Positions 1 to 60,021 of a DNA stretch of 60,021 nt are shown here, one piece after another. The DNA comes from a virus. Lineage: Duplodnaviria > Caudoviricetes. Where the stretch lies: positions 1 to 60,021 of the IMG/VR virus record IMGVR_UViG_3300021411_000007. One strand, given 5' to 3'. The position numbers and the translations under genes are program-made. The notes beneath the pieces are model-generated. The model was not told the DNA's origin and did not search any database. It was given only the letters and a program-made list of their open reading frames with translations. Within the stretch, counting starts at the first letter, position 1. Every line of letters starts with the position of its first letter.

Positions 1-151
1 TTCGATTTAGTCAGCTTGTGAACGCTCATGGCGAACCTATCGATGAGCAAGGCAACAAGCTCAAAAAGGACTAGGCATGAACAGAGTCGATGCCACAAGT
101 TTGCTCACTCAGCAGTATAGGGAGCTGGTAACCGACACAAAGTTTACCAGC
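1..151. repeat. Terminal direct repeat copy 1 (circular assembly overlap)
   Basis: Matches 59871..60021 except at positions 9 (a vs g) and 134 (g vs a). Confidence 0.97.
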
Positions 152-514
152 CAGCAGACGACCGATGCGTACAACGCGGCTATCGACATGAGCCTGCGCC
201 AACTTGGGACGCAAGAGAGCGATCTGCCAACGACCGATGTACAACAGTCGAGCGTGCTGAAATACATTGCACTGCTCAACTACTACGCTCTGAAGCGGTT
301 CTCGACACTGCTCTCTATCAAGTTCGATGTGAAGGCAGGTAGTGGCGCAGTGGATGCGGCTCGTTCACAAGCTTTCAAGATGGTAGCAACTCTTATGGAG
401 CAAGCAGCAGAGGAATTGACGCAATACGGCATCTTTGTAGGCAGCTCGCAAGGCTTCCAAATCGGGACCATGACGCTCGACTATCAAGAGCCTAGTGTCT
501 TGAGTGAGTTTTAG
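77..514 (+). CDS. Putative head-tail adaptor/connector protein
   Basis: 145 aa, helical; second gene after the major capsid gene across the circular junction. Confidence 0.5.
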   Translation: MNRVDATSLLTQQYRELVTDTKFTSQQTTDAYNAAIDMSLRQLGTQESDLPTTDVQQSSVLKYIALLNYYALKRFSTLLSIKFDVKAGSGAVDAARSQAFKMVATLMEQAAEELTQYGIFVGSSQGFQIGTMTLDYQEPSVLSEF

Positions 515-524
515 AAGAGGGAAT

Positions 525-797
525 ATGGCAAATCAAGTACAGGCACGGTTTAGATTAGCTGAAGATGCAAGGGTTACTGGCTTCAGCAGGCAGAAAAAAG
601 ACGGAACTGGATGGGAGTACTTCAACGGGAACCGCGTCAAACTTTATCCAGTACAAGGTGGTCCGTTTGGAGAGGCAACTCCCCAAGGTGAACTAACCAT
701 GACCATACTCAATCCTGAAGCTGCAAAGATGTTCTCTGAAGCTGAGATGGGTCAAGAGTACGACGTGGTGTTTACGCCTGTGCCTGCCAAAGGATAA
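525..797 (+). CDS. Small phage protein of unknown function
   Basis: RBS GAGG then ATG at 525; motif ATPQGELTMTILNPEAA..F....G.EYDVVFTP. Confidence 0.6.
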   Translation: MANQVQARFRLAEDARVTGFSRQKKDGTGWEYFNGNRVKLYPVQGGPFGEATPQGELTMTILNPEAAKMFSEAEMGQEYDVVFTPVPAKG

Positions 798-800
798 GAC

Positions 801-1163
801 ATGCCAATTTTCACACCAGACGACATGCAGACCTTTGCAGATCTGGCTAGTGATCTTGTTCTCATAGAGGACTGCATTATTGAGAGAGCTTCTGTCAGCA
901 ACAATCAAGTCGATCGAACGACTGTTGAGCAGGTCAAGGCGCTCGCTACCATTCCCAAGCAGCCGCTGCAAGGCCGTATCGGGATGATAGAGGACTATTC
1001 AGGCAATCTCATGTACTGGAATGTACTTTTACCTCTCAATACCAACGTTAGCGAGGGCGATGTGCTCACAATCCAAGGGCAAAGGATGACGGTACAGAAA
1101 GTGCTCACACCAGAGTCTTACAGCGTTTTCGATCAGGTTGAGGCAAGCGGGGTACATGGATGA
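801..1163 (+). CDS. Putative head-closure (stopper) protein
   Basis: Position in neck module; 'VLLPLNTNVSEGDVLTIQGQRMTV' beta pattern typical of head-tail joining proteins. Confidence 0.6.
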   Translation: MPIFTPDDMQTFADLASDLVLIEDCIIERASVSNNQVDRTTVEQVKALATIPKQPLQGRIGMIEDYSGNLMYWNVLLPLNTNVSEGDVLTIQGQRMTVQKVLTPESYSVFDQVEASGVHG

Positions 1164-1660
1164 TTCTCACAAGCAACACATCAGGCCTAGACATGCTCAT
1201 AGCGCGTGTCCGCAAGGCGAGAACTGAGTTGCCACGCATCACCACGAACGCTGCACAACGAGCTGGTGACACCGTGAAAGCCCAACTCGCGAGCGCAGCG
1301 CCACATGGCAGATCAGGAGGACCGCCGCCGCCTGGTGATGCTAGTGGACCTCTAGCAAGCTCTTTCTCTGCACAGGCATCACAGCAAGGTATAGGGGCTC
1401 ATATGGAGCTAAAGACTAGCCAGCCATTAAAGCTGCAGTACGTAACGCTTGGAACCGGGATCTATGCAGGCAAGGGACCTATTAGACCTTTAGTCAAACG
1501 AGCATTGTTTTGGCCGGGCGCCTCGCATCCATATAGATCTGTGAAGGGCATGAAAGGCAAGGACTTTGTGAAACCCATTATCAACAAAGCACCTGATGCG
1601 GTGAAAACTGAGCTTCAGAAGGCAAAGCAAGAGATAGATGCCATCTTAGGAGGTGCTTAG
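1160..1660 (+). CDS. Tail completion / neck protein (HK97 gp10-like)
   Basis: 'YVTLGTGIY..KGPIRP..KRALFWPG..HP..SVKGMKG.DFVKP' motif; position. Confidence 0.7.
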   Translation: MILTSNTSGLDMLIARVRKARTELPRITTNAAQRAGDTVKAQLASAAPHGRSGGPPPPGDASGPLASSFSAQASQQGIGAHMELKTSQPLKLQYVTLGTGIYAGKGPIRPLVKRALFWPGASHPYRSVKGMKGKDFVKPIINKAPDAVKTELQKAKQEIDAILGGA

Positions 1661-2185
1661 ATGCCAGCGCTTAGAGACGCAAACAACCCTAATACAGATA
1701 TCGCTATAATGACACTTTTGAAGTCTATCATGCTTCCTAATACTCAAATAGCCCTATCCAGTCAGTCAGGAAATGGAAGTGAGCTATGCTTTGTGCAAGA
1801 GAAGTACAAGATGTATCTCACTCTCAAGCAGGATACGCCCACGATAGCCGTCAATCTATCGTCAGGACAGCAAACATACTCATTAGAGGCAGAAAGAGCG
1901 TACGAGGGATCGATAGATGTGGATGTGAACTACTATTCTAAATGGAGTGGGCTAGTTGAGGACCTTGACACGATTTATGCAAACATAGCTGCTGATTTAG
2001 AGCGACTGAAAGCCAATATTGAAAGCAATGATGCTACTGAGTATGGAGGTACAAATCACACTATCAGCATTGAAAAGATTGTACTCTCTCCATATGATGG
2101 AATGCTTGATGATGCACTTCCAGGATTGTCACTTATCAAGCGTATTATGACTATCACCTATAACGTACTGCCATACGGCGCTTAA
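1661..2185 (+). CDS. Putative tail terminator protein
   Basis: 174 aa; position after neck gene and before tail tube. Confidence 0.5.
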   Translation: MPALRDANNPNTDIAIMTLLKSIMLPNTQIALSSQSGNGSELCFVQEKYKMYLTLKQDTPTIAVNLSSGQQTYSLEAERAYEGSIDVDVNYYSKWSGLVEDLDTIYANIAADLERLKANIESNDATEYGGTNHTISIEKIVLSPYDGMLDDALPGLSLIKRIMTITYNVLPYGA

Positions 2186-2203
2186 CATAGAAAGGAGGCA
2201 TAG

Positions 2204-2674
2204 ATGCCAGAAATACCAGAGGGACTTGCAGGTGCTCGCTACAAAGGCCATGGCACGGGTCTGCAACAGCACGTGAAATACTACAACATCGATGGCAGAC
2301 TTCGCAAGGATGCAATGGGGGAGCAGAGGGCACTCTCACTTGAGCCCGGTGATGAGATCATGTTTCAGGATGAGGACGTGTATGGCAAGACGCTATGGCA
2401 CGATCCTAACCAGAACTTGCCGTCCCAGTACATCGGCTTGGGGAAAGTCGTCAAACCTGAGCATGCAGGCAAAGACGATCAGGAATTGCAGGAAATCGGG
2501 TATGAATGGCACATGCCACGGCCTGATGTTGAGCCTGTCGAGCCTCTTGAGGACTTCTTGAAACGACGTAAGAATGCAGGAAAGAAGGAAAAGGCTAGAG
2601 AGACATCACAGGCCATCATTGTTGATCAATCTGCTGAGGATATTCCTGCTCAGCAAGAAAGCGAGCAACTCTAA
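2204..2674 (+). CDS. Hypothetical protein (tail module)
   Basis: Strong RBS GAAAGGAGG; stop overlaps tail tube start. Confidence 0.55.
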   Translation: MPEIPEGLAGARYKGHGTGLQQHVKYYNIDGRLRKDAMGEQRALSLEPGDEIMFQDEDVYGKTLWHDPNQNLPSQYIGLGKVVKPEHAGKDDQELQEIGYEWHMPRPDVEPVEPLEDFLKRRKNAGKKEKARETSQAIIVDQSAEDIPAQQESEQL

Positions 2675-3939
2675 TGCCAACTGTATTAGTTCCATTTAGA
2701 GGCAGCAACGCTTATCTAGGCTTTTCAGAAGAGACGACACCCGGTACGCCTGTAGCACCTTCTATCTTCCCGCGATGGAAGAATGGCACCAAGATTGAAA
2801 TCACTCTCAACACTGAGGAGATAGAAGAAGGCGATGGAAGCCGTCGCACTACTCTGCTCATAAAAAACGGGCAGATGGTCAAGATCAAATACACGGGCTC
2901 TCTCAGGCCGAATGAGAAGGGCTATTTTGAGAAGTGGGCAGCGGGTGCGAGCAGTGATACCTACACGGGTCCTACAGTATCTACCACACTGAGTGCATTG
3001 ACGGCTGTTAATGCGGCAAGCATCACAGTAGCAGCAAATACCGGCCTTACAGGATCAGGAACGATTGCGCTTGTCCTGGAAGCAGGAACCGCTACAGAAG
3101 AGATAGCGATTTTCACCATACCTGCTACAGGGACCGGGCCATACACGTTGGCAGTGGACAGCAGCTATAACGGTGGTCACTTGAGGCTTGCTCATGCCAA
3201 TGCTGGTACCGTCAAAAGCAAAGCGTCTCATGTCATCACTGATCAGAACGAAGGCCCGTACATCACTGCTGAGGCTGGATTCGGAAACTTGTATAGTGCA
3301 GGTGGAACCGCTATCCGCATCAGGTCGTGCAAGATCGACAAATTTACGACCACAGGAGAGCATGGCAAAATTCTCATTGATGAGATTGAGGTGACCGGCA
3401 TCGCCTCGACTGTCCAAGGCAGCCCTGCTACAATCACGCTCGAGCAGCATGCTCCATTCCTATTCACGCAAGGTGCCTACACTGCTGACGGAGCGTCCAC
3501 AGGGCAAGCTCTACGCAAATTCATCTTGGAGCGTAGCAATAACCTTGATAGCGACACGCAAGGCGAAGGGTTAAACCCTACCTGTATCAACTTTACAAAG
3601 CTTGATGTGAAGCTCAAATACTCATTGATACTCACCGCATTTTCCAAGATCTACAACACCTTCTATGGAAGCCCAACAGGCACAACTGACTCCGTGCAAG
3701 TAGGCTATGGCGCTTTCAATGCGCTCTTTACCCAGCCAGACACGCTCAACACGCTTCAGTACAACATTTTGACGGTGGGCTACACCAATTCTCCATGGCC
3801 AGACCCACAAGAAGATGGGAAACATTGGGATATTGACTACGAGGGAACGAGCGTCGTTGTGCCACCGAGTGGCTCCGGTCCGAACAATGCATACAAATTG
3901 CAGACAACACTTACCAATACGCAGTATGGAGCTTACTAG
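2674..3939 (+). CDS. Major tail (tube) protein with inserted Thr/Ala-rich domain
   Basis: N-terminal 'YLGFSEETTPGTPVAP' tail-tube motif; precedes chaperone and tape measure genes. Confidence 0.8.
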   Translation: MPTVLVPFRGSNAYLGFSEETTPGTPVAPSIFPRWKNGTKIEITLNTEEIEEGDGSRRTTLLIKNGQMVKIKYTGSLRPNEKGYFEKWAAGASSDTYTGPTVSTTLSALTAVNAASITVAANTGLTGSGTIALVLEAGTATEEIAIFTIPATGTGPYTLAVDSSYNGGHLRLAHANAGTVKSKASHVITDQNEGPYITAEAGFGNLYSAGGTAIRIRSCKIDKFTTTGEHGKILIDEIEVTGIASTVQGSPATITLEQHAPFLFTQGAYTADGASTGQALRKFILERSNNLDSDTQGEGLNPTCINFTKLDVKLKYSLILTAFSKIYNTFYGSPTGTTDSVQVGYGAFNALFTQPDTLNTLQYNILTVGYTNSPWPDPQEDGKHWDIDYEGTSVVVPPSGSGPNNAYKLQTTLTNTQYGAY

Positions 3940-4440
3940 ATGAACAATGGAACAATTGAGGCTGATTTCAAGCAATTGAAAGCCTCACCTAAGCAGCAGG
4001 TACCCAGTGCCGTGAACATGGATGAAGTCAACCGCGAAACCATCCATGTGACTGTCCTGCTCTACAAGGATGAGCCGCTCTTTGATGATGAGGGTGAGCC
4101 ATTCTGTGATGAGAATGGCAATCAGCATGTGGGCCGTGTGCTCTCTGGCTCAAGAACTGCCAAGATCAAGAACATTGTCCCAACTGACTCTTATCACGAA
4201 GCTATAGAGATCAGTAACGGTTTTGCGGGTGGCATGCCAAACAAAGAGCAGTTAGATCAAATGACGGATATGGTCCTTGGTTGTTGGCAGATTAGTGAAC
4301 CGTTCATGACAAAAAGAGCACTGAGGGAGGGCGTGAATGGTGACTACATCATGGCTCTTTTTGGGCGTTTTTTCAATCAGGAGAGCCTCCCATCGAATGC
4401 CAGTCCCTCGACCGGAGGAAGTACAACGCAAGACGGGTAA
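3940..4440 (+). CDS. Tail assembly chaperone (lambda gpG analogue)
   Basis: Between tail tube and tape measure genes; contains a slippery site. Confidence 0.75.
   Translation: MNNGTIEADFKQLKASPKQQVPSAVNMDEVNRETIHVTVLLYKDEPLFDDEGEPFCDENGNQHVGRVLSGSRTAKIKNIVPTDSYHEAIEISNGFAGGMPNKEQLDQMTDMVLGCWQISEPFMTKRALREGVNGDYIMALFGRFFNQESLPSNASPSTGGSTTQDG
4368..4374 (+). other. -1 programmed ribosomal frameshift site T TTT TTC
   Basis: Codons CGT TTT TTC; the -1 frame is open from 4368 to 4892. Confidence 0.8.
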
Positions 4441-4892
4441 GCTCTCCTATTATCGTTGATAGCGTCCCTACTGATCCTGACTGCGATTGGGATGCACAAG
4501 CAATCAAAAACGCATTGCAGCAAGCGCATGAGTTCGAAGATGAGGGTGACGCTGAGGCGGCAAACCTGCTTAGAGCACAAGCTGCTCAGGCGAAAGCCAA
4601 GCTAGATGGCACTGAGGAGGCTAGCACAGCCTTAGAGCCGTATGACCCGATGAAGATACGTGCCCGCTTGCTCTATCACTATCCAGGGCTCACACGGCAC
4701 GATCTGAAGACCATGGATTACAGGGAATACTTCGGATTTATTCGAGAGCTCAGCATCATTTTGCAGGAAAAGGCAGAAGCAGAGGGAGGGACAGACAAAC
4801 CCAAGAAGCAGCCACAAGGCGAGATCAACGCAATGCTCAATCAATTCCCACAACCACAAGAGTACACGGGAGAAGTAATTCAACTGATTTAG
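4368..4892 (+). CDS. Tail assembly chaperone -1 frame extension (gpGT analogue)
   Basis: Stop-free -1 frame that includes the 4515..4892 ORF, which has no good start/RBS of its own. Confidence 0.75.
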   Translation, partial: FFQSGEPPIECQSLDRRKYNARRVSSPIIVDSVPTDPDCDWDAQAIKNALQQAHEFEDEGDAEAANLLRAQAAQAKAKLDGTEEASTALEPYDPMKIRARLLYHYPGLTRHDLKTMDYREYFGFIRELSIILQEKAEAEGGTDKPKKQPQGEINAMLNQFPQPQEYTGEVIQLI

Positions 4893-4899
4893 AGGTAAC

Positions 4900-7800
4900 A
4901 TGGCAGACCAAACGATCTGGAAACTTGATCTACAAGCAGGCAACTCGGACGCGGTTCTCAAGAGTTTTGAGAACAGTCTGAACGTGGCCAAAGATAAGAT
5001 CAACCAGGTTGTAGCGGCTGGCGAGAACTTCTCAAAATTGGACAGCTTCCAACAAAAAGCGGCTGAGGCTGCAAAGAAACTCGAGGTAGCACAAGCCTCT
5101 GCGGCACTCGCACTCAAGAAAGCTCAGGATGCTGCTACAGGTGGCAAAGTCAGCGCTGAGCAGTTGGCACTCATGCAGGCCAAGGCAGGCCTCGCTGCTG
5201 AGAATGTCACGAACAAAGAGAACGCGCTTGGCGGGGCCATGGCAAAAGTTCAGCTAGAAGCCGATCGGCTCAATACTGCGATGGCAGAAGACGCTGTGAA
5301 GTGTGAATCACTCGGCAAGATCTTTACTTTCCTCAAGGAAACAGCAGAGTCCGCTGCAAGTGGGATACAGGTGGGATTTGAGGGCGTCAAGACCGTCATA
5401 GGCGTTGTCTCTGAGAAGGTGGCAAGCTTTGCGAGCACTGTCCGTGAGAATATGGAGAGTGCCAAGACTGAGATAGTCCAGACTGAGGAGGCAACTCAAG
5501 AAGCATCTAGCAGTATGCTCTCAGGATTTAAAGAGTCCGGTGGTGGATTGCTCGAGTTTGCGTCTAAGGCTGGTCTCGCCTTTATGGGCATCCAAATGGC
5601 TATCCAGACCGTCAAATCTTCCATTGATGCGGTCATAGGCCCGGCAGAAACCTATCAGCAGGTCCTCAAACAGACCAACGATGTGCTCGCATCCACCAAG
5701 AACTCTGCAGGTATGTCAGCTAAAGCCATTCAAGATCTCGCAACCTCCCTTGGTCAGTCAACCTTCTTTTCCAGGGATGCTGTTCAGGCAGGCGAGAACC
5801 TTCTCTTGACCTTCACAGGCATAGGCAAGGATGTATTCCCGCTCGCAACCAAGACCATGCTCGACATGAGCAAGGCCATGGGTCAAGATGTCAAATCGAC
5901 TGCTATCCAAATGGGCAAGGCCCTCAACGACCCCGCCAAAGGGCTCACAGCCTTGACGCGTGTGGGTGTGACGTTCACCGATCAGCAGAAGAACATGATC
6001 AAGACCATGGTAGCGGCTGGCAACACTGCCGGGGCTCAAAAGATCATGCTGCAAGAGCTTCAAAGGGAGTTTGGTGGGAGTGCTGATGCTACGCAGACCT
6101 TTGCAGGAAAATGGCAGATCCTCCAAAACCAGATGAACGACTTCAAAGAGAACATCGGCATGGCGATTATGCCTATCCTCTCTCAGCTCATGGATTTCAT
6201 CAGTGGCGCTATCATGCCAGTCTTTGAAGCCTTCGCAAGCTTTATACAGAACGTTGTGACACCTGCTATCACCGCTTTTGGCAATTATATCCAGAAGAAT
6301 ATTTTCTCTATCCTGATAACCTGGGGAAATATCGTCAAGTCCTGGGTGCTCGACAAGCTCAACGACCTCAAGAGCTTTATCGATGCCAATATCATGCCTG
6401 TCCTCTCTAACTTTTGGGGCTTTATCCAGAACAAAATCATCCCTGTCTTGCAGAGCTGGGGAGGAAACGTCAAGAATTGGGTACTTGATAAGCTGGGGGA
6501 CCTACGAAACTACATAGATGCGCAAATCATGCCCAAATTAAGTGGTTTCAGAGACTACATTCAATCTCAGATTGTCCCTACTCTACAGTCTTGGGGCCAC
6601 AATATACAGACGTGGGCGATAGATAAGTTTGCAGATCTCAAAAACTATATACAAGCGAATGTACTGCCACATCTGATTATCTTCTGGAATTATATACAAA
6701 AGCAGATTGTCCCTATATTGCAGCAATGGGGACATAACATACAAGTATACGTCCTTGACAAGCTAAATGACCTTAAAACCTTCATTCAAAATCATATCTT
6801 GCCTGTTTTAATGGATTGGGGACATTATATCCAGATTTACGCTATTCAAAAGCTTACAGACCTGAAAGTCTTTATCGATACTCAGGTAATGCCAAAATTG
6901 GCTGTGTTCTGGTCTTATATCAACACTCAGATTATCCCAACATTGCAGAATTGGGGCAATAACATCAAATCATACGTGATAGATAAATTTAACGATTTGA
7001 AGACGTATATCGAGACTCAGCTCATGCCTAAGCTAAGCACCTTCTGGAATTACATTCTAACGCAAATAATACCCACTTTACAGTCATGGGGGAACAATAT
7101 CAAGACGTGGGTGCTTGATAAGCTGGCAGATCTTAAAACGTTTATTGAGACGCAAGTCATTCCTAAGCTGCAGCAGTTGTGGACATTTATCACTACACAA
7201 CTCGTGCCTGTATTTACGTCGTGGGGAGATGAGCTGGGAAATGTGCGAACGAAATTCGATGACCTCAAGACCTACATAGATACTCAGTTCATGCCTCCCC
7301 TGCGCGCTATGTGGACATTTATCCAGACCAGCATTGTGCCCATTTTCCAGGAAATAGGCAGTGTTATGTCAACTGATGTGATGCCTCACATGGATAATCT
7401 GAAGGCAAGCACGGATCATTTGGTAACCAGCTTGGGTAACCTCTGGGATAAGATATCGCCCACTCTTTTACCAGTCCTGGCTGCTCTAGGGTTGTCGGCT
7501 GGTGTCGAAACAAAAGGCAAACTTGATGGTATGAAAGGCGCGGTTGATGGTGTTGGAGGCGCAATTAATGTATTTCTTACAGGGATAAATCAGGGGATAG
7601 ACGCTCTCTCAACTCTGATCGACTGGCTGTCTACTGCCATCGGGTGGATCAATCAATTTCAAGCAGGAATGACCAATGCTGCAGTGGACATCATCAACTT
7701 TCTATCGGGTGGAACTACCAACCTAAAACATGTGACTGCGAGCGGTGGGACGGTAGCAACTAGCAATCCCGGCGGCGGGTCGGTAGGCCACTTTGCCTCT

Positions 7801-8169
7801 GGTATCGAGAACTTTGGTGGGGGCCTTGCCTACGTGCATGCCAACGAGATGCTGGTCAATCTGCCCAAAGACATGTCAGTGTGGAATCCGGCAAAGACTG
7901 CTCAATTTATGGCTGGTCTCAAACTCCCAACTCCTAACGTCACGATGTCAGCTCAGTCATCCTCAAGCACATCACAGAGTGGCAACAATGATCAGGTCGT
8001 CGGCCTGCTAGCGGCTATCCTGGACGCGCTACAGAAGCAAGGCAAGGGTGGCAACATCTCAATGCACGCCAATGTTGCATCAGGCTCTGTAAATGGTCAG
8101 CTCATCAACCAGCTTGTGCAGAGCTTGGGTGGATACGGCTATGAATCGGTCGCAAGGGGGTCAGGATAA
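4900..8169 (+). CDS. Tail tape measure protein
   Basis: 1089 aa; Ala/Gln-rich helical N-terminus, TMP core ('GKALNDP.KGLTALTRVGV'), Trp/Phe-periodic repeats, 'HFASG...F.GG.A.V' C-terminal motif. Confidence 0.92.
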   Translation: MADQTIWKLDLQAGNSDAVLKSFENSLNVAKDKINQVVAAGENFSKLDSFQQKAAEAAKKLEVAQASAALALKKAQDAATGGKVSAEQLALMQAKAGLAAENVTNKENALGGAMAKVQLEADRLNTAMAEDAVKCESLGKIFTFLKETAESAASGIQVGFEGVKTVIGVVSEKVASFASTVRENMESAKTEIVQTEEATQEASSSMLSGFKESGGGLLEFASKAGLAFMGIQMAIQTVKSSIDAVIGPAETYQQVLKQTNDVLASTKNSAGMSAKAIQDLATSLGQSTFFSRDAVQAGENLLLTFTGIGKDVFPLATKTMLDMSKAMGQDVKSTAIQMGKALNDPAKGLTALTRVGVTFTDQQKNMIKTMVAAGNTAGAQKIMLQELQREFGGSADATQTFAGKWQILQNQMNDFKENIGMAIMPILSQLMDFISGAIMPVFEAFASFIQNVVTPAITAFGNYIQKNIFSILITWGNIVKSWVLDKLNDLKSFIDANIMPVLSNFWGFIQNKIIPVLQSWGGNVKNWVLDKLGDLRNYIDAQIMPKLSGFRDYIQSQIVPTLQSWGHNIQTWAIDKFADLKNYIQANVLPHLIIFWNYIQKQIVPILQQWGHNIQVYVLDKLNDLKTFIQNHILPVLMDWGHYIQIYAIQKLTDLKVFIDTQVMPKLAVFWSYINTQIIPTLQNWGNNIKSYVIDKFNDLKTYIETQLMPKLSTFWNYILTQIIPTLQSWGNNIKTWVLDKLADLKTFIETQVIPKLQQLWTFITTQLVPVFTSWGDELGNVRTKFDDLKTYIDTQFMPPLRAMWTFIQTSIVPIFQEIGSVMSTDVMPHMDNLKASTDHLVTSLGNLWDKISPTLLPVLAALGLSAGVETKGKLDGMKGAVDGVGGAINVFLTGINQGIDALSTLIDWLSTAIGWINQFQAGMTNAAVDIINFLSGGTTNLKHVTASGGTVATSNPGGGSVGHFASGIENFGGGLAYVHANEMLVNLPKDMSVWNPAKTAQFMAGLKLPTPNVTMSAQSSSSTSQSGNNDQVVGLLAAILDALQKQGKGGNISMHANVASGSVNGQLINQLVQSLGGYGYESVARGSG
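6322..7350 (+). repeat. Tandem 135-bp (45-aa) degenerate repeats in tape measure gene
   Basis: 'WG.NI..W..DK..DLK..I...I.P.L..FW..I...I.P.LQ.' about 8 times, one unit 30 aa. Confidence 0.9.
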
Positions 8170-9243
8170 ATGCCAAATTATACACTTGGCTCCTTTGTTC
8201 TTAGTGGCAACTCTCTAGGACTAGGTTACTTCTTTATATCCAAGCCGTTAGACATGCCCACGGTAAGCCCTATCACGTTTTCAATCGCTCGTAGAGACGG
8301 GCTCAAAAAGAGCGGTGAAACCGTTGGTTCTCGCGAGATTAATGTGGTCATTAAGGTAGTCGGTAGCTCACGATCTGATCTTATCAGCAGACTGGACTCT
8401 CTTCAGCAAGCTTTATCGCTTCGATCACAGTCGCTCATGATCCATGAAGACGCGACAGCCCGCTACTATCAAAATGTGGATTGTGTGAGCGCAACCGCTC
8501 CTCTAGGGCCTGGAAACGTCGTGAGCTGTCCGGTAGCTATCAAATTCATAGCTTACGATCCCTACGCTTATGCTGCTACATCTTCTAGCTATGATACAGG
8601 TACAGTTGTACTCACACTTGCTAGTAGCTTGTGGAACTTTGCCGCTATAAATATCACAGGCGGTGGCACCTACTACTCATATCCGCTTTTACACCTGATA
8701 AATAAGACATCGACTGGCTCTACTACGCTCACCACGGCTCGCAACTCAGGGACAGGCTATACTACGTTACCTGTAGCTGCTACGAGCTTTAGCGGTGCTA
8801 TTGGTGACGATCTTGTCCTGAGCAATGGTGTAACCACGCAGTCTGTAAACGTGGCCACGGCTTTCTCAGTAGGTGCTACGACGATCACGGTAACGAGCTT
8901 CACAGCTAATGCTACCTATGCCATTGGAGCTACTGTCACCAAGGATACCCAGTGGAATAATATCCAGATCTCGCAGACTCAGGACAGCCAAACGCTCTCT
9001 ACCAACTCAACGGCAAGCGTACCTCTTCCTAAGCTCAATGCTGACTACTGCGACATCCAATGTGACCCTGCTCAAACCAATGGCATGAATATTCAGACCA
9101 ACTCATCAGGCAAGTTTTCGGACCCGGTGGGCCTCTTTGCCGTGGTGGAACCCGGGACAACGACATTCAATATAGGCATATCTAGCAATTCTGCTGTATC
9201 TGCTGAGTGTATCATTTCTTGGGTTCCTAGATACTTATCTTGA
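8170..9243 (+). CDS. Distal tail protein (Dit-like)
   Basis: Directly follows TMP; 'IKFIAYDPYAY' motif; Thr-rich insertion. Confidence 0.75.
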   Translation: MPNYTLGSFVLSGNSLGLGYFFISKPLDMPTVSPITFSIARRDGLKKSGETVGSREINVVIKVVGSSRSDLISRLDSLQQALSLRSQSLMIHEDATARYYQNVDCVSATAPLGPGNVVSCPVAIKFIAYDPYAYAATSSSYDTGTVVLTLASSLWNFAAINITGGGTYYSYPLLHLINKTSTGSTTLTTARNSGTGYTTLPVAATSFSGAIGDDLVLSNGVTTQSVNVATAFSVGATTITVTSFTANATYAIGATVTKDTQWNNIQISQTQDSQTLSTNSTASVPLPKLNADYCDIQCDPAQTNGMNIQTNSSGKFSDPVGLFAVVEPGTTTFNIGISSNSAVSAECIISWVPRYLS

Positions 9244-9261
9244 TAGAAAGGAGGCGAGAGC

Positions 9262-10629
9262 ATGCCAAGTTATACTAATGTTGATGCCAGTTATCAAAAG
9301 TTTCAAGTGATAAAAGTATATTCTCCTGATAGGACTACATTTCTAGGGCTAATAAGTGATGCTGCCTATGTTAGTGGCATAAAATACAATATGAGTGCTG
9401 CTGATGATGCAATACATATCATACTTCCCAGACTAATTGACGCGTATGACGGTGAAAACCAGCCTGGAAGCATGGGTACTATCGTGATGGGAAATTGTAT
9501 CCAGATATGGGTCTATGGGGCTGGTCTGCCTGCTACGGGACAGCTCAAATTCAATGGTTTCATCGACACTATTAACCCTAAGCTTGATGAGAACAGCTCT
9601 CAGAGTGTTGATGTTCTGTGTACTCCCTATAGTCAGCTCGCTCTAGGTGACCATGCTGCGACCGATCCTGTCCCATTTGGCACGGCTGGCAACAGTGCCA
9701 CCTATGTCGATACTGGGACAATATTCCAGAGCTTCTTCACTGGTTCGTATGTGGACAGCACGGGCGCAACACAGAGCACGCTCGACATAGACACAGGACA
9801 GCCCTACTGCTATCCCTACACGATGGACCCGGCAAGCGTGGCCCTAACACTGCAGAAGACACAGTACATTTTCCAGAACCAGCAGATGTTTTCATCGCTC
9901 AACAATGTGCTACTACTCTCACCGCCTGATTATTTTTATAGGATGAACCAGAACCTGACCACGTTCTTTGGGGTTATTCCATCCACCCCCGTGCATACAT
10001 TGTTGCTCGGTCAGCACATCACGGCTATCGAATTCCCACAAGATAACGTCCCTCGCAAGAATGTCATTGTCGTGGAAGGGAAAGGTGTGAAAGGGAAGTA
10101 CGTGGGCTCTAGCGTTACCTCGATCGGCAAAAGAACTTACTTCAAGAGCGATCAGAGGATCACAGATGCCACGACTGCTCAGACGCTCGCTAATGGGATA
10201 GGAGCATTGCTCGATCGGCCTGTGATCCGAGCCAAGGTCAAGATCCCGGACTATAGGGGAGATCAGCAACCCGGCCTGGGCTATGACATCGAAAAGTTCC
10301 GTGTTGGCGACACCGTGAAAATCATCGATGCCAGAGCACCTGCTAGCTCGGCTGTAGGTGTTGGCTCCGTATGGGGAAGCTTTGTATGGGGAAGCAGCAA
10401 ATGGGGAGGGACTTCCACAGCGGCTCCGACCATTTGGGGAAGCTTCAATTGGGGACAAGCCGTATGGGGGACAAGCTTGGGTGCTATTTTTCAGACAGTT
10501 GTGCCTATCGCAGCTATAGATTACAATTTTCACTATGTCGAGCTTGAATTAGGCTTTAGGGCACCAAAGATAAACAGGAAGGTCTTTAATATTGAAGCGG
10601 CACTCAGTGACGCAACTTTAGTTACTTAG
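9262..10629 (+). CDS. Baseplate hub / tail-tip protein
   Basis: Follows Dit; 'FRVGDTVKI.D' motif; inserted WG-repeat segment. Confidence 0.65.
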   Translation: MPSYTNVDASYQKFQVIKVYSPDRTTFLGLISDAAYVSGIKYNMSAADDAIHIILPRLIDAYDGENQPGSMGTIVMGNCIQIWVYGAGLPATGQLKFNGFIDTINPKLDENSSQSVDVLCTPYSQLALGDHAATDPVPFGTAGNSATYVDTGTIFQSFFTGSYVDSTGATQSTLDIDTGQPYCYPYTMDPASVALTLQKTQYIFQNQQMFSSLNNVLLLSPPDYFYRMNQNLTTFFGVIPSTPVHTLLLGQHITAIEFPQDNVPRKNVIVVEGKGVKGKYVGSSVTSIGKRTYFKSDQRITDATTAQTLANGIGALLDRPVIRAKVKIPDYRGDQQPGLGYDIEKFRVGDTVKIIDARAPASSAVGVGSVWGSFVWGSSKWGGTSTAAPTIWGSFNWGQAVWGTSLGAIFQTVVPIAAIDYNFHYVELELGFRAPKINRKVFNIEAALSDATLVT

Positions 10630-10644
10630 ATAGGAGTAGAATAA

Positions 10645-11229
10645 ATGGCCTCGGGAATTTTTGGGGCAAGCGTTACCACAATTACAGATGGTACGACAGC
10701 TCATGCCCCCGACGTTTTAGCTACATTACTGTCATTACAGACGAATGGTGTCAATAATGACGGGGGTTCCATTCAAACGGATGGCAGCGGCCAGATGTTC
10801 GTGCCTATCATCACCATATCCAACAAGTTCAACACGAACATCGCGCCAGTAACCGTCAACGGGCAAACGAGTGGGCACGCTGACCTGTACCAGTACATCC
10901 AAGGCAACGTCAAGGTGACGCTTATCAACCTTGTCAATTACCGCATCACTGCAAATCAGAGCTTGGTATTGCCATCCGCTTATGCAGGCCGGGCCATGAT
11001 CCAAACTTGGGAGACGAATGGCGGGCACATCGCATGCCTCGCTTCTGGCTCAGCAGTCAACATCAAGACACAAAACACCATAGCAGCGGCTGCAGGTACC
11101 CAAACGACGCAAACCTTTATGGCCCAGTTCAGCCAAGGGCAGATTGACGCGGCTTGGGATACTTTCCAATTGCAGAGCGCAAACCAACTTGGGGCAGCAA
11201 ACGGCGTTATACGCATAGAAGGCTTCTAG
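10645..11229 (+). CDS. Minor tail / receptor-binding-like protein
   Basis: Position; Thr/Gly/Asn-rich beta composition. Confidence 0.45.
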   Translation: MASGIFGASVTTITDGTTAHAPDVLATLLSLQTNGVNNDGGSIQTDGSGQMFVPIITISNKFNTNIAPVTVNGQTSGHADLYQYIQGNVKVTLINLVNYRITANQSLVLPSAYAGRAMIQTWETNGGHIACLASGSAVNIKTQNTIAAAAGTQTTQTFMAQFSQGQIDAAWDTFQLQSANQLGAANGVIRIEGF

Positions 11230-11241
11230 AGAGGAAATAGC

Positions 11242-11448
11242 ATGGCTTACGTACCAAATGTCTCATTAACACCAGAGTACGTTCAGTCTCTTATCACACG
11301 GTGTGGGTTTACTGACGTGTCAGACGAGCATCCTGACGAGGGACTCATCTCTATAAGAGATTTAAACGACTCTACGTCAACCTTTTATGATCTCGCGAGC
11401 GCGAGAGATAGCCTTGTGCTGGCATATGTCATTCAGCAGAATAGCTAG
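11242..11448 (+). CDS. Hypothetical protein
   Basis: RBS GAGG, 68 aa. Confidence 0.5.
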   Translation: MAYVPNVSLTPEYVQSLITRCGFTDVSDEHPDEGLISIRDLNDSTSTFYDLASARDSLVLAYVIQQNS

Positions 11449-11588
11449 AGTGGCATGCCGTGCCATAGCATCAAAAAGGTGATATAGGCAAATATGCCAA
11501 GGATCGCTATGGCAGCTAGAGCAGTGAGCGCAAAATAAAGCATTTTTTTCATACTCGGTAGAACGAGCGAGAGAAGGAAGAGGTAACG

Positions 11589-11801
11589 ATGGCAAGATAC
11601 GCATCAAGAGCATTTGGAGGTCCTGTGTTTCTATCGAATATGGTCACTCCAAGACCTAGATATGTGCCAAGAGTCTTTGGGGGTCCTATTCTGATATCAG
11701 GAATTGTACCTCTTCCAGACACAAATATCACGCTTTACATACGTGAAGGGAATAGTACAGTATATACACGTGAAGGCAATATCACAGTATACGAGAGGTG
11801 A
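11589..11801 (+). CDS. Small tail-associated protein with internal repeats
   Basis: RY..R.FGGP..IS twice and N.T.Y.REG about three times. Confidence 0.55.
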   Translation: MARYASRAFGGPVFLSNMVTPRPRYVPRVFGGPILISGIVPLPDTNITLYIREGNSTVYTREGNITVYER

Positions 11802-11804
11802 TGT

Positions 11805-12173
11805 ATGGCAGTAGTCACTATTGTCCCTGTAGACGATTTTTCACCTATCATACAAGGCGATACAGGCAATCCATTTGTTATTCAAGTTTTGAATAAAAGT
11901 GGAAAGATTGTGAGTATTTTAGGCGCGACTATCACCATGAAAATGCAATCTGTGAGCGACCCGACCATTATCAAGACGTGCATGGGGCCTTGGCAGATAG
12001 ACGTTTCAGATAATGGCAAAGCTTCTTACGGGTATCAAGCGGGCGATGTAAATACTGCTGATAGCTGGCTTATGTTGATCAAAATCGTACTAAATGGCAA
12101 GCCGATACACCCAGACGACAGCAAAGGGAATTTCAAGATACTTGTAATAAACCCGCTTCCTACGGGAGCCTAG
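11805..12173 (+). CDS. BppU-like upper-baseplate domain protein
   Basis: 'IIQGDTG.PF..', 'GKASY.YQAGD.NTA.SW' pattern. Confidence 0.6.
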   Translation: MAVVTIVPVDDFSPIIQGDTGNPFVIQVLNKSGKIVSILGATITMKMQSVSDPTIIKTCMGPWQIDVSDNGKASYGYQAGDVNTADSWLMLIKIVLNGKPIHPDDSKGNFKILVINPLPTGA

Positions 12174-12205
12174 CACCTGCAAGGGAAGAAAGAGAGTACT
12201 TCGAT

Positions 12206-13969
12206 ATGGGATTTGGAAACACTCCATTAGGGCAAGATCTAATACCATTGGGGACTGCTAGCGTTCCTGGTACTGTTGATCCTGTACCTATTCAAGGATC
12301 AGCAAACAAAACTACCGATGGCAACAACAACACAACTACACCTGTCAACATGAACTTGAAGCAAGTAGGGGATGTACTCTTTGCGCTAGGGCAAGCCCTC
12401 AAAGTCGGTTCCATCCCTGTTGTGCTTCCCTCGGATCAAGTTGTGCCTGTTAGTGCAACATCACTCCCTTTGCCCACAGGAGCAGCTACACAGACGACTC
12501 TTGCTAGTGTGCTTGCTCAACTGCAAGCTGGGATAGCAGTCAACACCATCTCGAATTATGCGACAGAAAATGGCAATCTCGCATCAGTAAAAGCAGACCT
12601 CGACACACTATCTGCTATCGTATCGGGTGGCAAAGGTGCAGTAAAGGCTGGTGCTGGTGATTTTGCCGATCTCGCAACACTTGCAGGAATTGTGTCATCC
12701 AACAAAGCGTCGGTGAAAGCGGCGGCTAACGATATAGCAGATTTGGCTACTCTTGCAGGTATTGTATCGGGAGCCAAAGCGACGATAAAAGCAGCAATAA
12801 ATGACATTGCTGACCTTGCTACACTTCTAGCACGGCATAATGACACCTTTGGCACCAACACGGCTATTAGTGCTGCTACAACATTTAGTGCTATACCGCT
12901 TGTTTCAGCACTTGCCGCTAACTCCTATGCAACACTCCCAAACGCTTCGTACATGGCTACCTTTTCCGCACAAATCAACGTTGCAAGTGCTTTTGTGGGT
13001 ACAATTGGATTTTACGGTTTATTACCTGACGGTGCTACACTTCAACAGATTAACGCACACCAGAGAGGGACAGCTACAACTACCAATGCCACAGCTATCA
13101 ACACAGGAAGTGCATTAGAGCAGACATGGGAAGGAAGCATCGCAGCATTTAAAGCGATATATGTGGTGTGTACAGCATTTACGAGCGGTGCGGCAAGTGT
13201 GCAACTTGGATTGACGGCTGCAGACTATGCACATGCGATTATCAACACGGTTGCGCAAAATTTGACACAGGTTGGCGGTGTCGCTCCACAGCTTGACGGA
13301 GGCTTGCTAAATCGTCTTGGCGTATCGCTTTATGGCAAGAATGCAGCGGCAGGAGATACACCATTCTTGCTCAATGCTGATGGGTCAGCACAGTACGACC
13401 TACGTAAAGTCGCGGGCGCTACTCTTTCTCAAAGCAATCCGGTCATTACTGAGCTGAATATCCCTAATTGGATACGATCTGGCAATGGGTTTTCCTATAC
13501 GAACGGTCTATCTGGCACATCATATCCCGTTACTGCCACAAACAACAATCTTCTTGTGTGTGCACTCAGCATTTTCAACCCGTCGAACTCTGGGAAGAAT
13601 ATTCTCATCTATAGCATTAAAGTGGCATGTACTGGCTCAGGTCCAAGCGGGAAGATTTTTGCAACAACAACTGATCCTAGTGGGACTACAGGATATACAG
13701 GCGTTGCTGTAGCAGCAAACGCGAAGCTCGGAGGCGCGGCTACTGTTGCATCTCTCAGCGCAAGCGCAAGCGCAATTGCAGCATCACCAGCGACATCAGG
13801 CACACCAATGGAAAGCTATGCCATTGCAAGCGGATCCGCTATCGAAGTGCTGACCAATGGATCTGTTATCCTTTTGCCATCAGGGAGCGCCAATGGCATT
13901 TCAATTATGGCATTTGTTCCAACAGCAGGCCAGACATTTGTATGTACAGCAAAAGGTGTCGAGTACTGA
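12206..13969 (+). CDS. Tail fibre-like protein
   Basis: 587 aa, Ala/Thr/Gly-rich; 'LPLPTGAATQTTL'; 21-aa DLATLAGIVS repeats. Confidence 0.6.
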   Translation: MGFGNTPLGQDLIPLGTASVPGTVDPVPIQGSANKTTDGNNNTTTPVNMNLKQVGDVLFALGQALKVGSIPVVLPSDQVVPVSATSLPLPTGAATQTTLASVLAQLQAGIAVNTISNYATENGNLASVKADLDTLSAIVSGGKGAVKAGAGDFADLATLAGIVSSNKASVKAAANDIADLATLAGIVSGAKATIKAAINDIADLATLLARHNDTFGTNTAISAATTFSAIPLVSALAANSYATLPNASYMATFSAQINVASAFVGTIGFYGLLPDGATLQQINAHQRGTATTTNATAINTGSALEQTWEGSIAAFKAIYVVCTAFTSGAASVQLGLTAADYAHAIINTVAQNLTQVGGVAPQLDGGLLNRLGVSLYGKNAAAGDTPFLLNADGSAQYDLRKVAGATLSQSNPVITELNIPNWIRSGNGFSYTNGLSGTSYPVTATNNNLLVCALSIFNPSNSGKNILIYSIKVACTGSGPSGKIFATTTDPSGTTGYTGVAVAANAKLGGAATVASLSASASAIAASPATSGTPMESYAIASGSAIEVLTNGSVILLPSGSANGISIMAFVPTAGQTFVCTAKGVEY

Positions 13970-13981
13970 AAGGGACTGACA

Positions 13982-15394
13982 GTGACATCATATATCAATG
14001 TGGTGGATGATTATGGCGCAGATCGGACTGGAGTCACTGATAGCACTGCTGCTATTCAGAATGCTATCAACGCGGCTCCATTCCGTGCTGTGCTTGCATT
14101 GCCATATGGCAATTATGTCATCTCAGCACCGTTGATCATTGATAGATCACAAATCGCCCTAGTAGGATGGGGTGAGGAATTTACGACGCAAATCTCTATT
14201 GCTTCTTCTGCTGATCCTGCATGTGCGCTGATTGTAGGCAATACGCAATCTGTGTTGAACGTCAAAATTCAAGGATTAACGTTCAAAGGCCGCAACGATA
14301 CCACTACAACAGGACAGGGAATTCATTGGCGTGCAGGCGTTTCTACAATGGAGCAGTGTCGCGTTTTGCAGTTTGGCGGGCATGGTGTCGTAGTTGAAGG
14401 TTTTGGAGCAGGTATAAATGACGTTGTATTCGACAATTGTTACTTTTCACAAAATGGCAATAACGCGGCGAATCCAGGTGACAATTTACGCATCTTAAAT
14501 ACGGTGTATGACTGTGAATACAACGTAGTAAAGTGCGCAGGAAATGTTGCGAAAAATACGTCTCGCTACGGCATTTATAACCAAGGATTCAGTCAGAAGT
14601 TTACGCAATGCCATACCTACTTCAATTCCTCACATGGCATGTTTCTCGATACGCCAGCGGAGGGTACGCAGATTATAGGAGGTGAATACGAAAACAATAG
14701 CGGAGATGGAATACATCTTAATGCAGTTGGGTTCTTTTCGTTTATCGGATTGCAGACGTATGGACAATCTGCATCAAAGGATATTAGCATTATAAATAGT
14801 AGCTACGGATCTATTACTGGATGTATGCTTGAAAGCACAACAACAGACAAAAACATTTTCCTTACATCCTCAAATAGAATTACTATTGGGAATAATGTCA
14901 TTAAAGGAGCAAATAGCGCCTCGATAGACATAAGTACAGGAAGCACCAGAAATATAGTCACTGGAAACTATTGCGAAACAGGCAAAATAAGCATAACAGG
15001 AACGGACAATATCATAAAAGACAACATGTTAGGGGGAGTCAGTATTGTTGAACAAACAGGAGCGGATAACAACGCAATAGAAGGAAACAAGTTATTCGGC
15101 GGAGGAACCGTTACAAAAGTTGGAGCAAACACAAGAGTCAGGCAGAATACGGGATTCGCGACTGAAGCACACGGATCGGCTTCAATTACATCAGGAAATA
15201 CTAGCGTCGTTGTAGCACACGGGATTGCATTGACACCAACACTAGAACAAATATCTGTTACACCACAGACATCGCTTGGAAGTGCTGTAAATTTCTGGAT
15301 AAGCAACCCAACAAGCACAACATTCACGATCAATCTGAATGCGAATCCAGGCGCAACAGTTACTTTTGGATGGAGGTCTGATGTTGGCTATTAG
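13982..15394 (+). CDS. Pectate-lyase-like beta-helix tail spike / depolymerase
   Basis: 'NVVDDYGAD.TGVTDSTAAIQNAIN' N-terminal motif and parallel beta-helix repeats. Confidence 0.8.
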   Translation: MTSYINVVDDYGADRTGVTDSTAAIQNAINAAPFRAVLALPYGNYVISAPLIIDRSQIALVGWGEEFTTQISIASSADPACALIVGNTQSVLNVKIQGLTFKGRNDTTTTGQGIHWRAGVSTMEQCRVLQFGGHGVVVEGFGAGINDVVFDNCYFSQNGNNAANPGDNLRILNTVYDCEYNVVKCAGNVAKNTSRYGIYNQGFSQKFTQCHTYFNSSHGMFLDTPAEGTQIIGGEYENNSGDGIHLNAVGFFSFIGLQTYGQSASKDISIINSSYGSITGCMLESTTTDKNIFLTSSNRITIGNNVIKGANSASIDISTGSTRNIVTGNYCETGKISITGTDNIIKDNMLGGVSIVEQTGADNNAIEGNKLFGGGTVTKVGANTRVRQNTGFATEAHGSASITSGNTSVVVAHGIALTPTLEQISVTPQTSLGSAVNFWISNPTSTTFTINLNANPGATVTFGWRSDVGY

Positions 15395-15499
15395 CAAATC
15401 TCGACAATTGAGGCAATGTGCCAAGATGTTTCTAGGGCTCTCAGGTGTACGATCCAAGCCCTAGAAGGATTGCTATTAGGAAGATTTAAGGAGGTGACA

Positions 15500-16597
15500 T
15501 TGACACCGCAATTTATTGACATATCACAGTGGCAACCCCAGACGATCGACTGGCAGGCATACAAGGCATGGTCAGCACAAGGCGACGGTGTGAGCAGGGT
15601 AGCCATGCGCTCTTCATACGGCACGGGCTATGCAGATACGCATTTCCAAACATATCGAAATGCTGCTCTAGTTGCTGGTATTGGACAAATCATCTACTAC
15701 CACTACAGCTATCCAAGCATAAATAATCCCGTAGATGAGGCAAAATGGCAACATGACGTTGTAGGTGATGTCAGGCCACAAGACATACTCATACTGGACT
15801 TTGAGGAGAATACTCCTAATGCTACGGGCGATTGGGCGTTCGCTTGGCTTGCTCAGCAGGAAGCGAACTATAGTGGCAAGCTTCCAGGGCTGTATGCCAG
15901 TTCTGCCTACATTCAGAGCAGATTACAGGATAGCCGACTGTCAAGATATCCTTTATGGTTGGCCAATTGGACATTTAATCCAAATACACGACCGCCTGTA
16001 CCAAGCCCATGGTCAGCATATGAAATCGTGCAGTATACGGATCACGCTACAAATGTCCCAGGCATTGGCCCAGGCAATGTAGATTGCAATATCTACCTAG
16101 GGGCAAGCATACCCCCACCAGAGGAGGACACAGTGAAAACCATAGACCTAACAGATCCGACCGTTGCATCGCATTTCACCGGAGGATCTGACATTTGGCA
16201 GTGTAAGGACAACAAGTTTCTCATTGGCCATGGCATCCTAGGCTTCTATCAGAAATTTGGAGGGGATGCACTCTGCGGACTGACCTATCTAGGTCTCCCA
16301 ACGAGCAACGAGACCGCAGCCCCAAATCATCCTGGTGTTGTCTACCAACGATTCGAGCGAGGCGCGCTAGCCTATGATGGTCAGCATACGCTCGACAACC
16401 CGCCTGCTAGTGCTGATGTCTATCTCATGCATATAGACAGTGGCTTGGGCCAAGACCCCCGTATAGCCCAGCTACAGGCCCAAATAGACACACTCAAAAA
16501 TCTGCCAGTGGTGACCAATCTTGAGCAAATCACCACTATCGGTAAACGTATTCGAGATGATGTAGATCTTGTTGTAAAGCTGGCTACAGTCATTTAG
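15500..16597 (+). CDS. Endolysin, GH25 lysozyme with LGFP-like C-terminal region
   Basis: 'IDISQWQ', 'YHYSY', 'LDFEE', 'LWLANW', 'VDCN'; AAGGAGG RBS before TTG 15500. Confidence 0.88.
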   Translation: MTPQFIDISQWQPQTIDWQAYKAWSAQGDGVSRVAMRSSYGTGYADTHFQTYRNAALVAGIGQIIYYHYSYPSINNPVDEAKWQHDVVGDVRPQDILILDFEENTPNATGDWAFAWLAQQEANYSGKLPGLYASSAYIQSRLQDSRLSRYPLWLANWTFNPNTRPPVPSPWSAYEIVQYTDHATNVPGIGPGNVDCNIYLGASIPPPEEDTVKTIDLTDPTVASHFTGGSDIWQCKDNKFLIGHGILGFYQKFGGDALCGLTYLGLPTSNETAAPNHPGVVYQRFERGALAYDGQHTLDNPPASADVYLMHIDSGLGQDPRIAQLQAQIDTLKNLPVVTNLEQITTIGKRIRDDVDLVVKLATVI

Positions 16598-16610
16598 GAA
16601 GGAGATTTAC

Positions 16611-16814
16611 ATGTCTACGTTGTTAGACTTCAATTTCTTGGTTATTCTCAATTTGTTTGTCCTTTTGTTATGGCCTTCAGCTAGTTATTTAGCTGTACCA
16701 TCACCTGCAACACCTGATAAGCGTAGCACAATATCATGGCTTGTGCTTATTGTCACCATTATAGTCGTGTTAGGCGACATCTTCTTCTTAGTGCTCAAAA
16801 TGTTTGGTCACTGA
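16611..16814 (+). CDS. Small two-TM membrane protein
   Basis: Two hydrophobic segments; RBS AAGGAG. Confidence 0.6.
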   Translation: MSTLLDFNFLVILNLFVLLLWPSASYLAVPSPATPDKRSTISWLVLIVTIIVVLGDIFFLVLKMFGH

Positions 16815-16867
16815 AAAGATAAGTTTATGCGTTCTCTGTAAGTGCGTAGCAGGAGGCTACATCATGC

Positions 16868-17143
16868 ATGATAATGTATAACGGGAGTGATTCGCGTTTG
16901 GAAAGACATGAACAAATTTTAGAGAAGCTGGTTGAACAGCAAATACGGACAGAAGAGCTTTTGAAGGCAACAATCGGCCTTCAAAAAGACAACACGTCTG
17001 AAATCAAGGATTTACGAAAGGAAAGCGTCGATGTTGGAAAAATCCTAGATAAGATGGTGTGGAAATTCAACATCGTCCAATGGATTATCGTCGCTGTTCT
17101 TGCTGCTGTCATCTCTCAGATCGTACCGCATATCATCAAGTGA
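16868..17143 (+). CDS. Holin-like protein (coiled coil plus C-terminal TM)
   Basis: XhlA-like architecture in lysis module. Confidence 0.5.
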   Translation: MIMYNGSDSRLERHEQILEKLVEQQIRTEELLKATIGLQKDNTSEIKDLRKESVDVGKILDKMVWKFNIVQWIIVAVLAAVISQIVPHIIK

Positions 17144-17152
17144 GGAAAATGG

Positions 17153-17482
17153 ATGTACAGTTTGTCTGATCTTGCGGTACTTGCTGCAAGTATTATCGGC
17201 ATTATCCTTCCGCGATTGTTTGTTAGGACAAAGCTCCTGATACACCTTGACATTATCACAGTGTCAAGTATGTTTCTTGTTGCAATTGTTGGAGCGTGGC
17301 TTATCCACTTAATTTCTGGTGGTGACGTGTCTACGCTCTTTACACGCCTTTTTCTTGTGATAGGCATATCGAACACTGTCTACATCTTCAGTCAGTTTGA
17401 AATGATGAGGCGGCTTCAGATAACGAGAGAAGCTTTTGAAGCTGCCTTAAAGACAGAACACGAAAAGGAGAAAACACCGTGA
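17153..17482 (+). CDS. Three-TM membrane protein (possible holin)
   Basis: Hydrophobic segments, charged C-terminus. Confidence 0.5.
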   Translation: MYSLSDLAVLAASIIGIILPRLFVRTKLLIHLDIITVSSMFLVAIVGAWLIHLISGGDVSTLFTRLFLVIGISNTVYIFSQFEMMRRLQITREAFEAALKTEHEKEKTP

Positions 17483-17865
17483 ATGCACTCATCGTACAAC
17501 TTGCGCCACAAATCGCTATTACCGTCGTTGCGATTATTGGCTACATTTACCACATTGTAGCTATCCACATCCCTTCTCAACAACGGGCATACCTCGAGCA
17601 GTGGGGACGAATTGTAGCACTCAAAGCTGAGCAGTTCGGAGCAGGCAAAACGAACGCAGAGAAAAAGCAAATGGCTATGAATGACCTCGTAGGCTTTTTC
17701 TCAGCGTTCAAGCTACCTGTACCACCACTTGATATCCTTTCAGCGGCTATTGAAGCGGCTGTAAATCTGTTACCTGCTACAAATCCCGCTCCCATTGCGC
17801 CCGCTGCTACTGCCAACGCTGTACCAACCGTAGGCACTGCCAACGCAACAGGGACCGCCGTATGA
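17479..17865 (+). CDS. Holin, LL-H-like family
   Basis: 'KAEQ.G.G..NAEKKQ.A' and 'LSAAIEAAV' motifs after one N-terminal TM. Confidence 0.7.
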   Translation: MNALIVQLAPQIAITVVAIIGYIYHIVAIHIPSQQRAYLEQWGRIVALKAEQFGAGKTNAEKKQMAMNDLVGFFSAFKLPVPPLDILSAAIEAAVNLLPATNPAPIAPAATANAVPTVGTANATGTAV

Positions 17866-18212
17866 GCTTGCAATCAGCTCAACAGGATATCATCGATGCG
17901 GAGGCGGCTCTCGTAGCTCTAGGACCTCTCTCATCGGCAAACTTCGACTTGGCACTTGTGCAACTGGCGAAGCGGCGCAATGCCCAGCTTGAGATACAGA
18001 AATATCAAAACGAGCAGTTCCGCCCCGATGCGTTCAACTTGATCAATCAAATTCAGTCAGCAGCGGCAAATAGCGACAAGGTGAGCGTCATTTCCCTCTT
18101 CTTGCGCAAGTTTGCAGAATATAGCGCAACACAAACGCAAGCACTAGAGCCGACGCATCCTACTATTAAATCAATAGTAGATGCTATGCCTCCGATGGGA
18201 CAGGGGAATTAG
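17862..18212 (+). CDS. Hypothetical protein
   Basis: ATGA overlap with upstream gene. Confidence 0.55.
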   Translation: MSLQSAQQDIIDAEAALVALGPLSSANFDLALVQLAKRRNAQLEIQKYQNEQFRPDAFNLINQIQSAAANSDKVSVISLFLRKFAEYSATQTQALEPTHPTIKSIVDAMPPMGQGN

Positions 18213-18377
18213 ATGTACATTGTTGTAACAGAAGTAGAAGACGAGCAGAAGATGAGCACCATTGCTACGCTCATTCATACAGGTGAAAAGTTTCTCGTAT
18301 GGACATTTGTCGGTCATTCCGATGATATAGAGCGTCTTGGCGTCACGATCAAAGGAATGATACTTATACAGGTATAA
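18213..18377 (+). CDS. Small hypothetical protein (54 aa)
   Basis: Open frame MYIVVTEVEDEQK...ILIQV abutting neighbours; below ORF-track cutoff. Confidence 0.4.
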   Translation: MYIVVTEVEDEQKMSTIATLIHTGEKFLVWTFVGHSDDIERLGVTIKGMILIQV

Positions 18378-18388
18378 GGAGGTAATTC

Positions 18389-19135
18389 TTGACAAAATAC
18401 GCTTATGGTAGAATAGCAGACCTTGGAGACGACAGGGATAAAAGATTTAGCATACTAGATGGCTTGTCCTTGCCTTCTAGTGTTGATTTGCGACCTGACT
18501 GCGCACCAATTGAGGATCAAGGACAGCTAGGGAGTTGTACCTCGTTCGCAACCGGAGCGGCGATTAGGTACGCTCGCAAAAAGCAAGGCTTGTCTGACTT
18601 TGTGACCTCACACCTTTTTCTCTACTACAACAGTAGATCGAAAAGTACAAAAACTGTTGATGCTGGAGCCACTATTCGAGATGCGATCAAAGCAGCAGCT
18701 AAACAGGGGGATTGCGCAGAAACCGATTGGCCGTATGACATTTCCAAGTTTGCATCAAAACCTCCTGTCCAAGCTTATCAGGACGCTCTGAAGGATCGAG
18801 CGATTAGTTATCTGAGTGTGGCCCAGGACGGCACTCAGATGAAAAACTGCCTTGCTCAGGGCTGGCCTGTTGTGATTGGCTTCACAGTATACTCAAGCTT
18901 CGAGAGCAACGCTGTGGCTCAATCTGGAGTGGTTCCTATGCCGAGCAAGAGCGAGTCAGTACTTGGGGGCCACGCTGTTTTGATCGTGGGATTTAGGGAT
19001 GATAAGCAGCAGTGGATATGTCGTAATAGTTGGGGACAATGGGGAGATCAGGGATACTTCTATATGCCATATGACTACCTGCTCAATAGGAGACTTTCGA
19101 GCGATTTCTGGACCATACGGGCGATGAGCGTTTAA
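18389..19135 (+). CDS. Papain-like cysteine peptidase (C1A family)
   Basis: 'DQGQLGSCT' (Gln/Cys), 'GGHAV' (His), 'RNSWG' (Asn). Confidence 0.92.
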   Translation: MTKYAYGRIADLGDDRDKRFSILDGLSLPSSVDLRPDCAPIEDQGQLGSCTSFATGAAIRYARKKQGLSDFVTSHLFLYYNSRSKSTKTVDAGATIRDAIKAAAKQGDCAETDWPYDISKFASKPPVQAYQDALKDRAISYLSVAQDGTQMKNCLAQGWPVVIGFTVYSSFESNAVAQSGVVPMPSKSESVLGGHAVLIVGFRDDKQQWICRNSWGQWGDQGYFYMPYDYLLNRRLSSDFWTIRAMSV

Positions 19136-19152
19136 TCTTGTGTAAGTTTTGA

Positions 19153-19190
19153 AGCAAAAAGAGAGAGGGACGTTCAATCCCTCTCTTGCT
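19153..19190. terminator. Intrinsic terminator between convergent units
   Basis: GAGAGGGA/TCCCTCTC stem with an A-tract on the left. Confidence 0.7.
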
Positions 19191-19191
19191 A

Positions 19192-19395
19192 CTATTGATT
19201 ATACACGCGCTCAGCTTCTCTATTGAGCTTCTCACGCCACTCTGCATATTGGCTGCACTGTTGGCAGTTTATACGGAAACTGAGATCCGTATCATAGAGT
19301 GCTCTGCCTTCTGCGTTGAGCCAACTTGGATAATCTGTTGATGGATTATCCCGCTCGTTCTGGTCGTCTCCTAGGAGATCTTGTAAATTACTCAT
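19192..19395 (-). CDS. Hypothetical protein
   Basis: Likely start MSNLQDLL overlapping upstream stop. Confidence 0.5.
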   Translation of the reverse strand: MSNLQDLLGDDQNERDNPSTDYPSWLNAEGRALYDTDLSFRINCQQCSQYAEWREKLNREAERVYNQ

Positions 19396-19675
19396 TTTGC
19401 TTGCCTTTCTTCTTGTCTCGCCTCTTCTTGCTTTTAACAAATCTATCCATGCCTTCTACAAGGACAATTTCCGCAAATCGTTCATAGTCAGACTCTTGCA
19501 ATTCATCACCTAATGGACTAATAACCTCACTAGCAGTCTCGCAAAACTCTCGCCAGAACTTTTCGCTTACACCTGATATGAGCCATTTCATATCAGGCTT
19601 GATAGGCACTTTGATCGTTTGAACTCGGGGGCGACCAGCACTAGACCGAGCGCCTCCGCTTCCTTTACCTCCCAT
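19388..19675 (-). CDS. Putative DNA-binding protein (GGAR..AGRP hook)
   Basis: N-terminal 'GGKGSGGARSSAGRPR', basic C-terminus. Confidence 0.5.
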   Translation of the reverse strand: MGGKGSGGARSSAGRPRVQTIKVPIKPDMKWLISGVSEKFWREFCETASEVISPLGDELQESDYERFAEIVLVEGMDRFVKSKKRRDKKKGKQNE

Positions 19676-20045
19676 GAACTAACTCCGCTTTCACATGCCA
19701 TCCAGCACTTGCAGACGGATCAGCAAACTCAGCTATCTCAGCCGCTTCCTTCGCACTTATCCATTCAGCATCCTTCACGGCACGATACTGATATTTGCCA
19801 TCTTGGATAATATCACCAGCTTTGTATGCTCTATCCAGGACAAAGATAACTTCTTGCTCAGGAGACTCTTCGACTGGCTCTTTCACCTCTTGTGTTGCCA
19901 TCTTTGCCTCAAGAGCGGATTTCTGACTCTCATAGAGCTTGTCATCTTCCGATCCTGGTTCGATGATCGTATCATCTTCTAGATCATCACCGAAGAAATC
20001 ATTGAACAAAACCAAGTCAACTTCCATTTTGAAATCCTCTTTCAT
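19665..20045 (-). CDS. Highly acidic hypothetical protein
   Basis: About a quarter Asp/Glu; first gene after a strong promoter. Confidence 0.6.
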   Translation of the reverse strand: MKEDFKMEVDLVLFNDFFGDDLEDDTIIEPGSEDDKLYESQKSALEAKMATQEVKEPVEESPEQEVIFVLDRAYKAGDIIQDGKYQYRAVKDAEWISAKEAAEIAEFADPSASAGWHVKAELVHGR

Positions 20046-20080
20046 TCTTTCGTCCTAGAGAACTGTTTCTCTATATTTGA

Positions 20081-20109
20081 ATTATGCCATATTTTCAAAC
20101 GGTTGTCAA
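20081..20109 (-). promoter_or_regulatory. Sigma70-type promoter with overlapping inverted repeat
   Basis: TTGACA-N17-CATAAT; TTTGAA..TTCAAA palindrome across the -10. Confidence 0.7.
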
Positions 20110-20254
20110 GCTTATTTGCTATGAATATTGGCTGTTTTTCAAAACTTGTTCAAATTGGCAAGAGGGCTCAACAAAAAGGCATTGCTATGCATGAGTTCAT
20201 CAGTTATACTTGCTGTAGAGATATTTGCTATACATGAGCTTGACAGGAGGGCAT

Positions 20255-20686
20255 ATGGACAATCCGCTTATCTTGCCGTCAATTGTCATTGGTTTATCGT
20301 ATATTGTCCTAGGTGTGTTGTTATTCTTTTGTGCTAAAATGTTTCTAGCATCCTCAGAACGCAAGTTGAACATTCTCAAGACAAGTACATCTATTGCAGC
20401 TATATCTGTTGATCAGAGGTATCCACAAGAACATCCTGAGCAGAGGAAAAAGCGCATAGCTATTCTGACGGTGGCTATCCTCAAAGAGCTTGACCACCCG
20501 ATACAGGAGCATTTCACGATAGATGCGCTGATTGACTCATCGATACGCAATATTGATACTGAGGCGAGTCTTGTGGCAATTCGGATGAGTGAGATGCCAA
20601 CGGATGAGATGAGGTTGCAAAGTACGCCAGTGCTGGGCATGAGACAGAGAGCGATATCGAAGAGTGGGATGAGAAGCTTGCATTAG
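20255..20686 (+). CDS. Membrane protein, distant LL-H-holin-like paralogue
   Basis: N-terminal TM then 'SVDQRY...EQRKK.A...IDALIDSSI'; GGAGG RBS. Confidence 0.45.
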   Translation: MDNPLILPSIVIGLSYIVLGVLLFFCAKMFLASSERKLNILKTSTSIAAISVDQRYPQEHPEQRKKRIAILTVAILKELDHPIQEHFTIDALIDSSIRNIDTEASLVAIRMSEMPTDEMRLQSTPVLGMRQRAISKSGMRSLH

Positions 20687-20708
20687 TGTTGAGCCAGTTG
20701 TGGGCATG

Positions 20709-20739
20709 AAAAAGCCGCTGTCCGTTGTGGAAGCGGCTT
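20709..20739 (-). terminator. Intrinsic terminator of the minus-strand island operon
   Basis: AAGCCGCT/AGCGGCTT stem then T-tract on the minus strand. Confidence 0.65.
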
Positions 20740-20754
20740 GATTGCTGTGGTGGG

Positions 20755-20955
20755 CTACTCTGGAAGAAATTCAATCCTCCGTTGAGGATGGCGATTGCCT
20801 TCTGCATCTACTGTCCCCACTTCAAGCCACATAAGAGGCTTATCGCCACCTTGCTCTTGCGCTTGCTCAACACAATTCTTAAGCGCCTCATCGAGGGTTT
20901 TACCGGTTGCTGTAACCTCACCGGTTCCTCGCAGACTGCCAAACAAATTATTCAT
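20755..20955 (-). CDS. Hypothetical protein with HicB-like N-terminal motif
   Basis: 'ATGKTLDEALKN'; GAAAGG RBS. Confidence 0.45.
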   Translation of the reverse strand: MNNLFGSLRGTGEVTATGKTLDEALKNCVEQAQEQGGDKPLMWLEVGTVDAEGNRHPQRRIEFLPE

Positions 20956-20967
20956 CAGCCGTCCTTT

Positions 20968-21426
20968 CTAATGGCCTCTTAAGCCATTTATGCCCCTCAA
21001 TCCTAATGGATCTCCGTCAACAGGAGCATTGAGATATCTTTCTCGAAACTCATCATTAATGGCCTCGCTGGCCTTCTTCCACTCTGTCCCCTCAAGATCT
21101 AGCTCATTGTAGATCTTGAGGGGAATACCCGTGAGGGAGGCATAGAACTTTTCTTTCTCTCTTTCCTCGTTGATGGCAGATTGGTGCGCAATACGCTCAT
21201 TGTCCTCTTCTTGGAAAAGAGAGAGGAACTCATTAAAATATTCCTCAGATACCATCTCGGCTTTATGCTGCTTGCAGATCCGACTCTCAGCCTCATCAGG
21301 CGAGACATTCCGAAGGATACCGCCCTCGACCTGCCTTCTTCCGCATGAGAATGAAGACTCATCAAGAATGGAATACTCGATATCGCCCGATATTGGACAA
21401 ATACGGTTAATTTTTGCTATCTTCAT
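20968..21426 (-). CDS. Acidic hypothetical protein
   Basis: 152 aa, GAGGTG RBS. Confidence 0.6.
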   Translation of the reverse strand: MKIAKINRICPISGDIEYSILDESSFSCGRRQVEGGILRNVSPDEAESRICKQHKAEMVSEEYFNEFLSLFQEEDNERIAHQSAINEEREKEKFYASLTGIPLKIYNELDLEGTEWKKASEAINDEFRERYLNAPVDGDPLGLRGINGLRGH

Positions 21427-21450
21427 GTCTCACCTCTCTTTCTGATTGAG

Positions 21451-21690
21451 CTACAGATCTACTTCAAATCCCTGGCTTTTGAGATGCTCTACAACATGCT
21501 TCATCGTGGCGTACGGTGTTCCAGGCGGGAACGTCACGCTGGGATATCTAAGGGACTCATCCACTTCCAGGCCATTGATCCCAGCAGGTAGAGCGGCCTG
21601 GACCTGCTCTACCGTTGCGAACTTTGTGCTTTCCCCTTGTATCTTGGGCGCATAGGGGACTTTGATATACTGGCGATGCCGATCACTCAT
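21451..21690 (-). CDS. Hypothetical protein
   Basis: 79 aa, tightly packed in operon. Confidence 0.55.
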   Translation of the reverse strand: MSDRHRQYIKVPYAPKIQGESTKFATVEQVQAALPAGINGLEVDESLRYPSVTFPPGTPYATMKHVVEHLKSQGFEVDL

Positions 21691-21699
21691 GATATTCTC

Positions 21700-22011
21700 T
21701 CAATCGGTCAGTTGACCGAGCTGATACTCAGGATTGTGCACGACGGCTACAACGTACTTTTGAAGCTTGGGGTCCCAAACCGCAACCGCACCATAGGCGT
21801 GCATGACCGCGTGGGCAATCGTGAATGCACAAGGCAACGATGCGGGACCATTGACCCTCAAGAGGGGACCGCCTTGCAGACCACCGTCCTCTTTGATCTC
21901 TGCAAGACGCGATGCAGCATCCTTGACGATCTCTGCATTCGTGGCAGGATCGCCAAATTTGACATTCAAGATGCTCTGCTCAGGATTGAAATCGATAATG
22001 AAACTTGACAT
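21700..22011 (-). CDS. csx3: CRISPR-associated Csx3 (Crn3) ring-nuclease homologue
   Basis: 'LNVKFGDPATN.EIVKDA', 'LLRVNGPASLP.AF.IAH...H.YGAVAVWDPKL.KYVVAV.HNP.Y.LG' match the Csx3 family pattern; H71/D80 spacing equals A. fulgidus H60/D69. Confidence 0.85.
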   Translation of the reverse strand: MSSFIIDFNPEQSILNVKFGDPATNAEIVKDAASRLAEIKEDGGLQGGPLLRVNGPASLPCAFTIAHAVMHAYGAVAVWDPKLQKYVVAVVHNPEYQLGQLTD

Positions 22012-22040
22012 TGTTAGAATTTCCTTTCAACTTGTAGATA

Positions 22041-22081
22041 CTTCGAGCCCATTCGACTCGCATCGCACACGGCACTGAAAC
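22041..22081 (+). repeat. Solitary degenerate CRISPR-repeat-like sequence
   Basis: CTTCGAGCCCATTCGACTCGCATCGCACACGGC-ACTGAAAC; ends in an ACTGAAAC handle; single copy, weak stem. Confidence 0.3.
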
Positions 22082-22094
22082 CAAACGAGAGGGA

Positions 22095-22376
22095 CTACCC
22101 TCGACTCCGAAGATACTCATCCTGATCCCACTCCATAGCATTCCTGCCACCAGAACCAGGATTGCCCTTCCCTTTCAGTACGCGGCGCTCTTCGGTGAGA
22201 GTATCTTTTTGAGTCACTAGCTCTTCCAGCTCTTTCTCAAGAGAGGATCTCTCTTGCTTGCTTACTGTCCATTTCTTAGTACGTAGGGTACCGATTTGGG
22301 TGCCCAATCGAAGAGACTCTTTCTCAATCTCTTCAAGGCGTTTGAGATTATTTAATGTCTCCTGCCCCCACTGCAT
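22095..22376 (-). CDS. Coiled-coil hypothetical protein
   Basis: Likely start MQWGQ after GAAAGGTG RBS. Confidence 0.55.
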   Translation of the reverse strand: MQWGQETLNNLKRLEEIEKESLRLGTQIGTLRTKKWTVSKQERSSLEKELEELVTQKDTLTEERRVLKGKGNPGSGGRNAMEWDQDEYLRSRG

Positions 22377-22424
22377 AATTCTCACCTTTCTTGTGCTAGA
22401 GCACTGCCTGAACATCAGGCTTTA

Positions 22425-22658
22425 CTATTCGGCAGTATAACTGCCATAATCCGTCCAGCGGGCAATGCCGTCGAACTTATGAATCGAGATGGACATTTGT
22501 CCATTTCTTTTGTTGAAAGTCTCGATTTTGAGACTTTCAACTCCACTATCTCTGCGATCCCAATTCTGGGAAGTGCTGAGAACTGGCATTGCCACTATCT
22601 CAGCTTCCGTGAATACATACTCTTTCGGCATTCCACCGACGTACACATCTTGCTTCAT
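22425..22658 (-). CDS. Hypothetical protein
   Basis: GGAAAGG RBS, 77 aa. Confidence 0.55.
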   Translation of the reverse strand: MKQDVYVGGMPKEYVFTEAEIVAMPVLSTSQNWDRRDSGVESLKIETFNKRNGQMSISIHKFDGIARWTDYGSYTAE

Positions 22659-22720
22659 GAAAAACGCCTTTCCTGCCTGACATCAGGCGTGCTGACTACT
22701 ACTGATCCCGCCACCAGGGA

Positions 22721-23143
22721 CTACTGTAACTTTGCTGCAACTTCCTGGAGATACCCAGATCGTTTCAGCGCCTTTTTGATGCACTCAGCTTTGTCCGCAT
22801 CGACTGCTACCCACGACCGCGTATTGTTTGAGAAGACCCATTGCTCTGCTACGTCGTACGCCTCGTACGCCAGCTTCACAGACTCGCCATGGGACTGGAA
22901 AACTTCATTTGCTGCTGTTTCAAGCTGCTCTAAACTGAATGTCTCGGCTTTTTTCTCAAGCTCAGGACGCCTCTTGAGCAGATTGCGGACATCCTCACGA
23001 TCAAATGGACTGAATGTCGTCTCAGACCGCTCTTCACCATCATAGTCATACTTGACGCTGAAATTGCCTTTTTCGTCGTTGAGTGGCTCTATGGAGAGGA
23101 TAATTTCCTCTGGAAGATTTTTATTTCCTACGCTGATTGTCAT
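22721..23143 (-). CDS. Hypothetical protein
   Basis: AAGGAG RBS, 140 aa. Confidence 0.6.
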   Translation of the reverse strand: MTISVGNKNLPEEIILSIEPLNDEKGNFSVKYDYDGEERSETTFSPFDREDVRNLLKRRPELEKKAETFSLEQLETAANEVFQSHGESVKLAYEAYDVAEQWVFSNNTRSWVAVDADKAECIKKALKRSGYLQEVAAKLQ

Positions 23144-23173
23144 TGCTTTTTCTCCTTTTTGTTGCTCTCTTGC

Positions 23174-23815
23174 TTACTTTTGAACTACTTTCTTGGTGAG
23201 TCGGGCTTCAGCTTCAAGCAACTGCATGCCTGACTCATACCAACCCCCAAATCCTTCTGTAACATGGACTTGCCTGTCTCCCAAGAAAGCAATGCCATAT
23301 TCTTGGTTGTTGGTGAAGACTTCCACATTTTCTCGTGGCTTGCTTTCACCTTCCAGAAGGACTCGGCAAAGAGGATTGCCTGTTAATTTAGCTCTTTCAA
23401 TCGCATTACTCACGAAATCGCTCCTTTTGCCATCAGGGAAACTATCAACAATTTTTGCTGCTTTTCTGCTGATGGTATACGTTCGCTTTACAGTATCTTT
23501 GGTAGATGGCCTGCCACCGGTGTGCTTTGGCTTCTCCTGAATTTCAGGCTCTTGCACTGGCTCAGGGAAGACAACCACAATCTTGACATACTCAGGACCG
23601 TTGAGCTTGGAAGCTTTCTCAGCTTTCTTGAGTGCCTCTTGCTCTGAAGTCGTCTCAAGAACGTTGGTGGTATGACCTGCGAGACCTGTCTGAAGAACTG
23701 CATAAGTCTTCTCAGTGATTGGTTTCTCTGGAAGCTTTCCAGTGCTCCAACTTCTCTCCTCAGAGGTGTAGAAGCGACCTGGAAGGTCATTAACTGTAAC
23801 AATTTCGTAGTCCAT
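23174..23815 (-). CDS. Multi-domain protein with central hook plus ribbon-helix-helix-like DNA-binding segment
   Basis: 'GGRPSTKDTVKRTYTISRKAAKIVD....GKRSDFVSNAIE'; first gene after promoter. Confidence 0.6.
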   Translation of the reverse strand: MDYEIVTVNDLPGRFYTSEERSWSTGKLPEKPITEKTYAVLQTGLAGHTTNVLETTSEQEALKKAEKASKLNGPEYVKIVVVFPEPVQEPEIQEKPKHTGGRPSTKDTVKRTYTISRKAAKIVDSFPDGKRSDFVSNAIERAKLTGNPLCRVLLEGESKPRENVEVFTNNQEYGIAFLGDRQVHVTEGFGGWYESGMQLLEAEARLTKKVVQK

Positions 23816-23848
23816 TTGCTCTCTCCTTCGTATTCTTGATCTAGTAGT

Positions 23849-23878
23849 ATTGTAAGATATATCCTACCTATCTGTCAA
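23849..23878 (-). promoter_or_regulatory. Sigma70-type promoter of island operon
   Basis: TTGACA-N18-TACAAT. Confidence 0.65.
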
Positions 23879-23937
23879 GGGGTTTAGAGACCAATTTTCA
23901 ATATCGCCAGAATGTCGTTAATGCCCGTCATGCATCT

Positions 23938-24015
23938 CTAATGGATGTATATCGATATGATGATACCTAGTGCTATGAGCAGCACAAATACCAGGATTGG
24001 TGTAAACCTCTTCAT
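23938..24015 (-). CDS. 25-aa hydrophobic peptide
   Basis: MKRFTPILVFVLLIALGIIISIYIH; AGGAG RBS. Confidence 0.45.
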   Translation of the reverse strand: MKRFTPILVFVLLIALGIIISIYIH

Positions 24016-24038
24016 CAATTTCTCCTGTAAATGAGCAC

Positions 24039-24070
24039 AAAAATAGGGCTACCGACAATTGATAGCCCTG
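24039..24070 (-). terminator. Intrinsic terminator
   Basis: AGGGCTA/TAGCCCT stem followed by T-tract on the minus strand. Confidence 0.6.
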
Positions 24071-24090
24071 ACTTCTTCAATGAGCTTGTT

Positions 24091-24276
24091 CTACGCTGCA
24101 GCAGTCGTCTCAAGCAGCCTGCCCAACGTCGAACGCTTGATCCGGTAACTCTGGCGCTTGTTCTGGTGAGGTAACACTACAGCCTCTAACACGCCTGCCT
24201 TAACCCAACGACGAACCGTGGTGTCATCAACACGCAATTGTTGCGCCACTTCATGTACAGTCAATAGATCTTCCAT
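24091..24276 (-). CDS. Excisionase-like HTH (MerR/HTH_17) protein
   Basis: 'LLTVHEVAQQLRVDDTTVRRWVKAGVLEA..L...YRI'. Confidence 0.8.
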   Translation of the reverse strand: MEDLLTVHEVAQQLRVDDTTVRRWVKAGVLEAVVLPHQNKRQSYRIKRSTLGRLLETTAAA

Positions 24277-24323
24277 TGGTTTCTCCATATGAGTGTAAAT
24301 GTCAGAATTAAATGAGCGAAATT

Positions 24324-24353
24324 TTGACAATTATGTGGGCGATTGGATATACT
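24324..24353 (+). promoter_or_regulatory. Promoter at left end of the miniature element
   Basis: TTGACA-N18-TATACT followed by GGAGG and ATG. Confidence 0.6.
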
Positions 24354-24391
24354 GGGAGGGAAAATGATGAGATTGGTTTCTTCCGTACGGG

Positions 24392-24562
24392 AGAGGACGT
24401 GTCGGCGGGCGGCCCAGAAAGCTCAAGACCAACGGGAAAGTAGCGCTGGCCCGGCAGATGTTTGCTGACCAGAGTCATTCTATCCCAGAGATTTGTACGG
24501 CACTTGGGATCTCTCGTGCTACGTTGTATCGCTATATCAAAGAGGCTGAAACGCCCATATAA
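24392..24562 (+). pseudogene. C-terminal HTH fragment of a serine resolvase/invertase
   Basis: RGRVGGRPRKL...ARQM.....SIPEICTALGISRATLYRYI; catalytic domain missing. Confidence 0.85.
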
Positions 24563-24708
24563 TTGTCAAAATTTCGCTCATTTAATTCTGACATTTACAC
24601 CTTTGATGAAAAGACACTCAGGTCATTCAAAGATATGGTTACACTTAATGCTCTAAAGAGTACCATATCACCCAACCAATGTCAACCATACCGGTACTCA
24701 GGACAATC

Positions 24709-25056
24709 TCATCTATTAGACGCCTCTTTATCCTTCCTAGCACATTCTTTGCAACATGTTATCAAGTTCTCTACTTTCTCTGAACACTTGTTACATGCCA
24801 CCTCATGACACCACAGGCAAAGATACCTGCTACTCTTGTCATGGTCGCAAATAGGCTTATTCTCGCAAACCTGATAGGTCGGGCCTTTACCGTTCTCGCC
24901 TGCTAGGATCTTCCTGAGATAGCCTACCGACCTGTGATTATCCTGCTCTAGCCGCTCTAGAAGCAGCTCAGCATAGGCACGCACCTTCTCAGTGTCACCG
25001 GATAGTCCGTGCTCTACGATGTCCATGATCGTTGCCATGTAGTCACTCATAGTCAA
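24709..25056 (-). CDS. Hypothetical protein with C-terminal Cys-rich Zn finger
   Basis: Several CxxC pairs. Confidence 0.55.
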   Translation of the reverse strand: MTMSDYMATIMDIVEHGLSGDTEKVRAYAELLLERLEQDNHRSVGYLRKILAGENGKGPTYQVCENKPICDHDKSSRYLCLWCHEVACNKCSEKVENLITCCKECARKDKEASNR

Positions 25057-25186
25057 TTTCCTTCCATTTGATAACTGTGCTCTCTTTGCGATTGAGAGCC
25101 GTTTTTGAGAGAGTAGGATCTACATAGGCCCACTCATCAGTAAAACATCCTCAAAGCACAGTCAGGTCGAGCGTGTCAACGAATAG

Positions 25187-25447
25187 CTAGAGATTTGCGT
25201 CCCTTCCTCTTTCAGGCAATTCAATATCTTCCAAGCTAACCAGTCCGGTCTTGAGTGCCCAGATAGCGAGCTGTACACGTGACGTGAGTCCCAATTCTTG
25301 CAAGATATCACTAACATGCGTTTTTGCCGTTGTTGATGCTAGCCTCATCTCTAAAGCTATGGCATCATTTGTATAGCCGTGGGCTACATAACGCGCTACT
25401 TCCATTTGACGCTTCGTGAGCACAAAGTAAGCAGGTAGTGTTTTCAT
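25187..25447 (-). CDS. LuxR-type HTH regulator (stand-alone)
   Basis: 'LTKRQMEVARYVAHGYTNDAIA......T.KTHVSDILQELG..SRVQLA'. Confidence 0.85.
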   Translation of the reverse strand: MKTLPAYFVLTKRQMEVARYVAHGYTNDAIALEMRLASTTAKTHVSDILQELGLTSRVQLAIWALKTGLVSLEDIELPERGRDANL

Positions 25448-26295
25448 ACCACTTCCTCACTCAAGAACAATACTTGCTGCTTAGGTGTGGATAGAGCCTT
25501 TTCAACTTTGCGCTCATAGGCTGGTTGCGCTATCCCCCACGCGTGCTGCCGTTGTGTCAAGCCACTTTTCTTGTATGCCTCTATCCCTCTGCCTTTCCGG
25601 TCATTCCAGGCTGCGCTATCCACACTGATAATTTGCTCAGGCATGGCTTCACTGGATTGCAGATAGCCGAGTTTGACTCCCCACAAATGCACAGGCACGT
25701 CTCCCAGCTCGGTCACGACCACATTAACAACTTGCCTGATCATCTCAGCACTTGCACGTCTGCAGAGCGTACCAATCCCCACGCGAAAGGGCCGGCCTGC
25801 ATAGTGCAATCTCATCTCGTCTATGAGTGGCTTCATCTCTCGAGCATGTCGTCTGTAGTCGGCTACCTCCCAACCTTGCACAGTCGGTACCCATACCCAC
25901 GGGACGCCTCGGTAGTCATCCCAGAACCTGTAAGCCATACCTGTGGTCAACTGCTGCCTATCACGAACTATCCCAGGCTTACCCGATGTGATTTCATCCT
26001 CACAACAGTAATCCATGGTTGCAGCCCAATCTGGCTTCCAAGTGTGCAACCACTGGACATACTGCTCTGGACTATAGCGGTACTGCCCTCCCCACTTGAA
26101 GCTAGCGACAAATCCACCACAGTCAGCTGCTCGCTGACTCACATGCTCAGGCAAATTTGGCTTGAGGAGATAATAGCCTCCATCCTTTGCACTCTGCCGT
26201 ACGAAACTAGAAGCAGGTAGCAAGATTGGCACGTCAGGCATGTAGGGACGAATATCACTTGAACTAACAGTGTAGTAAAACTCAAATGTGCTCAT
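25444..26295 (-). CDS. TGT-fold, DpdA-like transglycosylase (putative base-exchange enzyme)
   Basis: DCGGF, MDYCCE, PTVQGW, GIGTLCRR, HLWGVK, SVDS motifs in TGT-family order. Confidence 0.75.
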   Translation of the reverse strand: MSTFEFYYTVSSSDIRPYMPDVPILLPASSFVRQSAKDGGYYLLKPNLPEHVSQRAADCGGFVASFKWGGQYRYSPEQYVQWLHTWKPDWAATMDYCCEDEITSGKPGIVRDRQQLTTGMAYRFWDDYRGVPWVWVPTVQGWEVADYRRHAREMKPLIDEMRLHYAGRPFRVGIGTLCRRASAEMIRQVVNVVVTELGDVPVHLWGVKLGYLQSSEAMPEQIISVDSAAWNDRKGRGIEAYKKSGLTQRQHAWGIAQPAYERKVEKALSTPKQQVLFLSEEVV

Positions 26296-26573
26296 TCGTT
26301 CTCTCTCTCAAATTTCACGACGCAGCTACATACCCATATCCCTAGCCTCTCATGCCATACGAACTTCTCTACACTCTTCAAACACGTCTTACGACCGCAA
26401 TAGCCGTGCTTCTGACAGTAGATACTCCCTCCTGGGCTCAATAGAGTAGCTGGCTCACTACACTTCACACACGGTCCGAGTGGGCTTGCAATCGTCGGCG
26501 GGTTGCCAGTCGGCGGTATCGTTGCGCTTCCTGCCACTGGTTGAGGCGCGGCGAATAGTAGCTCCTGTATCAT
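26292..26573 (-). CDS. Cys-rich Zn-finger protein
   Basis: Start MIQELLF; CxxC/CxxH motifs. Confidence 0.55.
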   Translation of the reverse strand: MIQELLFAAPQPVAGSATIPPTGNPPTIASPLGPCVKCSEPATLLSPGGSIYCQKHGYCGRKTCLKSVEKFVWHERLGIWVCSCVVKFERENE

Positions 26574-26746
26574 GATTTTGCCCACTCATTCCAATTCTCT
26601 AGCTTCAGCTTCTCTACAATCTTTCGCTGTCCCTCGTTCAACTCATGCCTCTCAGCTCGTCGCACAAACTCAGCAGGCTCAAATGCTGAACGCTCGAGTG
26701 CAAATCTGCAGGTAGAACAGAGGCAGTAGCGGTCATGGTAGTTCAT
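26570..26746 (-). CDS. Small protein (58 aa)
   Basis: MNYHDRYCLCSTC..; ATGA overlaps at both ends. Confidence 0.55.
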   Translation of the reverse strand: MNYHDRYCLCSTCRFALERSAFEPAEFVRRAERHELNEGQRKIVEKLKLENWNEWAKS

Positions 26747-27336
26747 GACGCCTCCTGATCCCAGAGCGTCGGTTGTGGTAGTGGCGCAGGACGACGATAC
26801 ACACCGCTTGGTAAAACCACAGGGCCAAACTCAGAGAAGATATGAGCAAAGAACTGCTCATTCTGTCCAAATTAGATGAAGCAAGTCCCCTGAATATGGT
26901 GATCCATGCTTCCATCAGGCCGATGGAACATAACCCTTGGGCAGGGAAAGCAGATCGAATAATCCCACAGAGGCTGAAACCATGATGCTTCTGTGTTCGA
27001 CATGCAGAGCAGAACAGCCTGCGCTACATTCCCGCGTTTATGCTCTTCAATCAAGCGAGCTGACCATATCGACATGTTGCTCTTGCCATTGACGCTGCCG
27101 TACGGAGGATTGAGCCATAACGGTCCAGCCCAGGGACGCTGCAGCCCATCTTGGTCTTTCGTGTAGATCCTGCTAGCCCGTACGGTCTTGTTTGCTTCTG
27201 GACAGCTAGCAGGATCGAGATAGATTGCTCCCATAACTTTACGAGCTGCCTCTACATAGGGATGAGGAGTGTACCATTCGTTTTTATCGCTTGTTTCCTG
27301 TACAGGTATCTCATCCATCTCAAACAATTTGTTCAT
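26743..27336 (-). pseudogene. Phage Dam-family N6-adenine methyltransferase with premature stop
   Basis: EWYTP, LDPASC, WLNPPY motifs; in-frame TAA at 26872..26874 where the paralogue has Tyr; homology continues to TGA at 26743. Confidence 0.8.
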
Positions 27337-27616
27337 ACAGCTTCCTCCATCGCAACTGGTAACAGCCAGTCGAGAAACGCTAACATCACCTCATAATGTG
27401 CCGACGTTCGTAGCTCAGGACGGCGTGCGACTCATCGCCTACAAATTGCGCTACGTATTTCTTGAGGATCTCATAGTTCATCCACCTGAATGCTGGTATC
27501 GTGCATCCCTGGGCAAACTTGAGAATGGTATCGATGCACTCGGGCTCTAACTCGCGGATCTCAGCTAAACGCGGTTCGTGCGCTATTGCGTCAAGTGCTC
27601 TTTGTCGTGTGATCAT
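27333..27616 (-). pseudogene. Hypothetical gene with apparent frameshift near 27425
   Basis: Alternative frame reads RPELRTSAHYEVMLAFLDWLL..EEAV and ends in an ATGA overlap with the next gene. Confidence 0.55.
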
Positions 27617-27687
27617 TTTGTCTATTTCCTGTAGTCAATGGCTATATGACTTGCTATCCAATGGTGCTACAATTGCCTTCTTCAATC

Positions 27688-27790
27688 CGGTTACGGTTAC
27701 GTTTGTTACGTTTGCTTCCTAGGAAGTTCTCTTAGTCTTTTACGTGAGGCAAAAAGGTAAAAGTAAGTGTAACAAACGTAACCGTAACCG
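27688..27790. repeat. Putative replication origin: perfect 22-bp inverted repeat of GTTAC units
   Basis: CGGTTACGGTTACGTTTGTTAC (27688..27709) and its reverse complement (27769..27790), 3 nt after the primase stop. Confidence 0.7.
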
Positions 27791-27793
27791 CCT

Positions 27794-30106
27794 TTAATCA
27801 ACGGAAATGCGGAGCCCTTCGACTCCCCGTTTTGTCTTTCCTTCAATCTTTCTGATCACTGCTACCTCATATCCCTTTGCTTTCAAGCTCTGAGAGAGAG
27901 CTTTTGGTCCCTTCGGATATTGGATATTGTTGCTTTTACACCATTCAAGGTAACTTGCTACGATTTCTTCATTAGGAGTCCAATATTGCTTATCATCCTT
28001 ACATACCTCTTCAAGCCATTGCTGGATATAGTCCAATTCCTCACGTTGTTTTTGTGTCGTTTCTGCTACTGCTTTAGGAGTGGTTAGCCCTGTAGCCCCT
28101 AGTTTATACCACTTTATAGCCCCTTGCACAGCCCAATAGAGAATAGCCTCTAGCACCTCTGGGCTTTTCAACCGCTCTTTTTTCATTTTGTCTTCATTCC
28201 CTAGGAAGCTGTTAGGGAATTCGATCACACGCACGCGGCCCCACAAAGCGTCATCCTCTGGGTCGCCATTTACGGGGTGGTTACTCATCATCCACACTTT
28301 GAACTGAGGGCGATAGCTGAAGAAGTCCTTATGCTTGAAGCATGCCCTGACCTGGTCTCCCCCAGTGAGTTGCTTGATCTTGGCAGGATTGAGCGACTGC
28401 GAGCGGTTCGACTCACTGGCGAAGATCATTCGACTAGGCTTGAGTGGCGCTAGATCGAAGTTGCTGACATCGCCCTCACGTTTAGCTGTGAAGGAATTGA
28501 AGTCAACCATGGTAGAAATTGGATCAGGCAAGAGGCGCATAAATATTTCTGCTAGCGTGCCCTTGCCACTTCTGGGAGGTCCGTAGAGGTAGAACAATAT
28601 TTCTTCTCTGGTATGACCAGTCAGGCTATAGCCCAGGGCCATTTGCAGGTAGTCAATGACCTCTTGACCACCACCTATCACACCTTGAAGATATTCAAGC
28701 AACTCGGCGGAATGACTCTGCGTGTGAGCAACTGACACGCAATAGGTAAATCTTTGCTCCCTACTATGTGGGGTAACATCGCCAGTGCGAAGATCCACCA
28801 CGCCATTTTTACAGTTGATCAGGTCAGGATTTCTATCGAATTGGTCAATACCCACACTGACCAGTGTCTTAAAGCGGTTGACGGCACCAGAAACCCGCTT
28901 TTCATCCCCTTTTGTGCATTTGACGATTGCTTCCCTGTCCAGTTTTACAGCAGCATGACGTCTGGTACGCAGTGTCTTTACTGCATACTGCTTGACTTCA
29001 GCACCTTCTGTATCCAATTCCCAATGAGTACCTGTGTACTTAAACCAGCCTCTGGCCGAACAATAGAGAAATTCTTGACCATAGAGTGCATGTAAAGCGT
29101 CTCCATTGCCAGCATCGTCGTCGGTAAATCCGCATAATTCTTCTGCTGTGACTTTTTTCTTCTCTGGTGGTGGTTCCTTGTGCCCATTCCCATTATTTTC
29201 TGGAGGTGGCTCGTCTTGAGGCGCGTAGTCCTTCCATGTAGATCGTGTGCTTGGAGGCGCGTTCCTAGGTTTCAGTATCCCCTTCTCAATCCCGCTGCGC
29301 ATGGTGGTTTGAATTTCCCGCTCAGGTAGCCCCACGCCTTGCGCAGCCGCTCCAAGCTCTTGCTCGACATAGGATCTATGGCTCAATTCGCCGCCTGACA
29401 GGAGCTGGCCGAGTGCATAGGCCGAGCGATTGAGTTGCGTATTCCTGTTACCGTTCCCTGCCATAGCCATGGTAAGCAACTCACTCTGCAAGGCACTAAG
29501 GCCATAGGGCGTACCGTAGGGGCTATCAGAAGAGGGACGAGGTAGAGGATCGGTCGTCCTTGTCTGCTTTTTCGATGATGCTCTATTCTCGCTTATTTCA
29601 TTGTAGAGAGCAAATATCTCTTCTTGTCTGTCCTCTATAGTATCAGGTGTTCCAGGGACATGTTTCCCTGTCACCGTAAAATACTTGAGATGATCGTACA
29701 TCTCAACACGTGGGTTTTCATTCTCCCTGCCTAGGAAGTTAGCAGGGATAGCGCCACGAACCCAAATGTGGACACCCGTTCCACTAGGGGAATACTCAGT
29801 GTAGCTATTGAGGCGTTCAATGATGTCCCAAGCTTCCTCAGTAAATGCATCATCAATGATGCATTTATCAAGGTCGATTCCGGTTATGCCCTGCTCTTTG
29901 ACGAATTCGAAGCCGATCCCAGCATACCAGTCTCTATTGCTGTCCCAGGTCTCTATTGCTAGCTCGTAGCTTGACCAGGACTCCGGATCGTTGCAGTCGG
30001 CACCCTTGCCTGTATGGGGATTGAGAGGGACTTTACTCTTGTGTGAATAACAGACCCATTGGGGGAATTGTTTGAGGTCTCTGAGACGTTTTACATCCAT
30101 GAGCAT
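27794..30106 (-). CDS. Primase-polymerase / D5-P4-type SF3 helicase fusion
   Basis: 'GIDLDKC', 'TEYSPSGTGVH'; D5_N 'LINCKNGVVDL'; Walker A 'GPPRSGKGT'; 'IKQLTGGD'. Confidence 0.92.
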   Translation of the reverse strand: MLMDVKRLRDLKQFPQWVCYSHKSKVPLNPHTGKGADCNDPESWSSYELAIETWDSNRDWYAGIGFEFVKEQGITGIDLDKCIIDDAFTEEAWDIIERLNSYTEYSPSGTGVHIWVRGAIPANFLGRENENPRVEMYDHLKYFTVTGKHVPGTPDTIEDRQEEIFALYNEISENRASSKKQTRTTDPLPRPSSDSPYGTPYGLSALQSELLTMAMAGNGNRNTQLNRSAYALGQLLSGGELSHRSYVEQELGAAAQGVGLPEREIQTTMRSGIEKGILKPRNAPPSTRSTWKDYAPQDEPPPENNGNGHKEPPPEKKKVTAEELCGFTDDDAGNGDALHALYGQEFLYCSARGWFKYTGTHWELDTEGAEVKQYAVKTLRTRRHAAVKLDREAIVKCTKGDEKRVSGAVNRFKTLVSVGIDQFDRNPDLINCKNGVVDLRTGDVTPHSREQRFTYCVSVAHTQSHSAELLEYLQGVIGGGQEVIDYLQMALGYSLTGHTREEILFYLYGPPRSGKGTLAEIFMRLLPDPISTMVDFNSFTAKREGDVSNFDLAPLKPSRMIFASESNRSQSLNPAKIKQLTGGDQVRACFKHKDFFSYRPQFKVWMMSNHPVNGDPEDDALWGRVRVIEFPNSFLGNEDKMKKERLKSPEVLEAILYWAVQGAIKWYKLGATGLTTPKAVAETTQKQREELDYIQQWLEEVCKDDKQYWTPNEEIVASYLEWCKSNNIQYPKGPKALSQSLKAKGYEVAVIRKIEGKTKRGVEGLRISVD

Positions 30107-30147
30107 ACACGCTTTCTATGCATACCCATATCTAGATACAGCAGACC

Positions 30148-30177
30148 TTGCCAAAATATAAATGTCTGCTGTATACT
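30148..30177 (+). promoter_or_regulatory. Antisense promoter within the primase leader
   Basis: TTGCCA-N18-TATACT, overlapping an 11-bp inverted repeat (30136..30146 / 30164..30174). Confidence 0.55.
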
Positions 30178-30183
30178 TGAGAT

Positions 30184-30299
30184 GGGCAGGGACTTCCAAG
30201 GGCTGCTTCTTCTAGGGTTCCAATCTGTCAGAAGTAGCCTAACTGCTACAAAGAAAATTTTTATTGTCCTATGCCAGCACGACGCTGGCTTTATTTTTT
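30184..30299 (+). ncRNA. Putative counter-transcribed (antisense) RNA to the primase leader
   Basis: Promoter upstream, 11-bp stem 30200..30240, terminator GCCAGC-N5-GCTGGC plus T-tract at 30273..30299. Confidence 0.55.
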
Positions 30300-30473
30300 G
30301 TCTTCTTCCCTGTCGATGTACTCTCTCAGATCCTCTTGTTTCACTTTCCAGTTCCTGCCAATCTTCTTGGACTTTATCTCCCCACGTTTGCACATCTCTC
30401 TGGCAGTGTACTCGGATATTCGGAGGATGCGAGCTACGTCTTCGATTGTAAGCAATTCTTCCACAGCGATCAT
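30291..30473 (-). CDS. Small HTH_17 DNA-binding protein (cop/excisionase-like)
   Basis: 'LLTIEDVARILRISEYTAREMCKRGEIKSKKIGRNWKV'. Confidence 0.8.
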   Translation of the reverse strand: MIAVEELLTIEDVARILRISEYTAREMCKRGEIKSKKIGRNWKVKQEDLREYIDREEDKK

Positions 30474-30502
30474 AATATCTCTCCTTTCCTAAGTCTCGCC
30501 AC

Positions 30503-30531
30503 ATCATACCATACTGCTCGGGACAAATCAA
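30503..30531 (-). promoter_or_regulatory. Promoter for HTH-primase operon
   Basis: TTGATT-N17-TATGAT with TGn extension. Confidence 0.55.
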
Positions 30532-30745
30532 CACCATTCGTGTGATGCTCGTATAGTAGCTAAGCTCGCAATTGTGCGTAGCAATTCCTTGTGTAACATT
30601 CCTAGAACGTGTGTTCATGCTTGTTGACTCTCTTTCCACATTTGAATGATATACAGGACATATAGTGGATTATTGATGCAAAGATCCCTAAAATACCTAT
30701 CATGTGAAACGAATTGTATAGTCAGGTCTGCGCCTGTTGTGTAGT

Positions 30746-30931
30746 TCATGTCGTTGTCTCCTTTGTGCTCATAGCACGCTCACGTATACTGCGCAGATAT
30801 TTCCCGACTGTCCCAGGTGAGATGCCGAGCTGAGCGGCTATTTTGTCGTTCGTCAATCCGCTCTCACGTAGAGCTTTCACCTCAATCTCTCTAGGTGAGA
30901 GTAGCGTCTTGTCTGGTTTCTTGCTACCCAT
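30746..30931 (-). CDS. LuxR-type HTH protein
   Basis: 'LSPREIEV.....GLTNDKIAAQLGISPGTV'. Confidence 0.8.
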   Translation of the reverse strand: MGSKKPDKTLLSPREIEVKALRESGLTNDKIAAQLGISPGTVGKYLRSIRERAMSTKETTT

Positions 30932-31157
30932 GTCGTCGTCCTTTCTGTGTCTGTACCCAATCGATCAGTCGGCAGTAGTGGCATATCCGTTGCTCAACTG
31001 AATGGCAACCATGCCAATAGCAAATAGGGGTCTCACACTTCGCACATGTGCCTTCTGCTTTTCGCGTGCAAAGTGTCTTCTTGCAGGCAGGGACTTGATA
31101 GTCGAGCATGGATGTGCCGTTGTAGATCAAATAGCGTTTAGTTATGCTCTCGTTCAT
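30924..31157 (-). CDS. Cys-rich Zn-finger protein
   Basis: CxxC/CxxH clusters. Confidence 0.5.
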   Translation of the reverse strand: MNESITKRYLIYNGTSMLDYQVPACKKTLCTRKAEGTCAKCETPICYWHGCHSVEQRICHYCRLIDWVQTQKGRRHG

Positions 31158-31410
31158 CTTTCTCCTTTATCTGAGCTTGGCATAGAGAAATAATATCCTC
31201 AAAAGCTGTCTTAATCTCATGATCTTCTATTTTATGGTTGTACCTCATTCGATAGGAGAGTGAGTTTCGTTGAGCCTCTGCGATGAAGAGGACGCGACGG
31301 GCCATCTCTTCTATGCTGTCTATGGGCCCTCTCACCTCTGGATAGGCTTCGCAGTAGCCACAAGAGATCATGTCGCTTTCAGGGTATCCGCAGCTGGGAC
31401 AGCAGTCCAT
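31138..31410 (-). CDS. Zn-finger hypothetical protein
   Basis: Likely start MDCCPSCG. Confidence 0.5.
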   Translation of the reverse strand: MDCCPSCGYPESDMISCGYCEAYPEVRGPIDSIEEMARRVLFIAEAQRNSLSYRMRYNHKIEDHEIKTAFEDIISLCQAQIKEKDEREHN

Positions 31411-31682
31411 TATCTTTTCCTCTTTTTGTCGATGGCGATAATACCCTGTGTATCCATGTCGCTGATTGCTACGCATTTCTCAGTTTCTAGCGTCGAGAAC
31501 TCATATCGATTGAGTTGTTCGATGATGCTGTTCCCAGCGGTGTTGATAGCAATGAGCTGCTTCACAACGTCATACCTATGTTGGTCGCTATGAGAGGCAA
31601 TATAGCGACCAACACGCTCTTTGATGCCTTGTGACTGCTCTGCAAGCTTTTGAGCTAGAAATAGCATTTCTTGTTCGTTCAT
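31410..31682 (-). CDS. Hypothetical protein
   Basis: GAAAGG RBS. Confidence 0.5.
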   Translation of the reverse strand: MNEQEMLFLAQKLAEQSQGIKERVGRYIASHSDQHRYDVVKQLIAINTAGNSIIEQLNRYEFSTLETEKCVAISDMDTQGIIAIDKKRKR

Positions 31683-31691
31683 GATGTCCTT

Positions 31692-32054
31692 TCAATGTGC
31701 AGGATAGTTGATGTTGCTTGTAGACGCTACTACGGGCGTTTTTATCGGGGATTGTTGTGGTGGCTGCTTTGCTTTCTGCTCTTCGAGATAAGCAGGATAT
31801 GCGGTGAGGGCGCAACTATTGGTTTGTGCGACTTTCTCTAATCTCGACTTACAAGCATTAATGTGGAATTGCGCTACTTCCACCGTCATAGCTGTAAATT
31901 CGTCTCTACCAAAGGCGATTGTGTCATTCCAGTAGCGCGTGCCAAATTGCTTCTCAACACGCAACGACACCATAAAGCGCAAGAGATGCGAAAATGTGCT
32001 GTCAAGATGTAGTCCTGACTGCTTAATCATGTGCTCAAATTGCTTGATCTCCAT
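31692..32054 (-). CDS. Hypothetical protein
   Basis: Likely start MEIKQF. Confidence 0.5.
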   Translation of the reverse strand: MEIKQFEHMIKQSGLHLDSTFSHLLRFMVSLRVEKQFGTRYWNDTIAFGRDEFTAMTVEVAQFHINACKSRLEKVAQTNSCALTAYPAYLEEQKAKQPPQQSPIKTPVVASTSNINYPAH

Positions 32055-32592
32055 CGTTGTGACCTTCTTCTGTTGTTGCCAAATGCTTGAAGGTGACACG
32101 GTACAATTCGTCGTCTACATGTTTATGTATATGGATCATGCCTGCTTTTTCAAGATGCGAAACAAGCTCTACAACGTTTTGATCTTCAGCAGTCAGGAAC
32201 AATCCTAGATGTTGGTAGAACTGCCCTTTTACAAGCAGTACTGCATATTGGAAGTACGACTTGCATCCTGAGCAGTCATTTTGAAAGAAGTGCTGCTCGA
32301 GAGCACGGTAGAATGCTCGCGCCTGTACCATCTTGATGCCTCTCAACGCGCTACTGATCTCTTTAGGTGGTACGCCTTTCTGCTCTTGCTCAACACCATA
32401 GCCTTTGTATCGTGCATACACGACTACCTCTTCTCTTGTTGACACTTCCGCTTTACGAAGGATAAGGGGTAAGTACTCACTAACTAAGATACTCTCTTTA
32501 ATATGCATCCTCATAGCACATTCTTTGTCAGAGTATCCTAGTGCTATGAGCTGCATGTATTTCTCGTCAGAGAATGGTATGTTGACTGCCAT
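32035..32592 (-). CDS. Divergent LuxR-like HTH fused to winged-helix-like domain
   Basis: 'LIALGYSDKECA..M.I.E......ILRK..V.TR'. Confidence 0.55.
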   Translation of the reverse strand: MAVNIPFSDEKYMQLIALGYSDKECAMRMHIKESILVSEYLPLILRKAEVSTREEVVVYARYKGYGVEQEQKGVPPKEISSALRGIKMVQARAFYRALEQHFFQNDCSGCKSYFQYAVLLVKGQFYQHLGLFLTAEDQNVVELVSHLEKAGMIHIHKHVDDELYRVTFKHLATTEEGHNDGDQAI

Positions 32593-32611
32593 GGGAATTC
32601 CTCTACTTCGA

Positions 32612-33133
32612 CTAATGAACGCAAATAATGATGTCGGTTGATGTATCACCGTAGACACACACGTCTATTTCGCGTGTGGCATTAGCTATACCAACAAATG
32701 GTATTTTACCATTGAAGTTGCCATGTACTTCTATCACATCTCCTGATAGAATACAGTACATTTTGTAGGATATGCGTACCTGGAGTGGGTCTATCCTGCA
32801 CATGCTCTGATGCGCCTCTATACCCGTTCGACATGCAGAGAGGACACTTTGACCGGGATAGGGCGCATATTTTGTTTGGACCTCACCAGAGGAATGGCGC
32901 TTAACGATTGGATGGGGCTGTGTTGGTCTGTCTGCAGGATGAAAGTGCGAGCGGCCTGGGCCACTGATAGCCTCGTTTGCGTCCTGCTGATTTGGATCGT
33001 CTTCAATCTCTTGCGAACGCCGTTCATAGCGTTCGCAGTACTCTTTGAACTGCTCATCAGTCAGGACAGAGTGAGGTGTCCTGATGGCAGGGTCCGTGTG
33101 GTTTGCTGGCCTTGAATCATCGGGTCCTCTCAT
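32612..33133 (-). CDS. Hypothetical protein
   Basis: GAAGGA RBS, 173 aa. Confidence 0.5.
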   Translation of the reverse strand: MRGPDDSRPANHTDPAIRTPHSVLTDEQFKEYCERYERRSQEIEDDPNQQDANEAISGPGRSHFHPADRPTQPHPIVKRHSSGEVQTKYAPYPGQSVLSACRTGIEAHQSMCRIDPLQVRISYKMYCILSGDVIEVHGNFNGKIPFVGIANATREIDVCVYGDTSTDIIICVH

Positions 33134-33260
33134 AATTTTGATCCTTCATATGAAGAGGGACAATCTCTACTATTGTGAAACGAAATATATGACAAAATCG
33201 ATGTATCTATTAGGACATCTTGAAAATATGATGTATCATTAGAGTGATACCATCTCATCC

Positions 33261-33285
33261 ATAATATGTCAGGATGACATATTAT
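33261..33285. promoter_or_regulatory. Palindromic operator between divergent genes
   Basis: ATAATATGTCA-GGA-TGACATATTAT. Confidence 0.55.
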
Positions 33286-33895
33286 GATAGAGGCTTATCA
33301 TATGCTTGAGAATGAACGGTTGTCAAGGAAGAAATGCTCATTTCATCAGAGGAGGCATGAATTGAACGGAGAGCACGAACAAGCCCTATATAAGTCTGAG
33401 ATTATCTGCGATAGAGCACACATTCTTTTCGGACTTATTCTGAGGCTCTTGTGCCAGCGGGCCAACGTTACACAAGACGAACTAGAAGAGAGAGGAAAAG
33501 CGTATAGAGACTATTTGTTTATTCAAGGCTATATTAAACCTGGGCACGTGTTAGGCAGCCTCGATCAAACGATCATATCACGTGTGGTAAGCGGTGAAAG
33601 GCGTCCTTCGTATGATCAAGTAGCGATTTGGCTCAAAGTCCTAGAAGACACATATAAAAGCGATGCATATAAGAATGAGAGAAAGCGGCGAGGCTTGACA
33701 ATTTATAATTTGTCTACGGATCTCAAAAGGGATCTGTATCATCTGGCAGGCTTCGGAGCGCCAGACGAGATTGTAGCAGCCTTTGAGAAGTTGGCACTCA
33801 TGCCAACAGAGCCACGCAGTCGAGGGACTTCTAGCAAGCGAACGAATGGCAATGGCAATTATGTAGGGAATCCAGTACCACAAGAGGAGATTTAG
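33284..33895 (+). CDS. XRE-like HTH regulator with insertion
   Basis: 'FG.ILR.L...ANVTQDEL...QTIISRVVSGERRPS'. Confidence 0.65.
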   Translation: MIEAYHMLENERLSRKKCSFHQRRHELNGEHEQALYKSEIICDRAHILFGLILRLLCQRANVTQDELEERGKAYRDYLFIQGYIKPGHVLGSLDQTIISRVVSGERRPSYDQVAIWLKVLEDTYKSDAYKNERKRRGLTIYNLSTDLKRDLYHLAGFGAPDEIVAAFEKLALMPTEPRSRGTSSKRTNGNGNYVGNPVPQEEI

Positions 33896-34095
33896 AAATT
33901 GAAAAGGTCTTTGACTTGGATATCCAATGCTTGGGCGATCCTCTCAAGTCGGTCAAATTCGGGAGCGACTTCTGCATGTTCCCATCGATACACAGTGTAT
34001 GCCGATACGCCGACTTTTTCGGCAAATCTTTCTTGAGAGAGGTTCTTGTCTTTCCGCAGCTTCCTAATACGGTTGCCAAATAAGTCTCTAAGCAT
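33892..34095 (-). CDS. XRE-family HTH regulator
   Basis: 'FGNRIRKLRKDKNLSQERFAEKVGVS..TVYRWE'. Confidence 0.9.
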   Translation of the reverse strand: MLRDLFGNRIRKLRKDKNLSQERFAEKVGVSAYTVYRWEHAEVAPEFDRLERIAQALDIQVKDLFNF

Positions 34096-34271
34096 ATAGC
34101 ACCTTTAAATACGTTTGGTGCTAAATCTATCCCCTTTTTGTCTCTCTTTCCACCACGTCTATGTTGGGATTTTTCTCCCCAAGGTCTTAGACCTGTCTGT
34201 TATTATTCCCGTTCCCACACGTTTTGATATATGCGCATATTTTTACATGCATCAAAATAGGAGAAAATAGT

Positions 34272-34796
34272 ATGAAACGTTTCATTCCGCTATTTGCATT
34301 GTGTATCGCCGTCGGGGCCTTGCTAGCCTGCGGCGAGTCGAATGCTGGTACGAAGGCAGGCACATCTAGCGACACTGCTACCAGCACCAAAGCAGTCGCA
34401 CCTACTCAGCACTTCAAAGTTGGAGATGTTGTGAATGTCGGCTCTACTTGGCAGGTGACCATTAGCAATGTTCGCACCGTGTCACCGGGCCAGTATGACA
34501 GCATTAAGCCAGGGGATAGCTATCTTGGTATTGATGTCAATTTCAAGAATATCTCAGATAAAGAGGCCAGCCTTTATGGCAATGCTGACTGGACGCTCAA
34601 AGATACATCGGGTCAGAAATACGATAATGCTTATGTCTCGAGCTTCCCTAATGCGCCTGATGGCAAAGTTGAGGCAGGGGACCCCGCGAAGGGCTCGATC
34701 ATTTTTGAAGTTCCAAGCGCCACACATGACTTTCGTCTGGCATACGAGCAAACCATGTTTGAGTCAGGCCAGACTATTTGGGACTTGTCCGTCTAG
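34272..34796 (+). CDS. DUF4352-like lipoprotein (possible superinfection exclusion)
   Basis: Lipobox LLAC; 'HFKVGDVV', 'LKDTSGQKY', 'G.VEAGD.AKG.I.FEVP'. Confidence 0.75.
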   Translation: MKRFIPLFALCIAVGALLACGESNAGTKAGTSSDTATSTKAVAPTQHFKVGDVVNVGSTWQVTISNVRTVSPGQYDSIKPGDSYLGIDVNFKNISDKEASLYGNADWTLKDTSGQKYDNAYVSSFPNAPDGKVEAGDPAKGSIIFEVPSATHDFRLAYEQTMFESGQTIWDLSV

Positions 34797-34850
34797 TGTG
34801 CTATACTAGGGCCACCACCGTACAAGGGTAGCAATCCAATGGGCTACGAA

Positions 34851-34890
34851 GCAAAAAGAGACCGTGTTTTTACGCATGGTCTCTTTTTGC
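34851..34890. terminator. Bidirectional intrinsic terminator
   Basis: GCAAAAAGAGACC/GGTCTCTTTTTGC. Confidence 0.8.
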
Positions 34891-34896
34891 TGTGTC

Positions 34897-35730
34897 TTAT
34901 TTCTTGTGTAATTTCTGCCATTCTGTATACGCTTTTTTGTGTTCCATGCAAAAACCTATGCCAGATGCTTCCACCTCAATGATAAAATTCTTGCTTTCTC
35001 CTACTGGCTCTAATTCTGTAAATCCTATGTGTCTCATGAGATTTATGCCGTCAGGCATGTCTGAACGAGCTGCAATATATTTGATAGGTATTCCCCTTTT
35101 CCCTAAGTTAGTAACATGTTTAAAAAACCCTCTAACAATACTGCTCCCCCACTTTCTCCTATTTGTATTTCCTATGCCTATATCGTCGCTGGCCATGCTG
35201 AGCAGGAAAAGGTTAGCAGGTTTACCTACTTCAAAGGGCAGTACATCCTCAATATCGATAACTCCAAAGTTCTGGTCTCTGTCTAGATTGAGCAACCACC
35301 ACAATTTTTCTTCTGAAAGAGGCAAGATGAAAATACAGCCAACTACCCTACCATGGCTCCGGACGACAAAAACAGACTCGGCGTTTCTTTCGATCCAAGC
35401 ATTGCGTTTAGCTGAGGTATCTCCACCTTTCCAAATTTTGATGATAAGCTGTACTATTTCTGGCATGTCATCAGGCGTGGCCACATCAAAATGAGCACCT
35501 GGGAGTGTTGGATTTCCTAGTGCGAGGGCTTCCTGATTCCATTTGTTTACGAGTGCATTTACATCGGCTTCCCTGTAAAAACCAACCTTGCTACCTGCAG
35601 GTACCCAGTGCTCTATTTTCCCCTCTTCCTTTCCTGCAAGTGTTCGCAGTTTCCCATCTGTGATATTTCCAAGTCTCTTTTTTGTTTCACTGGCTGTCAT
35701 CCATCCATCTGGCGGTTGTCCTCTAGTCAT
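34897..35730 (-). CDS. MerR-like HTH fused to GNAT-like domain (putative sensor-repressor)
   Basis: N-terminal 'MTASET..RLG.IT...LR..FYREADV'; GNAT-like 'ATPDDMPEI', 'VVGCIFILP', 'GINLMRHIGF'. Confidence 0.65.
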   Translation of the reverse strand: MTRGQPPDGWMTASETKKRLGNITDGKLRTLAGKEEGKIEHWVPAGSKVGFYREADVNALVNKWNQEALALGNPTLPGAHFDVATPDDMPEIVQLIIKIWKGGDTSAKRNAWIERNAESVFVVRSHGRVVGCIFILPLSEEKLWWLLNLDRDQNFGVIDIEDVLPFEVGKPANLFLLSMASDDIGIGNTNRRKWGSSIVRGFFKHVTNLGKRGIPIKYIAARSDMPDGINLMRHIGFTELEPVGESKNFIIEVEASGIGFCMEHKKAYTEWQKLHKK

Positions 35731-35828
35731 TGTCTATTCTCCTTAATTTTTATAGAGAGACTTTACTCCTTTCAGCCAAAACTTTCAACGGTTTAACGTA
35801 TCTGATTTAGCCTGTTTGATTTTGCCTC

Positions 35829-35877
35829 TTGACTATTTTATTGTAACATTGTATTCTATCATTAATCAATGTTACAA
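35829..35877 (+). promoter_or_regulatory. Promoter with overlapping operator
   Basis: TTGACT-N17-TATTCT; perfect inverted repeat TTGTAACATTG-N15-CAATGTTACAA. Confidence 0.7.
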
Positions 35878-35941
35878 ACATTGAAATGTTAAACCATTTT
35901 ATTGACAGTTCCCTACCAAGGGAGGAAGGAAATTCTATCTC

Positions 35942-36247
35942 ATGCAAAATCGTAACCAGAACAGGAACCAGAACTTAAGTGCCGCTCAGCTCAGTGCTAT
36001 GGTCCAGGAGGAGGACTTGGAAGAGTTGAAAGCCTTGCAGAAAGAACTGCAAGACCGTACCTACAAAGCCCATGACGACGGGAGGGTCTATATGATGGCC
36101 CAGTACACCAAGATCCTCGCTACTGTGAGTTCGGAGGTCCACAAGGTCGGCGCGAGGTTCAATCGCGAAAGTCTCGCAGGTATGCGAAAGATGCACAAGG
36201 ACCTCAAACTCAATGCGCGTGGCGAGCCCTCTGATGAAGAGGAGTAG
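35942..36247 (+). CDS. Hypothetical helical protein
   Basis: GGAGG RBS; first gene of divergent unit. Confidence 0.6.
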   Translation: MQNRNQNRNQNLSAAQLSAMVQEEDLEELKALQKELQDRTYKAHDDGRVYMMAQYTKILATVSSEVHKVGARFNRESLAGMRKMHKDLKLNARGEPSDEEE

Positions 36248-36423
36248 TGCTCCTCGAAACGACAATAGCCGCGACATAGTTTGTGCGCGGCTATGATTTT
36301 CCCTGCATTCTTGTGCGGATTTGTGATTATTAATGTCGTACTGATCTCAGAATTAATTTAGTTTCTGAAAATTGATTGAGATTAATCGACATTAAGAGAG
36401 TTGATAGAAAGTTGATTAATCCT

Positions 36424-37380
36424 ATGGAAATTACAAAGAAGCTCGACCCTCGCACGTGGTTTACGACCAATTTGGATAGCGATACATCACCCACTATGGC
36501 CCCAGCTGCCAACCAACAAACAGCGGTCGCACCGTTTGCTCCGCAGTCAGTTATCACTGATGAAAGAGGCCGTGATGCGGAGGTAGTTTCCGGTACGTTT
36601 GTCCCTACGATTGACGCAACTGGAAACGGTCAAATGGAGGCTCACAAACACGCCGCTCGACTTCGCGAAACCATTGAAAGTTTTGATGAGGATAAGCAAG
36701 GAAAACTTGAATGGTTAGTGGTTAAATTCTTTACAGTTTTAGCCTATATTCTCCCTCCATTTGTGGCGTGGGTAGTCGGTCAAGCGATTGGTCAAGCCTG
36801 GGCTGGGGACTTCAATTGGAATAACGCTTGGAGTGTCTTTTCGTATGTGATTAGTGTCTCTTTAGAAATGATGATTCCAGCACTTGGCTATGCAGTAACG
36901 GTAACCATAAAACGTGCAGTAAAAGATCGTTCACAGATGTGGGTTCCCTTTGTTTTAGGGGCTGTTTTCATCACGCTAGCCGTAGGCAATTCCTACGCTC
37001 AGATCTACTTAATTGAAGGTCATATCCACCTTGCAAAAGATGATACAGCCGGACACATTTCGATGTACTTCCGATCGTTTGCGCCTCTCATCATTGACGC
37101 GATTTCAACCATTTTCTTGTCTGTTGTCACCGTCAAAAACCTTCAGAAATTCCTCAAAGATATGCAGCATAAAGCAACAGGTATTCATGCGGTTGCTCAC
37201 TCTGAAATAGCAGTGGAACAAGCCTTTGACGATGCTGCTATTGAGCGTGAAAGAAAGCGCATGGATAATGAACTTCTAAGAGGGTTAAATCAGAGGCGCA
37301 ATAACGATACACTGGGGGATAATGGTGAGCGAGATAATGGGAGAGACAACGGTAGGAAGGGCCGCCATGGTGGATGGTAA
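36424..37380 (+). CDS. Four-TM membrane protein with C-terminal coiled coil
   Basis: Four hydrophobic segments then charged helix; start uncertain (36376 or 36424). Confidence 0.65.
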   Translation: MEITKKLDPRTWFTTNLDSDTSPTMAPAANQQTAVAPFAPQSVITDERGRDAEVVSGTFVPTIDATGNGQMEAHKHAARLRETIESFDEDKQGKLEWLVVKFFTVLAYILPPFVAWVVGQAIGQAWAGDFNWNNAWSVFSYVISVSLEMMIPALGYAVTVTIKRAVKDRSQMWVPFVLGAVFITLAVGNSYAQIYLIEGHIHLAKDDTAGHISMYFRSFAPLIIDAISTIFLSVVTVKNLQKFLKDMQHKATGIHAVAHSEIAVEQAFDDAAIERERKRMDNELLRGLNQRRNNDTLGDNGERDNGRDNGRKGRHGGW

Positions 37381-37903
37381 TTTTCATCTTTCAGAACGCC
37401 AGAAACGAGCGCTTGTTGCTCACCAGTTCGAGCTGCAGATGCCAAAGTATCCTTTTAAGATACTTGATCAGCTAAGGAACTATCGCTATCAAATGTACGA
37501 TGAAAAGTTGGAAGTTGACTTGCTAGCAACGACGCTAGCAACCAGCTTCGACTTCTACGAGTACCGCATGAACTTGCGCGGTGGAATAAGCCTGATCGTT
37601 TGTCAGAAGCATAACGCAGCCTTGCCAGTACGATGTCTCGAGCTTGAGACTGAAGTTCTCTATGATCCTGGCATATGCCCTGACCAAGCACCAGACAGAG
37701 CAATGCGCAAAGCTTCTGATGAAGAGAGAAAGCGAAAACGTCGCACGTCCGATGAGCAGAAGATATTCATCTCGCAATTAATTCTAGGTGTAGACATTGC
37801 TTATGATGAATTGCAAAAGCTTGACCCACGCACTCAGCAGAGATACCTCGTTTTGAGGCAAAAGTATCTCAAAACGAGACCTGGAAGACCATGGGTTAGC
37901 TAA
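37367..37903 (+). CDS. Hypothetical protein, possible degenerate nuclease fold
   Basis: 'S.DF......ISLIVCQKHN..LPV.CLEL' resembles a PD-(D/E)XK-related IVCW.H motif; basic C-terminus. Confidence 0.45.
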   Translation: MVDGNFHLSERQKRALVAHQFELQMPKYPFKILDQLRNYRYQMYDEKLEVDLLATTLATSFDFYEYRMNLRGGISLIVCQKHNAALPVRCLELETEVLYDPGICPDQAPDRAMRKASDEERKRKRRTSDEQKIFISQLILGVDIAYDELQKLDPRTQQRYLVLRQKYLKTRPGRPWVS

Positions 37904-37915
37904 GAAAGGATAATC

Positions 37916-38167
37916 ATGAAACTACTGAATAAGGTGTGGGCACTAGCCATTGCTTTTGATCTAGGAGCGTTGCTAGTATTCCTCACCAATCAGTACATAG
38001 CAACACTGAGCACATTCATCATTTGGGCTGTGATGGTCATCATAACTGTGGTCCTCACGCTCTGTACAGTGCAGGTGAAGCGGATGAAGCCACGTAAGAA
38101 GAAATTGCCAGTTCGTAGAGCGTCCCGTGTAGCGCCACGCACTCGCAACGTTCGCATAGCTCGCTAG
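37916..38167 (+). CDS. Two-TM protein with very basic tail
   Basis: GAAAGGA RBS. Confidence 0.6.
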   Translation: MKLLNKVWALAIAFDLGALLVFLTNQYIATLSTFIIWAVMVIITVVLTLCTVQVKRMKPRKKKLPVRRASRVAPRTRNVRIAR

Positions 38168-38179
38168 AAAGGTCAAGAC

Positions 38180-38263
38180 ATGTTTGTAGGTATACCTTGG
38201 TGGTACGTAGTTGTTATTGTAGTATTTCTGCTTAGTGTGGTTTTACTCATTTTCAAGAGCTAG
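38180..38263 (+). CDS. 27-aa single-TM peptide
   Basis: MFVGIPWWYVVVIVVFLLSVVLLIFKS; GAAAGG RBS. Confidence 0.5.
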   Translation: MFVGIPWWYVVVIVVFLLSVVLLIFKS

Positions 38264-38278
38264 AAAGGGCAAGACATC

Positions 38279-38395
38279 ATGAAATGTGAGTCATGTAAAG
38301 AGAAGGAAGCCGTTGATTATACATTTATTAACGGCTATCGTGTGTATCTTTGTAGAGCATGCTACAAGCGTACCAGAAAAGAAAGAGAGAAATAA
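38279..38395 (+). CDS. 38-aa Zn-finger peptide
   Basis: MKCESC...LCRACY. Confidence 0.5.
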   Translation: MKCESCKEKEAVDYTFINGYRVYLCRACYKRTRKEREK

Positions 38396-38538
38396 TGGGA
38401 AACAATCCATCAGAACGGCTAAAGACATGTACAATTAGTGAATGTCCGCATTGTAAAGCTAAATCTGTAACGCTTAGACAGCAGAGTACAAACAAGTGGA
38501 TTTGCTCTAAATGCCGCAATGTCGTTGACGCTCGCTAG
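38395..38538 (+). CDS. 47-aa Zn-ribbon peptide
   Basis: CPHC...WICSKC. Confidence 0.5.
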   Translation: MGNNPSERLKTCTISECPHCKAKSVTLRQQSTNKWICSKCRNVVDAR

Positions 38539-38547
38539 GAGGTAGCT

Positions 38548-38637
38548 TTGAGGATATCGTATACAACATTCCTGATAATCACGTGCATAATGGGCATTGT
38601 GTTCATGTTCGCACTAGCTTATGTACTTGGTCGCTAG
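38548..38637 (+). CDS. 29-aa single-TM peptide
   Basis: AGGAGGT RBS, TTG start. Confidence 0.45.
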   Translation: MRISYTTFLIITCIMGIVFMFALAYVLGR

Positions 38638-38756
38638 TTGGCTTGGGCCGTCAAACTTCTGCCAACTAGCACTCAGCTCAACCAGAACGCGGAGTCCCGG
38701 TCTCGCTATAGCTATTTTAGCACGCGGGGCTCCTCACAAAAGGAGATTACCCCACA

Positions 38757-39359
38757 ATGGAAACAAAATCATCTGCAGGACTGCTTGGCATCATAGCCGT
38801 CGCAGCTATCGTTCTCTTCATAGTCATGGCCGCTGCAGGTCCTGGGTCACGATTTAGCAATGGATGGAATTCCCTCACGACTGGCAACGGCACTACCAGC
38901 CAGATACCTGCTACAGGCCCGTCAATCGTAGGTGGCCCGAGTCTTTCAGCTTCGAAGATTGACACCATTCTGACTAATGCAGGTAGCCCAGCGGCTGGTA
39001 TTGGCTCAACCTTTGTGTACGACAGTGCTCAGTATAACATTGACGACTCTGTAGCCCTTGCCTTTTTCAAGCACGAATCTAGCTTTGGGCTCAAGGGAGC
39101 TGCTGTAGATACGCACTCGATAGGCAATATCAACTGTACACCTGGGTACACATGTATAGGGCGATTTAGGTCTTACAGCTCATGGGACGCGGGTATAGAC
39201 GACTGGTACCGACTCATCTCAGGTCCCGCGTATGCAGGCTCAGGACTGACCACTCTCTCTCAAATCATCCCCAAGTACGCACCTGCTAGCGATGGGAATA
39301 GCGAGGCATCCTACATTCAATCCGTGCAATCCGACGTAGCGAGCTGGAGGGCAGCATGA
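38757..39359 (+). CDS. Membrane-anchored glucosaminidase / lysozyme-like cell-wall hydrolase
   Basis: N-terminal TM; 'ALAFFKHESSFG', 'FRSYSSW..GI', 'IIPKYAP.SD.N...YI'. Confidence 0.75.
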   Translation: METKSSAGLLGIIAVAAIVLFIVMAAAGPGSRFSNGWNSLTTGNGTTSQIPATGPSIVGGPSLSASKIDTILTNAGSPAAGIGSTFVYDSAQYNIDDSVALAFFKHESSFGLKGAAVDTHSIGNINCTPGYTCIGRFRSYSSWDAGIDDWYRLISGPAYAGSGLTTLSQIIPKYAPASDGNSEASYIQSVQSDVASWRAA

Positions 39360-39523
39360 GCCTCACAACGCCATCAGTTTTCTGGCCGCGCGCAATGCTC
39401 CTATCAGCTATCTTCATCGCGATGTGGTTAGCATCCAAGCAGAGCAAGATTATCGATGCTATCGCGTTTCTGGTAGCAATCTTCTGTGTAGTATGGCTAC
39501 TCTTCACTATACATGTGCTGTGA
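39356..39523 (+). CDS. 55-aa two-TM protein
   Basis: ATGA overlap; hydrophobic. Confidence 0.5.
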   Translation: MSLTTPSVFWPRAMLLSAIFIAMWLASKQSKIIDAIAFLVAIFCVVWLLFTIHVL

Positions 39524-39645
39524 GGTCGCTATGATCGGGTAGCATTGTAAAAGCTCTGTGTTGGGATGTCAACACAGAGCTTTTTTTTGAACTCAAATTC
39601 GTTGACGCCTCTGCGATGATTGTCACAAACGGACAGGAGCGGACA

Positions 39646-40227
39646 ATGCAGGACTTCTACAATGCGACCGACGCATCTCGCATCATTGGCATCTCGTATA
39701 AGACTATGCTCAGGAGGTTGGAAGAGGGAAAGATTGAGGCTGTCAAAGGAGACGACGGTCAGTACTCTATCGCTGCAGCGGAGGTTGAGCGACTTCGAAT
39801 TCTGCAATCCACACGCCCTAGACCAGTCAAGTCCACTGTTGTCCTGTCCGGTCAAGACCAGTCGGCATTAGAGCAGCGTGTAACCGATTTAGAGGATCGC
39901 GTGAGGACACTAGAGGCTGTGACCAGTCAAGACCACACACCGCTAGTAGCGACTGGTCAGCAAAAGACAACAGTGGACATTCCTCCCAAGACAAAGGCCC
40001 CAAAACGCAATATAGCACCATCTGGTAGATCTGTGGATGGTGCTATCGGACTATCAGATTTTGCAGCTCAGCATGGCATCTCGCTTTCATCGGCCTCGCG
40101 CTGGGTCAAGAACGGCGATATCCCCACTGAGCAGAGACAACGTGCAGGCCGTCCTCAACACTTTCTCACGATTGAGCAGCAAGAGCAGGCGCTAGAGTGG
40201 ATGAAGAAGTACGGCAAGTTGAGCTGA
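39646..40227 (+). CDS. Double-HTH protein with central coiled coil
   Basis: N-terminal HTH_17-like, 'LEQRVTDLEDRVRTLE', C-terminal 'LSDFAAQHGISLSSASRWV'. Confidence 0.7.
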   Translation: MQDFYNATDASRIIGISYKTMLRRLEEGKIEAVKGDDGQYSIAAAEVERLRILQSTRPRPVKSTVVLSGQDQSALEQRVTDLEDRVRTLEAVTSQDHTPLVATGQQKTTVDIPPKTKAPKRNIAPSGRSVDGAIGLSDFAAQHGISLSSASRWVKNGDIPTEQRQRAGRPQHFLTIEQQEQALEWMKKYGKLS

Positions 40228-40437
40228 CTACACTTTCTGCTCTATCCCAAACTCAGCATATTCTTCGTCGCTTATCTCGTAGAACTCAAATGCTGTATCA
40301 TCATCCGATACGTGGCATATCTCTACTTTACTACTAGGATGCTTCAATTGCATCTCTCTGTACGCATCCCCTACAAGGACAAATTCAACAATGCGCATGT
40401 CATCATGGCTTGCTTTAAGTAGGTATCTGGTTTTCAT
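40228..40437 (-). CDS. Hypothetical protein
   Basis: GAAAGG RBS. Confidence 0.5.
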   Translation of the reverse strand: MKTRYLLKASHDDMRIVEFVLVGDAYREMQLKHPSSKVEICHVSDDDTAFEFYEISDEEYAEFGIEQKV

Positions 40438-40536
40438 GTTTGTACCCTTTCTGGTATACTAGTCACAACGGTTTAGGCACGCTGAATAGCCCTAGTCGAT
40501 CTTTAACCCACTTCAACTGAGCTTCAGCGTGCTATC

Positions 40537-40812
40537 CTACGCTACTTCTTTAGATTTTGCCTCTTTAGCTTTCCCCTGTCTGCTTACTAGAATGTTGACT
40601 CCCGTTACCTTGCTCAGGTAGAAGGGCCTGTCATATATTTTGGCAAAGATATCTAGCAGCTTATTGACCGTGCTGGGATAGGCTGGCTTCCCGTCGCGTA
40701 TCCGTGCTAAAGTGACTTCGTTTATCTTGCTCTCTTTGCTGAGTTCTCTTATCGATATGTTAAGGTTATCAAAAAGATCTCTAATGTTGTAGATTTCCTT
40801 TTCTTCTAGCAT
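40537..40812 (-). CDS. XRE/Cro-like HTH repressor
   Basis: 'ISIRELSKESKINEVTLARIRDGK'; divergent from early operon. Confidence 0.75.
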   Translation of the reverse strand: MLEEKEIYNIRDLFDNLNISIRELSKESKINEVTLARIRDGKPAYPSTVNKLLDIFAKIYDRPFYLSKVTGVNILVSRQGKAKEAKSKEVA

Positions 40813-40862
40813 GTGCCTCTCCTTTCAACTCAGTATGGCTTGTTGTTCTTTAACTATGACTA

Positions 40863-40938
40863 AGTTTACATGAATATTTTTAATTTGTCAATATTTATCA
40901 TTAATTTGCTTGACTTTGGCTTAATCTTGTTGTATACT
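40863..40938. promoter_or_regulatory. Back-to-back sigma70 promoters (genetic switch region)
   Basis: Minus: TTGACA-N17-TAAACT (40863..40891); plus: TTGACT-N17-TATACT (40910..40938). Confidence 0.75.
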
Positions 40939-40979
40939 TCGTATATAAGAGTTGAGGACAACGAAAGGGCACAAACAAA

Positions 40980-41462
40980 ATGGCAACCACGAAAGACGTT
41001 CAAGTTCTAGCGAGATACATCCACAAAACGGACGGCAAGCCCAATGGTATCGTTACGTACTGCGTGAAAAGCAGCAACGGCAAGGACTTCTACTACACGA
41101 CAATCATCAACGGTGAGGCAACTGGCTGCTCTTGCCCAAGTCGTAGCAAGAATGGCTGCTACCATAAAAATCAGTTGGCAGCACGTGAGCAAGAGAGCCG
41201 CACAGCCGCTCATGAGGCAGTACTGTGTGAGGGTATCGTGGCTAGCAGACTTGCGGCTTCTAATCTCCCTCTTTGGGTAGGTGCCATGGTAGCCAAGGGT
41301 GTTCTAAAAGTCCCAGCACTGCCAATTGCTAAGGCCCTTCCGGTCGAGTTGCAAGGGTACAAAAAGACTGCCGTTTCAGCAGACACAAGCGTACTCAACG
41401 GTGCTCAGCAGACAGCAGGGCTGCTTATGGCACTACCGTCAAGAAAAGCAAGAGCTAGTTAG
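40980..41462 (+). CDS. SWIM-type Zn-finger protein
   Basis: 'Y.V.SS.G...Y...CSCP.....CYH'. Confidence 0.7.
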   Translation: MATTKDVQVLARYIHKTDGKPNGIVTYCVKSSNGKDFYYTTIINGEATGCSCPSRSKNGCYHKNQLAAREQESRTAAHEAVLCEGIVASRLAASNLPLWVGAMVAKGVLKVPALPIAKALPVELQGYKKTAVSADTSVLNGAQQTAGLLMALPSRKARAS

Positions 41463-41475
41463 AAAGGTCAAATCA

Positions 41476-41643
41476 ATGAATAATCAAGATATGGTGCGTG
41501 ACTATCGAGAGATGGAAGCCTCAGCTAGAGCACGCACCATGCATGAGTCTGCAGAGAGATGGAAGGGGCTGTCAGAAGCAGCACAGCGCGATCTCGAAAG
41601 GGAAAGTCAAGTTAGAAAGGCGCAAAATGAGCACAGAGCATAG
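41476..41643 (+). CDS. Hypothetical protein
   Basis: GAAAGG RBS. Confidence 0.5.
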   Translation: MNNQDMVRDYREMEASARARTMHESAERWKGLSEAAQRDLERESQVRKAQNEHRA

Positions 41644-41938
41644 AATTGTCCTAGCCGACGCCCACATCTTCGCTCAGTTCGAGAGTGTGGGCTGGTGGAC
41701 ATGCAGCAAGTCCGAGTTCAACGACGAACGGGACTTCGCTATGTGGGGCTTCTCACAAGCCAACCTGAGCAAGGCTCACAAGCTCATAGGGGACTGTCCC
41801 CTCGTACAGGCACCGCTCGAGTACAGCGTCAAGCAGCACAGTGACAACGGGTGGTACATCCACAGAGGCGATAGTGTAGACGTTAAAGTGTATGGTAGTC
41901 AAAATGAAGCATTGCGCAATCTAGCGCGTTCAGTCTGA
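41627..41938 (+). CDS. Hypothetical protein
   Basis: GAAAGG RBS. Confidence 0.55.
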   Translation: MSTEHRIVLADAHIFAQFESVGWWTCSKSEFNDERDFAMWGFSQANLSKAHKLIGDCPLVQAPLEYSVKQHSDNGWYIHRGDSVDVKVYGSQNEALRNLARSV

Positions 41939-41950
41939 AAGGTAAAGCAA

Positions 41951-42349
41951 ATGTACGATACCAATTGGTCAGATGAGTACTTGAAGTCTGGAGGATACAA
42001 ACCCAGCGGCTCCACAGAGCACGACCACCTTTGCCGCTGTCCTGGGTGTGAGGGAAACGATCCTCCAGAAGACCAGCAAGTGATGCGGGATGCCTATCAA
42101 GATGAGCAGGGCATGCAGGCTCTCGAAGAGGCGATGTGGAAGAAGTGGAAGGAAGAGAATGCGATTGAGCCTGTCCTCCCTGAGCAGGTAGCAGAAAAGG
42201 ATTGTCCTCTTTGTCCTGAGTGGGCAGAGGAGAAATTCAAGATCGGCTATGACGACTTTGGTGGGATTTGTCAGATTGACGGTGTGGCATGTTGCGATAC
42301 GTGCTATAGAGTATATCATCTCACGCAGCCCTATGAGGAGTCCCTATGA
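41951..42349 (+). CDS. Acidic Cys-rich protein
   Basis: HxxxCxCxxC and CxxC motifs. Confidence 0.55.
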   Translation: MYDTNWSDEYLKSGGYKPSGSTEHDHLCRCPGCEGNDPPEDQQVMRDAYQDEQGMQALEEAMWKKWKEENAIEPVLPEQVAEKDCPLCPEWAEEKFKIGYDDFGGICQIDGVACCDTCYRVYHLTQPYEESL

Positions 42350-42537
42350 ACGCTTTTATCACGCAGCCTATCACGAACATCCCTCCAGTGCATATTATCA
42401 CGGCAACGTGTATGTGTTGCTGGTACCGTCTTCATCCGACCGCAGAGTATCCAAAGAATTGGTCGTCAACCCTTTGTGTTGAGCATAGGGATTGGTACAG
42501 GAAGAGGAAGTCCGATGGGAGGGAAGGCAGAAGATAA
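42346..42537 (+). CDS. Small Zn-binding protein
   Basis: CxxC..CxxH; ATGA overlap. Confidence 0.5.
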   Translation: MNAFITQPITNIPPVHIITATCMCCWYRLHPTAEYPKNWSSTLCVEHRDWYRKRKSDGREGRR

Positions 42538-42627
42538 CAGACAGCCTTCCCTAAGATCGAGCGAGAGGTCGGAGTTCGAAGTCGGCCTCTCTAGTGAAAA
42601 GTATATCATAGATTGGAGATTATCATC

Positions 42628-43473
42628 ATGAGTACAGCTCTTATTAGTTTCGATCAAGAAGAGATCGGCCTCGTTAAGAGTCAGATAGCCCCTGGTGCGT
42701 CTGACGGTCAGCTCGCATTATTCATCCAGGTCTGTAAACAGACGGGACTCAATCCGTTCGCTCGACAGATCTACGCAGTCTTTAGAAATGAGAAGGCTGG
42801 GGACAAATACGAGAGCAAGATGACCATTCAGACCAGTATTGACGGCTATCGTCTGCTCGCTCAGAGAAGCGGTGAATACGCTGGTCAAGACGGGCCATAT
42901 TGGTACAACCCTCACACTAGGGAGTGGTCAGACATCTGGCTAGAGGACTTTCCCCCAGCGGCTGCAAAGATCGGCGTGATGAGAAAGGGCTTTGCTCAGC
43001 CGATCTATGCAGTTGCTAGCTTCAAGACGTATGCGGTCAAATTCTACAAAAAGGACACGAAGTCCTGGGAATTGTCTGCCATGTGGGTCAGGATGCCAGA
43101 GGTGATGATAGCCAAGGTAGCAGAGTCGCTCGCCTTGCGCAGGGCCTTTCCTGCTGAGCTGAGCGGCATCTATACCGATGCTGAGATGGAGCAAGCAGAC
43201 ACATCGGCTAGCACGGTAGCGGCTGCTACTCGGGTCCCTGTCCAGACAGAAGAGGACAAGAAAAAATCCAGATTGAATGCTGCCTTCAAGACTGGCAAAG
43301 AGAAAGGCTTGTTCCTTACCTTGCAAGAAATGGCAAAATACGTCTCTGATATGCTAAAGGCAGATATCGCACCTGATGATATCGCGTCTATCATGGATGA
43401 GGAATTAGTGCTCTTAGAGCAAAAGGCAGCTAGTGCTGCTGAGATGAGTGTAGAAGCTCAACAAAGCGCATAG
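42628..43473 (+). CDS. bet: Single-strand annealing protein (Bet/RecT family)
   Basis: 'LF...CK.TGLNPFARQIY', 'IQTSIDGYR..AQRSGEY', 'W..MP.VMIAKVAESLALRRAFP..LSGIYT..EM'. Confidence 0.9.
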   Translation: MSTALISFDQEEIGLVKSQIAPGASDGQLALFIQVCKQTGLNPFARQIYAVFRNEKAGDKYESKMTIQTSIDGYRLLAQRSGEYAGQDGPYWYNPHTREWSDIWLEDFPPAAAKIGVMRKGFAQPIYAVASFKTYAVKFYKKDTKSWELSAMWVRMPEVMIAKVAESLALRRAFPAELSGIYTDAEMEQADTSASTVAAATRVPVQTEEDKKKSRLNAAFKTGKEKGLFLTLQEMAKYVSDMLKADIAPDDIASIMDEELVLLEQKAASAAEMSVEAQQSA

Positions 43474-43517
43474 CAAGTAGTGGGCTGTCTCACGGGATGG
43501 CCCTTAGAAAGGGAATT

Positions 43518-43736
43518 ATGGACAAATCACAAATCAGACATGCACGTGCGATGGCCGATAAGGTCAAGACGCACCTGCAGGCGATGCAGTGGGCGATGGA
43601 TACGCTCACAGTGGTAGAGACAGCAACACTCGAAAGCGTCTCTGTAGAGGTTGCAAAAGAGCAGTTTGGCGTCTTAGAGCATAGATGGGAATGCATTCAA
43701 AGTGTTCTCAGGGATATGATGCCAGAATTGGAGTGA
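43518..43736 (+). CDS. Hypothetical protein
   Basis: GAAAGGG RBS. Confidence 0.5.
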   Translation: MDKSQIRHARAMADKVKTHLQAMQWAMDTLTVVETATLESVSVEVAKEQFGVLEHRWECIQSVLRDMMPELE

Positions 43737-43743
43737 GTTCTAG

Positions 43744-43872
43744 ATGAAACAACCGCGTAGATTTATTAGAAAAATGTGGAATATGCTGCTCGAATTGAGC
43801 CCGCGTGTACGTGATGAGTATGCGTACGCGCTATACCGTCAACAGTGGTGGGAAGATAACTCACCATATTAG
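43744..43872 (+). CDS. Small hypothetical protein (42 aa)
   Basis: MKQPRRFIRK..WWEDNSPY. Confidence 0.35.
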   Translation: MKQPRRFIRKMWNMLLELSPRVRDEYAYALYRQQWWEDNSPY

Positions 43873-43971
43873 AGGCTAGGTGGGTTGGCTCAAGTGTTCT
43901 AGTGCGTCAAATAGACCAACCCACCGCTGTATTGTATCATGTAGTTGAGATACTCAAATGGAGGTCAAGGG

Positions 43972-44259
43972 ATGGTGGGACTTGCTACTGCGTGCATGCT
44001 GTGTGGTGAAAGTACCGCACATGATGATAGTAAACCGTATGATGTTGTTGTATGCAAAGACTGTGGTAGTACAGCTTGTGGTGATTGCCACAAAAACGGC
44101 TATTGTCTGGAGTGTAGAGAACTGGAACCGTTAGATATACATAGTAAGGACAAGTGTTCTGTCATCCATCCAAATGAGACACATGAGGAATGGTGGACAT
44201 ATCAGTGTGACTTGGAGGTCGATGCTAAGAAAAAAGTTATAGATCTGTCATTTAGTTAG
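43972..44259 (+). CDS. Cys-rich Zn-finger protein
   Basis: Four CxxC motifs; GGAGG RBS. Confidence 0.55.
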   Translation: MVGLATACMLCGESTAHDDSKPYDVVVCKDCGSTACGDCHKNGYCLECRELEPLDIHSKDKCSVIHPNETHEEWWTYQCDLEVDAKKKVIDLSFS

Positions 44260-44266
44260 TTCAATC

Positions 44267-44304
44267 GGGAGTCTTGGGTTAACAGCCTGGGACTCCCTTT
44301 TTTT
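44267..44304 (+). terminator. Intrinsic terminator
   Basis: GGGAGTC/GACTCCC stem plus T-tract. Confidence 0.8.
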
Positions 44305-44445
44305 GTGCTCAAAAAGGCTCAATACTTCCAAGATATTTTCATCGGCAGTTGCACAAGAAGAGGCCATATCCCAGCGTATTCCATCTCAGCTCAAAATATG
44401 CTATCATGACATAAAGATGAGTTGTCGGCATATTTGGAGGTATCA

Positions 44446-44751
44446 ATGTCAAGCAATCCACCGGATGACGAACAAGTAGAACGTCCCAAGTCCAATAGAG
44501 GCTTTAGATCATTGTCAGCAGAGAAAAGGCGAGAGGTAGCTTCAAAAGGTGGTAAGGCTGCTCATGCGATGGGCAAGGCTCACGTATTTACGCACGATGA
44601 AGCAGTAGCAGCAGGCAAGATAGGTGGTAGCAGAACATCAGAAACGTATGCAAAACGTGCTGCTTTGAGACATGCTGGCTTTACAGATGAACAGCTGAGA
44701 GAAAGGCTAAACAGTCTCAATAAGGTTATTGAGGAGGAAGATGATGAGTGA
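44446..44751 (+). CDS. KGG-motif general-stress-like protein
   Basis: 'RGFRSLSAEKRREVASKGGKAAH..GKAH.FT.DEA..AGK.GG'. Confidence 0.85.
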   Translation: MSSNPPDDEQVERPKSNRGFRSLSAEKRREVASKGGKAAHAMGKAHVFTHDEAVAAGKIGGSRTSETYAKRAALRHAGFTDEQLRERLNSLNKVIEEEDDE

Positions 44752-44944
44752 AGAGGACAATCCCACATGGCAACCGACGCTTGTACTATTGCGCAATGGA
44801 GGACGGTTAGAGTGTGCATGTGGTGCGAAAGCGATAATTGTCATTGGAGCATTAGATAATGACGAAAATGACTCTATAGAAGGTGTGGACTACTGGTGTC
44901 AAGATTGTTACCACAAAGCACAAAAGGAACAAGAGCATGAATGA
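44744..44944 (+). CDS. Zn-finger protein (paralogue of 47432..47653)
   Basis: 'RLECACGA.A...CQDCY'. Confidence 0.55.
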   Translation: MSEEDNPTWQPTLVLLRNGGRLECACGAKAIIVIGALDNDENDSIEGVDYWCQDCYHKAQKEQEHE

Positions 44945-45272
44945 TGAGAATATTTACCCACAACAAACGCATGCAGATATCAACTACGGGCAACCACCAT
45001 TTAGCCCGTTCAAAGATATCTTAGACATGATACGGGCATCCCGCGATCAGGCTGCAAAGATAGTGGAAGAGGCAAAGCAGCAAGAGGAGTTACACAAGCA
45101 TAATATCCGTATTGAGAACGGAATTAACTACGCTATCCGCTGGTGTACGGTTCCAGGCTGTATGCAGTCGTGGCGTATGGATGTACAGGAGGACGCGCTT
45201 GATGCTGTATGGGAGCCGATCAGAGAGCCTGTAGACCTGTCGAGCCCTATACTACCAGACTATGACGATTAG
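44937..45272 (+). CDS. Hypothetical protein
   Basis: Overlaps upstream stop. Confidence 0.5.
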   Translation: MNDENIYPQQTHADINYGQPPFSPFKDILDMIRASRDQAAKIVEEAKQQEELHKHNIRIENGINYAIRWCTVPGCMQSWRMDVQEDALDAVWEPIREPVDLSSPILPDYDD

Positions 45273-45282
45273 GAGAAAGAGT

Positions 45283-46011
45283 ATGGCAACCGAGATAAAG
45301 GCGATTGAGACCGTCTATAAAGGATACAGATTTAGGAGTAGGATAGAAGCTCGATGGGCTGTTTTCTTCGACACGTTGGGTATAAAGTACGAATACGAGA
45401 AAGAGGGCTATGACCTAGACGGTCTATGGTACTTACCTGATTTCTGGCTGCCTGAACTCAAGTGCTGGATTGAGATCAAAGGGGAGGAACCTACTATAGA
45501 GGAGTGCATGAAGTGTAAAAAGCTTATGCTGCATGCAAATCCTTGGGATAAACACAATGATCCTCATATGTATAACATGTACAAAAATCTAAAAAATGTG
45601 TTTTGTTTTGCTGGTGATATCCCCTTCCCTGACAGCGACAATAGCACTTATTGCTATAGCGCTTATTGTTTTAGTAAAAGCTGGCCAGAACTTGAATATA
45701 GAGGCACCAAAACTCGGTATAACACTAAGCTGTTTGGGTGGTCAGAATGCCCATTCTGTCATGCTGTTAGCGTTTCGCTTCTGTGTTCCATGCAATATTT
45801 CCCCTGTAAGTGCGAAAAGATGTATATCCGCTCCGATTCAATAGGGGAAATTATAGAGGATAGATATCATTCAGAAGCCCACACAGAATTGCAAAGACAG
45901 TATATGCAACTCATGAGTGATAAGATCGGGAAATTTCTATCATGGCATGATACACCCCGTCTTATAGAAGCCTACACCGCAGCTCGTCAAGCACGCTTCG
46001 ATGGGAGATAG
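45283..46011 (+). CDS. PD-(D/E)XK-family nuclease
   Basis: 'ET.YKGYRFRSR.EARWAVFFD.LG..YEYE...YLPDFWLP....IEIKG'. Confidence 0.8.
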   Translation: MATEIKAIETVYKGYRFRSRIEARWAVFFDTLGIKYEYEKEGYDLDGLWYLPDFWLPELKCWIEIKGEEPTIEECMKCKKLMLHANPWDKHNDPHMYNMYKNLKNVFCFAGDIPFPDSDNSTYCYSAYCFSKSWPELEYRGTKTRYNTKLFGWSECPFCHAVSVSLLCSMQYFPCKCEKMYIRSDSIGEIIEDRYHSEAHTELQRQYMQLMSDKIGKFLSWHDTPRLIEAYTAARQARFDGR

Positions 46012-46014
46012 TAA

Positions 46015-46302
46015 GTGAAGAGATTTGGCTTGCCCACGTTTCCAATCGCCGATTCGATGCTTGTAGGTAAGCGTCCTATGGACGAGTTGCAATTCTTGAT
46101 CGATAACGGCTTCTTTACCTCCTGGTCTAACCATCACCTCATTGTAAAGCTTCCTAATGGTATTTACAGGCTGTACCGCAACACGCAGCCAGTAGGCCAA
46201 ATTGAAGCTGAAGCAGCAACACTTGACGAGCTGATACGGGACAACAGCATACCAATTGCGCTGTACCAATGGCATGATGACAGAGGTGAGGATTTGGCAT
46301 GA
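46015..46302 (+). CDS. Hypothetical protein
   Basis: Operon-packed. Confidence 0.5.
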   Translation: MKRFGLPTFPIADSMLVGKRPMDELQFLIDNGFFTSWSNHHLIVKLPNGIYRLYRNTQPVGQIEAEAATLDELIRDNSIPIALYQWHDDRGEDLA

Positions 46303-46910
46303 GTACGCTATTTGATATGGGAGATATCCCAGAACAAGAGGGGAAAAGCAACGAATGGTACACACCATACATGTACATAGAAGCTGCAAGAGAAGTTATG
46401 AACGGTATAGACTTAGATCCTGCCTCTTGCGAGATAGCAAATAGGACTGTGAAAGCAGCTAGATACTATACCAAAGAGGACAGCGGTCTAGATCATGAGT
46501 GGAAGGCTAATAGTGTGTGGCTCAATCCCCCATACGGGCGCGTTCACCCTAAATTAAAAGGGTCTACAAACAGCTATCAAGTCCATTTCATGCAAGCCTT
46601 GCTATCCAATTACAGAGCAGGGAAAATAGAACAGGCAATAGCACTAGTGTTTGGTACATCGCTTTGCATGCCTTGGTTTCATCCTTTTCTAGATTTCCCT
46701 ATGTGTATAGCAAGGCTTGGGATCAGATTTAATACACCCTCTAATAGAGAAGCATACTTTGGCTATGGTAACGTCTTCGTCTACCTCGGACCTCATGAGC
46801 AGAAGTTTACCCAAATCTTTAGCCAGTTTGGAAGGATAGCCAAGGCTATTGATATCCCCAAGCAGCCACTACCACAACCGACGCTCTGGGATAGAGAGGA
46901 TGCCATATGA
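46299..46910 (+). CDS. Phage Dam-family N6-adenine methyltransferase (intact)
   Basis: EWYTP, IDLDPASC, WLNPPYG motifs. Confidence 0.88.
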   Translation: MSTLFDMGDIPEQEGKSNEWYTPYMYIEAAREVMNGIDLDPASCEIANRTVKAARYYTKEDSGLDHEWKANSVWLNPPYGRVHPKLKGSTNSYQVHFMQALLSNYRAGKIEQAIALVFGTSLCMPWFHPFLDFPMCIARLGIRFNTPSNREAYFGYGNVFVYLGPHEQKFTQIFSQFGRIAKAIDIPKQPLPQPTLWDREDAI

Positions 46911-47092
46911 GGATAGAGACAAAATGTAGAGACTGCGAGGCACCTATCGCGCTCACTGGCATCATCATCACAGGCACGAATATCGACTTCAGTCAGGTCA
47001 AGGATATGGAGTGCAAGAAGTGTGGATGCAAAATAATATCAGTTCGTGTTTACAGCGGCGAAATGCAGAAGGATGATGAATGGTATGAGTGA
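46907..47092 (+). CDS. Zn-ribbon protein
   Basis: CRDC..CKKCG. Confidence 0.5.
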   Translation: MRIETKCRDCEAPIALTGIIITGTNIDFSQVKDMECKKCGCKIISVRVYSGEMQKDDEWYE

Positions 47093-47210
47093 GTCAGTAA
47101 AAGACGCTTTTGTCATCCTCTTCATCATTATCCTCATCGTCGTGTTTATCTACCTTATCATGGCATCAGGTGCTATAAAGCCATATAACGATGAAAGTGA
47201 GAATGAGTGA
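47085..47210 (+). CDS. 41-aa single-TM peptide
   Basis: MSESVKDAFVILFIIILIVVFIYLIMA. Confidence 0.45.
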   Translation: MSESVKDAFVILFIIILIVVFIYLIMASGAIKPYNDESENE

Positions 47211-47435
47211 ATGACACAATTTTATGAAAAGAGAAGGGGAGTATTGCGAGATGAGCAAACAGGACTTCCCTTCCATAATCACAGCCTGACTGATTTTGTC
47301 CTTGTCCCGTGCGACTGTGGTGACAGTCAGTTTGATATGCCAGAAACATCGTTGATAGTATCCGAAAAGGTGCTATTAGATATTTTCGGATATGATGCTG
47401 ATGGAAGAGACATTTACGGGAAAGAGAATGAATGA
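47211..47435 (+). CDS. Hypothetical protein
   Basis: Operon-packed. Confidence 0.5.
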   Translation: MTQFYEKRRGVLRDEQTGLPFHNHSLTDFVLVPCDCGDSQFDMPETSLIVSEKVLLDIFGYDADGRDIYGKENE

Positions 47436-47653
47436 ATATTGATATCACACAAAGTAGAAAAGATGCTATTGAGCACAATATACGGTTCCAACCTGTGATA
47501 GTTGTCCTTCGTGATCAAAAGCCAAATAGGTTAGAATGTCATTGTGGTGCTATAGCTACGTTTGTCATCGTTGAACTAGAAGAAGGTGGGCTGATAGCGA
47601 CTGTATGTGTTGAGTGTCACGACTGCTATGGAAAGGAAGAAGAGGAAGAATGA
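47432..47653 (+). CDS. Zn-finger protein (paralogue of 44744..44944)
   Basis: 'RLECHCGA.A...CHDCY'. Confidence 0.55.
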   Translation: MNIDITQSRKDAIEHNIRFQPVIVVLRDQKPNRLECHCGAIATFVIVELEEGGLIATVCVECHDCYGKEEEEE

Positions 47654-47946
47654 ACTTTAGAGAAGCGTTATTGTTTAGCAGCAAAGGTGTTGTCTATACT
47701 GGCAACTCAGTAGACAAGACTGGGTATATTCGCATTGTAGGAGAGGAAGAGGAATATACGCTATTATTTAATCCATTTGATCTTCCAGGGCCATTCTTGA
47801 GGGTAGTATATCGCATGGATGTCTATGGAAGTAAAAAAGGTGATCCACATAGAACACTCTCATTCTATGATATTGATGAGTGTGAGACTTTTCTCAAGAA
47901 GTGGCGCATTGATGTAGATGATAATTGGAGATGTGAGGATGAATGA
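47650..47946 (+). CDS. Hypothetical protein
   Basis: ATGA overlap, start MNFREAL. Confidence 0.5.
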   Translation: MNFREALLFSSKGVVYTGNSVDKTGYIRIVGEEEEYTLLFNPFDLPGPFLRVVYRMDVYGSKKGDPHRTLSFYDIDECETFLKKWRIDVDDNWRCEDE

Positions 47947-48201
47947 ATGATTGAGAGATTGAAGCGCATTGTGAAAAGACACCTCATTCTCACCTATCTG
48001 CTAGCATATCTCATCATCATATGTGAGTTCGGGTGTGTAGGCTATCTGGTGTACGTAGATAGCGATAAGACGTTATGGCTTATTATTCCGACTATTCTGA
48101 CTGAATGGATTATCCAAGCAGCAGAGATAATAAGAATGGATGAAGAGACAAGAAGAGAAGCATACCTTGCTGCCATCAGAAGGATCAATAGGCTCAATTA
48201 G
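47947..48201 (+). CDS. Two-TM membrane protein
   Basis: Hydrophobic segments. Confidence 0.5.
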   Translation: MIERLKRIVKRHLILTYLLAYLIIICEFGCVGYLVYVDSDKTLWLIIPTILTEWIIQAAEIIRMDEETRREAYLAAIRRINRLN

Positions 48202-48392
48202 AGAAGCATCTCAAGCATATTTGTATGGATGAGATAGGAGACAGAATTGGGGGATGGAATGGATGAGGTGAGATGGAATGGATTATCTCAACAAAATAGG
48301 GTATGCAAATGACTATTTACAAACTATATAAAAGTAAGTGCGCAATCGGAATGTACTGATATGGTACATTGGAGAGAAGGAGGAACGAGTTA

Positions 48393-48590
48393 ATGTCAAA
48401 TTCACACTACTATGGTTTTCAGTCAGAGACCACCACAGGAGCACAAGTCAATCCTACATTTTTGACTAAGACATTGGGACTCAAGAGGCAACGACGCAGG
48501 CGAGTCTTGGCAGAAGAGGTATATTGTCGCGTGGGTAAGAATAGGGAAGGGGAAACTGTCACCTATATTTATGGGATGCGATGGGAGTAG
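48393..48590 (+). CDS. Small protein with tail-tube-like N-terminus
   Basis: 'YYGFQSETTTGAQVNPT' versus tail tube 'YLGFSEETTPGTPVAPS'; AAGGAGG RBS. Confidence 0.5.
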   Translation: MSNSHYYGFQSETTTGAQVNPTFLTKTLGLKRQRRRRVLAEEVYCRVGKNREGETVTYIYGMRWE

Positions 48591-48593
48591 ATT

Positions 48594-48908
48594 ATGAGTG
48601 AATATTGGGGTCTTTACTGCAAAACATGCGACAAGAGTACTGATCATGAATTCAACCACGGGGAAGAGATACTGAGAAGTCTTGTCAAGGCAACACCACA
48701 TCTTAAAGCGGCTTTTGACATAGATACGAGCGGCTACTTTGAATTTCATCTTATGGGGCACAATTGGTCTGATGTTACCGGTTTTGCCTTAGAAGAACAT
48801 GCAGGTCATGAATTAGAATTGGAAAGCGAGTATGGCAACAGAGAGACCATAGAAGGACCTCAACCAGAAGGTCAAGAGCTGCCTTTGCCTAGAGATCTTG
48901 ATGTATGA
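48594..48908 (+). CDS. Hypothetical protein
   Basis: 'L.CKTC...NHG...EH.GH.LEL.SEYG'. Confidence 0.55.
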   Translation: MSEYWGLYCKTCDKSTDHEFNHGEEILRSLVKATPHLKAAFDIDTSGYFEFHLMGHNWSDVTGFALEEHAGHELELESEYGNRETIEGPQPEGQELPLPRDLDV

Positions 48909-49005
48909 TGCCCCTCTCAAATGTGCCTCTAAATCGCGTCAGGATGCGCTACATTTGATGAGATTGTGAGCCCGCTCTACAGGCGGATCGAGAAAGAAGG
49001 AAAGT

Positions 49006-49152
49006 ATGGATAAAACATATAAAGAGGCTTCCTCCCAAAAGGTGGAAGAGGAAGTTGAAAGGATCAAGAAGTTATGGGCAGATCTGCAAGCGTGGGCAGA
49101 GGAGAATGATGTAGATTTGGAGAAGTGCATCCCCATGACCTGCATCGAATAG
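49006..49152 (+). CDS. Small hypothetical protein
   Basis: AAGAAGGAAAGT leader, same as next gene. Confidence 0.45.
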   Translation: MDKTYKEASSQKVEEEVERIKKLWADLQAWAEENDVDLEKCIPMTCIE

Positions 49153-49175
49153 TTACACAAGAAAAGAAGGAAAGT

Positions 49176-49469
49176 ATGAAACCATTTCGCATAGTACGAC
49201 TCACTGTTATCCTTGGCTCATACAACTTTGGGAACAATGCCTATGGTGAGACCATGAGCAGGGAAGAAGCTGAAAGAACTGCTGAAGATATGCAAGGGAA
49301 GGTGGTCTCAGGAGAGTTTCTAGGGCTTCCCAAAGAACTACAATATCCCCTAGGTGGAAGGTATACGCTTGTCAGGATTTATTTGTACAACGTTCCAAAT
49401 AACAATAAAGGCGCTGGTTTGCTTCTTGCAGAGTGCGAAGGGGACAAAGGAATTGATTTACTTATGTGA
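49176..49469 (+). CDS. Hypothetical protein
   Basis: Likely start MKPFRIV. Confidence 0.5.
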   Translation: MKPFRIVRLTVILGSYNFGNNAYGETMSREEAERTAEDMQGKVVSGEFLGLPKELQYPLGGRYTLVRIYLYNVPNNNKGAGLLLAECEGDKGIDLLM

Positions 49470-49650
49470 AAAATGTGGCATTTGGAGACCGCATTCTTTA
49501 GCTGGTGTCAGCATGAGGCAAGCATTTGCTATTGCACTTGATAAAGAGCCTTTGATTATTCGATGTCCTAGTGGGCACGGGCCAATGCGAGAGGTAACGG
49601 AAAATGATCGGCTTCAGCTTTTTCCTATTCCTCCAGTGAAAGTTGAGTAA
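49453..49650 (+). CDS. Zn-finger protein
   Basis: CEKCG..CPSGH; TTG start after AAAGGA. Confidence 0.45.
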   Translation: MIYLCEKCGIWRPHSLAGVSMRQAFAIALDKEPLIIRCPSGHGPMREVTENDRLQLFPIPPVKVE

Positions 49651-49657
49651 GTTACAC

Positions 49658-49694
49658 AAAAAAACCTCTCTTTAGTTTTGCTCCAAAGAGAGGC
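49658..49694 (-). terminator. Intrinsic terminator of the ncRNA
   Basis: CCTCTCTTTGG-N7-CTAAAGAGAGG plus T7 on the minus strand. Confidence 0.8.
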
Positions 49695-49982
49695 TGGTCA
49701 GTCGCTGGGTCACCACTGGTAGCTGTTTTAGAGCGACTACCAGTCCGCTTGTTGAGCACATGTATGGGATTTGAACCCATGACTCCCTTCACACCCATAA
49801 CGTGTATAGAAGTTCAGTCTTGCTATGGTCACCAATAGGCCGCTCTGGCAACGTGTACTCTTGCCCATGTCTCAACTTGGTATGCCCAATAACACCTACC
49901 GAATCAAACGGTCCTCTAGGCCTCAACCCAGCGTGCCCATTGCACTAACGGATTCGAACCGACCTCCATGTTAAGACTTGGC
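49658..49982 (-). ncRNA. Putative ~325-nt structured RNA made of tRNA-like modules
   Basis: No ORF >=60 aa; own promoter and terminator; three T-loop hairpins and three D-loop-like hairpins; no canonical cloverleaf or CCA. Confidence 0.7.
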
Positions 49983-49988
49983 TGACTC

Positions 49989-50017
49989 AGTATAAGACGT
50001 TGGCATAGCATAGTCAA
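49989..50017 (-). promoter_or_regulatory. Sigma70 promoter of the ncRNA
   Basis: TTGACT-N17-TATACT. Confidence 0.75.
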
Positions 50018-50067
50018 TCTTCCCTCAATTGATGAGCCTGTACTGATGAGATAGTCAATAGGGTGTA

Positions 50068-50096
50068 TGGACAAGTCTATAAGAATATGCTACTCT
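50068..50096 (+). promoter_or_regulatory. Putative promoter for the packaging operon
   Basis: TGGACA-N17-TACTCT with TGn extension. Confidence 0.4.
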
Positions 50097-50372
50097 TTTA
50101 TTGATGAGAGAGCAGGGGAATTTCTCCTATTCCTTTGGGAAGTGAACGCCTCGTACTCAGTTAGACCGTCTCTTGCTTTTATGTCAAACTGTTCTCTCTT
50201 CTTATTCGGTATTTACGCATGTCGAATGTGTGAATATAAAAGGTGAGGAAGTACCTCATCTGTACCTTGTTCTATATCCTAACCAAGCTTTCTGTCAGAG
50301 TCTAATGCAAGGAATGAGGGAGCCGTGTATTCGGGGAAACGTACACGGCTTTACTCACATAAGTGAGCCAAC

Positions 50373-50999
50373 ATGAATGACGAACGCAAACCATGGGATC
50401 AACTAGAGGACGAAGGCGAGTCGGCGCTCTGGTATGGCCGATTTAGGTCTTATTTGCTCATGGGCTTCAAGCGTTCTGTCAATGCGGTATTTCAACAGGA
50501 ATTGGAGGAGAATGGAGAGAATTGGAGGGATGAAGCATATGGCAGTTGGTACGATTATGCGAAGAAGTATAGATGGGATGATCGTGTAGCGGCATATGAT
50601 GCACATTGGATAGAGGAACAAGATAAGCTCATTGCACAAGAGCGTGAAGTTGTGCTACGTACTGGATTTGCTGTACAACATAGACGTATTGAGCTATTAG
50701 ATAGGTTAGTCAATAAACTGATTGATATGACAGAAGACGAAGAAAAGATATGGATGCCTGAAATTAGAACAACAATTATGGGCGAGAATAAGTCAACAAG
50801 TATTGAAAAAAAGGTTTTTAATGCTCCACTATTTACAACCATTAAGAGTTACCAAGCTGATATAGCGGCTGAAATGGGTGAAAGAGTCAAGAGGAAGGAC
50901 ATCACCGTTACAGAGTTGCCACCCAACGTGTATTTATTCGATCCTGATGATGATGGCAGCAGTGTTGCACAAGCAAAAGAAGATGAGGATGAGGAATGA
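50373..50999 (+). CDS. Terminase small subunit (putative)
   Basis: 'PW....GES...Y..F..Y..MG..RS...W...Y.W..R..AYD' family; upstream of terminase large subunit. Confidence 0.7.
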   Translation: MNDERKPWDQLEDEGESALWYGRFRSYLLMGFKRSVNAVFQQELEENGENWRDEAYGSWYDYAKKYRWDDRVAAYDAHWIEEQDKLIAQEREVVLRTGFAVQHRRIELLDRLVNKLIDMTEDEEKIWMPEIRTTIMGENKSTSIEKKVFNAPLFTTIKSYQADIAAEMGERVKRKDITVTELPPNVYLFDPDDDGSSVAQAKEDEDEE

Positions 51000-51110
51000 T
51001 CATAGATATTTGGGTAATTGCCATAATTTTAATAGCGAATGTCTTTACATCAATTAACGGGACGGTCATGTTCTTTTATTTGAGAAAAATGAGCAAAAGA
51101 CCTGATAGAG

Positions 51111-52514
51111 GTGCTGATGGTAGCGAGTAAGCCGTACCTCACCACAAACTATAACAAGCTCAAAGTCTCCAAGGACAATCGCCCATACCGTGCATTTGGT
51201 GGCGCGTTGGAAGCATGGCGGTCTGGTGATAGAGAGACGCTTTTCAGTGGCCCGGCTGGTACAGGAAAATCGCGTCTCATCCTTCAAAAAATCCACTTCT
51301 GTGCTCAAAAGTACCCAGGCATGCGTGCCATTATGTGCAGGAAAACGCGTAAATCGCTGGCTCAATCGGCTATGGTGACATACGAGAAAAAGGTGTTACC
51401 TGCTGGCTGGCTAGAGAATAGATACGTTCACTTCAACACGACCGATCAACAGTATGAGTACTGCAATGGCTCAATTATAGCCGTAGGTGGCCTAGACGAC
51501 CCTTCCAAGGTGATGAGTAGTGAATGGGACATGATCTATCCTCAAGAGGCTACAGAGCTACTAGAAGATGACTGGCAAGCATTAGTTACGAGGTTGCGTA
51601 ACAACGTTATGCCCTATCAGCAGATCCTAGGTGACTGTAACCCAAGTTACCCTACTCACTGGCTCAAGCAACGCTGTGAACGCGGCACAACCCGTATGAT
51701 CCTCTCCAAGCATGCAGACAACCCAAGCCTTACACAAGCCTATCTCAAGTCCCTCAAGAACTCACTCCATGGTGTGATGAAGTTGCGATTATTTGATGGC
51801 ATATGGGCAGCGGCCGAAGGACTGGTGTACGACAATTGGGACCCTGCTACCCACATTGTCACAAAGAAACAGCTCACTGACTGGAACATCTTCCACCCAG
51901 ACGGTACACTCAATCGGCTCAAGATCAAAAGTGTGGTAGCAGGAGTCGATTGGGGCTTTACCAATCCAGGATCAATTGGTATTTATGTGATTGATAATGA
52001 CAATAGAATGTACATGATGCGAGAAGTGTACAGAACAAGAAGACTTATTGGTTGGTGGGTAGAGCAAGCACAAGCGTTACACAAAGAATTTGGAGGAATT
52101 GATGAGTGGATTTGTGACCCGAGTGAACCAGCTTACATCAGCGACTTCTGTAACGCTGGCCTCAATGCATTTGGAGCGGTCAATGATATTAGGCCAGGGG
52201 TTGACGCGGCATTGGAGCGGCTTGACGTACGTGCCGATGGCAGAGCAGGCTTCTACATGTACGAATTTGCGCTCCAGGATAGAGACGAGCTACGAGACAA
52301 CAGCCACCAACCCGTCTCCTTTGAGAATGAAATAAATGCATATGTGTGGCCTCAACTAAAAGATGGTCAACCTGTAAAAGAAGTACCTGTAAAGCTTAAC
52401 GACCATTCAATGGATCAATGGAGGTATATATGCAAACACTTACATGTAGACTCTGGTATCACAGAACTTGATAGTAACCTTGTAGAGTCGTTGTATAACT
52501 ACGTGGGGTACTAA
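51111..52514 (+). CDS. terL: Terminase large subunit (PBSX-like)
   Basis: Walker A 'GPAGTGKS', 'QEATE', 'GDCNP...HWL', nuclease 'GVDWGF', 'NDHSMD..RY'. Confidence 0.93.
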   Translation: MLMVASKPYLTTNYNKLKVSKDNRPYRAFGGALEAWRSGDRETLFSGPAGTGKSRLILQKIHFCAQKYPGMRAIMCRKTRKSLAQSAMVTYEKKVLPAGWLENRYVHFNTTDQQYEYCNGSIIAVGGLDDPSKVMSSEWDMIYPQEATELLEDDWQALVTRLRNNVMPYQQILGDCNPSYPTHWLKQRCERGTTRMILSKHADNPSLTQAYLKSLKNSLHGVMKLRLFDGIWAAAEGLVYDNWDPATHIVTKKQLTDWNIFHPDGTLNRLKIKSVVAGVDWGFTNPGSIGIYVIDNDNRMYMMREVYRTRRLIGWWVEQAQALHKEFGGIDEWICDPSEPAYISDFCNAGLNAFGAVNDIRPGVDAALERLDVRADGRAGFYMYEFALQDRDELRDNSHQPVSFENEINAYVWPQLKDGQPVKEVPVKLNDHSMDQWRYICKHLHVDSGITELDSNLVESLYNYVGY

Positions 52515-52517
52515 GAG

Positions 52518-54206
52518 ATGGGATTTATGGGACAAGTATGGAATTCAATGCAAGCGGGATGGGTAGCCGCTAGACGTGCCTATGATGAGCCAGGACTCGG
52601 CGGTCAATATCGTTCATACTACAGGAGGATGTCAGAATATGACTTGCTTTGGAGCTACTACAACAGTTCGGCTTTCGACAAAGCCGCTCGTTTCCTTAAT
52701 TCCCAAGCCAGCGGAACCTATGGCCCCTTCCTCTGGGACAGATATAAGGCAAACTATAACCTGTACCGGAACATTCGTCTCATTTACAATCCAACGACCC
52801 GACTGGTCAATTTCTATGCTGGTCAGATCTACCCAGGTATCCTGAGCGAAGATGGCTCAAAACTTCCCGACGGGGTGCCTCTCGCTATCCCCTTCTCAGA
52901 GGACACATCACCACAACTCAAGACGGCTATAGCTCAGTTGTGGACATGGAGCAACTGGCAACAGAAGAAAGCAGTTGAGGTCAGGTATGGAGCAGCCCTC
53001 GGGAGTGTGTTGGTAGAAGTTTCCGACGATTGGGAACGCGGCAAGGTGTGTCTAGAAGTCGTCTGGCCTGGGCATGTGTGTGACCTCAAACTTGATAGTG
53101 CAGGCAACATCAAGAGTTACGCGATAGAATACTATACCTATGAGGACAATGCAGGACAGTACAGGTACAAAAAGACAGTTGATCAGGACTATTTCAAGTA
53201 CTTCAAGAATGATGAGCCATTTGATTATGGAGAGGGAGCGGTGACAGAGAATCCATACGGGTTTGTGCCTGCTGTATGGATCAAGCATAGCGATATGGGA
53301 GGTGACCACGGCGCTCCTGTCATATCCGGTTCAATGGGCAAAATGGATGAATTGAACAATCTTGCATCACACGTGCATGATCAAATTCACAAGGTGATTG
53401 GAGCGCCAATCCTCATTGGCAGCTCGACTAAACTCACCAATCTGTTTAGCCGTGCGAACCGTGGGCCAACATCTGACTTCCTGGAGCCCAATGCAGATCA
53501 AGAAAATCTGCTCATGCTCGGAGGCCCTGCGGATGCGAAGGTCAGCTCGCTCGCTGGCAACTTGAGCTTATCCGACGCTTTTACTCACATGGCACAGCTC
53601 ACAGGAGAATTAGAGCACGATCATCCTGAGCTGACATTCTGGACAGAGTTACGCACTATGAGCCAAGTGACAGGCCCCGGCGCGTCGGCTATGATGGGAG
53701 ATGTTGAGTCGAAAGTGGTGGAAGCACAAGCGAGCTATGACACACCAAATATTTCGCTGTTTAGAATGGCAGTGGCTATAGCTGGTTTCCGTGCCTCGTC
53801 TGGTGTATGGGGACCACCCAACGATCAGCAAAAGAAGTTCTTGCCGTTCAATCTGGATAGCTACGAACGAGGGGATCTGGAGATGGAAATCAAGACTCGC
53901 CCTCTCATACCATCTACAGAGTCTAGCCGTGCTCAGAAGGACCAAGCAGTATGGACAGGTGTCAAGATGGCAGTAGACGCTGGCGTACCTGTGGAAGTGG
54001 CATTGGAGAATGCAGGGTGGACTCCTGAGAAGCTTGCAAAGCTTGCAGCAGCTAAGCAAAAAGAGCAAGATGTGGCACAAGCGCAATTTGAGCAGCAACA
54101 AAAGGTGATGGCGCAAAATCAGCCTCCTGCTCCTGCTCAAAATGGCAACCAGCAACAGGATAACAATCAGCAGAATGGCAAGCAACCGATAGGACAGAAA
54201 GGATAG
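52518..54206 (+). CDS. Portal protein
   Basis: 562 aa directly after terminase; 'NPYGFVP' SPP1-like motif; Gln-rich tail. Confidence 0.8.
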   Translation: MGFMGQVWNSMQAGWVAARRAYDEPGLGGQYRSYYRRMSEYDLLWSYYNSSAFDKAARFLNSQASGTYGPFLWDRYKANYNLYRNIRLIYNPTTRLVNFYAGQIYPGILSEDGSKLPDGVPLAIPFSEDTSPQLKTAIAQLWTWSNWQQKKAVEVRYGAALGSVLVEVSDDWERGKVCLEVVWPGHVCDLKLDSAGNIKSYAIEYYTYEDNAGQYRYKKTVDQDYFKYFKNDEPFDYGEGAVTENPYGFVPAVWIKHSDMGGDHGAPVISGSMGKMDELNNLASHVHDQIHKVIGAPILIGSSTKLTNLFSRANRGPTSDFLEPNADQENLLMLGGPADAKVSSLAGNLSLSDAFTHMAQLTGELEHDHPELTFWTELRTMSQVTGPGASAMMGDVESKVVEAQASYDTPNISLFRMAVAIAGFRASSGVWGPPNDQQKKFLPFNLDSYERGDLEMEIKTRPLIPSTESSRAQKDQAVWTGVKMAVDAGVPVEVALENAGWTPEKLAKLAAAKQKEQDVAQAQFEQQQKVMAQNQPPAPAQNGNQQQDNNQQNGKQPIGQKG

Positions 54207-54209
54207 AAC

Positions 54210-54413
54210 ATGAGTAGCTTTACATCAGATGACTTGACACCGTTGATTGACATAGTAAACGATCATTATAGCTCACGATGTGAAGTAGGCTTCCGCGTAT
54301 CACACCAGACATATTGGATGATTGTGTATGCCGCACAAGGGAAACGCTATCCCATGCCTCGCAGACGCAAGAGCAAGGCAAGGATGAGCAGGAAATGGAG
54401 AGATAGAGCATGA
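54210..54413 (+). CDS. Hypothetical protein
   Basis: GAAAGGA RBS. Confidence 0.5.
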   Translation: MSSFTSDDLTPLIDIVNDHYSSRCEVGFRVSHQTYWMIVYAAQGKRYPMPRRRKSKARMSRKWRDRA

Positions 54414-54593
54414 GAAAGCTAAAATGGGCATGGGGACATTTAAGTCCAATAAAATTTTTCATAAACAGTCGAGATTTTTGTCAGGGCATGCATCCTTGGC
54501 ATTTCTATACCTATCTCCCAATAGCCGCTTTTCGCTTTTATCGCAACATGATACCTGATGTGATAGGAATGTTGAGGAGAGATAGAGCATGAG
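54397..54593 (+). repeat. 18-bp direct repeat flanking one gene
   Basis: GGAGAGATAGAGCATGAG at 54397..54414 and 54576..54593. Confidence 0.85.
54410..54592 (+). CDS. Hypothetical protein
   Basis: ATGA overlaps at both ends. Confidence 0.5.
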   Translation: MRKLKWAWGHLSPIKFFINSRDFCQGMHPWHFYTYLPIAAFRFYRNMIPDVIGMLRRDRA

Positions 54594-54933
54594 TGATTTA
54601 GAAAATGCACGTAAAAGGCGTGAAAAGGAAATGAAAGAGAAACAAGAGAAAGAAAGAGCGAGAGCAAAAGAAGCTCGCAATACGCAATTTGAGGGCTTCG
54701 CTAAGGCGCTCTGGGAAGAGATTATGGAGATGACTCTAAAAGGGTACGGCAAGATCGATGCAGGCACTGCTCCAAAGGGCTATGAACTGCTCATAGCGCG
54801 ACGTGCCTACGACTTGGCTTGTCATGCTATCGACAATTCGCGTGCAAACGATATGGAGGACTGGGAAACTGAGCGAATTATGCCGTATGTCCCAGACATG
54901 ACAGAGCTACCAAAGGGTGAGGGTAGAGTATGA
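54589..54933 (+). CDS. Hypothetical protein
   Basis: 'IARRAYDL..H...VPDMTELP'. Confidence 0.55.
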   Translation: MSDLENARKRREKEMKEKQEKERARAKEARNTQFEGFAKALWEEIMEMTLKGYGKIDAGTAPKGYELLIARRAYDLACHAIDNSRANDMEDWETERIMPYVPDMTELPKGEGRV

Positions 54934-55310
54934 AAGGTCCTGACGGGCTATGTACCGATTGCGGAGGCACACACGATTTATGGCATGCAGAGGACCCTGC
55001 TGAGTGGGAATATAGGGAAGGATGCTTGTGCTACCTATGCCAGGAAGCAGAGAAGAATATGAGTCAGACGAGATTAGAACAAAAGTATCAGTGTTGGAAT
55101 GATTGCCTGCCTCAAGGCTGTCCAGGTCATACGGCTGTTCTTCAATTCCAGAGTGTGTCAAATAGTCTGCATTTCCAGGACGGCAAGGGGAATGAGATAT
55201 ACATGCAGACACCAGAACTTAAAGCATTTCTCACGATGCTACACACATTAGGTAAAAGTCGTATAGAAATAGAGAGTGTATTGAAAGAGGCAAAGGAGCA
55301 AGAGAAATGA
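54930..55310 (+). CDS. Cys-rich hypothetical protein
   Basis: CxxC, 'C...GCPGH'. Confidence 0.55.
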   Translation: MKGPDGLCTDCGGTHDLWHAEDPAEWEYREGCLCYLCQEAEKNMSQTRLEQKYQCWNDCLPQGCPGHTAVLQFQSVSNSLHFQDGKGNEIYMQTPELKAFLTMLHTLGKSRIEIESVLKEAKEQEK

Positions 55311-55576
55311 CAGGAAAAGTGATAGGAGAAGTGATACAGCATATTCTTGACAAAGGTTTCTTTGTCAGATTTACCTATGACGGTGGAATTGGCTATATTT
55401 TTAGAGCTTGGAAGTACTATGAAGATAACATAAGCACATGTGAATGGGTAGTTAGTGATTTTGGTGTTAGTCAGGGTGTTGTTGTGAAAGTAGCAATTAT
55501 GGAAGCAGATAGGTATTTAAAGCTAGTAGACGATAATATTGCACAGCGTCGTCTAATTGATAGTGCATTGAAGTAA
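55307..55576 (+). CDS. Hypothetical protein
   Basis: ATGA overlap. Confidence 0.5.
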   Translation: MTGKVIGEVIQHILDKGFFVRFTYDGGIGYIFRAWKYYEDNISTCEWVVSDFGVSQGVVVKVAIMEADRYLKLVDDNIAQRRLIDSALK

Positions 55577-55584
55577 GGAGCAAG

Positions 55585-55782
55585 ATGAGCAAGAACCGCT
55601 ATCTTTATGAGGACATACGAGATCTAGTGATAGCACGCGACAAGCTGGCAGATGCGCTACTAGAAGCTTTCAAGCCCGTGATAAGAGCACTCATTTGGCT
55701 TCTAGAAAGGCCAAATGTTCTCATTGTCATATTATCGTTCTGGTGTGCTCTTGTAGTGACATTGATGATTATGTATCAATAG
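55585..55782 (+). CDS. Small membrane protein
   Basis: C-terminal TM. Confidence 0.5.
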   Translation: MSKNRYLYEDIRDLVIARDKLADALLEAFKPVIRALIWLLERPNVLIVILSFWCALVVTLMIMYQ

Positions 55783-55791
55783 GAGAAAAGC

Positions 55792-56376
55792 ATGAGAGTA
55801 AATGGTTATCAGTGTGATGCATATTGTAAGGTGAATAATGGAGAGGAAGCATTGGAAGATTGGTTTGCCGTATATGATTTTAGAAAAGGTGTTGAAAGTG
55901 ATGAGCAGCATTTTTGCTCTACTCATTGTTTGCATGAGTGGGTAGAAAAGCAGACAATTGTTTCCAATAAGTTTGATGTGGAAGGTCCTATTGAAGGCGT
56001 TGTCATGAGTGTAGAAAAACATCAAGGGCGTCTTCTTGCTAAGAGGAAAGAAAATATTGAGCACGACGTACATCCAGACCCTAGTGCGATGACAAAAGCA
56101 GAAACGATACTACAATGGATTGAGCGTGCTAGAAGTGAGGCGAAATTAGGGAGTCCTGTTACTAGACTTAGTGTATTAGTAGATGATATAGAGGAACTTT
56201 GCAGAAATGAAGGGCAAATGATAGTAGCTGAGAATGCTGAGATTGATCCTAGTCGGTTGGAGCTTTGGAAAGAGGTCAAAGTAGTTCGTGCTGAAGTTAT
56301 CCACAATCCTTCTCATATGAAGTGTGAAGAGTTTAAAGTCACAAAAGAAGACTGTGACCGTTGGAGAGACTTATGA
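55792..56376 (+). CDS. Zn-finger (TRASH-like) hypothetical protein
   Basis: 'CD.YC...HFCS..CL..W'. Confidence 0.5.
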   Translation: MRVNGYQCDAYCKVNNGEEALEDWFAVYDFRKGVESDEQHFCSTHCLHEWVEKQTIVSNKFDVEGPIEGVVMSVEKHQGRLLAKRKENIEHDVHPDPSAMTKAETILQWIERARSEAKLGSPVTRLSVLVDDIEELCRNEGQMIVAENAEIDPSRLELWKEVKVVRAEVIHNPSHMKCEEFKVTKEDCDRWRDL

Positions 56377-56606
56377 GCAAGAAGGTCATTAAAGTTTCAG
56401 TAGAAGCACTAGACCATATAGACGAATGTCTAGACAGTCTACATACTGGTATCATGGTGGGTCTTCATCCTCAAGAGGCTGCATTAGGTAAACATTATCT
56501 TGAGTCACAAATGGAAGTGGTCAAAAGCGTGAAAGCGGACTTCAAAAAGCTATCAGAAGCAATTGAAGCACTGAGAAAGGAGCAACCAAATGGGCAAAAA
56601 GATTAA
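56373..56606 (+). CDS. Hypothetical protein
   Basis: ATGA overlap. Confidence 0.5.
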   Translation: MSKKVIKVSVEALDHIDECLDSLHTGIMVGLHPQEAALGKHYLESQMEVVKSVKADFKKLSEAIEALRKEQPNGQKD

Positions 56607-56651
56607 GAAGAAGGGGCAACCCAAGCCTATGGGCGGGAAAGGTGGCTATTG

Positions 56652-56885
56652 ATGGCAACTATTGAAGCAAATGATGCGATATCTTTAACAGCATTTACTG
56701 CGCTTCCACAAGCTGTGCGTGATTGGATAGAGAAAGATCTTCATTTGAAGCGTGTAGATGTGCGTAGTGTTCACATAGTGCATGGCAGACCAAAGGTTGT
56801 TGCTATTGTGGATATGAAGCAAGAGGAGCACACTGCTCGTTTTTCGATATTGAAGAGCGGTATGTGGAAGAAAGCGAAAGGATAG
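56652..56885 (+). CDS. Hypothetical protein
   Basis: Operon-packed. Confidence 0.5.
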   Translation: MATIEANDAISLTAFTALPQAVRDWIEKDLHLKRVDVRSVHIVHGRPKVVAIVDMKQEEHTARFSILKSGMWKKAKG

Positions 56886-56888
56886 GAC

Positions 56889-57107
56889 ATGATAATAAAA
56901 GGGCAAAAAGGTTGGATAAAGATTGGAGAGACTCTTTATCCAATAGTGGATATGGATATAAACTGTATTGCTACTGTTCCACTCAACACAACATTCTCTA
57001 TTGATCCTCCCATGCATTCAGTGCTGGTTAAACGTGCGCCATCACCTGAGATGAGTGACAATGATGCATTTGACCTTATGGATAGCATTAGAAAGGAGAT
57101 GAAGTAA
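56889..57107 (+). CDS. Hypothetical protein
   Basis: Operon-packed. Confidence 0.5.
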   Translation: MIIKGQKGWIKIGETLYPIVDMDINCIATVPLNTTFSIDPPMHSVLVKRAPSPEMSDNDAFDLMDSIRKEMK

Positions 57108-57109
57108 AG

Positions 57110-57415
57110 ATGGCGTTAAACATTGAGATTGATAGGCTAGACGGTTCTTGTCCAGTGCAAGCCATGGGTACCATAGAAGATTATGCATCATTCTATTTTC
57201 GTGGTAGGCATTGCCAATGGCAGTTCGTAGCAGGACCTAAAGAGCTAAGCACAGATGATTTGGTAAAGGTAAAGCTTGGCATCGCCTCTGATGACCGTGT
57301 ATTTGTCCTGAGAGGTGACGACGACGAATGTCAGTATCTCGACTATGATCATGTGCGAAATGCCTTACAAGGCTATGCTCAGCAGTATATTGAGTGGATG
57401 AATGAAAGGAGATGA
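57110..57415 (+). CDS. Hypothetical phage protein
   Basis: 'G.CPVQA.GT....FYFR.RH..W' motif. Confidence 0.55.
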   Translation: MALNIEIDRLDGSCPVQAMGTIEDYASFYFRGRHCQWQFVAGPKELSTDDLVKVKLGIASDDRVFVLRGDDDECQYLDYDHVRNALQGYAQQYIEWMNERR

Positions 57416-57491
57416 GAATAACCCCTACCAATCTCATGCATATCATCATCAGTACAACCTATTGACAAACAGTAGAAAGGTAGTCTAAACT

Positions 57492-58106
57492 ATGAATGTT
57501 ATACCTCCAGGTACCAATCCATCGAATGTCGATCCGACTGGTACACCCCCGGCTCATGGAGCCAATCCTCAATTGCAAGGCAATAGGGATACCTCTTTAG
57601 AAGACTTACAGCGTCAATTAGCTGAGTTGCAAGCCAAGAATGCAGAGTTTCTTGCTGATAATCAAAAGTATCGTGAGGAGCGACGACTGCAAAACGAGGC
57701 AGCAAAAGCCGCTGAACAGCAACGTTTGAAGGAACAAGGTGAATTCAAGCAACTTGCAGAGCAGTCGGCAGCCCGCGTCAAAGAGCTAGAGCCTGTCCAA
57801 GAGCGTTACACAGCACTCTCAGGACTTCTTGCAGACCAGATTAAAGCCCAAATTAAGGACTGGCCGAAGGAAGTCAAGGACCTTCTACCAGGTGATGACA
57901 CACCTATAGAGGTTCGATACTCTCAGGTCCAGAAGCTTCAAACGCTCGCTACTCAATTGGCCAGCCAGTCTCAGCAACAACAACGTGCAAGTCTCCCTGG
58001 AAATAAGCCAGGACCGCAACAAATACAAAACAATGAACAGACCAGAGAACAGCAAGTCAACGACTTCCGTTTAAGGCGCAAGCAAAGCGGAATGTACGGT
58101 CTGTAG
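57492..58106 (+). CDS. Capsid scaffolding protein
   Basis: Pro-rich N-terminus, long coiled coil 'LKEQGEFKQLAE'; precedes capsid genes. Confidence 0.75.
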   Translation: MNVIPPGTNPSNVDPTGTPPAHGANPQLQGNRDTSLEDLQRQLAELQAKNAEFLADNQKYREERRLQNEAAKAAEQQRLKEQGEFKQLAEQSAARVKELEPVQERYTALSGLLADQIKAQIKDWPKEVKDLLPGDDTPIEVRYSQVQKLQTLATQLASQSQQQQRASLPGNKPGPQQIQNNEQTREQQVNDFRLRRKQSGMYGL

Positions 58107-58167
58107 TAACAATTTAGTGTGTTTATCTTTTTGACCGCTCTTTACAAGCGGGGAAGGATGATACAAG

Positions 58168-58566
58168 ATGGCAGCAGTTTCTAAGGTTGGCAATCCTTCC
58201 TTAGCTTCTCTCAACCTTGACCCAGGTGCTCAAAAGCTTCCTGCACTCCCAGCAGGCGAGGCCCTAGCGGCTGGCGATGCGTGCTATGTCAAGTCTGACG
58301 GCACCATCTGGCGAGCCATTGGCACAGCAGTAAACGCAGCAGCCAAGGTCCGAGGCTACGCTCCTACCCTCATCAACGTTGGTGAGCCAGTCTCCCTCAT
58401 TTTCAACGTTTCCATGTACTACGGCACAGGTCTTACCCCGGGTACTGATGTCTTTTTGGGCGCTGCAGCAGGTGGACTTGATACCGCAGCCACCACAGGT
58501 GGAACCGCTCCAATCGGATTTGTAGAAGACGCAACACGTATCTATCTGTACCAGAGCAGGTATTAG
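58168..58566 (+). CDS. Capsid decoration/cement protein
   Basis: 'AGEALAAGDACYVKSDG', 'GLTPG..VFL...AGGL'. Confidence 0.7.
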   Translation: MAAVSKVGNPSLASLNLDPGAQKLPALPAGEALAAGDACYVKSDGTIWRAIGTAVNAAAKVRGYAPTLINVGEPVSLIFNVSMYYGTGLTPGTDVFLGAAAGGLDTAATTGGTAPIGFVEDATRIYLYQSRY

Positions 58567-58583
58567 GAGGATAAGTAGAGTAA

Positions 58584-59642
58584 ATGGGATTTGGTACTAA
58601 TACCAGTTTTGATACACTAGCGTTTGCGAGAAACACAACGGTAGCAGTATTCGGAGAAGACAGAGCATTCGATGCTATAGAAATGGGCTTCCAAGCTCAC
58701 AATCAGCAAATCAACGAGATGCTTGACGATCTGGCAGACCCAACGCTGGATCAGATACGAGCATACGGCGGTCCTGACACCATGGCGATGGAAGAGTTGG
58801 ATGAGTTCGGTAGCCCAGAAGCTCAGAAGATTTCTGCAGGTGTCACCGTTGGCTTTCCCTGCAGAGTCTACGGCATCGGTCTTCAGTGGACTCGCCTCTA
58901 CTTCAGATCTGCAATGGCTAACGAGCTTGCAGCCCAGGCCACAGCGGCTATGGATGCGGACATCAAGATGATCCAGAGAGATCTGAAACGGGCCATCTTC
59001 TATCCAACAAACTACTCATTCATTGACCGCTTGCATCCGAAGAAACTTACATTGCCAGTCAAGGCCCTCATCAATGCGGACTCGAGCGCGATCCCGCTGG
59101 CTCCTGACGGCACAAGTTTCAATCCGGCTACCCATACGCACTACTTGGGAACATCTTCCTTTGCAGCAGCCGATCTTGACGCTGGTGTCAGTACTGTCAA
59201 TGAGCACTTCTTGAGCGGCAAGATGCAAATCATGATCAACATTGCTCAGGAAACAGCGGTACGTGCCTTCACAGGCTTTACAGCAAGGCTTCCTGTCACT
59301 GTGATAGGTGCCATCACTGCTCAGCAGACCGTTGCAGAGTTGGATGTCTTCAATGTCACAAATCGCTGTATCGGTGACTACAAAGGCGTGGAAGTCTGGG
59401 TGAAGCCCTGGATACCCGCGACAATTGTGCTTTTCCTGCATAGCGGGAATGGTGACAAAGTGCTCGTACGGCGCTCTATCACTGGTGAGAATAGTGACCT
59501 CCAACTGCTTTACGACTTGGAAGAGTATCCACTCAGGTCTAAGGCCATGGCGCGTGAATTTGGCTTCGGAGTATGGAACCGTGTAGCGGCTGCTGCGCTC
59601 GACACAGCACACTCTACCTACACACAACCAACTATCAACTGA
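58584..59642 (+). CDS. Major capsid protein
   Basis: 352 aa after scaffold and decoration genes; C-terminal 'REFGFGVWNR'. Confidence 0.8.
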   Translation: MGFGTNTSFDTLAFARNTTVAVFGEDRAFDAIEMGFQAHNQQINEMLDDLADPTLDQIRAYGGPDTMAMEELDEFGSPEAQKISAGVTVGFPCRVYGIGLQWTRLYFRSAMANELAAQATAAMDADIKMIQRDLKRAIFYPTNYSFIDRLHPKKLTLPVKALINADSSAIPLAPDGTSFNPATHTHYLGTSSFAAADLDAGVSTVNEHFLSGKMQIMINIAQETAVRAFTGFTARLPVTVIGAITAQQTVAELDVFNVTNRCIGDYKGVEVWVKPWIPATIVLFLHSGNGDKVLVRRSITGENSDLQLLYDLEEYPLRSKAMAREFGFGVWNRVAAAALDTAHSTYTQPTIN

Positions 59643-59656
59643 TTTAGGGGGATGAC

Positions 59657-59944
59657 ATGGCAGACAAGAATACTACTCCCCCATCTGAGGGAGATCCAAA
59701 GGACACCGCTGGTTTCCCTGTAGGGGAATACGGTAGCCATCCAACGACAAACGATCACAGAACGCTCGTTGACGCTCTCAAGCAGGCTTTTGGTGATAGA
59801 TCTGTCTATCCACCTCCATCTACTGAGGTGAAAGTGGGGATGGATGAAACTATCCCAAATGGGAAGTACATTCGATTTGGTCAGCTTGTGAACGCTCATG
59901 GCGAACCTATCGATGAGCAAGGCAACAAGCTCAAAAAGGACTAG
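59657..59944 (+). CDS. Small protein downstream of capsid
   Basis: 'ETIPNGKY....LVNAHGEPI'. Confidence 0.55.
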   Translation: MADKNTTPPSEGDPKDTAGFPVGEYGSHPTTNDHRTLVDALKQAFGDRSVYPPPSTEVKVGMDETIPNGKYIRFGQLVNAHGEPIDEQGNKLKKD

Positions 59945-60021
59945 GCATGAACAGAGTCGATGCCACAAGTTTGCTCACTCAGCAGTATAGGGAGCTGGTA
60001 ACCAACACAAAGTTTACCAGC
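59871..60021. repeat. Terminal direct repeat copy 2
   Basis: Matches 1..151 with 2 mismatches. Confidence 0.97.

Follow-up and report, generated by a model that had tools for sequence, protein, structure and literature searches.

A divergent Csx3/Crn3 homologue encoded by a tailed soil phage, a candidate viral cA4 ring nuclease

Viral ring nucleases are the main known means by which phages defeat cyclic-oligoadenylate signalling, and phage-borne ring nucleases are an established form of counter-defence, represented in the sources excerpted here by AcrIII-1, a viral SAVED protein, Crn4b and phage copies of Csx15, Csx16 and Csx20. In a 2025 survey of 28,114 cultured phage genomes, 36 were reported to carry AcrIII-1, 4 to carry Csx20 and 2 to carry Csx16; the accessible part of that survey lists no Crn3 (PMC12409355). 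A full-text literature search found no published description of a phage-encoded Csx3/Crn3, nor was a characterised member of the bacterial short-Csx3 subfamily found in the literature.

Reference points for the family come from A. fulgidus Csx3 (AfCsx3) and from M. mazei Csx3. In the portions of PMC7371418 drawn on here, Csx3 residues H57, H60 and H80 are described as absolutely conserved, with H57 and H60 lying on the symmetry plane of the dimer. The H60A and D69A variants of AfCsx3 are inactive, and the activity of R71A and H80A is strongly reduced (PMC7371418). When M. mazei Csx3 was expressed in E. coli, cA4 immunity was relieved only partly in comparison with AcrIII-1 (PMC7371418). AcrIII-1 itself is reported to be unrelated to Csx3 in the available text of PMC12409355, in agreement with an earlier sequence-only reading of this DNA, which had placed it in a different family.

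The window analysed here is the whole stretch of DNA, an IMG/VR virus record of 60,021 bp from a soil metagenome that represents a tailed phage. Two DNA sequencing runs of a single soil sample, its possible source, contain the stretch; no RNA run is listed for it, which is uninformative. CheckV estimates its completeness at 99%, and blastn aligns the two terminal segments of 151 nt at 98.7% identity. Its phage hallmarks are a tape measure protein, a large terminase, a GH25 lysin with an LGFP repeat, a D5-type primase, DpdA and Dam. For the large terminase, the nearest relatives (37%) come from Thermobifida and Streptomyces phages. A search of the whole record for tyrosine integrases and resolvase-type serine recombinases gave 0 matches, and megablast of the 8 kb around csx3 against deposited phages returned no match. 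Two hints as to the host were obtained: a metagenome-assembled genome labelled "Chloroflexi bacterium" (organism name only) carries an 81%-identical Csx3, and a protein from a "Ktedonobacteraceae bacterium" MAG shares the C-terminal domain of the lysin at 70% identity.

HMM searches of the whole record for RAMP, Cas10 palm2 and Cas1 gave 0 matches each, and no CRISPR array was found in the record by a repeat-spacer scan and TRF. The sequence-only reading had described the genome as having no other cas gene or array, and these empty searches bear this out. The IMG/VR origin, the CheckV estimate, the hallmark genes and the lack of cas genes together describe a virus without a CRISPR system of its own; an association with type III CRISPR is absent in this phage record, as is expected of a viral copy.

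The csx3-like gene belongs to a block of small minus-strand genes that have no known family. Features of this region are the following:
21700..22011, minus strand: csx3/crn3-like gene, candidate cA4 ring nuclease (ORF with ATG start, 103 aa)
22022..22026, minus strand: Shine-Dalgarno-like AAGGA, 10 nt 5' of the csx3 ATG, read from the sequence and of putative function
22086..22103, minus strand: G+C-rich hairpin of 6 bp with a T-rich run after it, weakly resembling a terminator or attenuator (consensus scan)
23849..23878, minus strand: near-consensus sigma-70-type promoter, TTGACA-18-TACAAT, 11/12 (consensus scan only)
24045..24069, minus strand: terminator-like hairpin closing the preceding transcription unit (consensus scan)
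22095..23815, minus strand: four small upstream genes of 213, 140, 77 and 106 aa in the same strand block (ORFs)
20968..21690, minus strand: two small downstream genes of 79 and 152 aa (ORFs)

The predicted promoter (23878..23849) sits just past the terminator-like hairpin at 24069..24045 and probably begins the operon to which csx3 belongs. The four upstream genes gave no PHROG or Pfam function at threshold, and they are mostly replaced in a sister phage (L003), a syntenic genome of 60,043 bp that has direct terminal repeats and is 100% complete. Neither of the two downstream genes has a family match in PHROG or Pfam; the first of them begins 10 nt past the csx3 stop codon. More generally, PHROGs assigned no function to csx3 or to most of its neighbours. 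The hairpin at 22086..22103 falls within the 83-nt gap 5' of csx3, and L003 matches 24 nt of it at 96% identity. It is the only shared element of the 119-nt csx3 leader, shared with that sister phage alone, and these 119 nt resemble no CRISPR repeat of the fetched loci.

A 123-aa ORF on the plus strand (21637..22008) that overlies csx3 was considered and rejected as an antisense shadow rather than a gene, because its sole match is the equivalent antisense frame across csx3 at locus L042. The minus-strand csx3 frame is taken as real on the grounds of homology and dN/dS. When the window's ORFs of at least 50 aa were compared with the proteins of 80 cellular csx3 loci, no match was found except this antisense ORF.

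On the evidence of its sequence, the 103-aa phage protein is a true but divergent Csx3/Crn3 homologue. The sequence-only reading had named it Csx3, and profile models support that name in one case and withhold it in the other. PF09620 (Cas_csx3) is the sole Pfam match. It spans residues 66-101 and is marginal (21.3 bits, cut-off 21), and 31 of the 32 aligned family members match the model as well (best E 4.9e-9). The TIGR02579 equivalog is not reached, at 18.3 bits against a cut-off of 55.4. When the same model was applied to five cellular genomes, three yielded Csx3-subfamily matches of 21.7-23.3 bits, two yielded none, and none passed; by comparison, the cut-off is passed by 13 of 301 genomes of a sampled archaeal phylum. 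Because none of the subfamily matches in these five genomes passes TIGR02579, the model appears to describe the archaeal type only, and since the cellular members of the subfamily fail it as well, the failure marks the subfamily and not the phage copy.

Profile comparisons link this subfamily to the structurally characterised enzyme. A phmmer search with the single protein returned nothing from the PDB sequences at E <= 1, and AfCsx3 was reached by family profiles only. With profile hmmsearch, AfCsx3 chains alone were found in the PDB at E <= 1e-3 (E 4e-4 to 9e-4); they made up 5 of the 7 matches at E <= 10 with a profile of 32 relatives and all 5 matches at E <= 1 with a profile of 73 relatives. 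The 73-sequence family profile was also aligned with hhalign to 12 distinct canonical sequences, all above the TIGR02579 cut-off and including AfCsx3 (locus L100, numbered as in the A. fulgidus papers). The two families matched at 98.5% with E 2.4e-15 over 58 columns, covering residues 43-103 at 26% identity.

The extent of this similarity differs between archaeal and bacterial relatives. Matches to canonical archaeal Csx3 and to the Pfam and TIGRFAM models are confined to the C-terminal 60% of the protein (residues 36-103), and its N-terminal 42 residues do not align to archaeal Csx3. Bacterial Csx3 proteins, some of them annotated as such, align over the full length (residues 1-103) at 39-55% identity. 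A Csx3 pattern along the entire protein, as first perceived, therefore holds against bacterial Csx3 and fails against the archaeal proteins and models, where only the C-terminal 60% is covered. By these alignments, the phage protein is a member of a divergent bacterial/viral Csx3 subfamily. All 49 of 49 candidate relatives had E <= 1e-3, with values down to 3.4e-51 and a best non-self identity of 81%, and 284 cluster representatives were recovered at E <= 1e-3. In the ESM Atlas, the nearest clusters are Csx3-named, and Uroviricota is the commonest phylum in two of them, among few classified members.

The catalytic residues of AfCsx3 have counterparts in the phage protein. The hhalign alignment pairs H67 with H57, H71 with H60, D80 with D69, K82 with R71 and H92 with H80 (phage residue first); in the loop, N54-G55-P56 is paired with S44-G45-R46 and L59 with I49. 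Equivalents of the Mn2+-face histidines (H57, H60 and H80) and of D69 are thus present as H67, H71, H92 and D80. Counting along the 103-aa translation confirmed every residue that the sequence-only reading had listed (H67, H71, D80-P-K82 and H92), and the nine-residue spacing that it had likened to H60/D69 of AfCsx3 is the same in the L100 sequence and in the excerpted text of PMC7371418.

Conservation at these positions is high. In the family alignment H71, D80, P81, K82 and H92 are invariant and H67 is at least 90% conserved. Within the clade that contains the window protein (n=43), H67, H71 and D80 are each present in 43/43 members, K82 in 42/43 and H92 in 41/43. A second viral group (n=9) keeps H67 in 4/9 and H71 in 6/9. 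Two changes relative to AfCsx3 run through the subfamily, R71 to K (a lysine in 42 of the 43 clade members) and R46 to P, with G55 and the hydrophobic L59 retained; owing to these two changes, the substrate could differ from that of AfCsx3.

To describe the fold, a structural model was generated with AF2 from a 32-row alignment (pLDDT 96.5), and its elements follow the order strand-strand-helix-strand-helix-strand-strand. The top Foldseek match in the PDB is cA4-bound Cat1 (9mue_B, probability 0.97, E 0.017); the other top matches are Cat1 9mud_A (probability 0.94) and STAS/anti-sigma antagonists. The Cat1 matches have TMq values of 0.50-0.56 and sequence identities of 8-12%. No PDB match reached E <= 1e-3, AfCsx3 is not among the 50 matches listed, and a Foldseek search of the BFVD viral models likewise gave none at E <= 1e-3. 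In the parts of the literature at hand, Crn3 is likened to STAS domains (PMC12409355), and a 2026 preprint assigns the Cat1 'CARF' domain to the Csx3 family, with head-to-tail stacking (10.64898/2026.10.26.761840). The Cat1 and STAS matches fit these two descriptions.

The model also supports a homodimer of phage Csx3. The predicted homodimer scored 0.92 against 0.01 for the best control. The mark applied admits 20 of 30 proteins whose solved structures are pairs of one chain and 1 of 23 whose solved structures are single chains. At least 96% of contacts were common to the runs, partner pLDDT was at least 94, and the histidine-bearing helix contributes the symmetric contacts 62:62 and 66:66 to the predicted interface. 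Solved structures of Csx3 dimers exist, so this result may reflect structures that the predictor already knew.

To place the gene among its relatives, viral and cellular genomes were scanned. A pattern scan of IMG/VR identified 14 loci with a csx3-like gene. A cellular scan with one genome per species gave 118 matches, the best 80 of which were kept; these share at most 57% identity and come mostly from cyanobacteria, Patescibacteria, Chlorobiaceae and Poribacteria. Neighbouring genes were clustered and cluster representatives scanned with Pfam, which recognised Cas10, RAMP, CARF (Cas_APE2256) and WYL proteins. Cas10/RAMP genes or a true array occur within the fetched flanks of 31 of the 80 cellular loci (best 80 of 118), and true CRISPR arrays were found at 12 loci. 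Four array calls were dropped on inspection: a 12/27-nt minisatellite at L005, simple tandem repeats at L015 and L020, and a doubtful call at L038.

The viral loci have a different context. Cas10/RAMP genes or arrays are found at 0 of the 14 within the fetched flanks, and whole-record RAMP searches came back empty for all 10 of the other viral records covered. A tblastn search of 50,697 deposited phage records found no csx3 copy, and the same search of plasmids recovered 13 cyanobacterial records, including Synechocystis and Nostoc. Large ORFs close to csx3 at other IMG/VR loci gave a mixed picture with PHROG, 4 of 10 having matches. One further locus (L096) carries a csx3 with 81% identity and has nothing else in common with the window, which indicates that the gene moves between backgrounds. 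Genes for an HTH regulator, an HNH endonuclease and a DnaC-like loader flank the L096 copy, a phage-like context of the replication-module type.

A quick IQ-TREE tree of 139 rows places the window protein in a starred clade of 43 rows (SH-aLRT 96), which comprises 6 IMG/VR rows, the window included, 4 metagenome loci and 33 metagenome proteins. None of the 80 genome loci (best 80 of 118) falls inside it. The clade thus appears to be restricted to viruses and metagenomes, a view based on its absence from these 80 genome loci (best 80 of 118), on the phage-like surroundings of L096 and on the 6 rows from IMG/VR. The second viral group, of 9 rows, contains 6 further IMG/VR rows. The nearest cellular clade is cyanobacterial, starred and of 21 rows, with Cas10 or RAMP genes at 17 of 21 loci. 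Rooting on an outgroup of 13 canonical archaeal rows placed the viral clades inside cellular diversity and the cyanobacterial rows nearest the root; the relevant forks are unstarred (support 80-94), and a long branch leads to the outgroup. The tree is therefore consistent with the capture of viral csx3 from cells. The sequence-only reading, which had suggested that the phage took the gene from a host, is compatible with the nesting, and the unstarred forks and the long outgroup branch leave that part less firm.

Among four full-length copies (window and L096-L098, 78-81% identity) dN/dS is 0.09-0.16, with synonymous sites near saturation, and from these sequences csx3 is judged to be under purifying selection. 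In the sister phage L003, a deletion of about 195 nt has removed the ribosome-binding site, the start codon and the first ~45 codons, leaving the upstream hairpin and codons 45-103; this phage also lacks dpdA. Truncated copies occur at 4 of the 14 IMG/VR loci (L001, L002, L003 and L013), and the copy at one further locus (L014) is degenerate and lacks both histidines of the helix. The L001 and L002 copies end at residue 86, before H92, and that of L013 is a C-terminal fragment only.

The reading that we consider probable, with moderate confidence, is that the protein is a virus-encoded cA4 ring nuclease with an anti-CRISPR effect on type III systems. It draws on the homology, the catalytic residues, the confidently modelled fold and predicted dimer, the phage genome without cas genes, the virus/metagenome-only clade and the purifying selection. 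The tailed soil phage would produce a stand-alone Csx3/Crn3-type enzyme that forms homodimers, and two dimers would stack head-to-tail around cA4, on the model of the enzymes from A. fulgidus and M. mazei. One face would contribute D80 and K82 and the other would contribute H67, H71 and H92, holding a presumed Mn2+ ion. The complex would then cut cA4, the presumed substrate, into linear di-adenylate. During infection, cA4 made by the host's type III Cas10 would be removed and cA4-activated effectors would stay off, which would amount to anti-CRISPR activity. Beyond the homologue with its catalytic residues and predicted dimer, all of these steps are inferred from the A. fulgidus and M. mazei enzymes. 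Arguing against a strong anti-CRISPR role are the partial relief seen with M. mazei Csx3, the rarity of phage copies and the two changed arginines. Counting against the reading as a whole are also the restriction of the canonical match to residues 43-103, the low TIGR02579 score, the absence of AfCsx3 from the 50 Foldseek matches listed, and the deleted, truncated or degenerate copies in other viral genomes.

Other functions for the same protein were weighed against this reading. The dimers might act as a cA4 sponge that sequesters the ligand with little or no turnover, like other phage cyclic-nucleotide sponges. Binding of this kind has precedent in AfCsx3, for which the excerpted report gives an apparent KD below 0.1 uM and head-to-tail filaments around cA4 (PMC7371418), and it would suit both the second viral group, with its incomplete set of H67 and H71, and the L001/L002 form that stops short of H92. 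It is nevertheless unlikely for the window clade, where H67, H71, D80 and H92 are conserved to a degree that binding alone would not need, and D69 and H60, the counterparts of D80 and H71, are catalytic in AfCsx3 (PMC7371418). A ring nuclease or phosphodiesterase acting on some other signal (cA3, cA6, a CBASS nucleotide or another messenger) instead of cA4 is also improbable. The ligand-contact residues do differ from those of AfCsx3 (R46 is P56 and R71 is K82), the ring nucleases Csx15 and Crn4 have broad specificity in the sources covered, and 49 of the 80 cellular loci (best 80 of 118), many of them from Patescibacteria, have no Cas10/RAMP genes or valid array in their fetched flanks. This last observation is weak evidence because family detection at the cellular loci is partial. 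Against this alternative, both characterised Csx3 enzymes are cA4-specific as described in the available text, and 17 of 21 loci of the cyanobacterial clade combine type III core genes with CARF proteins.

Three further explanations concern the place of the gene in the phage life cycle and in signalling assembly. That csx3 is a dispensable passenger that plays no part in infection and is in the course of being lost could be read from the 5'-deleted copy in the complete sister phage and from the truncated or degenerate copies at L001, L002, L013 and L014. We regard this as very unlikely given the low dN/dS of the four full-length copies, the invariant catalytic residues and the recurrence of csx3 in unrelated contexts; patchy loss is, in addition, typical of accessory counter-defence genes. 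More improbable still is protection of lysogens, in which the protein would damp type III autoimmunity arising from prophage transcripts and have no lytic-cycle role: cellular Csx3 is described as an off-switch in the part of PMC7371418 used here, yet the whole record has no match to a tyrosine integrase or resolvase-type serine recombinase, and csx3 sits in a block with replication and DNA-modification genes. Finally, it is conceivable, at a low probability, that the virus-only Csx3 clade would function as a dominant-negative "filament capper", decoy and nuclease in one and not mainly catalytic, directed at the assembly step of type III signalling. By joining the stack on host Crn3 or on host sensor domains that carry cA4, the viral dimer would block effector assembly and also destroy the ligand. 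This idea is based on the head-to-tail stacking of Csx3-type domains on cA4 and on the active filaments that Cat1 builds with the same domain.

If the ring-nuclease reading is correct and the clade is active, cultured-phage collections miss phage Csx3, since the clade is seen only in uncultivated soil and environmental viruses. The sister phages with intact and deleted csx3 form a natural pair on which its cost and benefit could be examined. This small protein should suit existing cA4 and MtbCsm/Csx1 assays.

Compared with known systems, the phage protein is closest in build to A. fulgidus Crn3/Csx3 (AF_1864; PDB 3WZG, 3WZH, 3WZI, 6VJG and 6YUD) and M. mazei Csx3, which are likewise single-domain proteins of ~100 aa. 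The likeness to AfCsx3 lies in the C-terminal 60 residues, with equivalents of H57, H60, H80 and D69 and with G45 and I49 matched by G55 and L59, and the predicted phage homodimer also places its histidine helix on the symmetry axis. Unlike AfCsx3, the phage protein is encoded in a viral genome that has no cas genes; moreover, the 42 N-terminal residues are unaligned, K replaces R71, P replaces R46, N replaces S44, and the protein scores below the TIGR02579 cut-off. The cyanobacterial short Csx3 proteins, such as those on the Nostoc plasmids NZ_CP046704.1 and NZ_CP151101.1, align over their full length at 51-55% identity and have in common the motifs N54-G55-P56, S58-L59-P60, H67, H71, D80-P81-K82 and H92. 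Their genes adjoin Cas10, RAMP, CARF and WYL genes and are usually accompanied by a second, longer Csx3-related gene, whereas the phage csx3 stands alone and forms a separate starred clade. The cA4-sensing domain of Cat1 (PDB 9MUD/9MUE) is the best structural match (probability 0.94-0.97), although Cat1 is a cellular TIR-domain effector whose domain is a sensor and not a dedicated nuclease, and identity is 8-12%.

Among viral systems, Csx16, Csx20, Crn4b, Csx15 and AcrIII-2 (viral SAVED) offer a parallel, being cellular ring-nuclease families found on phages and plasmids as presumed anti-CRISPRs in the sources consulted; they have other folds (CARF-like, Crn4 fold and SAVED), and none is Csx3. 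With AcrIII-1/Crn2 (DUF1874) the phage protein would share its proposed role, the virus-encoded destruction of cA4 against type III CRISPR described in the literature excerpted here, yet AcrIII-1 has an unrelated fold, is metal-independent and has its active site in a single dimer. An active phage Csx3 clade would add a mechanistically different anti-CRISPR enzyme, one that is metal-dependent and whose active site is shared by stacked dimers.

The first and last 151 nt of the window (1-151 and 59871-60021) are 98.7% identical, and the genome is probably complete and either terminally redundant or circularly permuted, even though IMG/VR lists it as a linear record lacking end repeats. In the complete, syntenic sister phage L003, csx3 is partly deleted: a loss of ~195 nt has taken away the ribosome site and start codon together with about 44 codons of the gene, while the hairpin upstream of csx3 and codons 45-103 are retained, with 80% nucleotide identity to the window. 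Alignment of the two phages further revealed that L003 lacks the window's DpdA (deazapurine-in-DNA) gene; position ~6590 of L003 is the alignment point of both window ~26297 and window ~25204. Thus dpdA and csx3, both accessory genes of counter-defence type, vary within this pair of phages.

L003:9977-10189, partly deleted csx3 copy (counterpart, window 21700-22098)
Window 25444-26295, dpdA (compared with L003:6552-6720)

Some other viruses in IMG/VR carry two or three Csx3-like genes each (L005, L006, L007 and L012). One additional copy adjoins the main gene in divergent orientation and matches PF09620 (Cas_csx3) with an E-value of 3.4e-5. Within this viral group, H67 is present in only 4 of 9 tree rows and H71 in 6 of 9. 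A candidate CRISPR array at L005:798-1175 was ruled out, being a G+C-rich minisatellite with units of 12 and 27 nt.

L005:9484-9912 (-) and L005:6224-6889 (-), Csx3-like genes (similar in L006, L007 and L012)

A PF13328 (HD_4) protein of ~197 residues, which may be a second enzyme in the Csx3 signalling pathway, is encoded near csx3 in 20 loci (fetched 10-kb flanks), including cyanobacterial type III loci and four viral loci; none is present in the window.

L001:10968-11621; L012:11336-12052; L013:6884-7486; L018:7743-8336; and 16 other loci, HD_4-domain gene near csx3

In many cellular loci, csx3 lies next to genes for a Csx3-related protein of ~190-260 residues and a TrmB-like regulator. No Cas10/RAMP family or array was found in the fetched flanks of these loci, and both were undetected in the flanks of 49 of the 80 cellular loci, family detection being partial in each case. 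Because of that partial detection, such loci may reflect either a CRISPR-independent use of Csx3 or merely an incomplete view.

L032-L036, L045-L047 and L074-L092 (predominantly from Patescibacteria or other uncultured lineages), csx3 with Csx3-related protein and TrmB-like regulator

In cyanobacterial type III loci, the short csx3 is immediately followed by a longer Csx3-related gene.

L015:10502-11419; L017:2575-3162; and similar loci, longer Csx3-related gene

A Pfam search with this longer gene gave no match; it may correspond to the 'Csx3 prime' form named in PMC7371418.

Follow-up and report, generated by a model that had tools for sequence, protein, structure and literature searches.

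A predicted antisense RNA family in the leader of a phage primase-helicase operon with a start-codon hairpin and a candidate origin

Results

We propose that positions 27688..30531 of an uncultured soil phage form the head of a replication operon in which an antisense RNA, a start-codon hairpin and a downstream origin act together, the best joint explanation of our data and one to which we give somewhat better than even chances. The region lies in IMG/VR record IMGVR_UViG_3300021411_000007, whose 60,021 nt were all analysed (the window) and which represents a tailed phage from a soil metagenome, with a CheckV completeness of 99% and a full phage gene set (terminase, portal, major head, tail and lysis genes). 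Since a contig of ~95% identity from a soil run of another study covers 29104..30619, the arrangement is not a single-sample assembly artefact. An earlier, sequence-only reading of this DNA had listed a promoter, an HTH gene, a leader, an antisense unit, hairpins, a primase-helicase and an inverted repeat in this region, and each of them is present where it had been placed (Table 1); the leader, estimated at ~185 nt, measures 184 nt.

Table 1. Features of the studied region, with positions in the window
Feature	Position	Strand	Basis or remark
Promoter-like site of the HTH_17 transcription unit	30503..30531	-	TTGATT-17-TATGAT, TG-extended, 9/12
60-aa HTH_17 gene	30291..30473	-	Pfam, TIGR01764
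Sense leader, 184 nt	30107..30290	-	Antisense RNA target; alignable in 10 contigs
Antisense promoter TTGCCA-18-TATACT	30148..30177	+	10/12
Predicted antisense small RNA, ~115 nt	30184..30299	+	5' end inferred from the -10; 3' end is the T-run
Stem-loop 1 of the antisense RNA, 11 pairs, 19-nt loop	30200..30210 / 30230..30240	+	Covariation
Intrinsic terminator GCCAGC..GCTGGC plus T-run	Hairpin 30273..30289, T-run to 30299	+	Sequence scan
UGCCCAU, core of the upstream leader segment	30182..30188	-	Within the antisense target; predicted pairing
11-bp sense-leader hairpin	30136..30146 / 30164..30174	-	Unique in window
Start-codon hairpin	30098..30130	-	Fold prediction, consensus fold
Fused primase / SF3 helicase, 770-aa ORF	27794..30106	-	D5_N, DUF5906, TIGR01613, 7OLA
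Origin candidate, perfect 22-nt inverted arms	27688..27709 / 27769..27790	.	59-nt spacer

A genuine RNA gene of ~115 nt very likely lies on the plus strand of the leader, at 30148..30299. Its promoter is the best promoter-like site within 27400..31000, and its terminator works on the plus strand only, as had been claimed, because the hairpin, read on the minus strand, runs into ATAGGAC. Taken alone, such a unit is not decisive against chance: a scan of the whole window for promoter-plus-terminator units returned 2, compared with 0.6 ± 0.7 (maximum 2) in 20 dinucleotide shuffles, and 27400..31000 holds 8 promoter-like sites where 5.3 are expected and 5 terminator-like sites where 3.0 are expected. 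It is conservation and covariation in relatives that raise the unit above chance, and together with the sequence they appear to bear out the earlier picture of a complete opposite-strand unit with promoter, 11-bp stem-loop, terminator and ~115-nt product. From 5' to 3', the predicted RNA comprises a tail, a single long stem-loop, a linker rich in A and U, and the terminator, with a conserved single-stranded motif after stem-loop 1, and it has full complementarity to the leader's 5' two thirds; its U-tract is encoded by the final Lys codons and the stop codon of the HTH ORF, so that the terminator overlaps the last 9 nt of that ORF. A covariance model of the RNA (model R1) matches 30178..30299 on the plus strand with 109 bits and finds no other copy in the window. 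Searched at gathering thresholds, the entire window gave no Rfam 15 match, and at E up to 5 the four matches within 27600..30700 all fell outside the leader. The RNA would thus represent a new, covariation-supported family from uncultured soil phages, outside Rfam 15.

Conservation in relatives, which the sequence-only reading had named as a check, is seen in nine further phage contigs in which the cassette recurs (L020/L021, L022, L023, L024, L031, L032, L034 and L040, and partly L017). The antisense -35 and -10 hexamers occupy the same alignment position in all ten members (at least 5/6 matches in the -10, TTG in the -35, a spacer of 16-18) and are retained through differing sequence variants, and the terminator is kept in 7/9 aligned members, another hairpin standing in its place in L023 and L024. 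Stem-loop 1 carries changes on both sides at 9 of its 11 pairs, with 97% of the cells paired. Over the entire antisense structure 93.9% of cells are paired, compared with 73.1% in shuffles and 27-44% in slid controls, and the covariation score of 0.678 (0.257 in shuffles) was reached in 0/500 shuffles, which overstate independence because the family sequences are related (stem arms are common to the window and L034, the upstream segment to L017 and L032). Read on the antisense strand, the 99 cells of stem-loop 1 comprise 79 Watson-Crick pairs, 17 G.U pairs and 3 mismatches, whereas on the sense strand the same cells give 79 Watson-Crick pairs, no G.U pair and 20 mismatches, each of the 17 wobble pairs being G.U on the former and A.C on the latter. 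This asymmetry in the aligned sequences points clearly to the antisense strand as the one on which stem-loop 1 folds.

The leader can be aligned as one block across ten contigs up to the start codon, regardless of which gene follows. The genes downstream of the cassette include initiator-like genes, methyltransferases (L023, L024) and an HNH-AP2 endonuclease (L032); in L031 the downstream gene matches DnaD-like and O-like PHROGs, and in L022 a DnaC/IstB-like loader comes after it. Because the cassette also precedes methyltransferase and endonuclease genes, it is not strictly a control of replication genes. By BLAST the HTH gene or the leader was found in 0/19 loci brought in with the primase, and among these the covariance model located the cassette only in L017; the majority of primase relatives are without it.

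On the sense strand, a conserved hairpin is predicted to bury the start codon of the downstream gene. In the window the ATG at 30100..30098, which is probably the conserved start of the primase-helicase, is paired with the upstream UAUGGGUAUGC and the loop is purine-rich and SD-like; the hairpin includes five G.U pairs and has a predicted stability of -13.8 kcal/mol, versus -3.2 kcal/mol for the reverse complement. The sense strand gives the more stable fold in 10/10 members, in which 27/109 pairs are G.U; the AUG is paired in 9/10, and that of L031 pairs in a longer fold. The RNAalifold consensus retains the outer seven pairs, one of which (1/7) shows a change on both sides; with the AUG fixed, most of the variation in the hairpin is one-sided. 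In the minimum-energy fold of the free leader, UGCCCAU pairs with AUGGGUA, the 5' arm of the start-codon hairpin. Duplexes between upstream segment and hairpin arm average -14.8 kcal/mol for cognate and -11.3 kcal/mol for non-cognate combinations, a value that 0/20000 permutations reach, although the window's own cognate duplex (-11.5 kcal/mol) is surpassed within its row. With the antisense target masked, the predicted accessibility of the start codon falls in 6/9 leaders, and in the other three (L020, L031, L032) the hairpin is predicted to be closed with or without the antisense RNA. We infer from the covariation of upstream segment and hairpin that the antisense target may be tied to the start-codon hairpin in this way.

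The 5' end of the antisense RNA lies ~78-85 nt upstream of the primase start, leaving the RBS outside the overlap. The 11-bp hairpin reported just before this RBS, confirmed here as unique in the window, has the antisense -35 within it and lies upstream of the antisense RNA start, so that the mRNA is the only transcript able to form it; by eye, most relatives have a hairpin of 4-7 bp with a 7-17-nt loop at this place. We rejected it as an Inc18-type attenuator, since no U-run follows it. Mini-ORFs in the hairpin arm had no consistent Shine-Dalgarno sequence by eye and offered no convincing leader peptide, and a second promoter in the sense leader was found neither by eye nor in the promoter scan.

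The ORF upstream of the leader matches Pfam HTH_17 (E 3e-16) and the TIGR01764 excisionase-family domain (40.4 bits, cut-off 28.8); beyond these it matched only excisionase-type PHROGs, and no match to the CopG, CopR or CopB families was found. Lying directly upstream of the primase-helicase gene and in the same orientation, it may be a repressor-type small gene in front of an initiator gene. Its relatives are 52-85% identical, and promoter-like hexamers are seen by eye at the equivalent place 5' of the gene in L020, L022, L023 and L024. A joint protein-plus-RNA circuit is conjectural, because RNA identity and HTH identity are uncoupled: the window and L034 share 71% of the RNA and 30% of the protein, the window and L020 47% and 78%.

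The 770-aa ORF had been assigned to the P4/D5 type, and its matches to D5_N, DUF5906 and TIGR01613 (P4-family primase C-terminal domain; 199 bits, cut-off 108.7) agree with this. It also matches PDB 7OLA (E 9.8e-20) over residues 9-174 and 418-662, an entry that PMC9371898, in the part cited here, identifies as SaPI5 PriRep5, and its product is probably a PriRep-like fused primase / SF3 helicase. Three nucleotides after its stop codon begins the inverted repeat, each arm of which consists of three GTTAC units, the two arms being opposed across a spacer that is 63% A+T. An inverted repeat occupies the same place in 7/10 distinct primase relatives, with lineage-specific arms, and the repeat unit varies together with a C-terminal segment of the protein: [IVQ][RK]K[IV] accompanies GTTAC (6/6), SKWG or VKFV accompanies CTTACA (2/2) and SQYI accompanies CATACA (2/2). 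By the partial account of PMC9371898, SaPI origins likewise lie directly 3' of the ORF, with opposed penta- or hexanucleotide iterons flanking an AT-rich centre, and are recognized by the C-terminal domain. The conserved position, the SaPI-like plan and this covariation in ten sequences make the inverted repeat a likely candidate origin, as first suggested from the sequence, and the opposed GTTAC iterons around the AT-rich centre would be bound by the C-terminal domain of the primase-helicase in the style of SaPI PriRep/ori. The repeat sits at a gene end and can fold, and the sole Rfam match there is a chance-level one to the plant microRNA precursor MIR2670 (25.8 bits, gathering 117), so a transcription terminator or RNA hairpin was considered in place of an origin. 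This we find improbable: a T-run is missing, the arms are built of opposed 5-6-nt units around an AT-rich centre, their sequence shifts by lineage along with the C-terminal protein segment, and the plan equals that of SaPI origins for which PMC9371898, as far as cited, describes experiments.

Discussion

In the mechanism that we favour, the promoter would drive the excisionase-family HTH gene, the leader and the PriRep-type primase-helicase. In the free leader, the 5' arm of the start-codon hairpin would be occupied by the segment within the antisense target, which would leave the start codon open; the antisense RNA, binding first by loop-loop contact at its stem-loop, would sequester this segment, upon which the hairpin would close and translation of the primase-helicase drop, with cleavage of the duplex by RNase III as a possible addition. 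As the dose of the RNA would climb with template number, the result would be negative feedback on the initiator, the logic of R1 and pMV158 being used as a portable phage cassette.

Two other readings concern the RNA itself. The plus-strand terminator might insulate the HTH gene from stray antisense transcription, with a fortuitous promoter match, no antisense RNA and a stem-loop that acts in the mRNA, for instance as a processing or protein-binding site. The unit alone is indeed within the shuffle range, but the 17 wobble pairs would be A.C in an mRNA, and both the promoter hexamers (10/10, through different variants) and the terminator T-run (7/9) are kept on the antisense strand, so that we give this reading very little credence. 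It is unlikely, though still worth weighing, that the RNA is real and has another main job, be it an OOP-like action on the 3' end of the HTH mRNA, effects in trans, on targets of the host or the phage, or service as a prophage immunity or exclusion factor against superinfecting relatives. The single-stranded motif, the A/U-rich linker, the overlap with the HTH stop codon and the phage precedents OOP and sar (PMC5869508 and PMC5415839, as far as they treat these RNAs) would suit such roles, as would the relatives, which are temperate and carry integrases. Against them stand an HTH overlap of just 9 nt, compared with 52 nt for OOP and cII in the cited part of PMC5869508, a leader whose conservation runs unbroken to the start codon, whichever gene follows, and the covariation that links antisense target and start-codon hairpin.

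The sequence-only reading had gone further and seen a phage-plasmid replicon, that is, a plasmid-type copy-number circuit of Cop repressor, antisense RNA, Rep and ori in a phage with a plasmid prophage. Its statement that an integrase is lacking holds for this record, 99% complete, in which the tyrosine and serine recombinase families PF00589 and PF00239 had no match in six frames, and autonomous replication driven by a primase-helicase that loads itself and has its origin next to it is conceivable in principle; SaPI replicons are said, in work by Ubeda from 2007, to replicate like unstable plasmids. The gene order is also that of R1 and pMV158 as outlined in part of PMC5717011, and of the cop/antisense RNA/rep analogy the general logic survives, a countertranscript between a small HTH gene and the primase-helicase, whereas the Cop families, the overlap with the RBS and the attenuator do not. 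The phage-plasmid inference is not supported: no ParA-type ATPase (PF13614) was matched in six frames, the Pfam scan of 89 ORFs brought up neither a partition nor a protelomerase family, the HTH protein is of the excisionase family and outside known Cop families, the cassette precedes non-replication genes in three contigs, and of the viral records with a tyrosine integrase that were tested 5/5 have it, an integrase being found also in the record of L003, a primase relative of 67% identity. We therefore consider the plasmid circuit doubtful, and a "plasmid-like" cop/antisense/rep layout is an unsafe marker of a phage-plasmid. A related and similarly improbable scenario is a portable translational switch, antisense RNA versus long-range activating pairing in the leader, that phages would swap before any initiator and that here, with a self-loading PriRep/ori, would govern the copy number of a prophage living outside the chromosome and in no need of a partition system. 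The pseudoknot-activated rep genes of IncB and IncI plasmids resemble such a long-range activating switch.

Among known systems, plasmid R1 (IncFII; copB - CopA/CopT - tap - repA - oriR1) resembles the operon head proposed here, and its origin, too, is downstream of the initiator gene. In R1 the initiator gene shares its transcript with a gene for a small DNA-binding protein (the two corresponding phage genes have the same orientation), and a countertranscript in the intergenic leader, far upstream of the initiator start, acts indirectly on translation (PMC5717011 and PMC5415839, in the sections on R1). The phage genes nevertheless bear no sequence or family relation to those of R1 (HTH_17 versus CopB, PriRep versus RepA), the R1 leader peptide coupled to rep contrasts with a phage leader that has no convincing leader peptide and no visible second promoter, and the element is a tailed phage whose cassette moves between different downstream genes. 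RNAII of pMV158 covers the repB initiation signals, whereas the phage antisense RNA stops ~78-85 nt before the start codon, and CopG is a ribbon-helix-helix protein, unlike the phage protein, whose excisionase-family HTH sets it apart from Inc18 as well. What is shared with pMV158 (copG-RNAII-repB) and the Inc18 plasmid pIP501 (copR-RNAIII-repR) is the series of repressor-type small gene, antisense RNA and rep, as PMC5717011 and PMC5415839 present it in part, and RNAII, by the cited portion of PMC5717011, binds the copG-repB mRNA and blocks repB translation. Control in pIP501 works by premature termination, unlike in the phage, where no U-run follows the hairpin before the start.

To our knowledge, few cis-antisense RNAs are documented in phages, namely OOP, sar and a handful of others. 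The lambda oop gene lies between cII and the replication gene O, and sar of P22 in the arc-ant intercistronic region; both, like the RNA predicted here, are small cis-antisense RNAs of phages, each with a promoter and a terminator of its own. PMC5869508, in its account of OOP, describes a leftward transcript from pO that ends at the tO hairpin, with a gene that overlaps the end of cII by 52 nt and an RNA that acts on cII mRNA, and PMC5415839 counts sar, where it mentions it, among phage antisense controls. The phage RNA, with 9 nt in the HTH ORF, has the leader of the downstream gene as its conserved partner and shows neither sequence similarity to OOP and sar nor an Rfam match. The cassette may be a new example of an already known kind of control, and the family offers a testable mechanism tied to the start-codon hairpin.

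For the primase-helicase, the alpha protein of phage P4 shares the TIGR01613 domain. As an initiator, P4 alpha binds repeats located in the P4 origin, but ori and crr of P4 are not known to lie directly after the alpha gene, and P4 immunity relies on a processed sense-strand CI RNA, not a countertranscript. SaPI5 PriRep5 is a homologous fused primase and SF3 helicase, with identity that is low and confined to two stretches, and its origin, in the description given by part of PMC9371898, follows the ORF immediately, with opposed short iterons around an AT-rich centre. SaPI5 is a satellite island and the element studied here a full-size phage, with GTTAC as its iteron unit. The SaPI PriRep/origin plan, with iterons directly 3' of the gene and the C-terminus as their candidate reader, would thereby extend to full-size soil phages, in which protein-DNA covariation points to a specificity segment of the primase-helicase.

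Conservation of the antisense unit in the primase-helicase leader

Every element that the sequence-only reading had listed around the primase-helicase gene was found in the window where that reading had placed it (see table). The plus-strand TTGCCA-18-TATACT is the top promoter-like site of the region (10/12), and no sense-strand promoter was found within the leader, either by eye or in the promoter-like site scan. Taken alone, a promoter-to-terminator unit is within chance, the window having two versus 0.6 ± 0.7 (maximum 2) in 20 shuffles; this statistic is not decisive. In a whole-window scan for 50-200-nt transcripts, the sole other unit with a 10/12 promoter followed by a terminator-like site is antisense to a small ORF in the lysis region and may be there by chance.

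The antisense RNA proposed for the leader was borne out, at the level of sequence, by a conserved promoter, covariation and a strand asymmetry in G.U pairs. On the strand opposite the genes, all 10 members have a -10 element that matches five or six positions of TATAAT (TATACT in five members; TATTAT, TACAAT, TATCAT, CATAAT and TATAAT in one each), preceded at a spacing of 16-18 by a -35 element that starts with TTG (10/10). Downstream of this promoter ~120 nt can be aligned in the nine full-length members, and RNAalifold on this alignment returned one 11-pair stem-loop and a terminator. Paired cells reach 93.9% in this structure, versus 73.1 ± 2.4 in shuffles (0/500 as high) and 27-44% in slid controls; both sides change at nine pairs (14/500 shuffles had as many), and the covariation score is 0.678 versus 0.257 in shuffles, a value reached by 0/500. 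On the antisense strand the stem comprises 79 Watson-Crick, 17 G.U and 3 mismatched cells, whereas the same columns on the mRNA strand give 79 Watson-Crick cells, no G.U and 20 mismatches; since wobble pairs decide the strand, the RNA is assigned to the antisense strand. Covariance model R1, made from the alignment, recovers all members (L017, a primase relative, as a truncated match) and finds one copy in the window at 109 bits. The upstream gene supplies the terminator's T-run through its final Lys codons and its stop codon, and the antisense RNA overlaps this ORF by 9 nt only. We consider the antisense RNA very likely to be real.

The record comes from soil metagenomes, where five DNA runs and no RNA runs carry it or part of it. 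A soil-run contig of another study, about 95% identical, spans 29104..30619 and lacks 3 nt at 30250-30253, the point at which the window exceeds all other members by three bases. Run X4 has two contigs, about 185 in summed depth, whose match to the window (30259-30306) is confined to the terminator of the antisense RNA; ahead of 30259 their flanking letters are similar to the linker and to the stem-loop's 3' arm. They are probably another, abundant member of the antisense RNA family in that soil sample.

The leader as a block between varying genes

Using the primase as query, we fetched 19 loci: three viral contigs, 15 metagenome contigs and one weak genome match (L004, the sole match among genome contigs, irrelevant here). 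BLAST for the HTH gene or the leader gave nothing significant in these loci (0/19). In the closest full-length primase relatives (L003, L005 and L019), the unit that starts with the primase runs divergently from an XRE-type repressor gene, and this gene and the primase's own promoter precede the primase; in this arrangement the same initiator is therefore under direct repressor control, in place of the antisense cassette. In L003 (2822-2985; L005 and L019 have equivalent places) the intergenic region contains TTGACA-17-TACAAT flanked by repeated TGCAATATTGCA palindromes. In L008/L009, L013 and L014 the primase has small genes of other kinds upstream of it, together with a same-strand terminator. 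Given the BLAST result and these different upstream genes, the linkage of HTH gene, leader and primase is therefore no trait of this primase family. One cassette missed by BLAST was picked up by covariance model R1 in L017, a primase relative with 71% identity; its contig stops 173 nt upstream of the gene and has the 3' part of the same leader.

Further members were brought in by the HTH protein search (L020/L021, L022, L023 and L024, at 52-85% identity) and by a search with the terminator DNA motif (L031, L032, L034 and L040). The latter also returned three unrelated terminators (L035 and L039, with no more than 27 bits for model R1, and L038, with no match), and an HTH profile search added only L030, a 32% HTH relative in which model R1 has no match and which thus has no cassette.

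The leader can be aligned as a single block that begins at the upstream gene's stop codon and reaches the downstream gene's start codon, and the genes on its flanks vary. The upstream gene encodes an HTH_17 protein in eight of the nine contigs covering that region and an unrelated 70-aa protein in L040. The gene downstream of the leader codes for the primase-helicase in two cases (window, L017) and for a 380-390-aa protein in three: L022 (followed by a DnaC/IstB-like loader), L034 (with a weak HTH_36 match) and L040. L031 has a DnaD-like/O-like protein there, L020 a 98-aa protein followed by one of 518 aa, and L023 and L024 have DNA methyltransferases. In L032 an HNH-AP2 endonuclease (950-1708) stands at the conserved start codon and has the look of a homing endonuclease inserted behind the leader and ahead of the original downstream gene. 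Identity of the RNA and of the upstream protein are uncoupled, the window sharing 71% of the RNA and 30% of the protein with L034, and 47% and 78%, respectively, with L020.

A start-codon hairpin and a proposed indirect action

The 3'-terminal 33 nt of the leader are predicted to fold into a hairpin that pairs the start codon with a CAUGGG-like stretch upstream of it, with a purine-rich loop between the arms. In 10/10 members the reverse complement is less stable than this hairpin (-3.2 versus -13.8 kcal/mol in the window), and G.U accounts for 27 of 109 pairs. The AUG is paired in 9/10 short folds and, for L031, in a longer fold, and the consensus fold of the 3' leader retains exactly the outer seven pairs. 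As the stem-loop has its G.U pairs on the antisense strand and the start-codon hairpin is predicted to be stable on the sense strand, the cassette as modelled contains two structures on opposite strands, each for one strand only. The 11-bp leader hairpin is upstream of the antisense start and is thus possible as RNA only in the mRNA. It has no U-run after it, no operator common to it and the HTH promoter was seen by eye, and its arm length and loop differ among relatives, a variability more in keeping with an RNA hairpin than with a fixed operator.

When the free window leader is folded to minimum energy, a segment of the antisense target, UGCCCAU (30188..30182), pairs with AUGGGUA in the start hairpin's 5' arm; this pairing lengthens the 11-bp leader hairpin and is predicted to free the start codon. 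Duplexes between the upstream segment and the arm region have a mean of -14.8 kcal/mol for cognate versus -11.3 kcal/mol for non-cognate pairs (0/20000 permutations). With the antisense target masked, the AUG is predicted to be unpaired with lower probability in 6/9 leaders (0.39 falling to 0.18 in the window); in L020, L031 and L032 the start-codon hairpin is predicted to be closed in both states. Direct pairing of the 5' tail of the RNA with the start codon was unsupported (cognate -8.6 versus non-cognate -7.5 kcal/mol, with 1123/20000 permutations as low). From folding and covariation, that is, target masking and cognate duplexes on the one hand and the unsupported direct pairing on the other, we infer that the antisense RNA would act indirectly at the start codon: it would take away the activating long-range pairing, upon which the start-codon hairpin would close, and RNase III cleavage of the RNA duplex may be an addition to this. 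A leader peptide as in the tap model of plasmid R1 was rejected: the hairpin arm does hold (A/G)UG-GGY mini-ORFs, but complementarity to CAUG explains them and no consistent SD was seen by eye.

A candidate origin downstream of the primase-helicase gene

The primase-helicase has a P4-family primase C-terminal domain, and its best solved relative (7OLA/7OM0) is PriRep5 of SaPI5 (PMC9371898). As described in that source, SaPI origins lie directly downstream of the rep ORF, have 6-12 penta- or hexanucleotide iterons, at least two per side and in opposite directions, with an AT-rich centre, and their iterons are read by the C-terminal winged-helix domain (PMC9371898). The inverted repeat in the window fits this plan: it begins 3 nt past the stop codon, with three GTTAC units per arm and, like the AT-rich SaPI centre, a 59-nt spacer of 63% A+T. 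An inverted repeat is present at the same place in 7/10 distinct primase relatives (arms of 9-29 nt, spacers of 43-77 nt), a count from which L018 was left out on account of the reading frame at its primase end; iteron runs on one side only are found in L013, L015/L016 and L017. The arm units are GTTAC, CTTACA or CATACA by lineage and covary with a C-terminal segment of the protein, which is [IVQ][RK]K[IV] with GTTAC (6/6), SKWG or VKFV with CTTACA (2/2) and SQYI with CATACA (2/2); L001, although it shares 70% identity with the window in the C-terminal domain, is different precisely at that segment. By analogy with the SaPI-type plan, its recurrence in relatives and this covariation, the repeat is a well-supported candidate origin. 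GC skew tracks gene orientation only and is silent on the origin.

The phage genome and its lifestyle

By Pfam and PHROG scans the window phage is a tailed phage. Its record (G000), a linear virus record rated 99% complete, is a single contig of 60,021 bases with 46.8% G+C. Among 50,697 phage records we found no close relative, and the DNA search gave no match at all; in the protein search of the phage collection, the primase has <30% identity to phi105-, A2- and staphylococcal-type phage primases, and the terminase has at most 37% identity to actinobacterial phage terminases. The endolysin and the peptidase gene after the lysis genes, with these distant terminase matches, hint at a Gram-positive-type soil host.

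Features of the window and their positions
Feature	Position	Strand	Basis or remark
Tail and tape-measure genes	0-15 kb	+	Pfam/PHROG
GH25 endolysin and holin	15-18 kb		Pfam/PHROG
Endolysin	15416..16597		GH25 + LGFP repeat
Other promoter-to-terminator unit	17112..16949	-	antisense to small ORF 16868..17143
Papain-family (C1) peptidase gene	18389..19135		
Leftward module: primase-helicase, DpdA-like gene, Dam-like methylase, two GerE regulators	19-33 kb		Pfam/PHROG
Second excisionase-family HTH_17 gene	24091..24330	-	
Inverted repeat, 52-nt arms	24293-24344 / 24549-24600		96% complementary, 204 nt apart
DpdA-like gene and two Dam-like methyltransferase genes	25444..26295, 26872..27336, 46299..46910		DpdA-like: PF23859, E 2e-13; PHROG queuine tRNA-ribosyltransferase
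Primase-helicase ORF	27794..30106	-	
Leader	30107..30290	-	
11-bp leader hairpin	30136..30174		
Antisense RNA, covariance model R1	30178..30299	+	
Terminator hairpin	30273..30289		T-run on + strand only
HTH_17 ORF	30291..30473	-	
XRE-type HTH	33892..34095		Pfam/PHROG
Rightward module with RecT			Pfam/PHROG
Terminase, portal, major head protein	50-60 kb		Pfam/PHROG

The DpdA-like and two Dam-like genes point to DNA modification, perhaps of the 7-deazaguanine type. Two divergent ORFs, one of them the second HTH_17 gene, have their first 13 codons (MSKFRSFNSDIYT) in the arms of the 52-nt inverted repeat, and each arm also holds a stretch with TTGACA; as the genome has no recombinase, a duplicated divergent promoter region is a likelier explanation than an invertible switch.

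The sequence-only reading had gone from a plasmid-type copy-control layout and the lack of an integrase to a phage-plasmid replicon. In six frames the window has no tyrosine recombinase, serine recombinase or ParA-type ATPase, and in a record of this completeness the integrase absence is real, yet it is no proof of a plasmid replicon. Tyrosine integrases of 325-360 aa are present in 5/5 cassette-bearing viral records tested, as well as in the record of L003 (G001-G005 and G007), and serine recombinases in 0/5; of the two primase-relative records searched, that of L003 has the integrase and that of L001 (87% complete) does not. The cassette and the PriRep/ori module are therefore at home in integrating temperate phages. 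With integrases in the relatives, no ParA-type ATPase and the cassette standing before other genes, the plasmid-type and phage-plasmid part of that reading is unsupported.

Comparison with known systems

Rfam gave no family match for the leader or antisense RNA, and none of the papers listed by literature searches for this cassette and this combination was relevant. Judged by its sequence, the antisense RNA represents a new family within a known kind of control. The cassette is unlike pMV158, whose RNAII covers the repB initiation signals. It also differs from pIP501, which uses attenuation according to a source that lists P22 sar as phage antisense control (PMC5415839). Lambda OOP is described as running leftward from pO to the tO hairpin, with a 52-nt overlap with cII, and acting on cII mRNA (PMC5869508). 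The layout is closest to that of plasmid R1, in which copB, tap and repA are cotranscribed and CopA overlaps the intergenic region, with an indirect effect on repA translation (PMC5717011).
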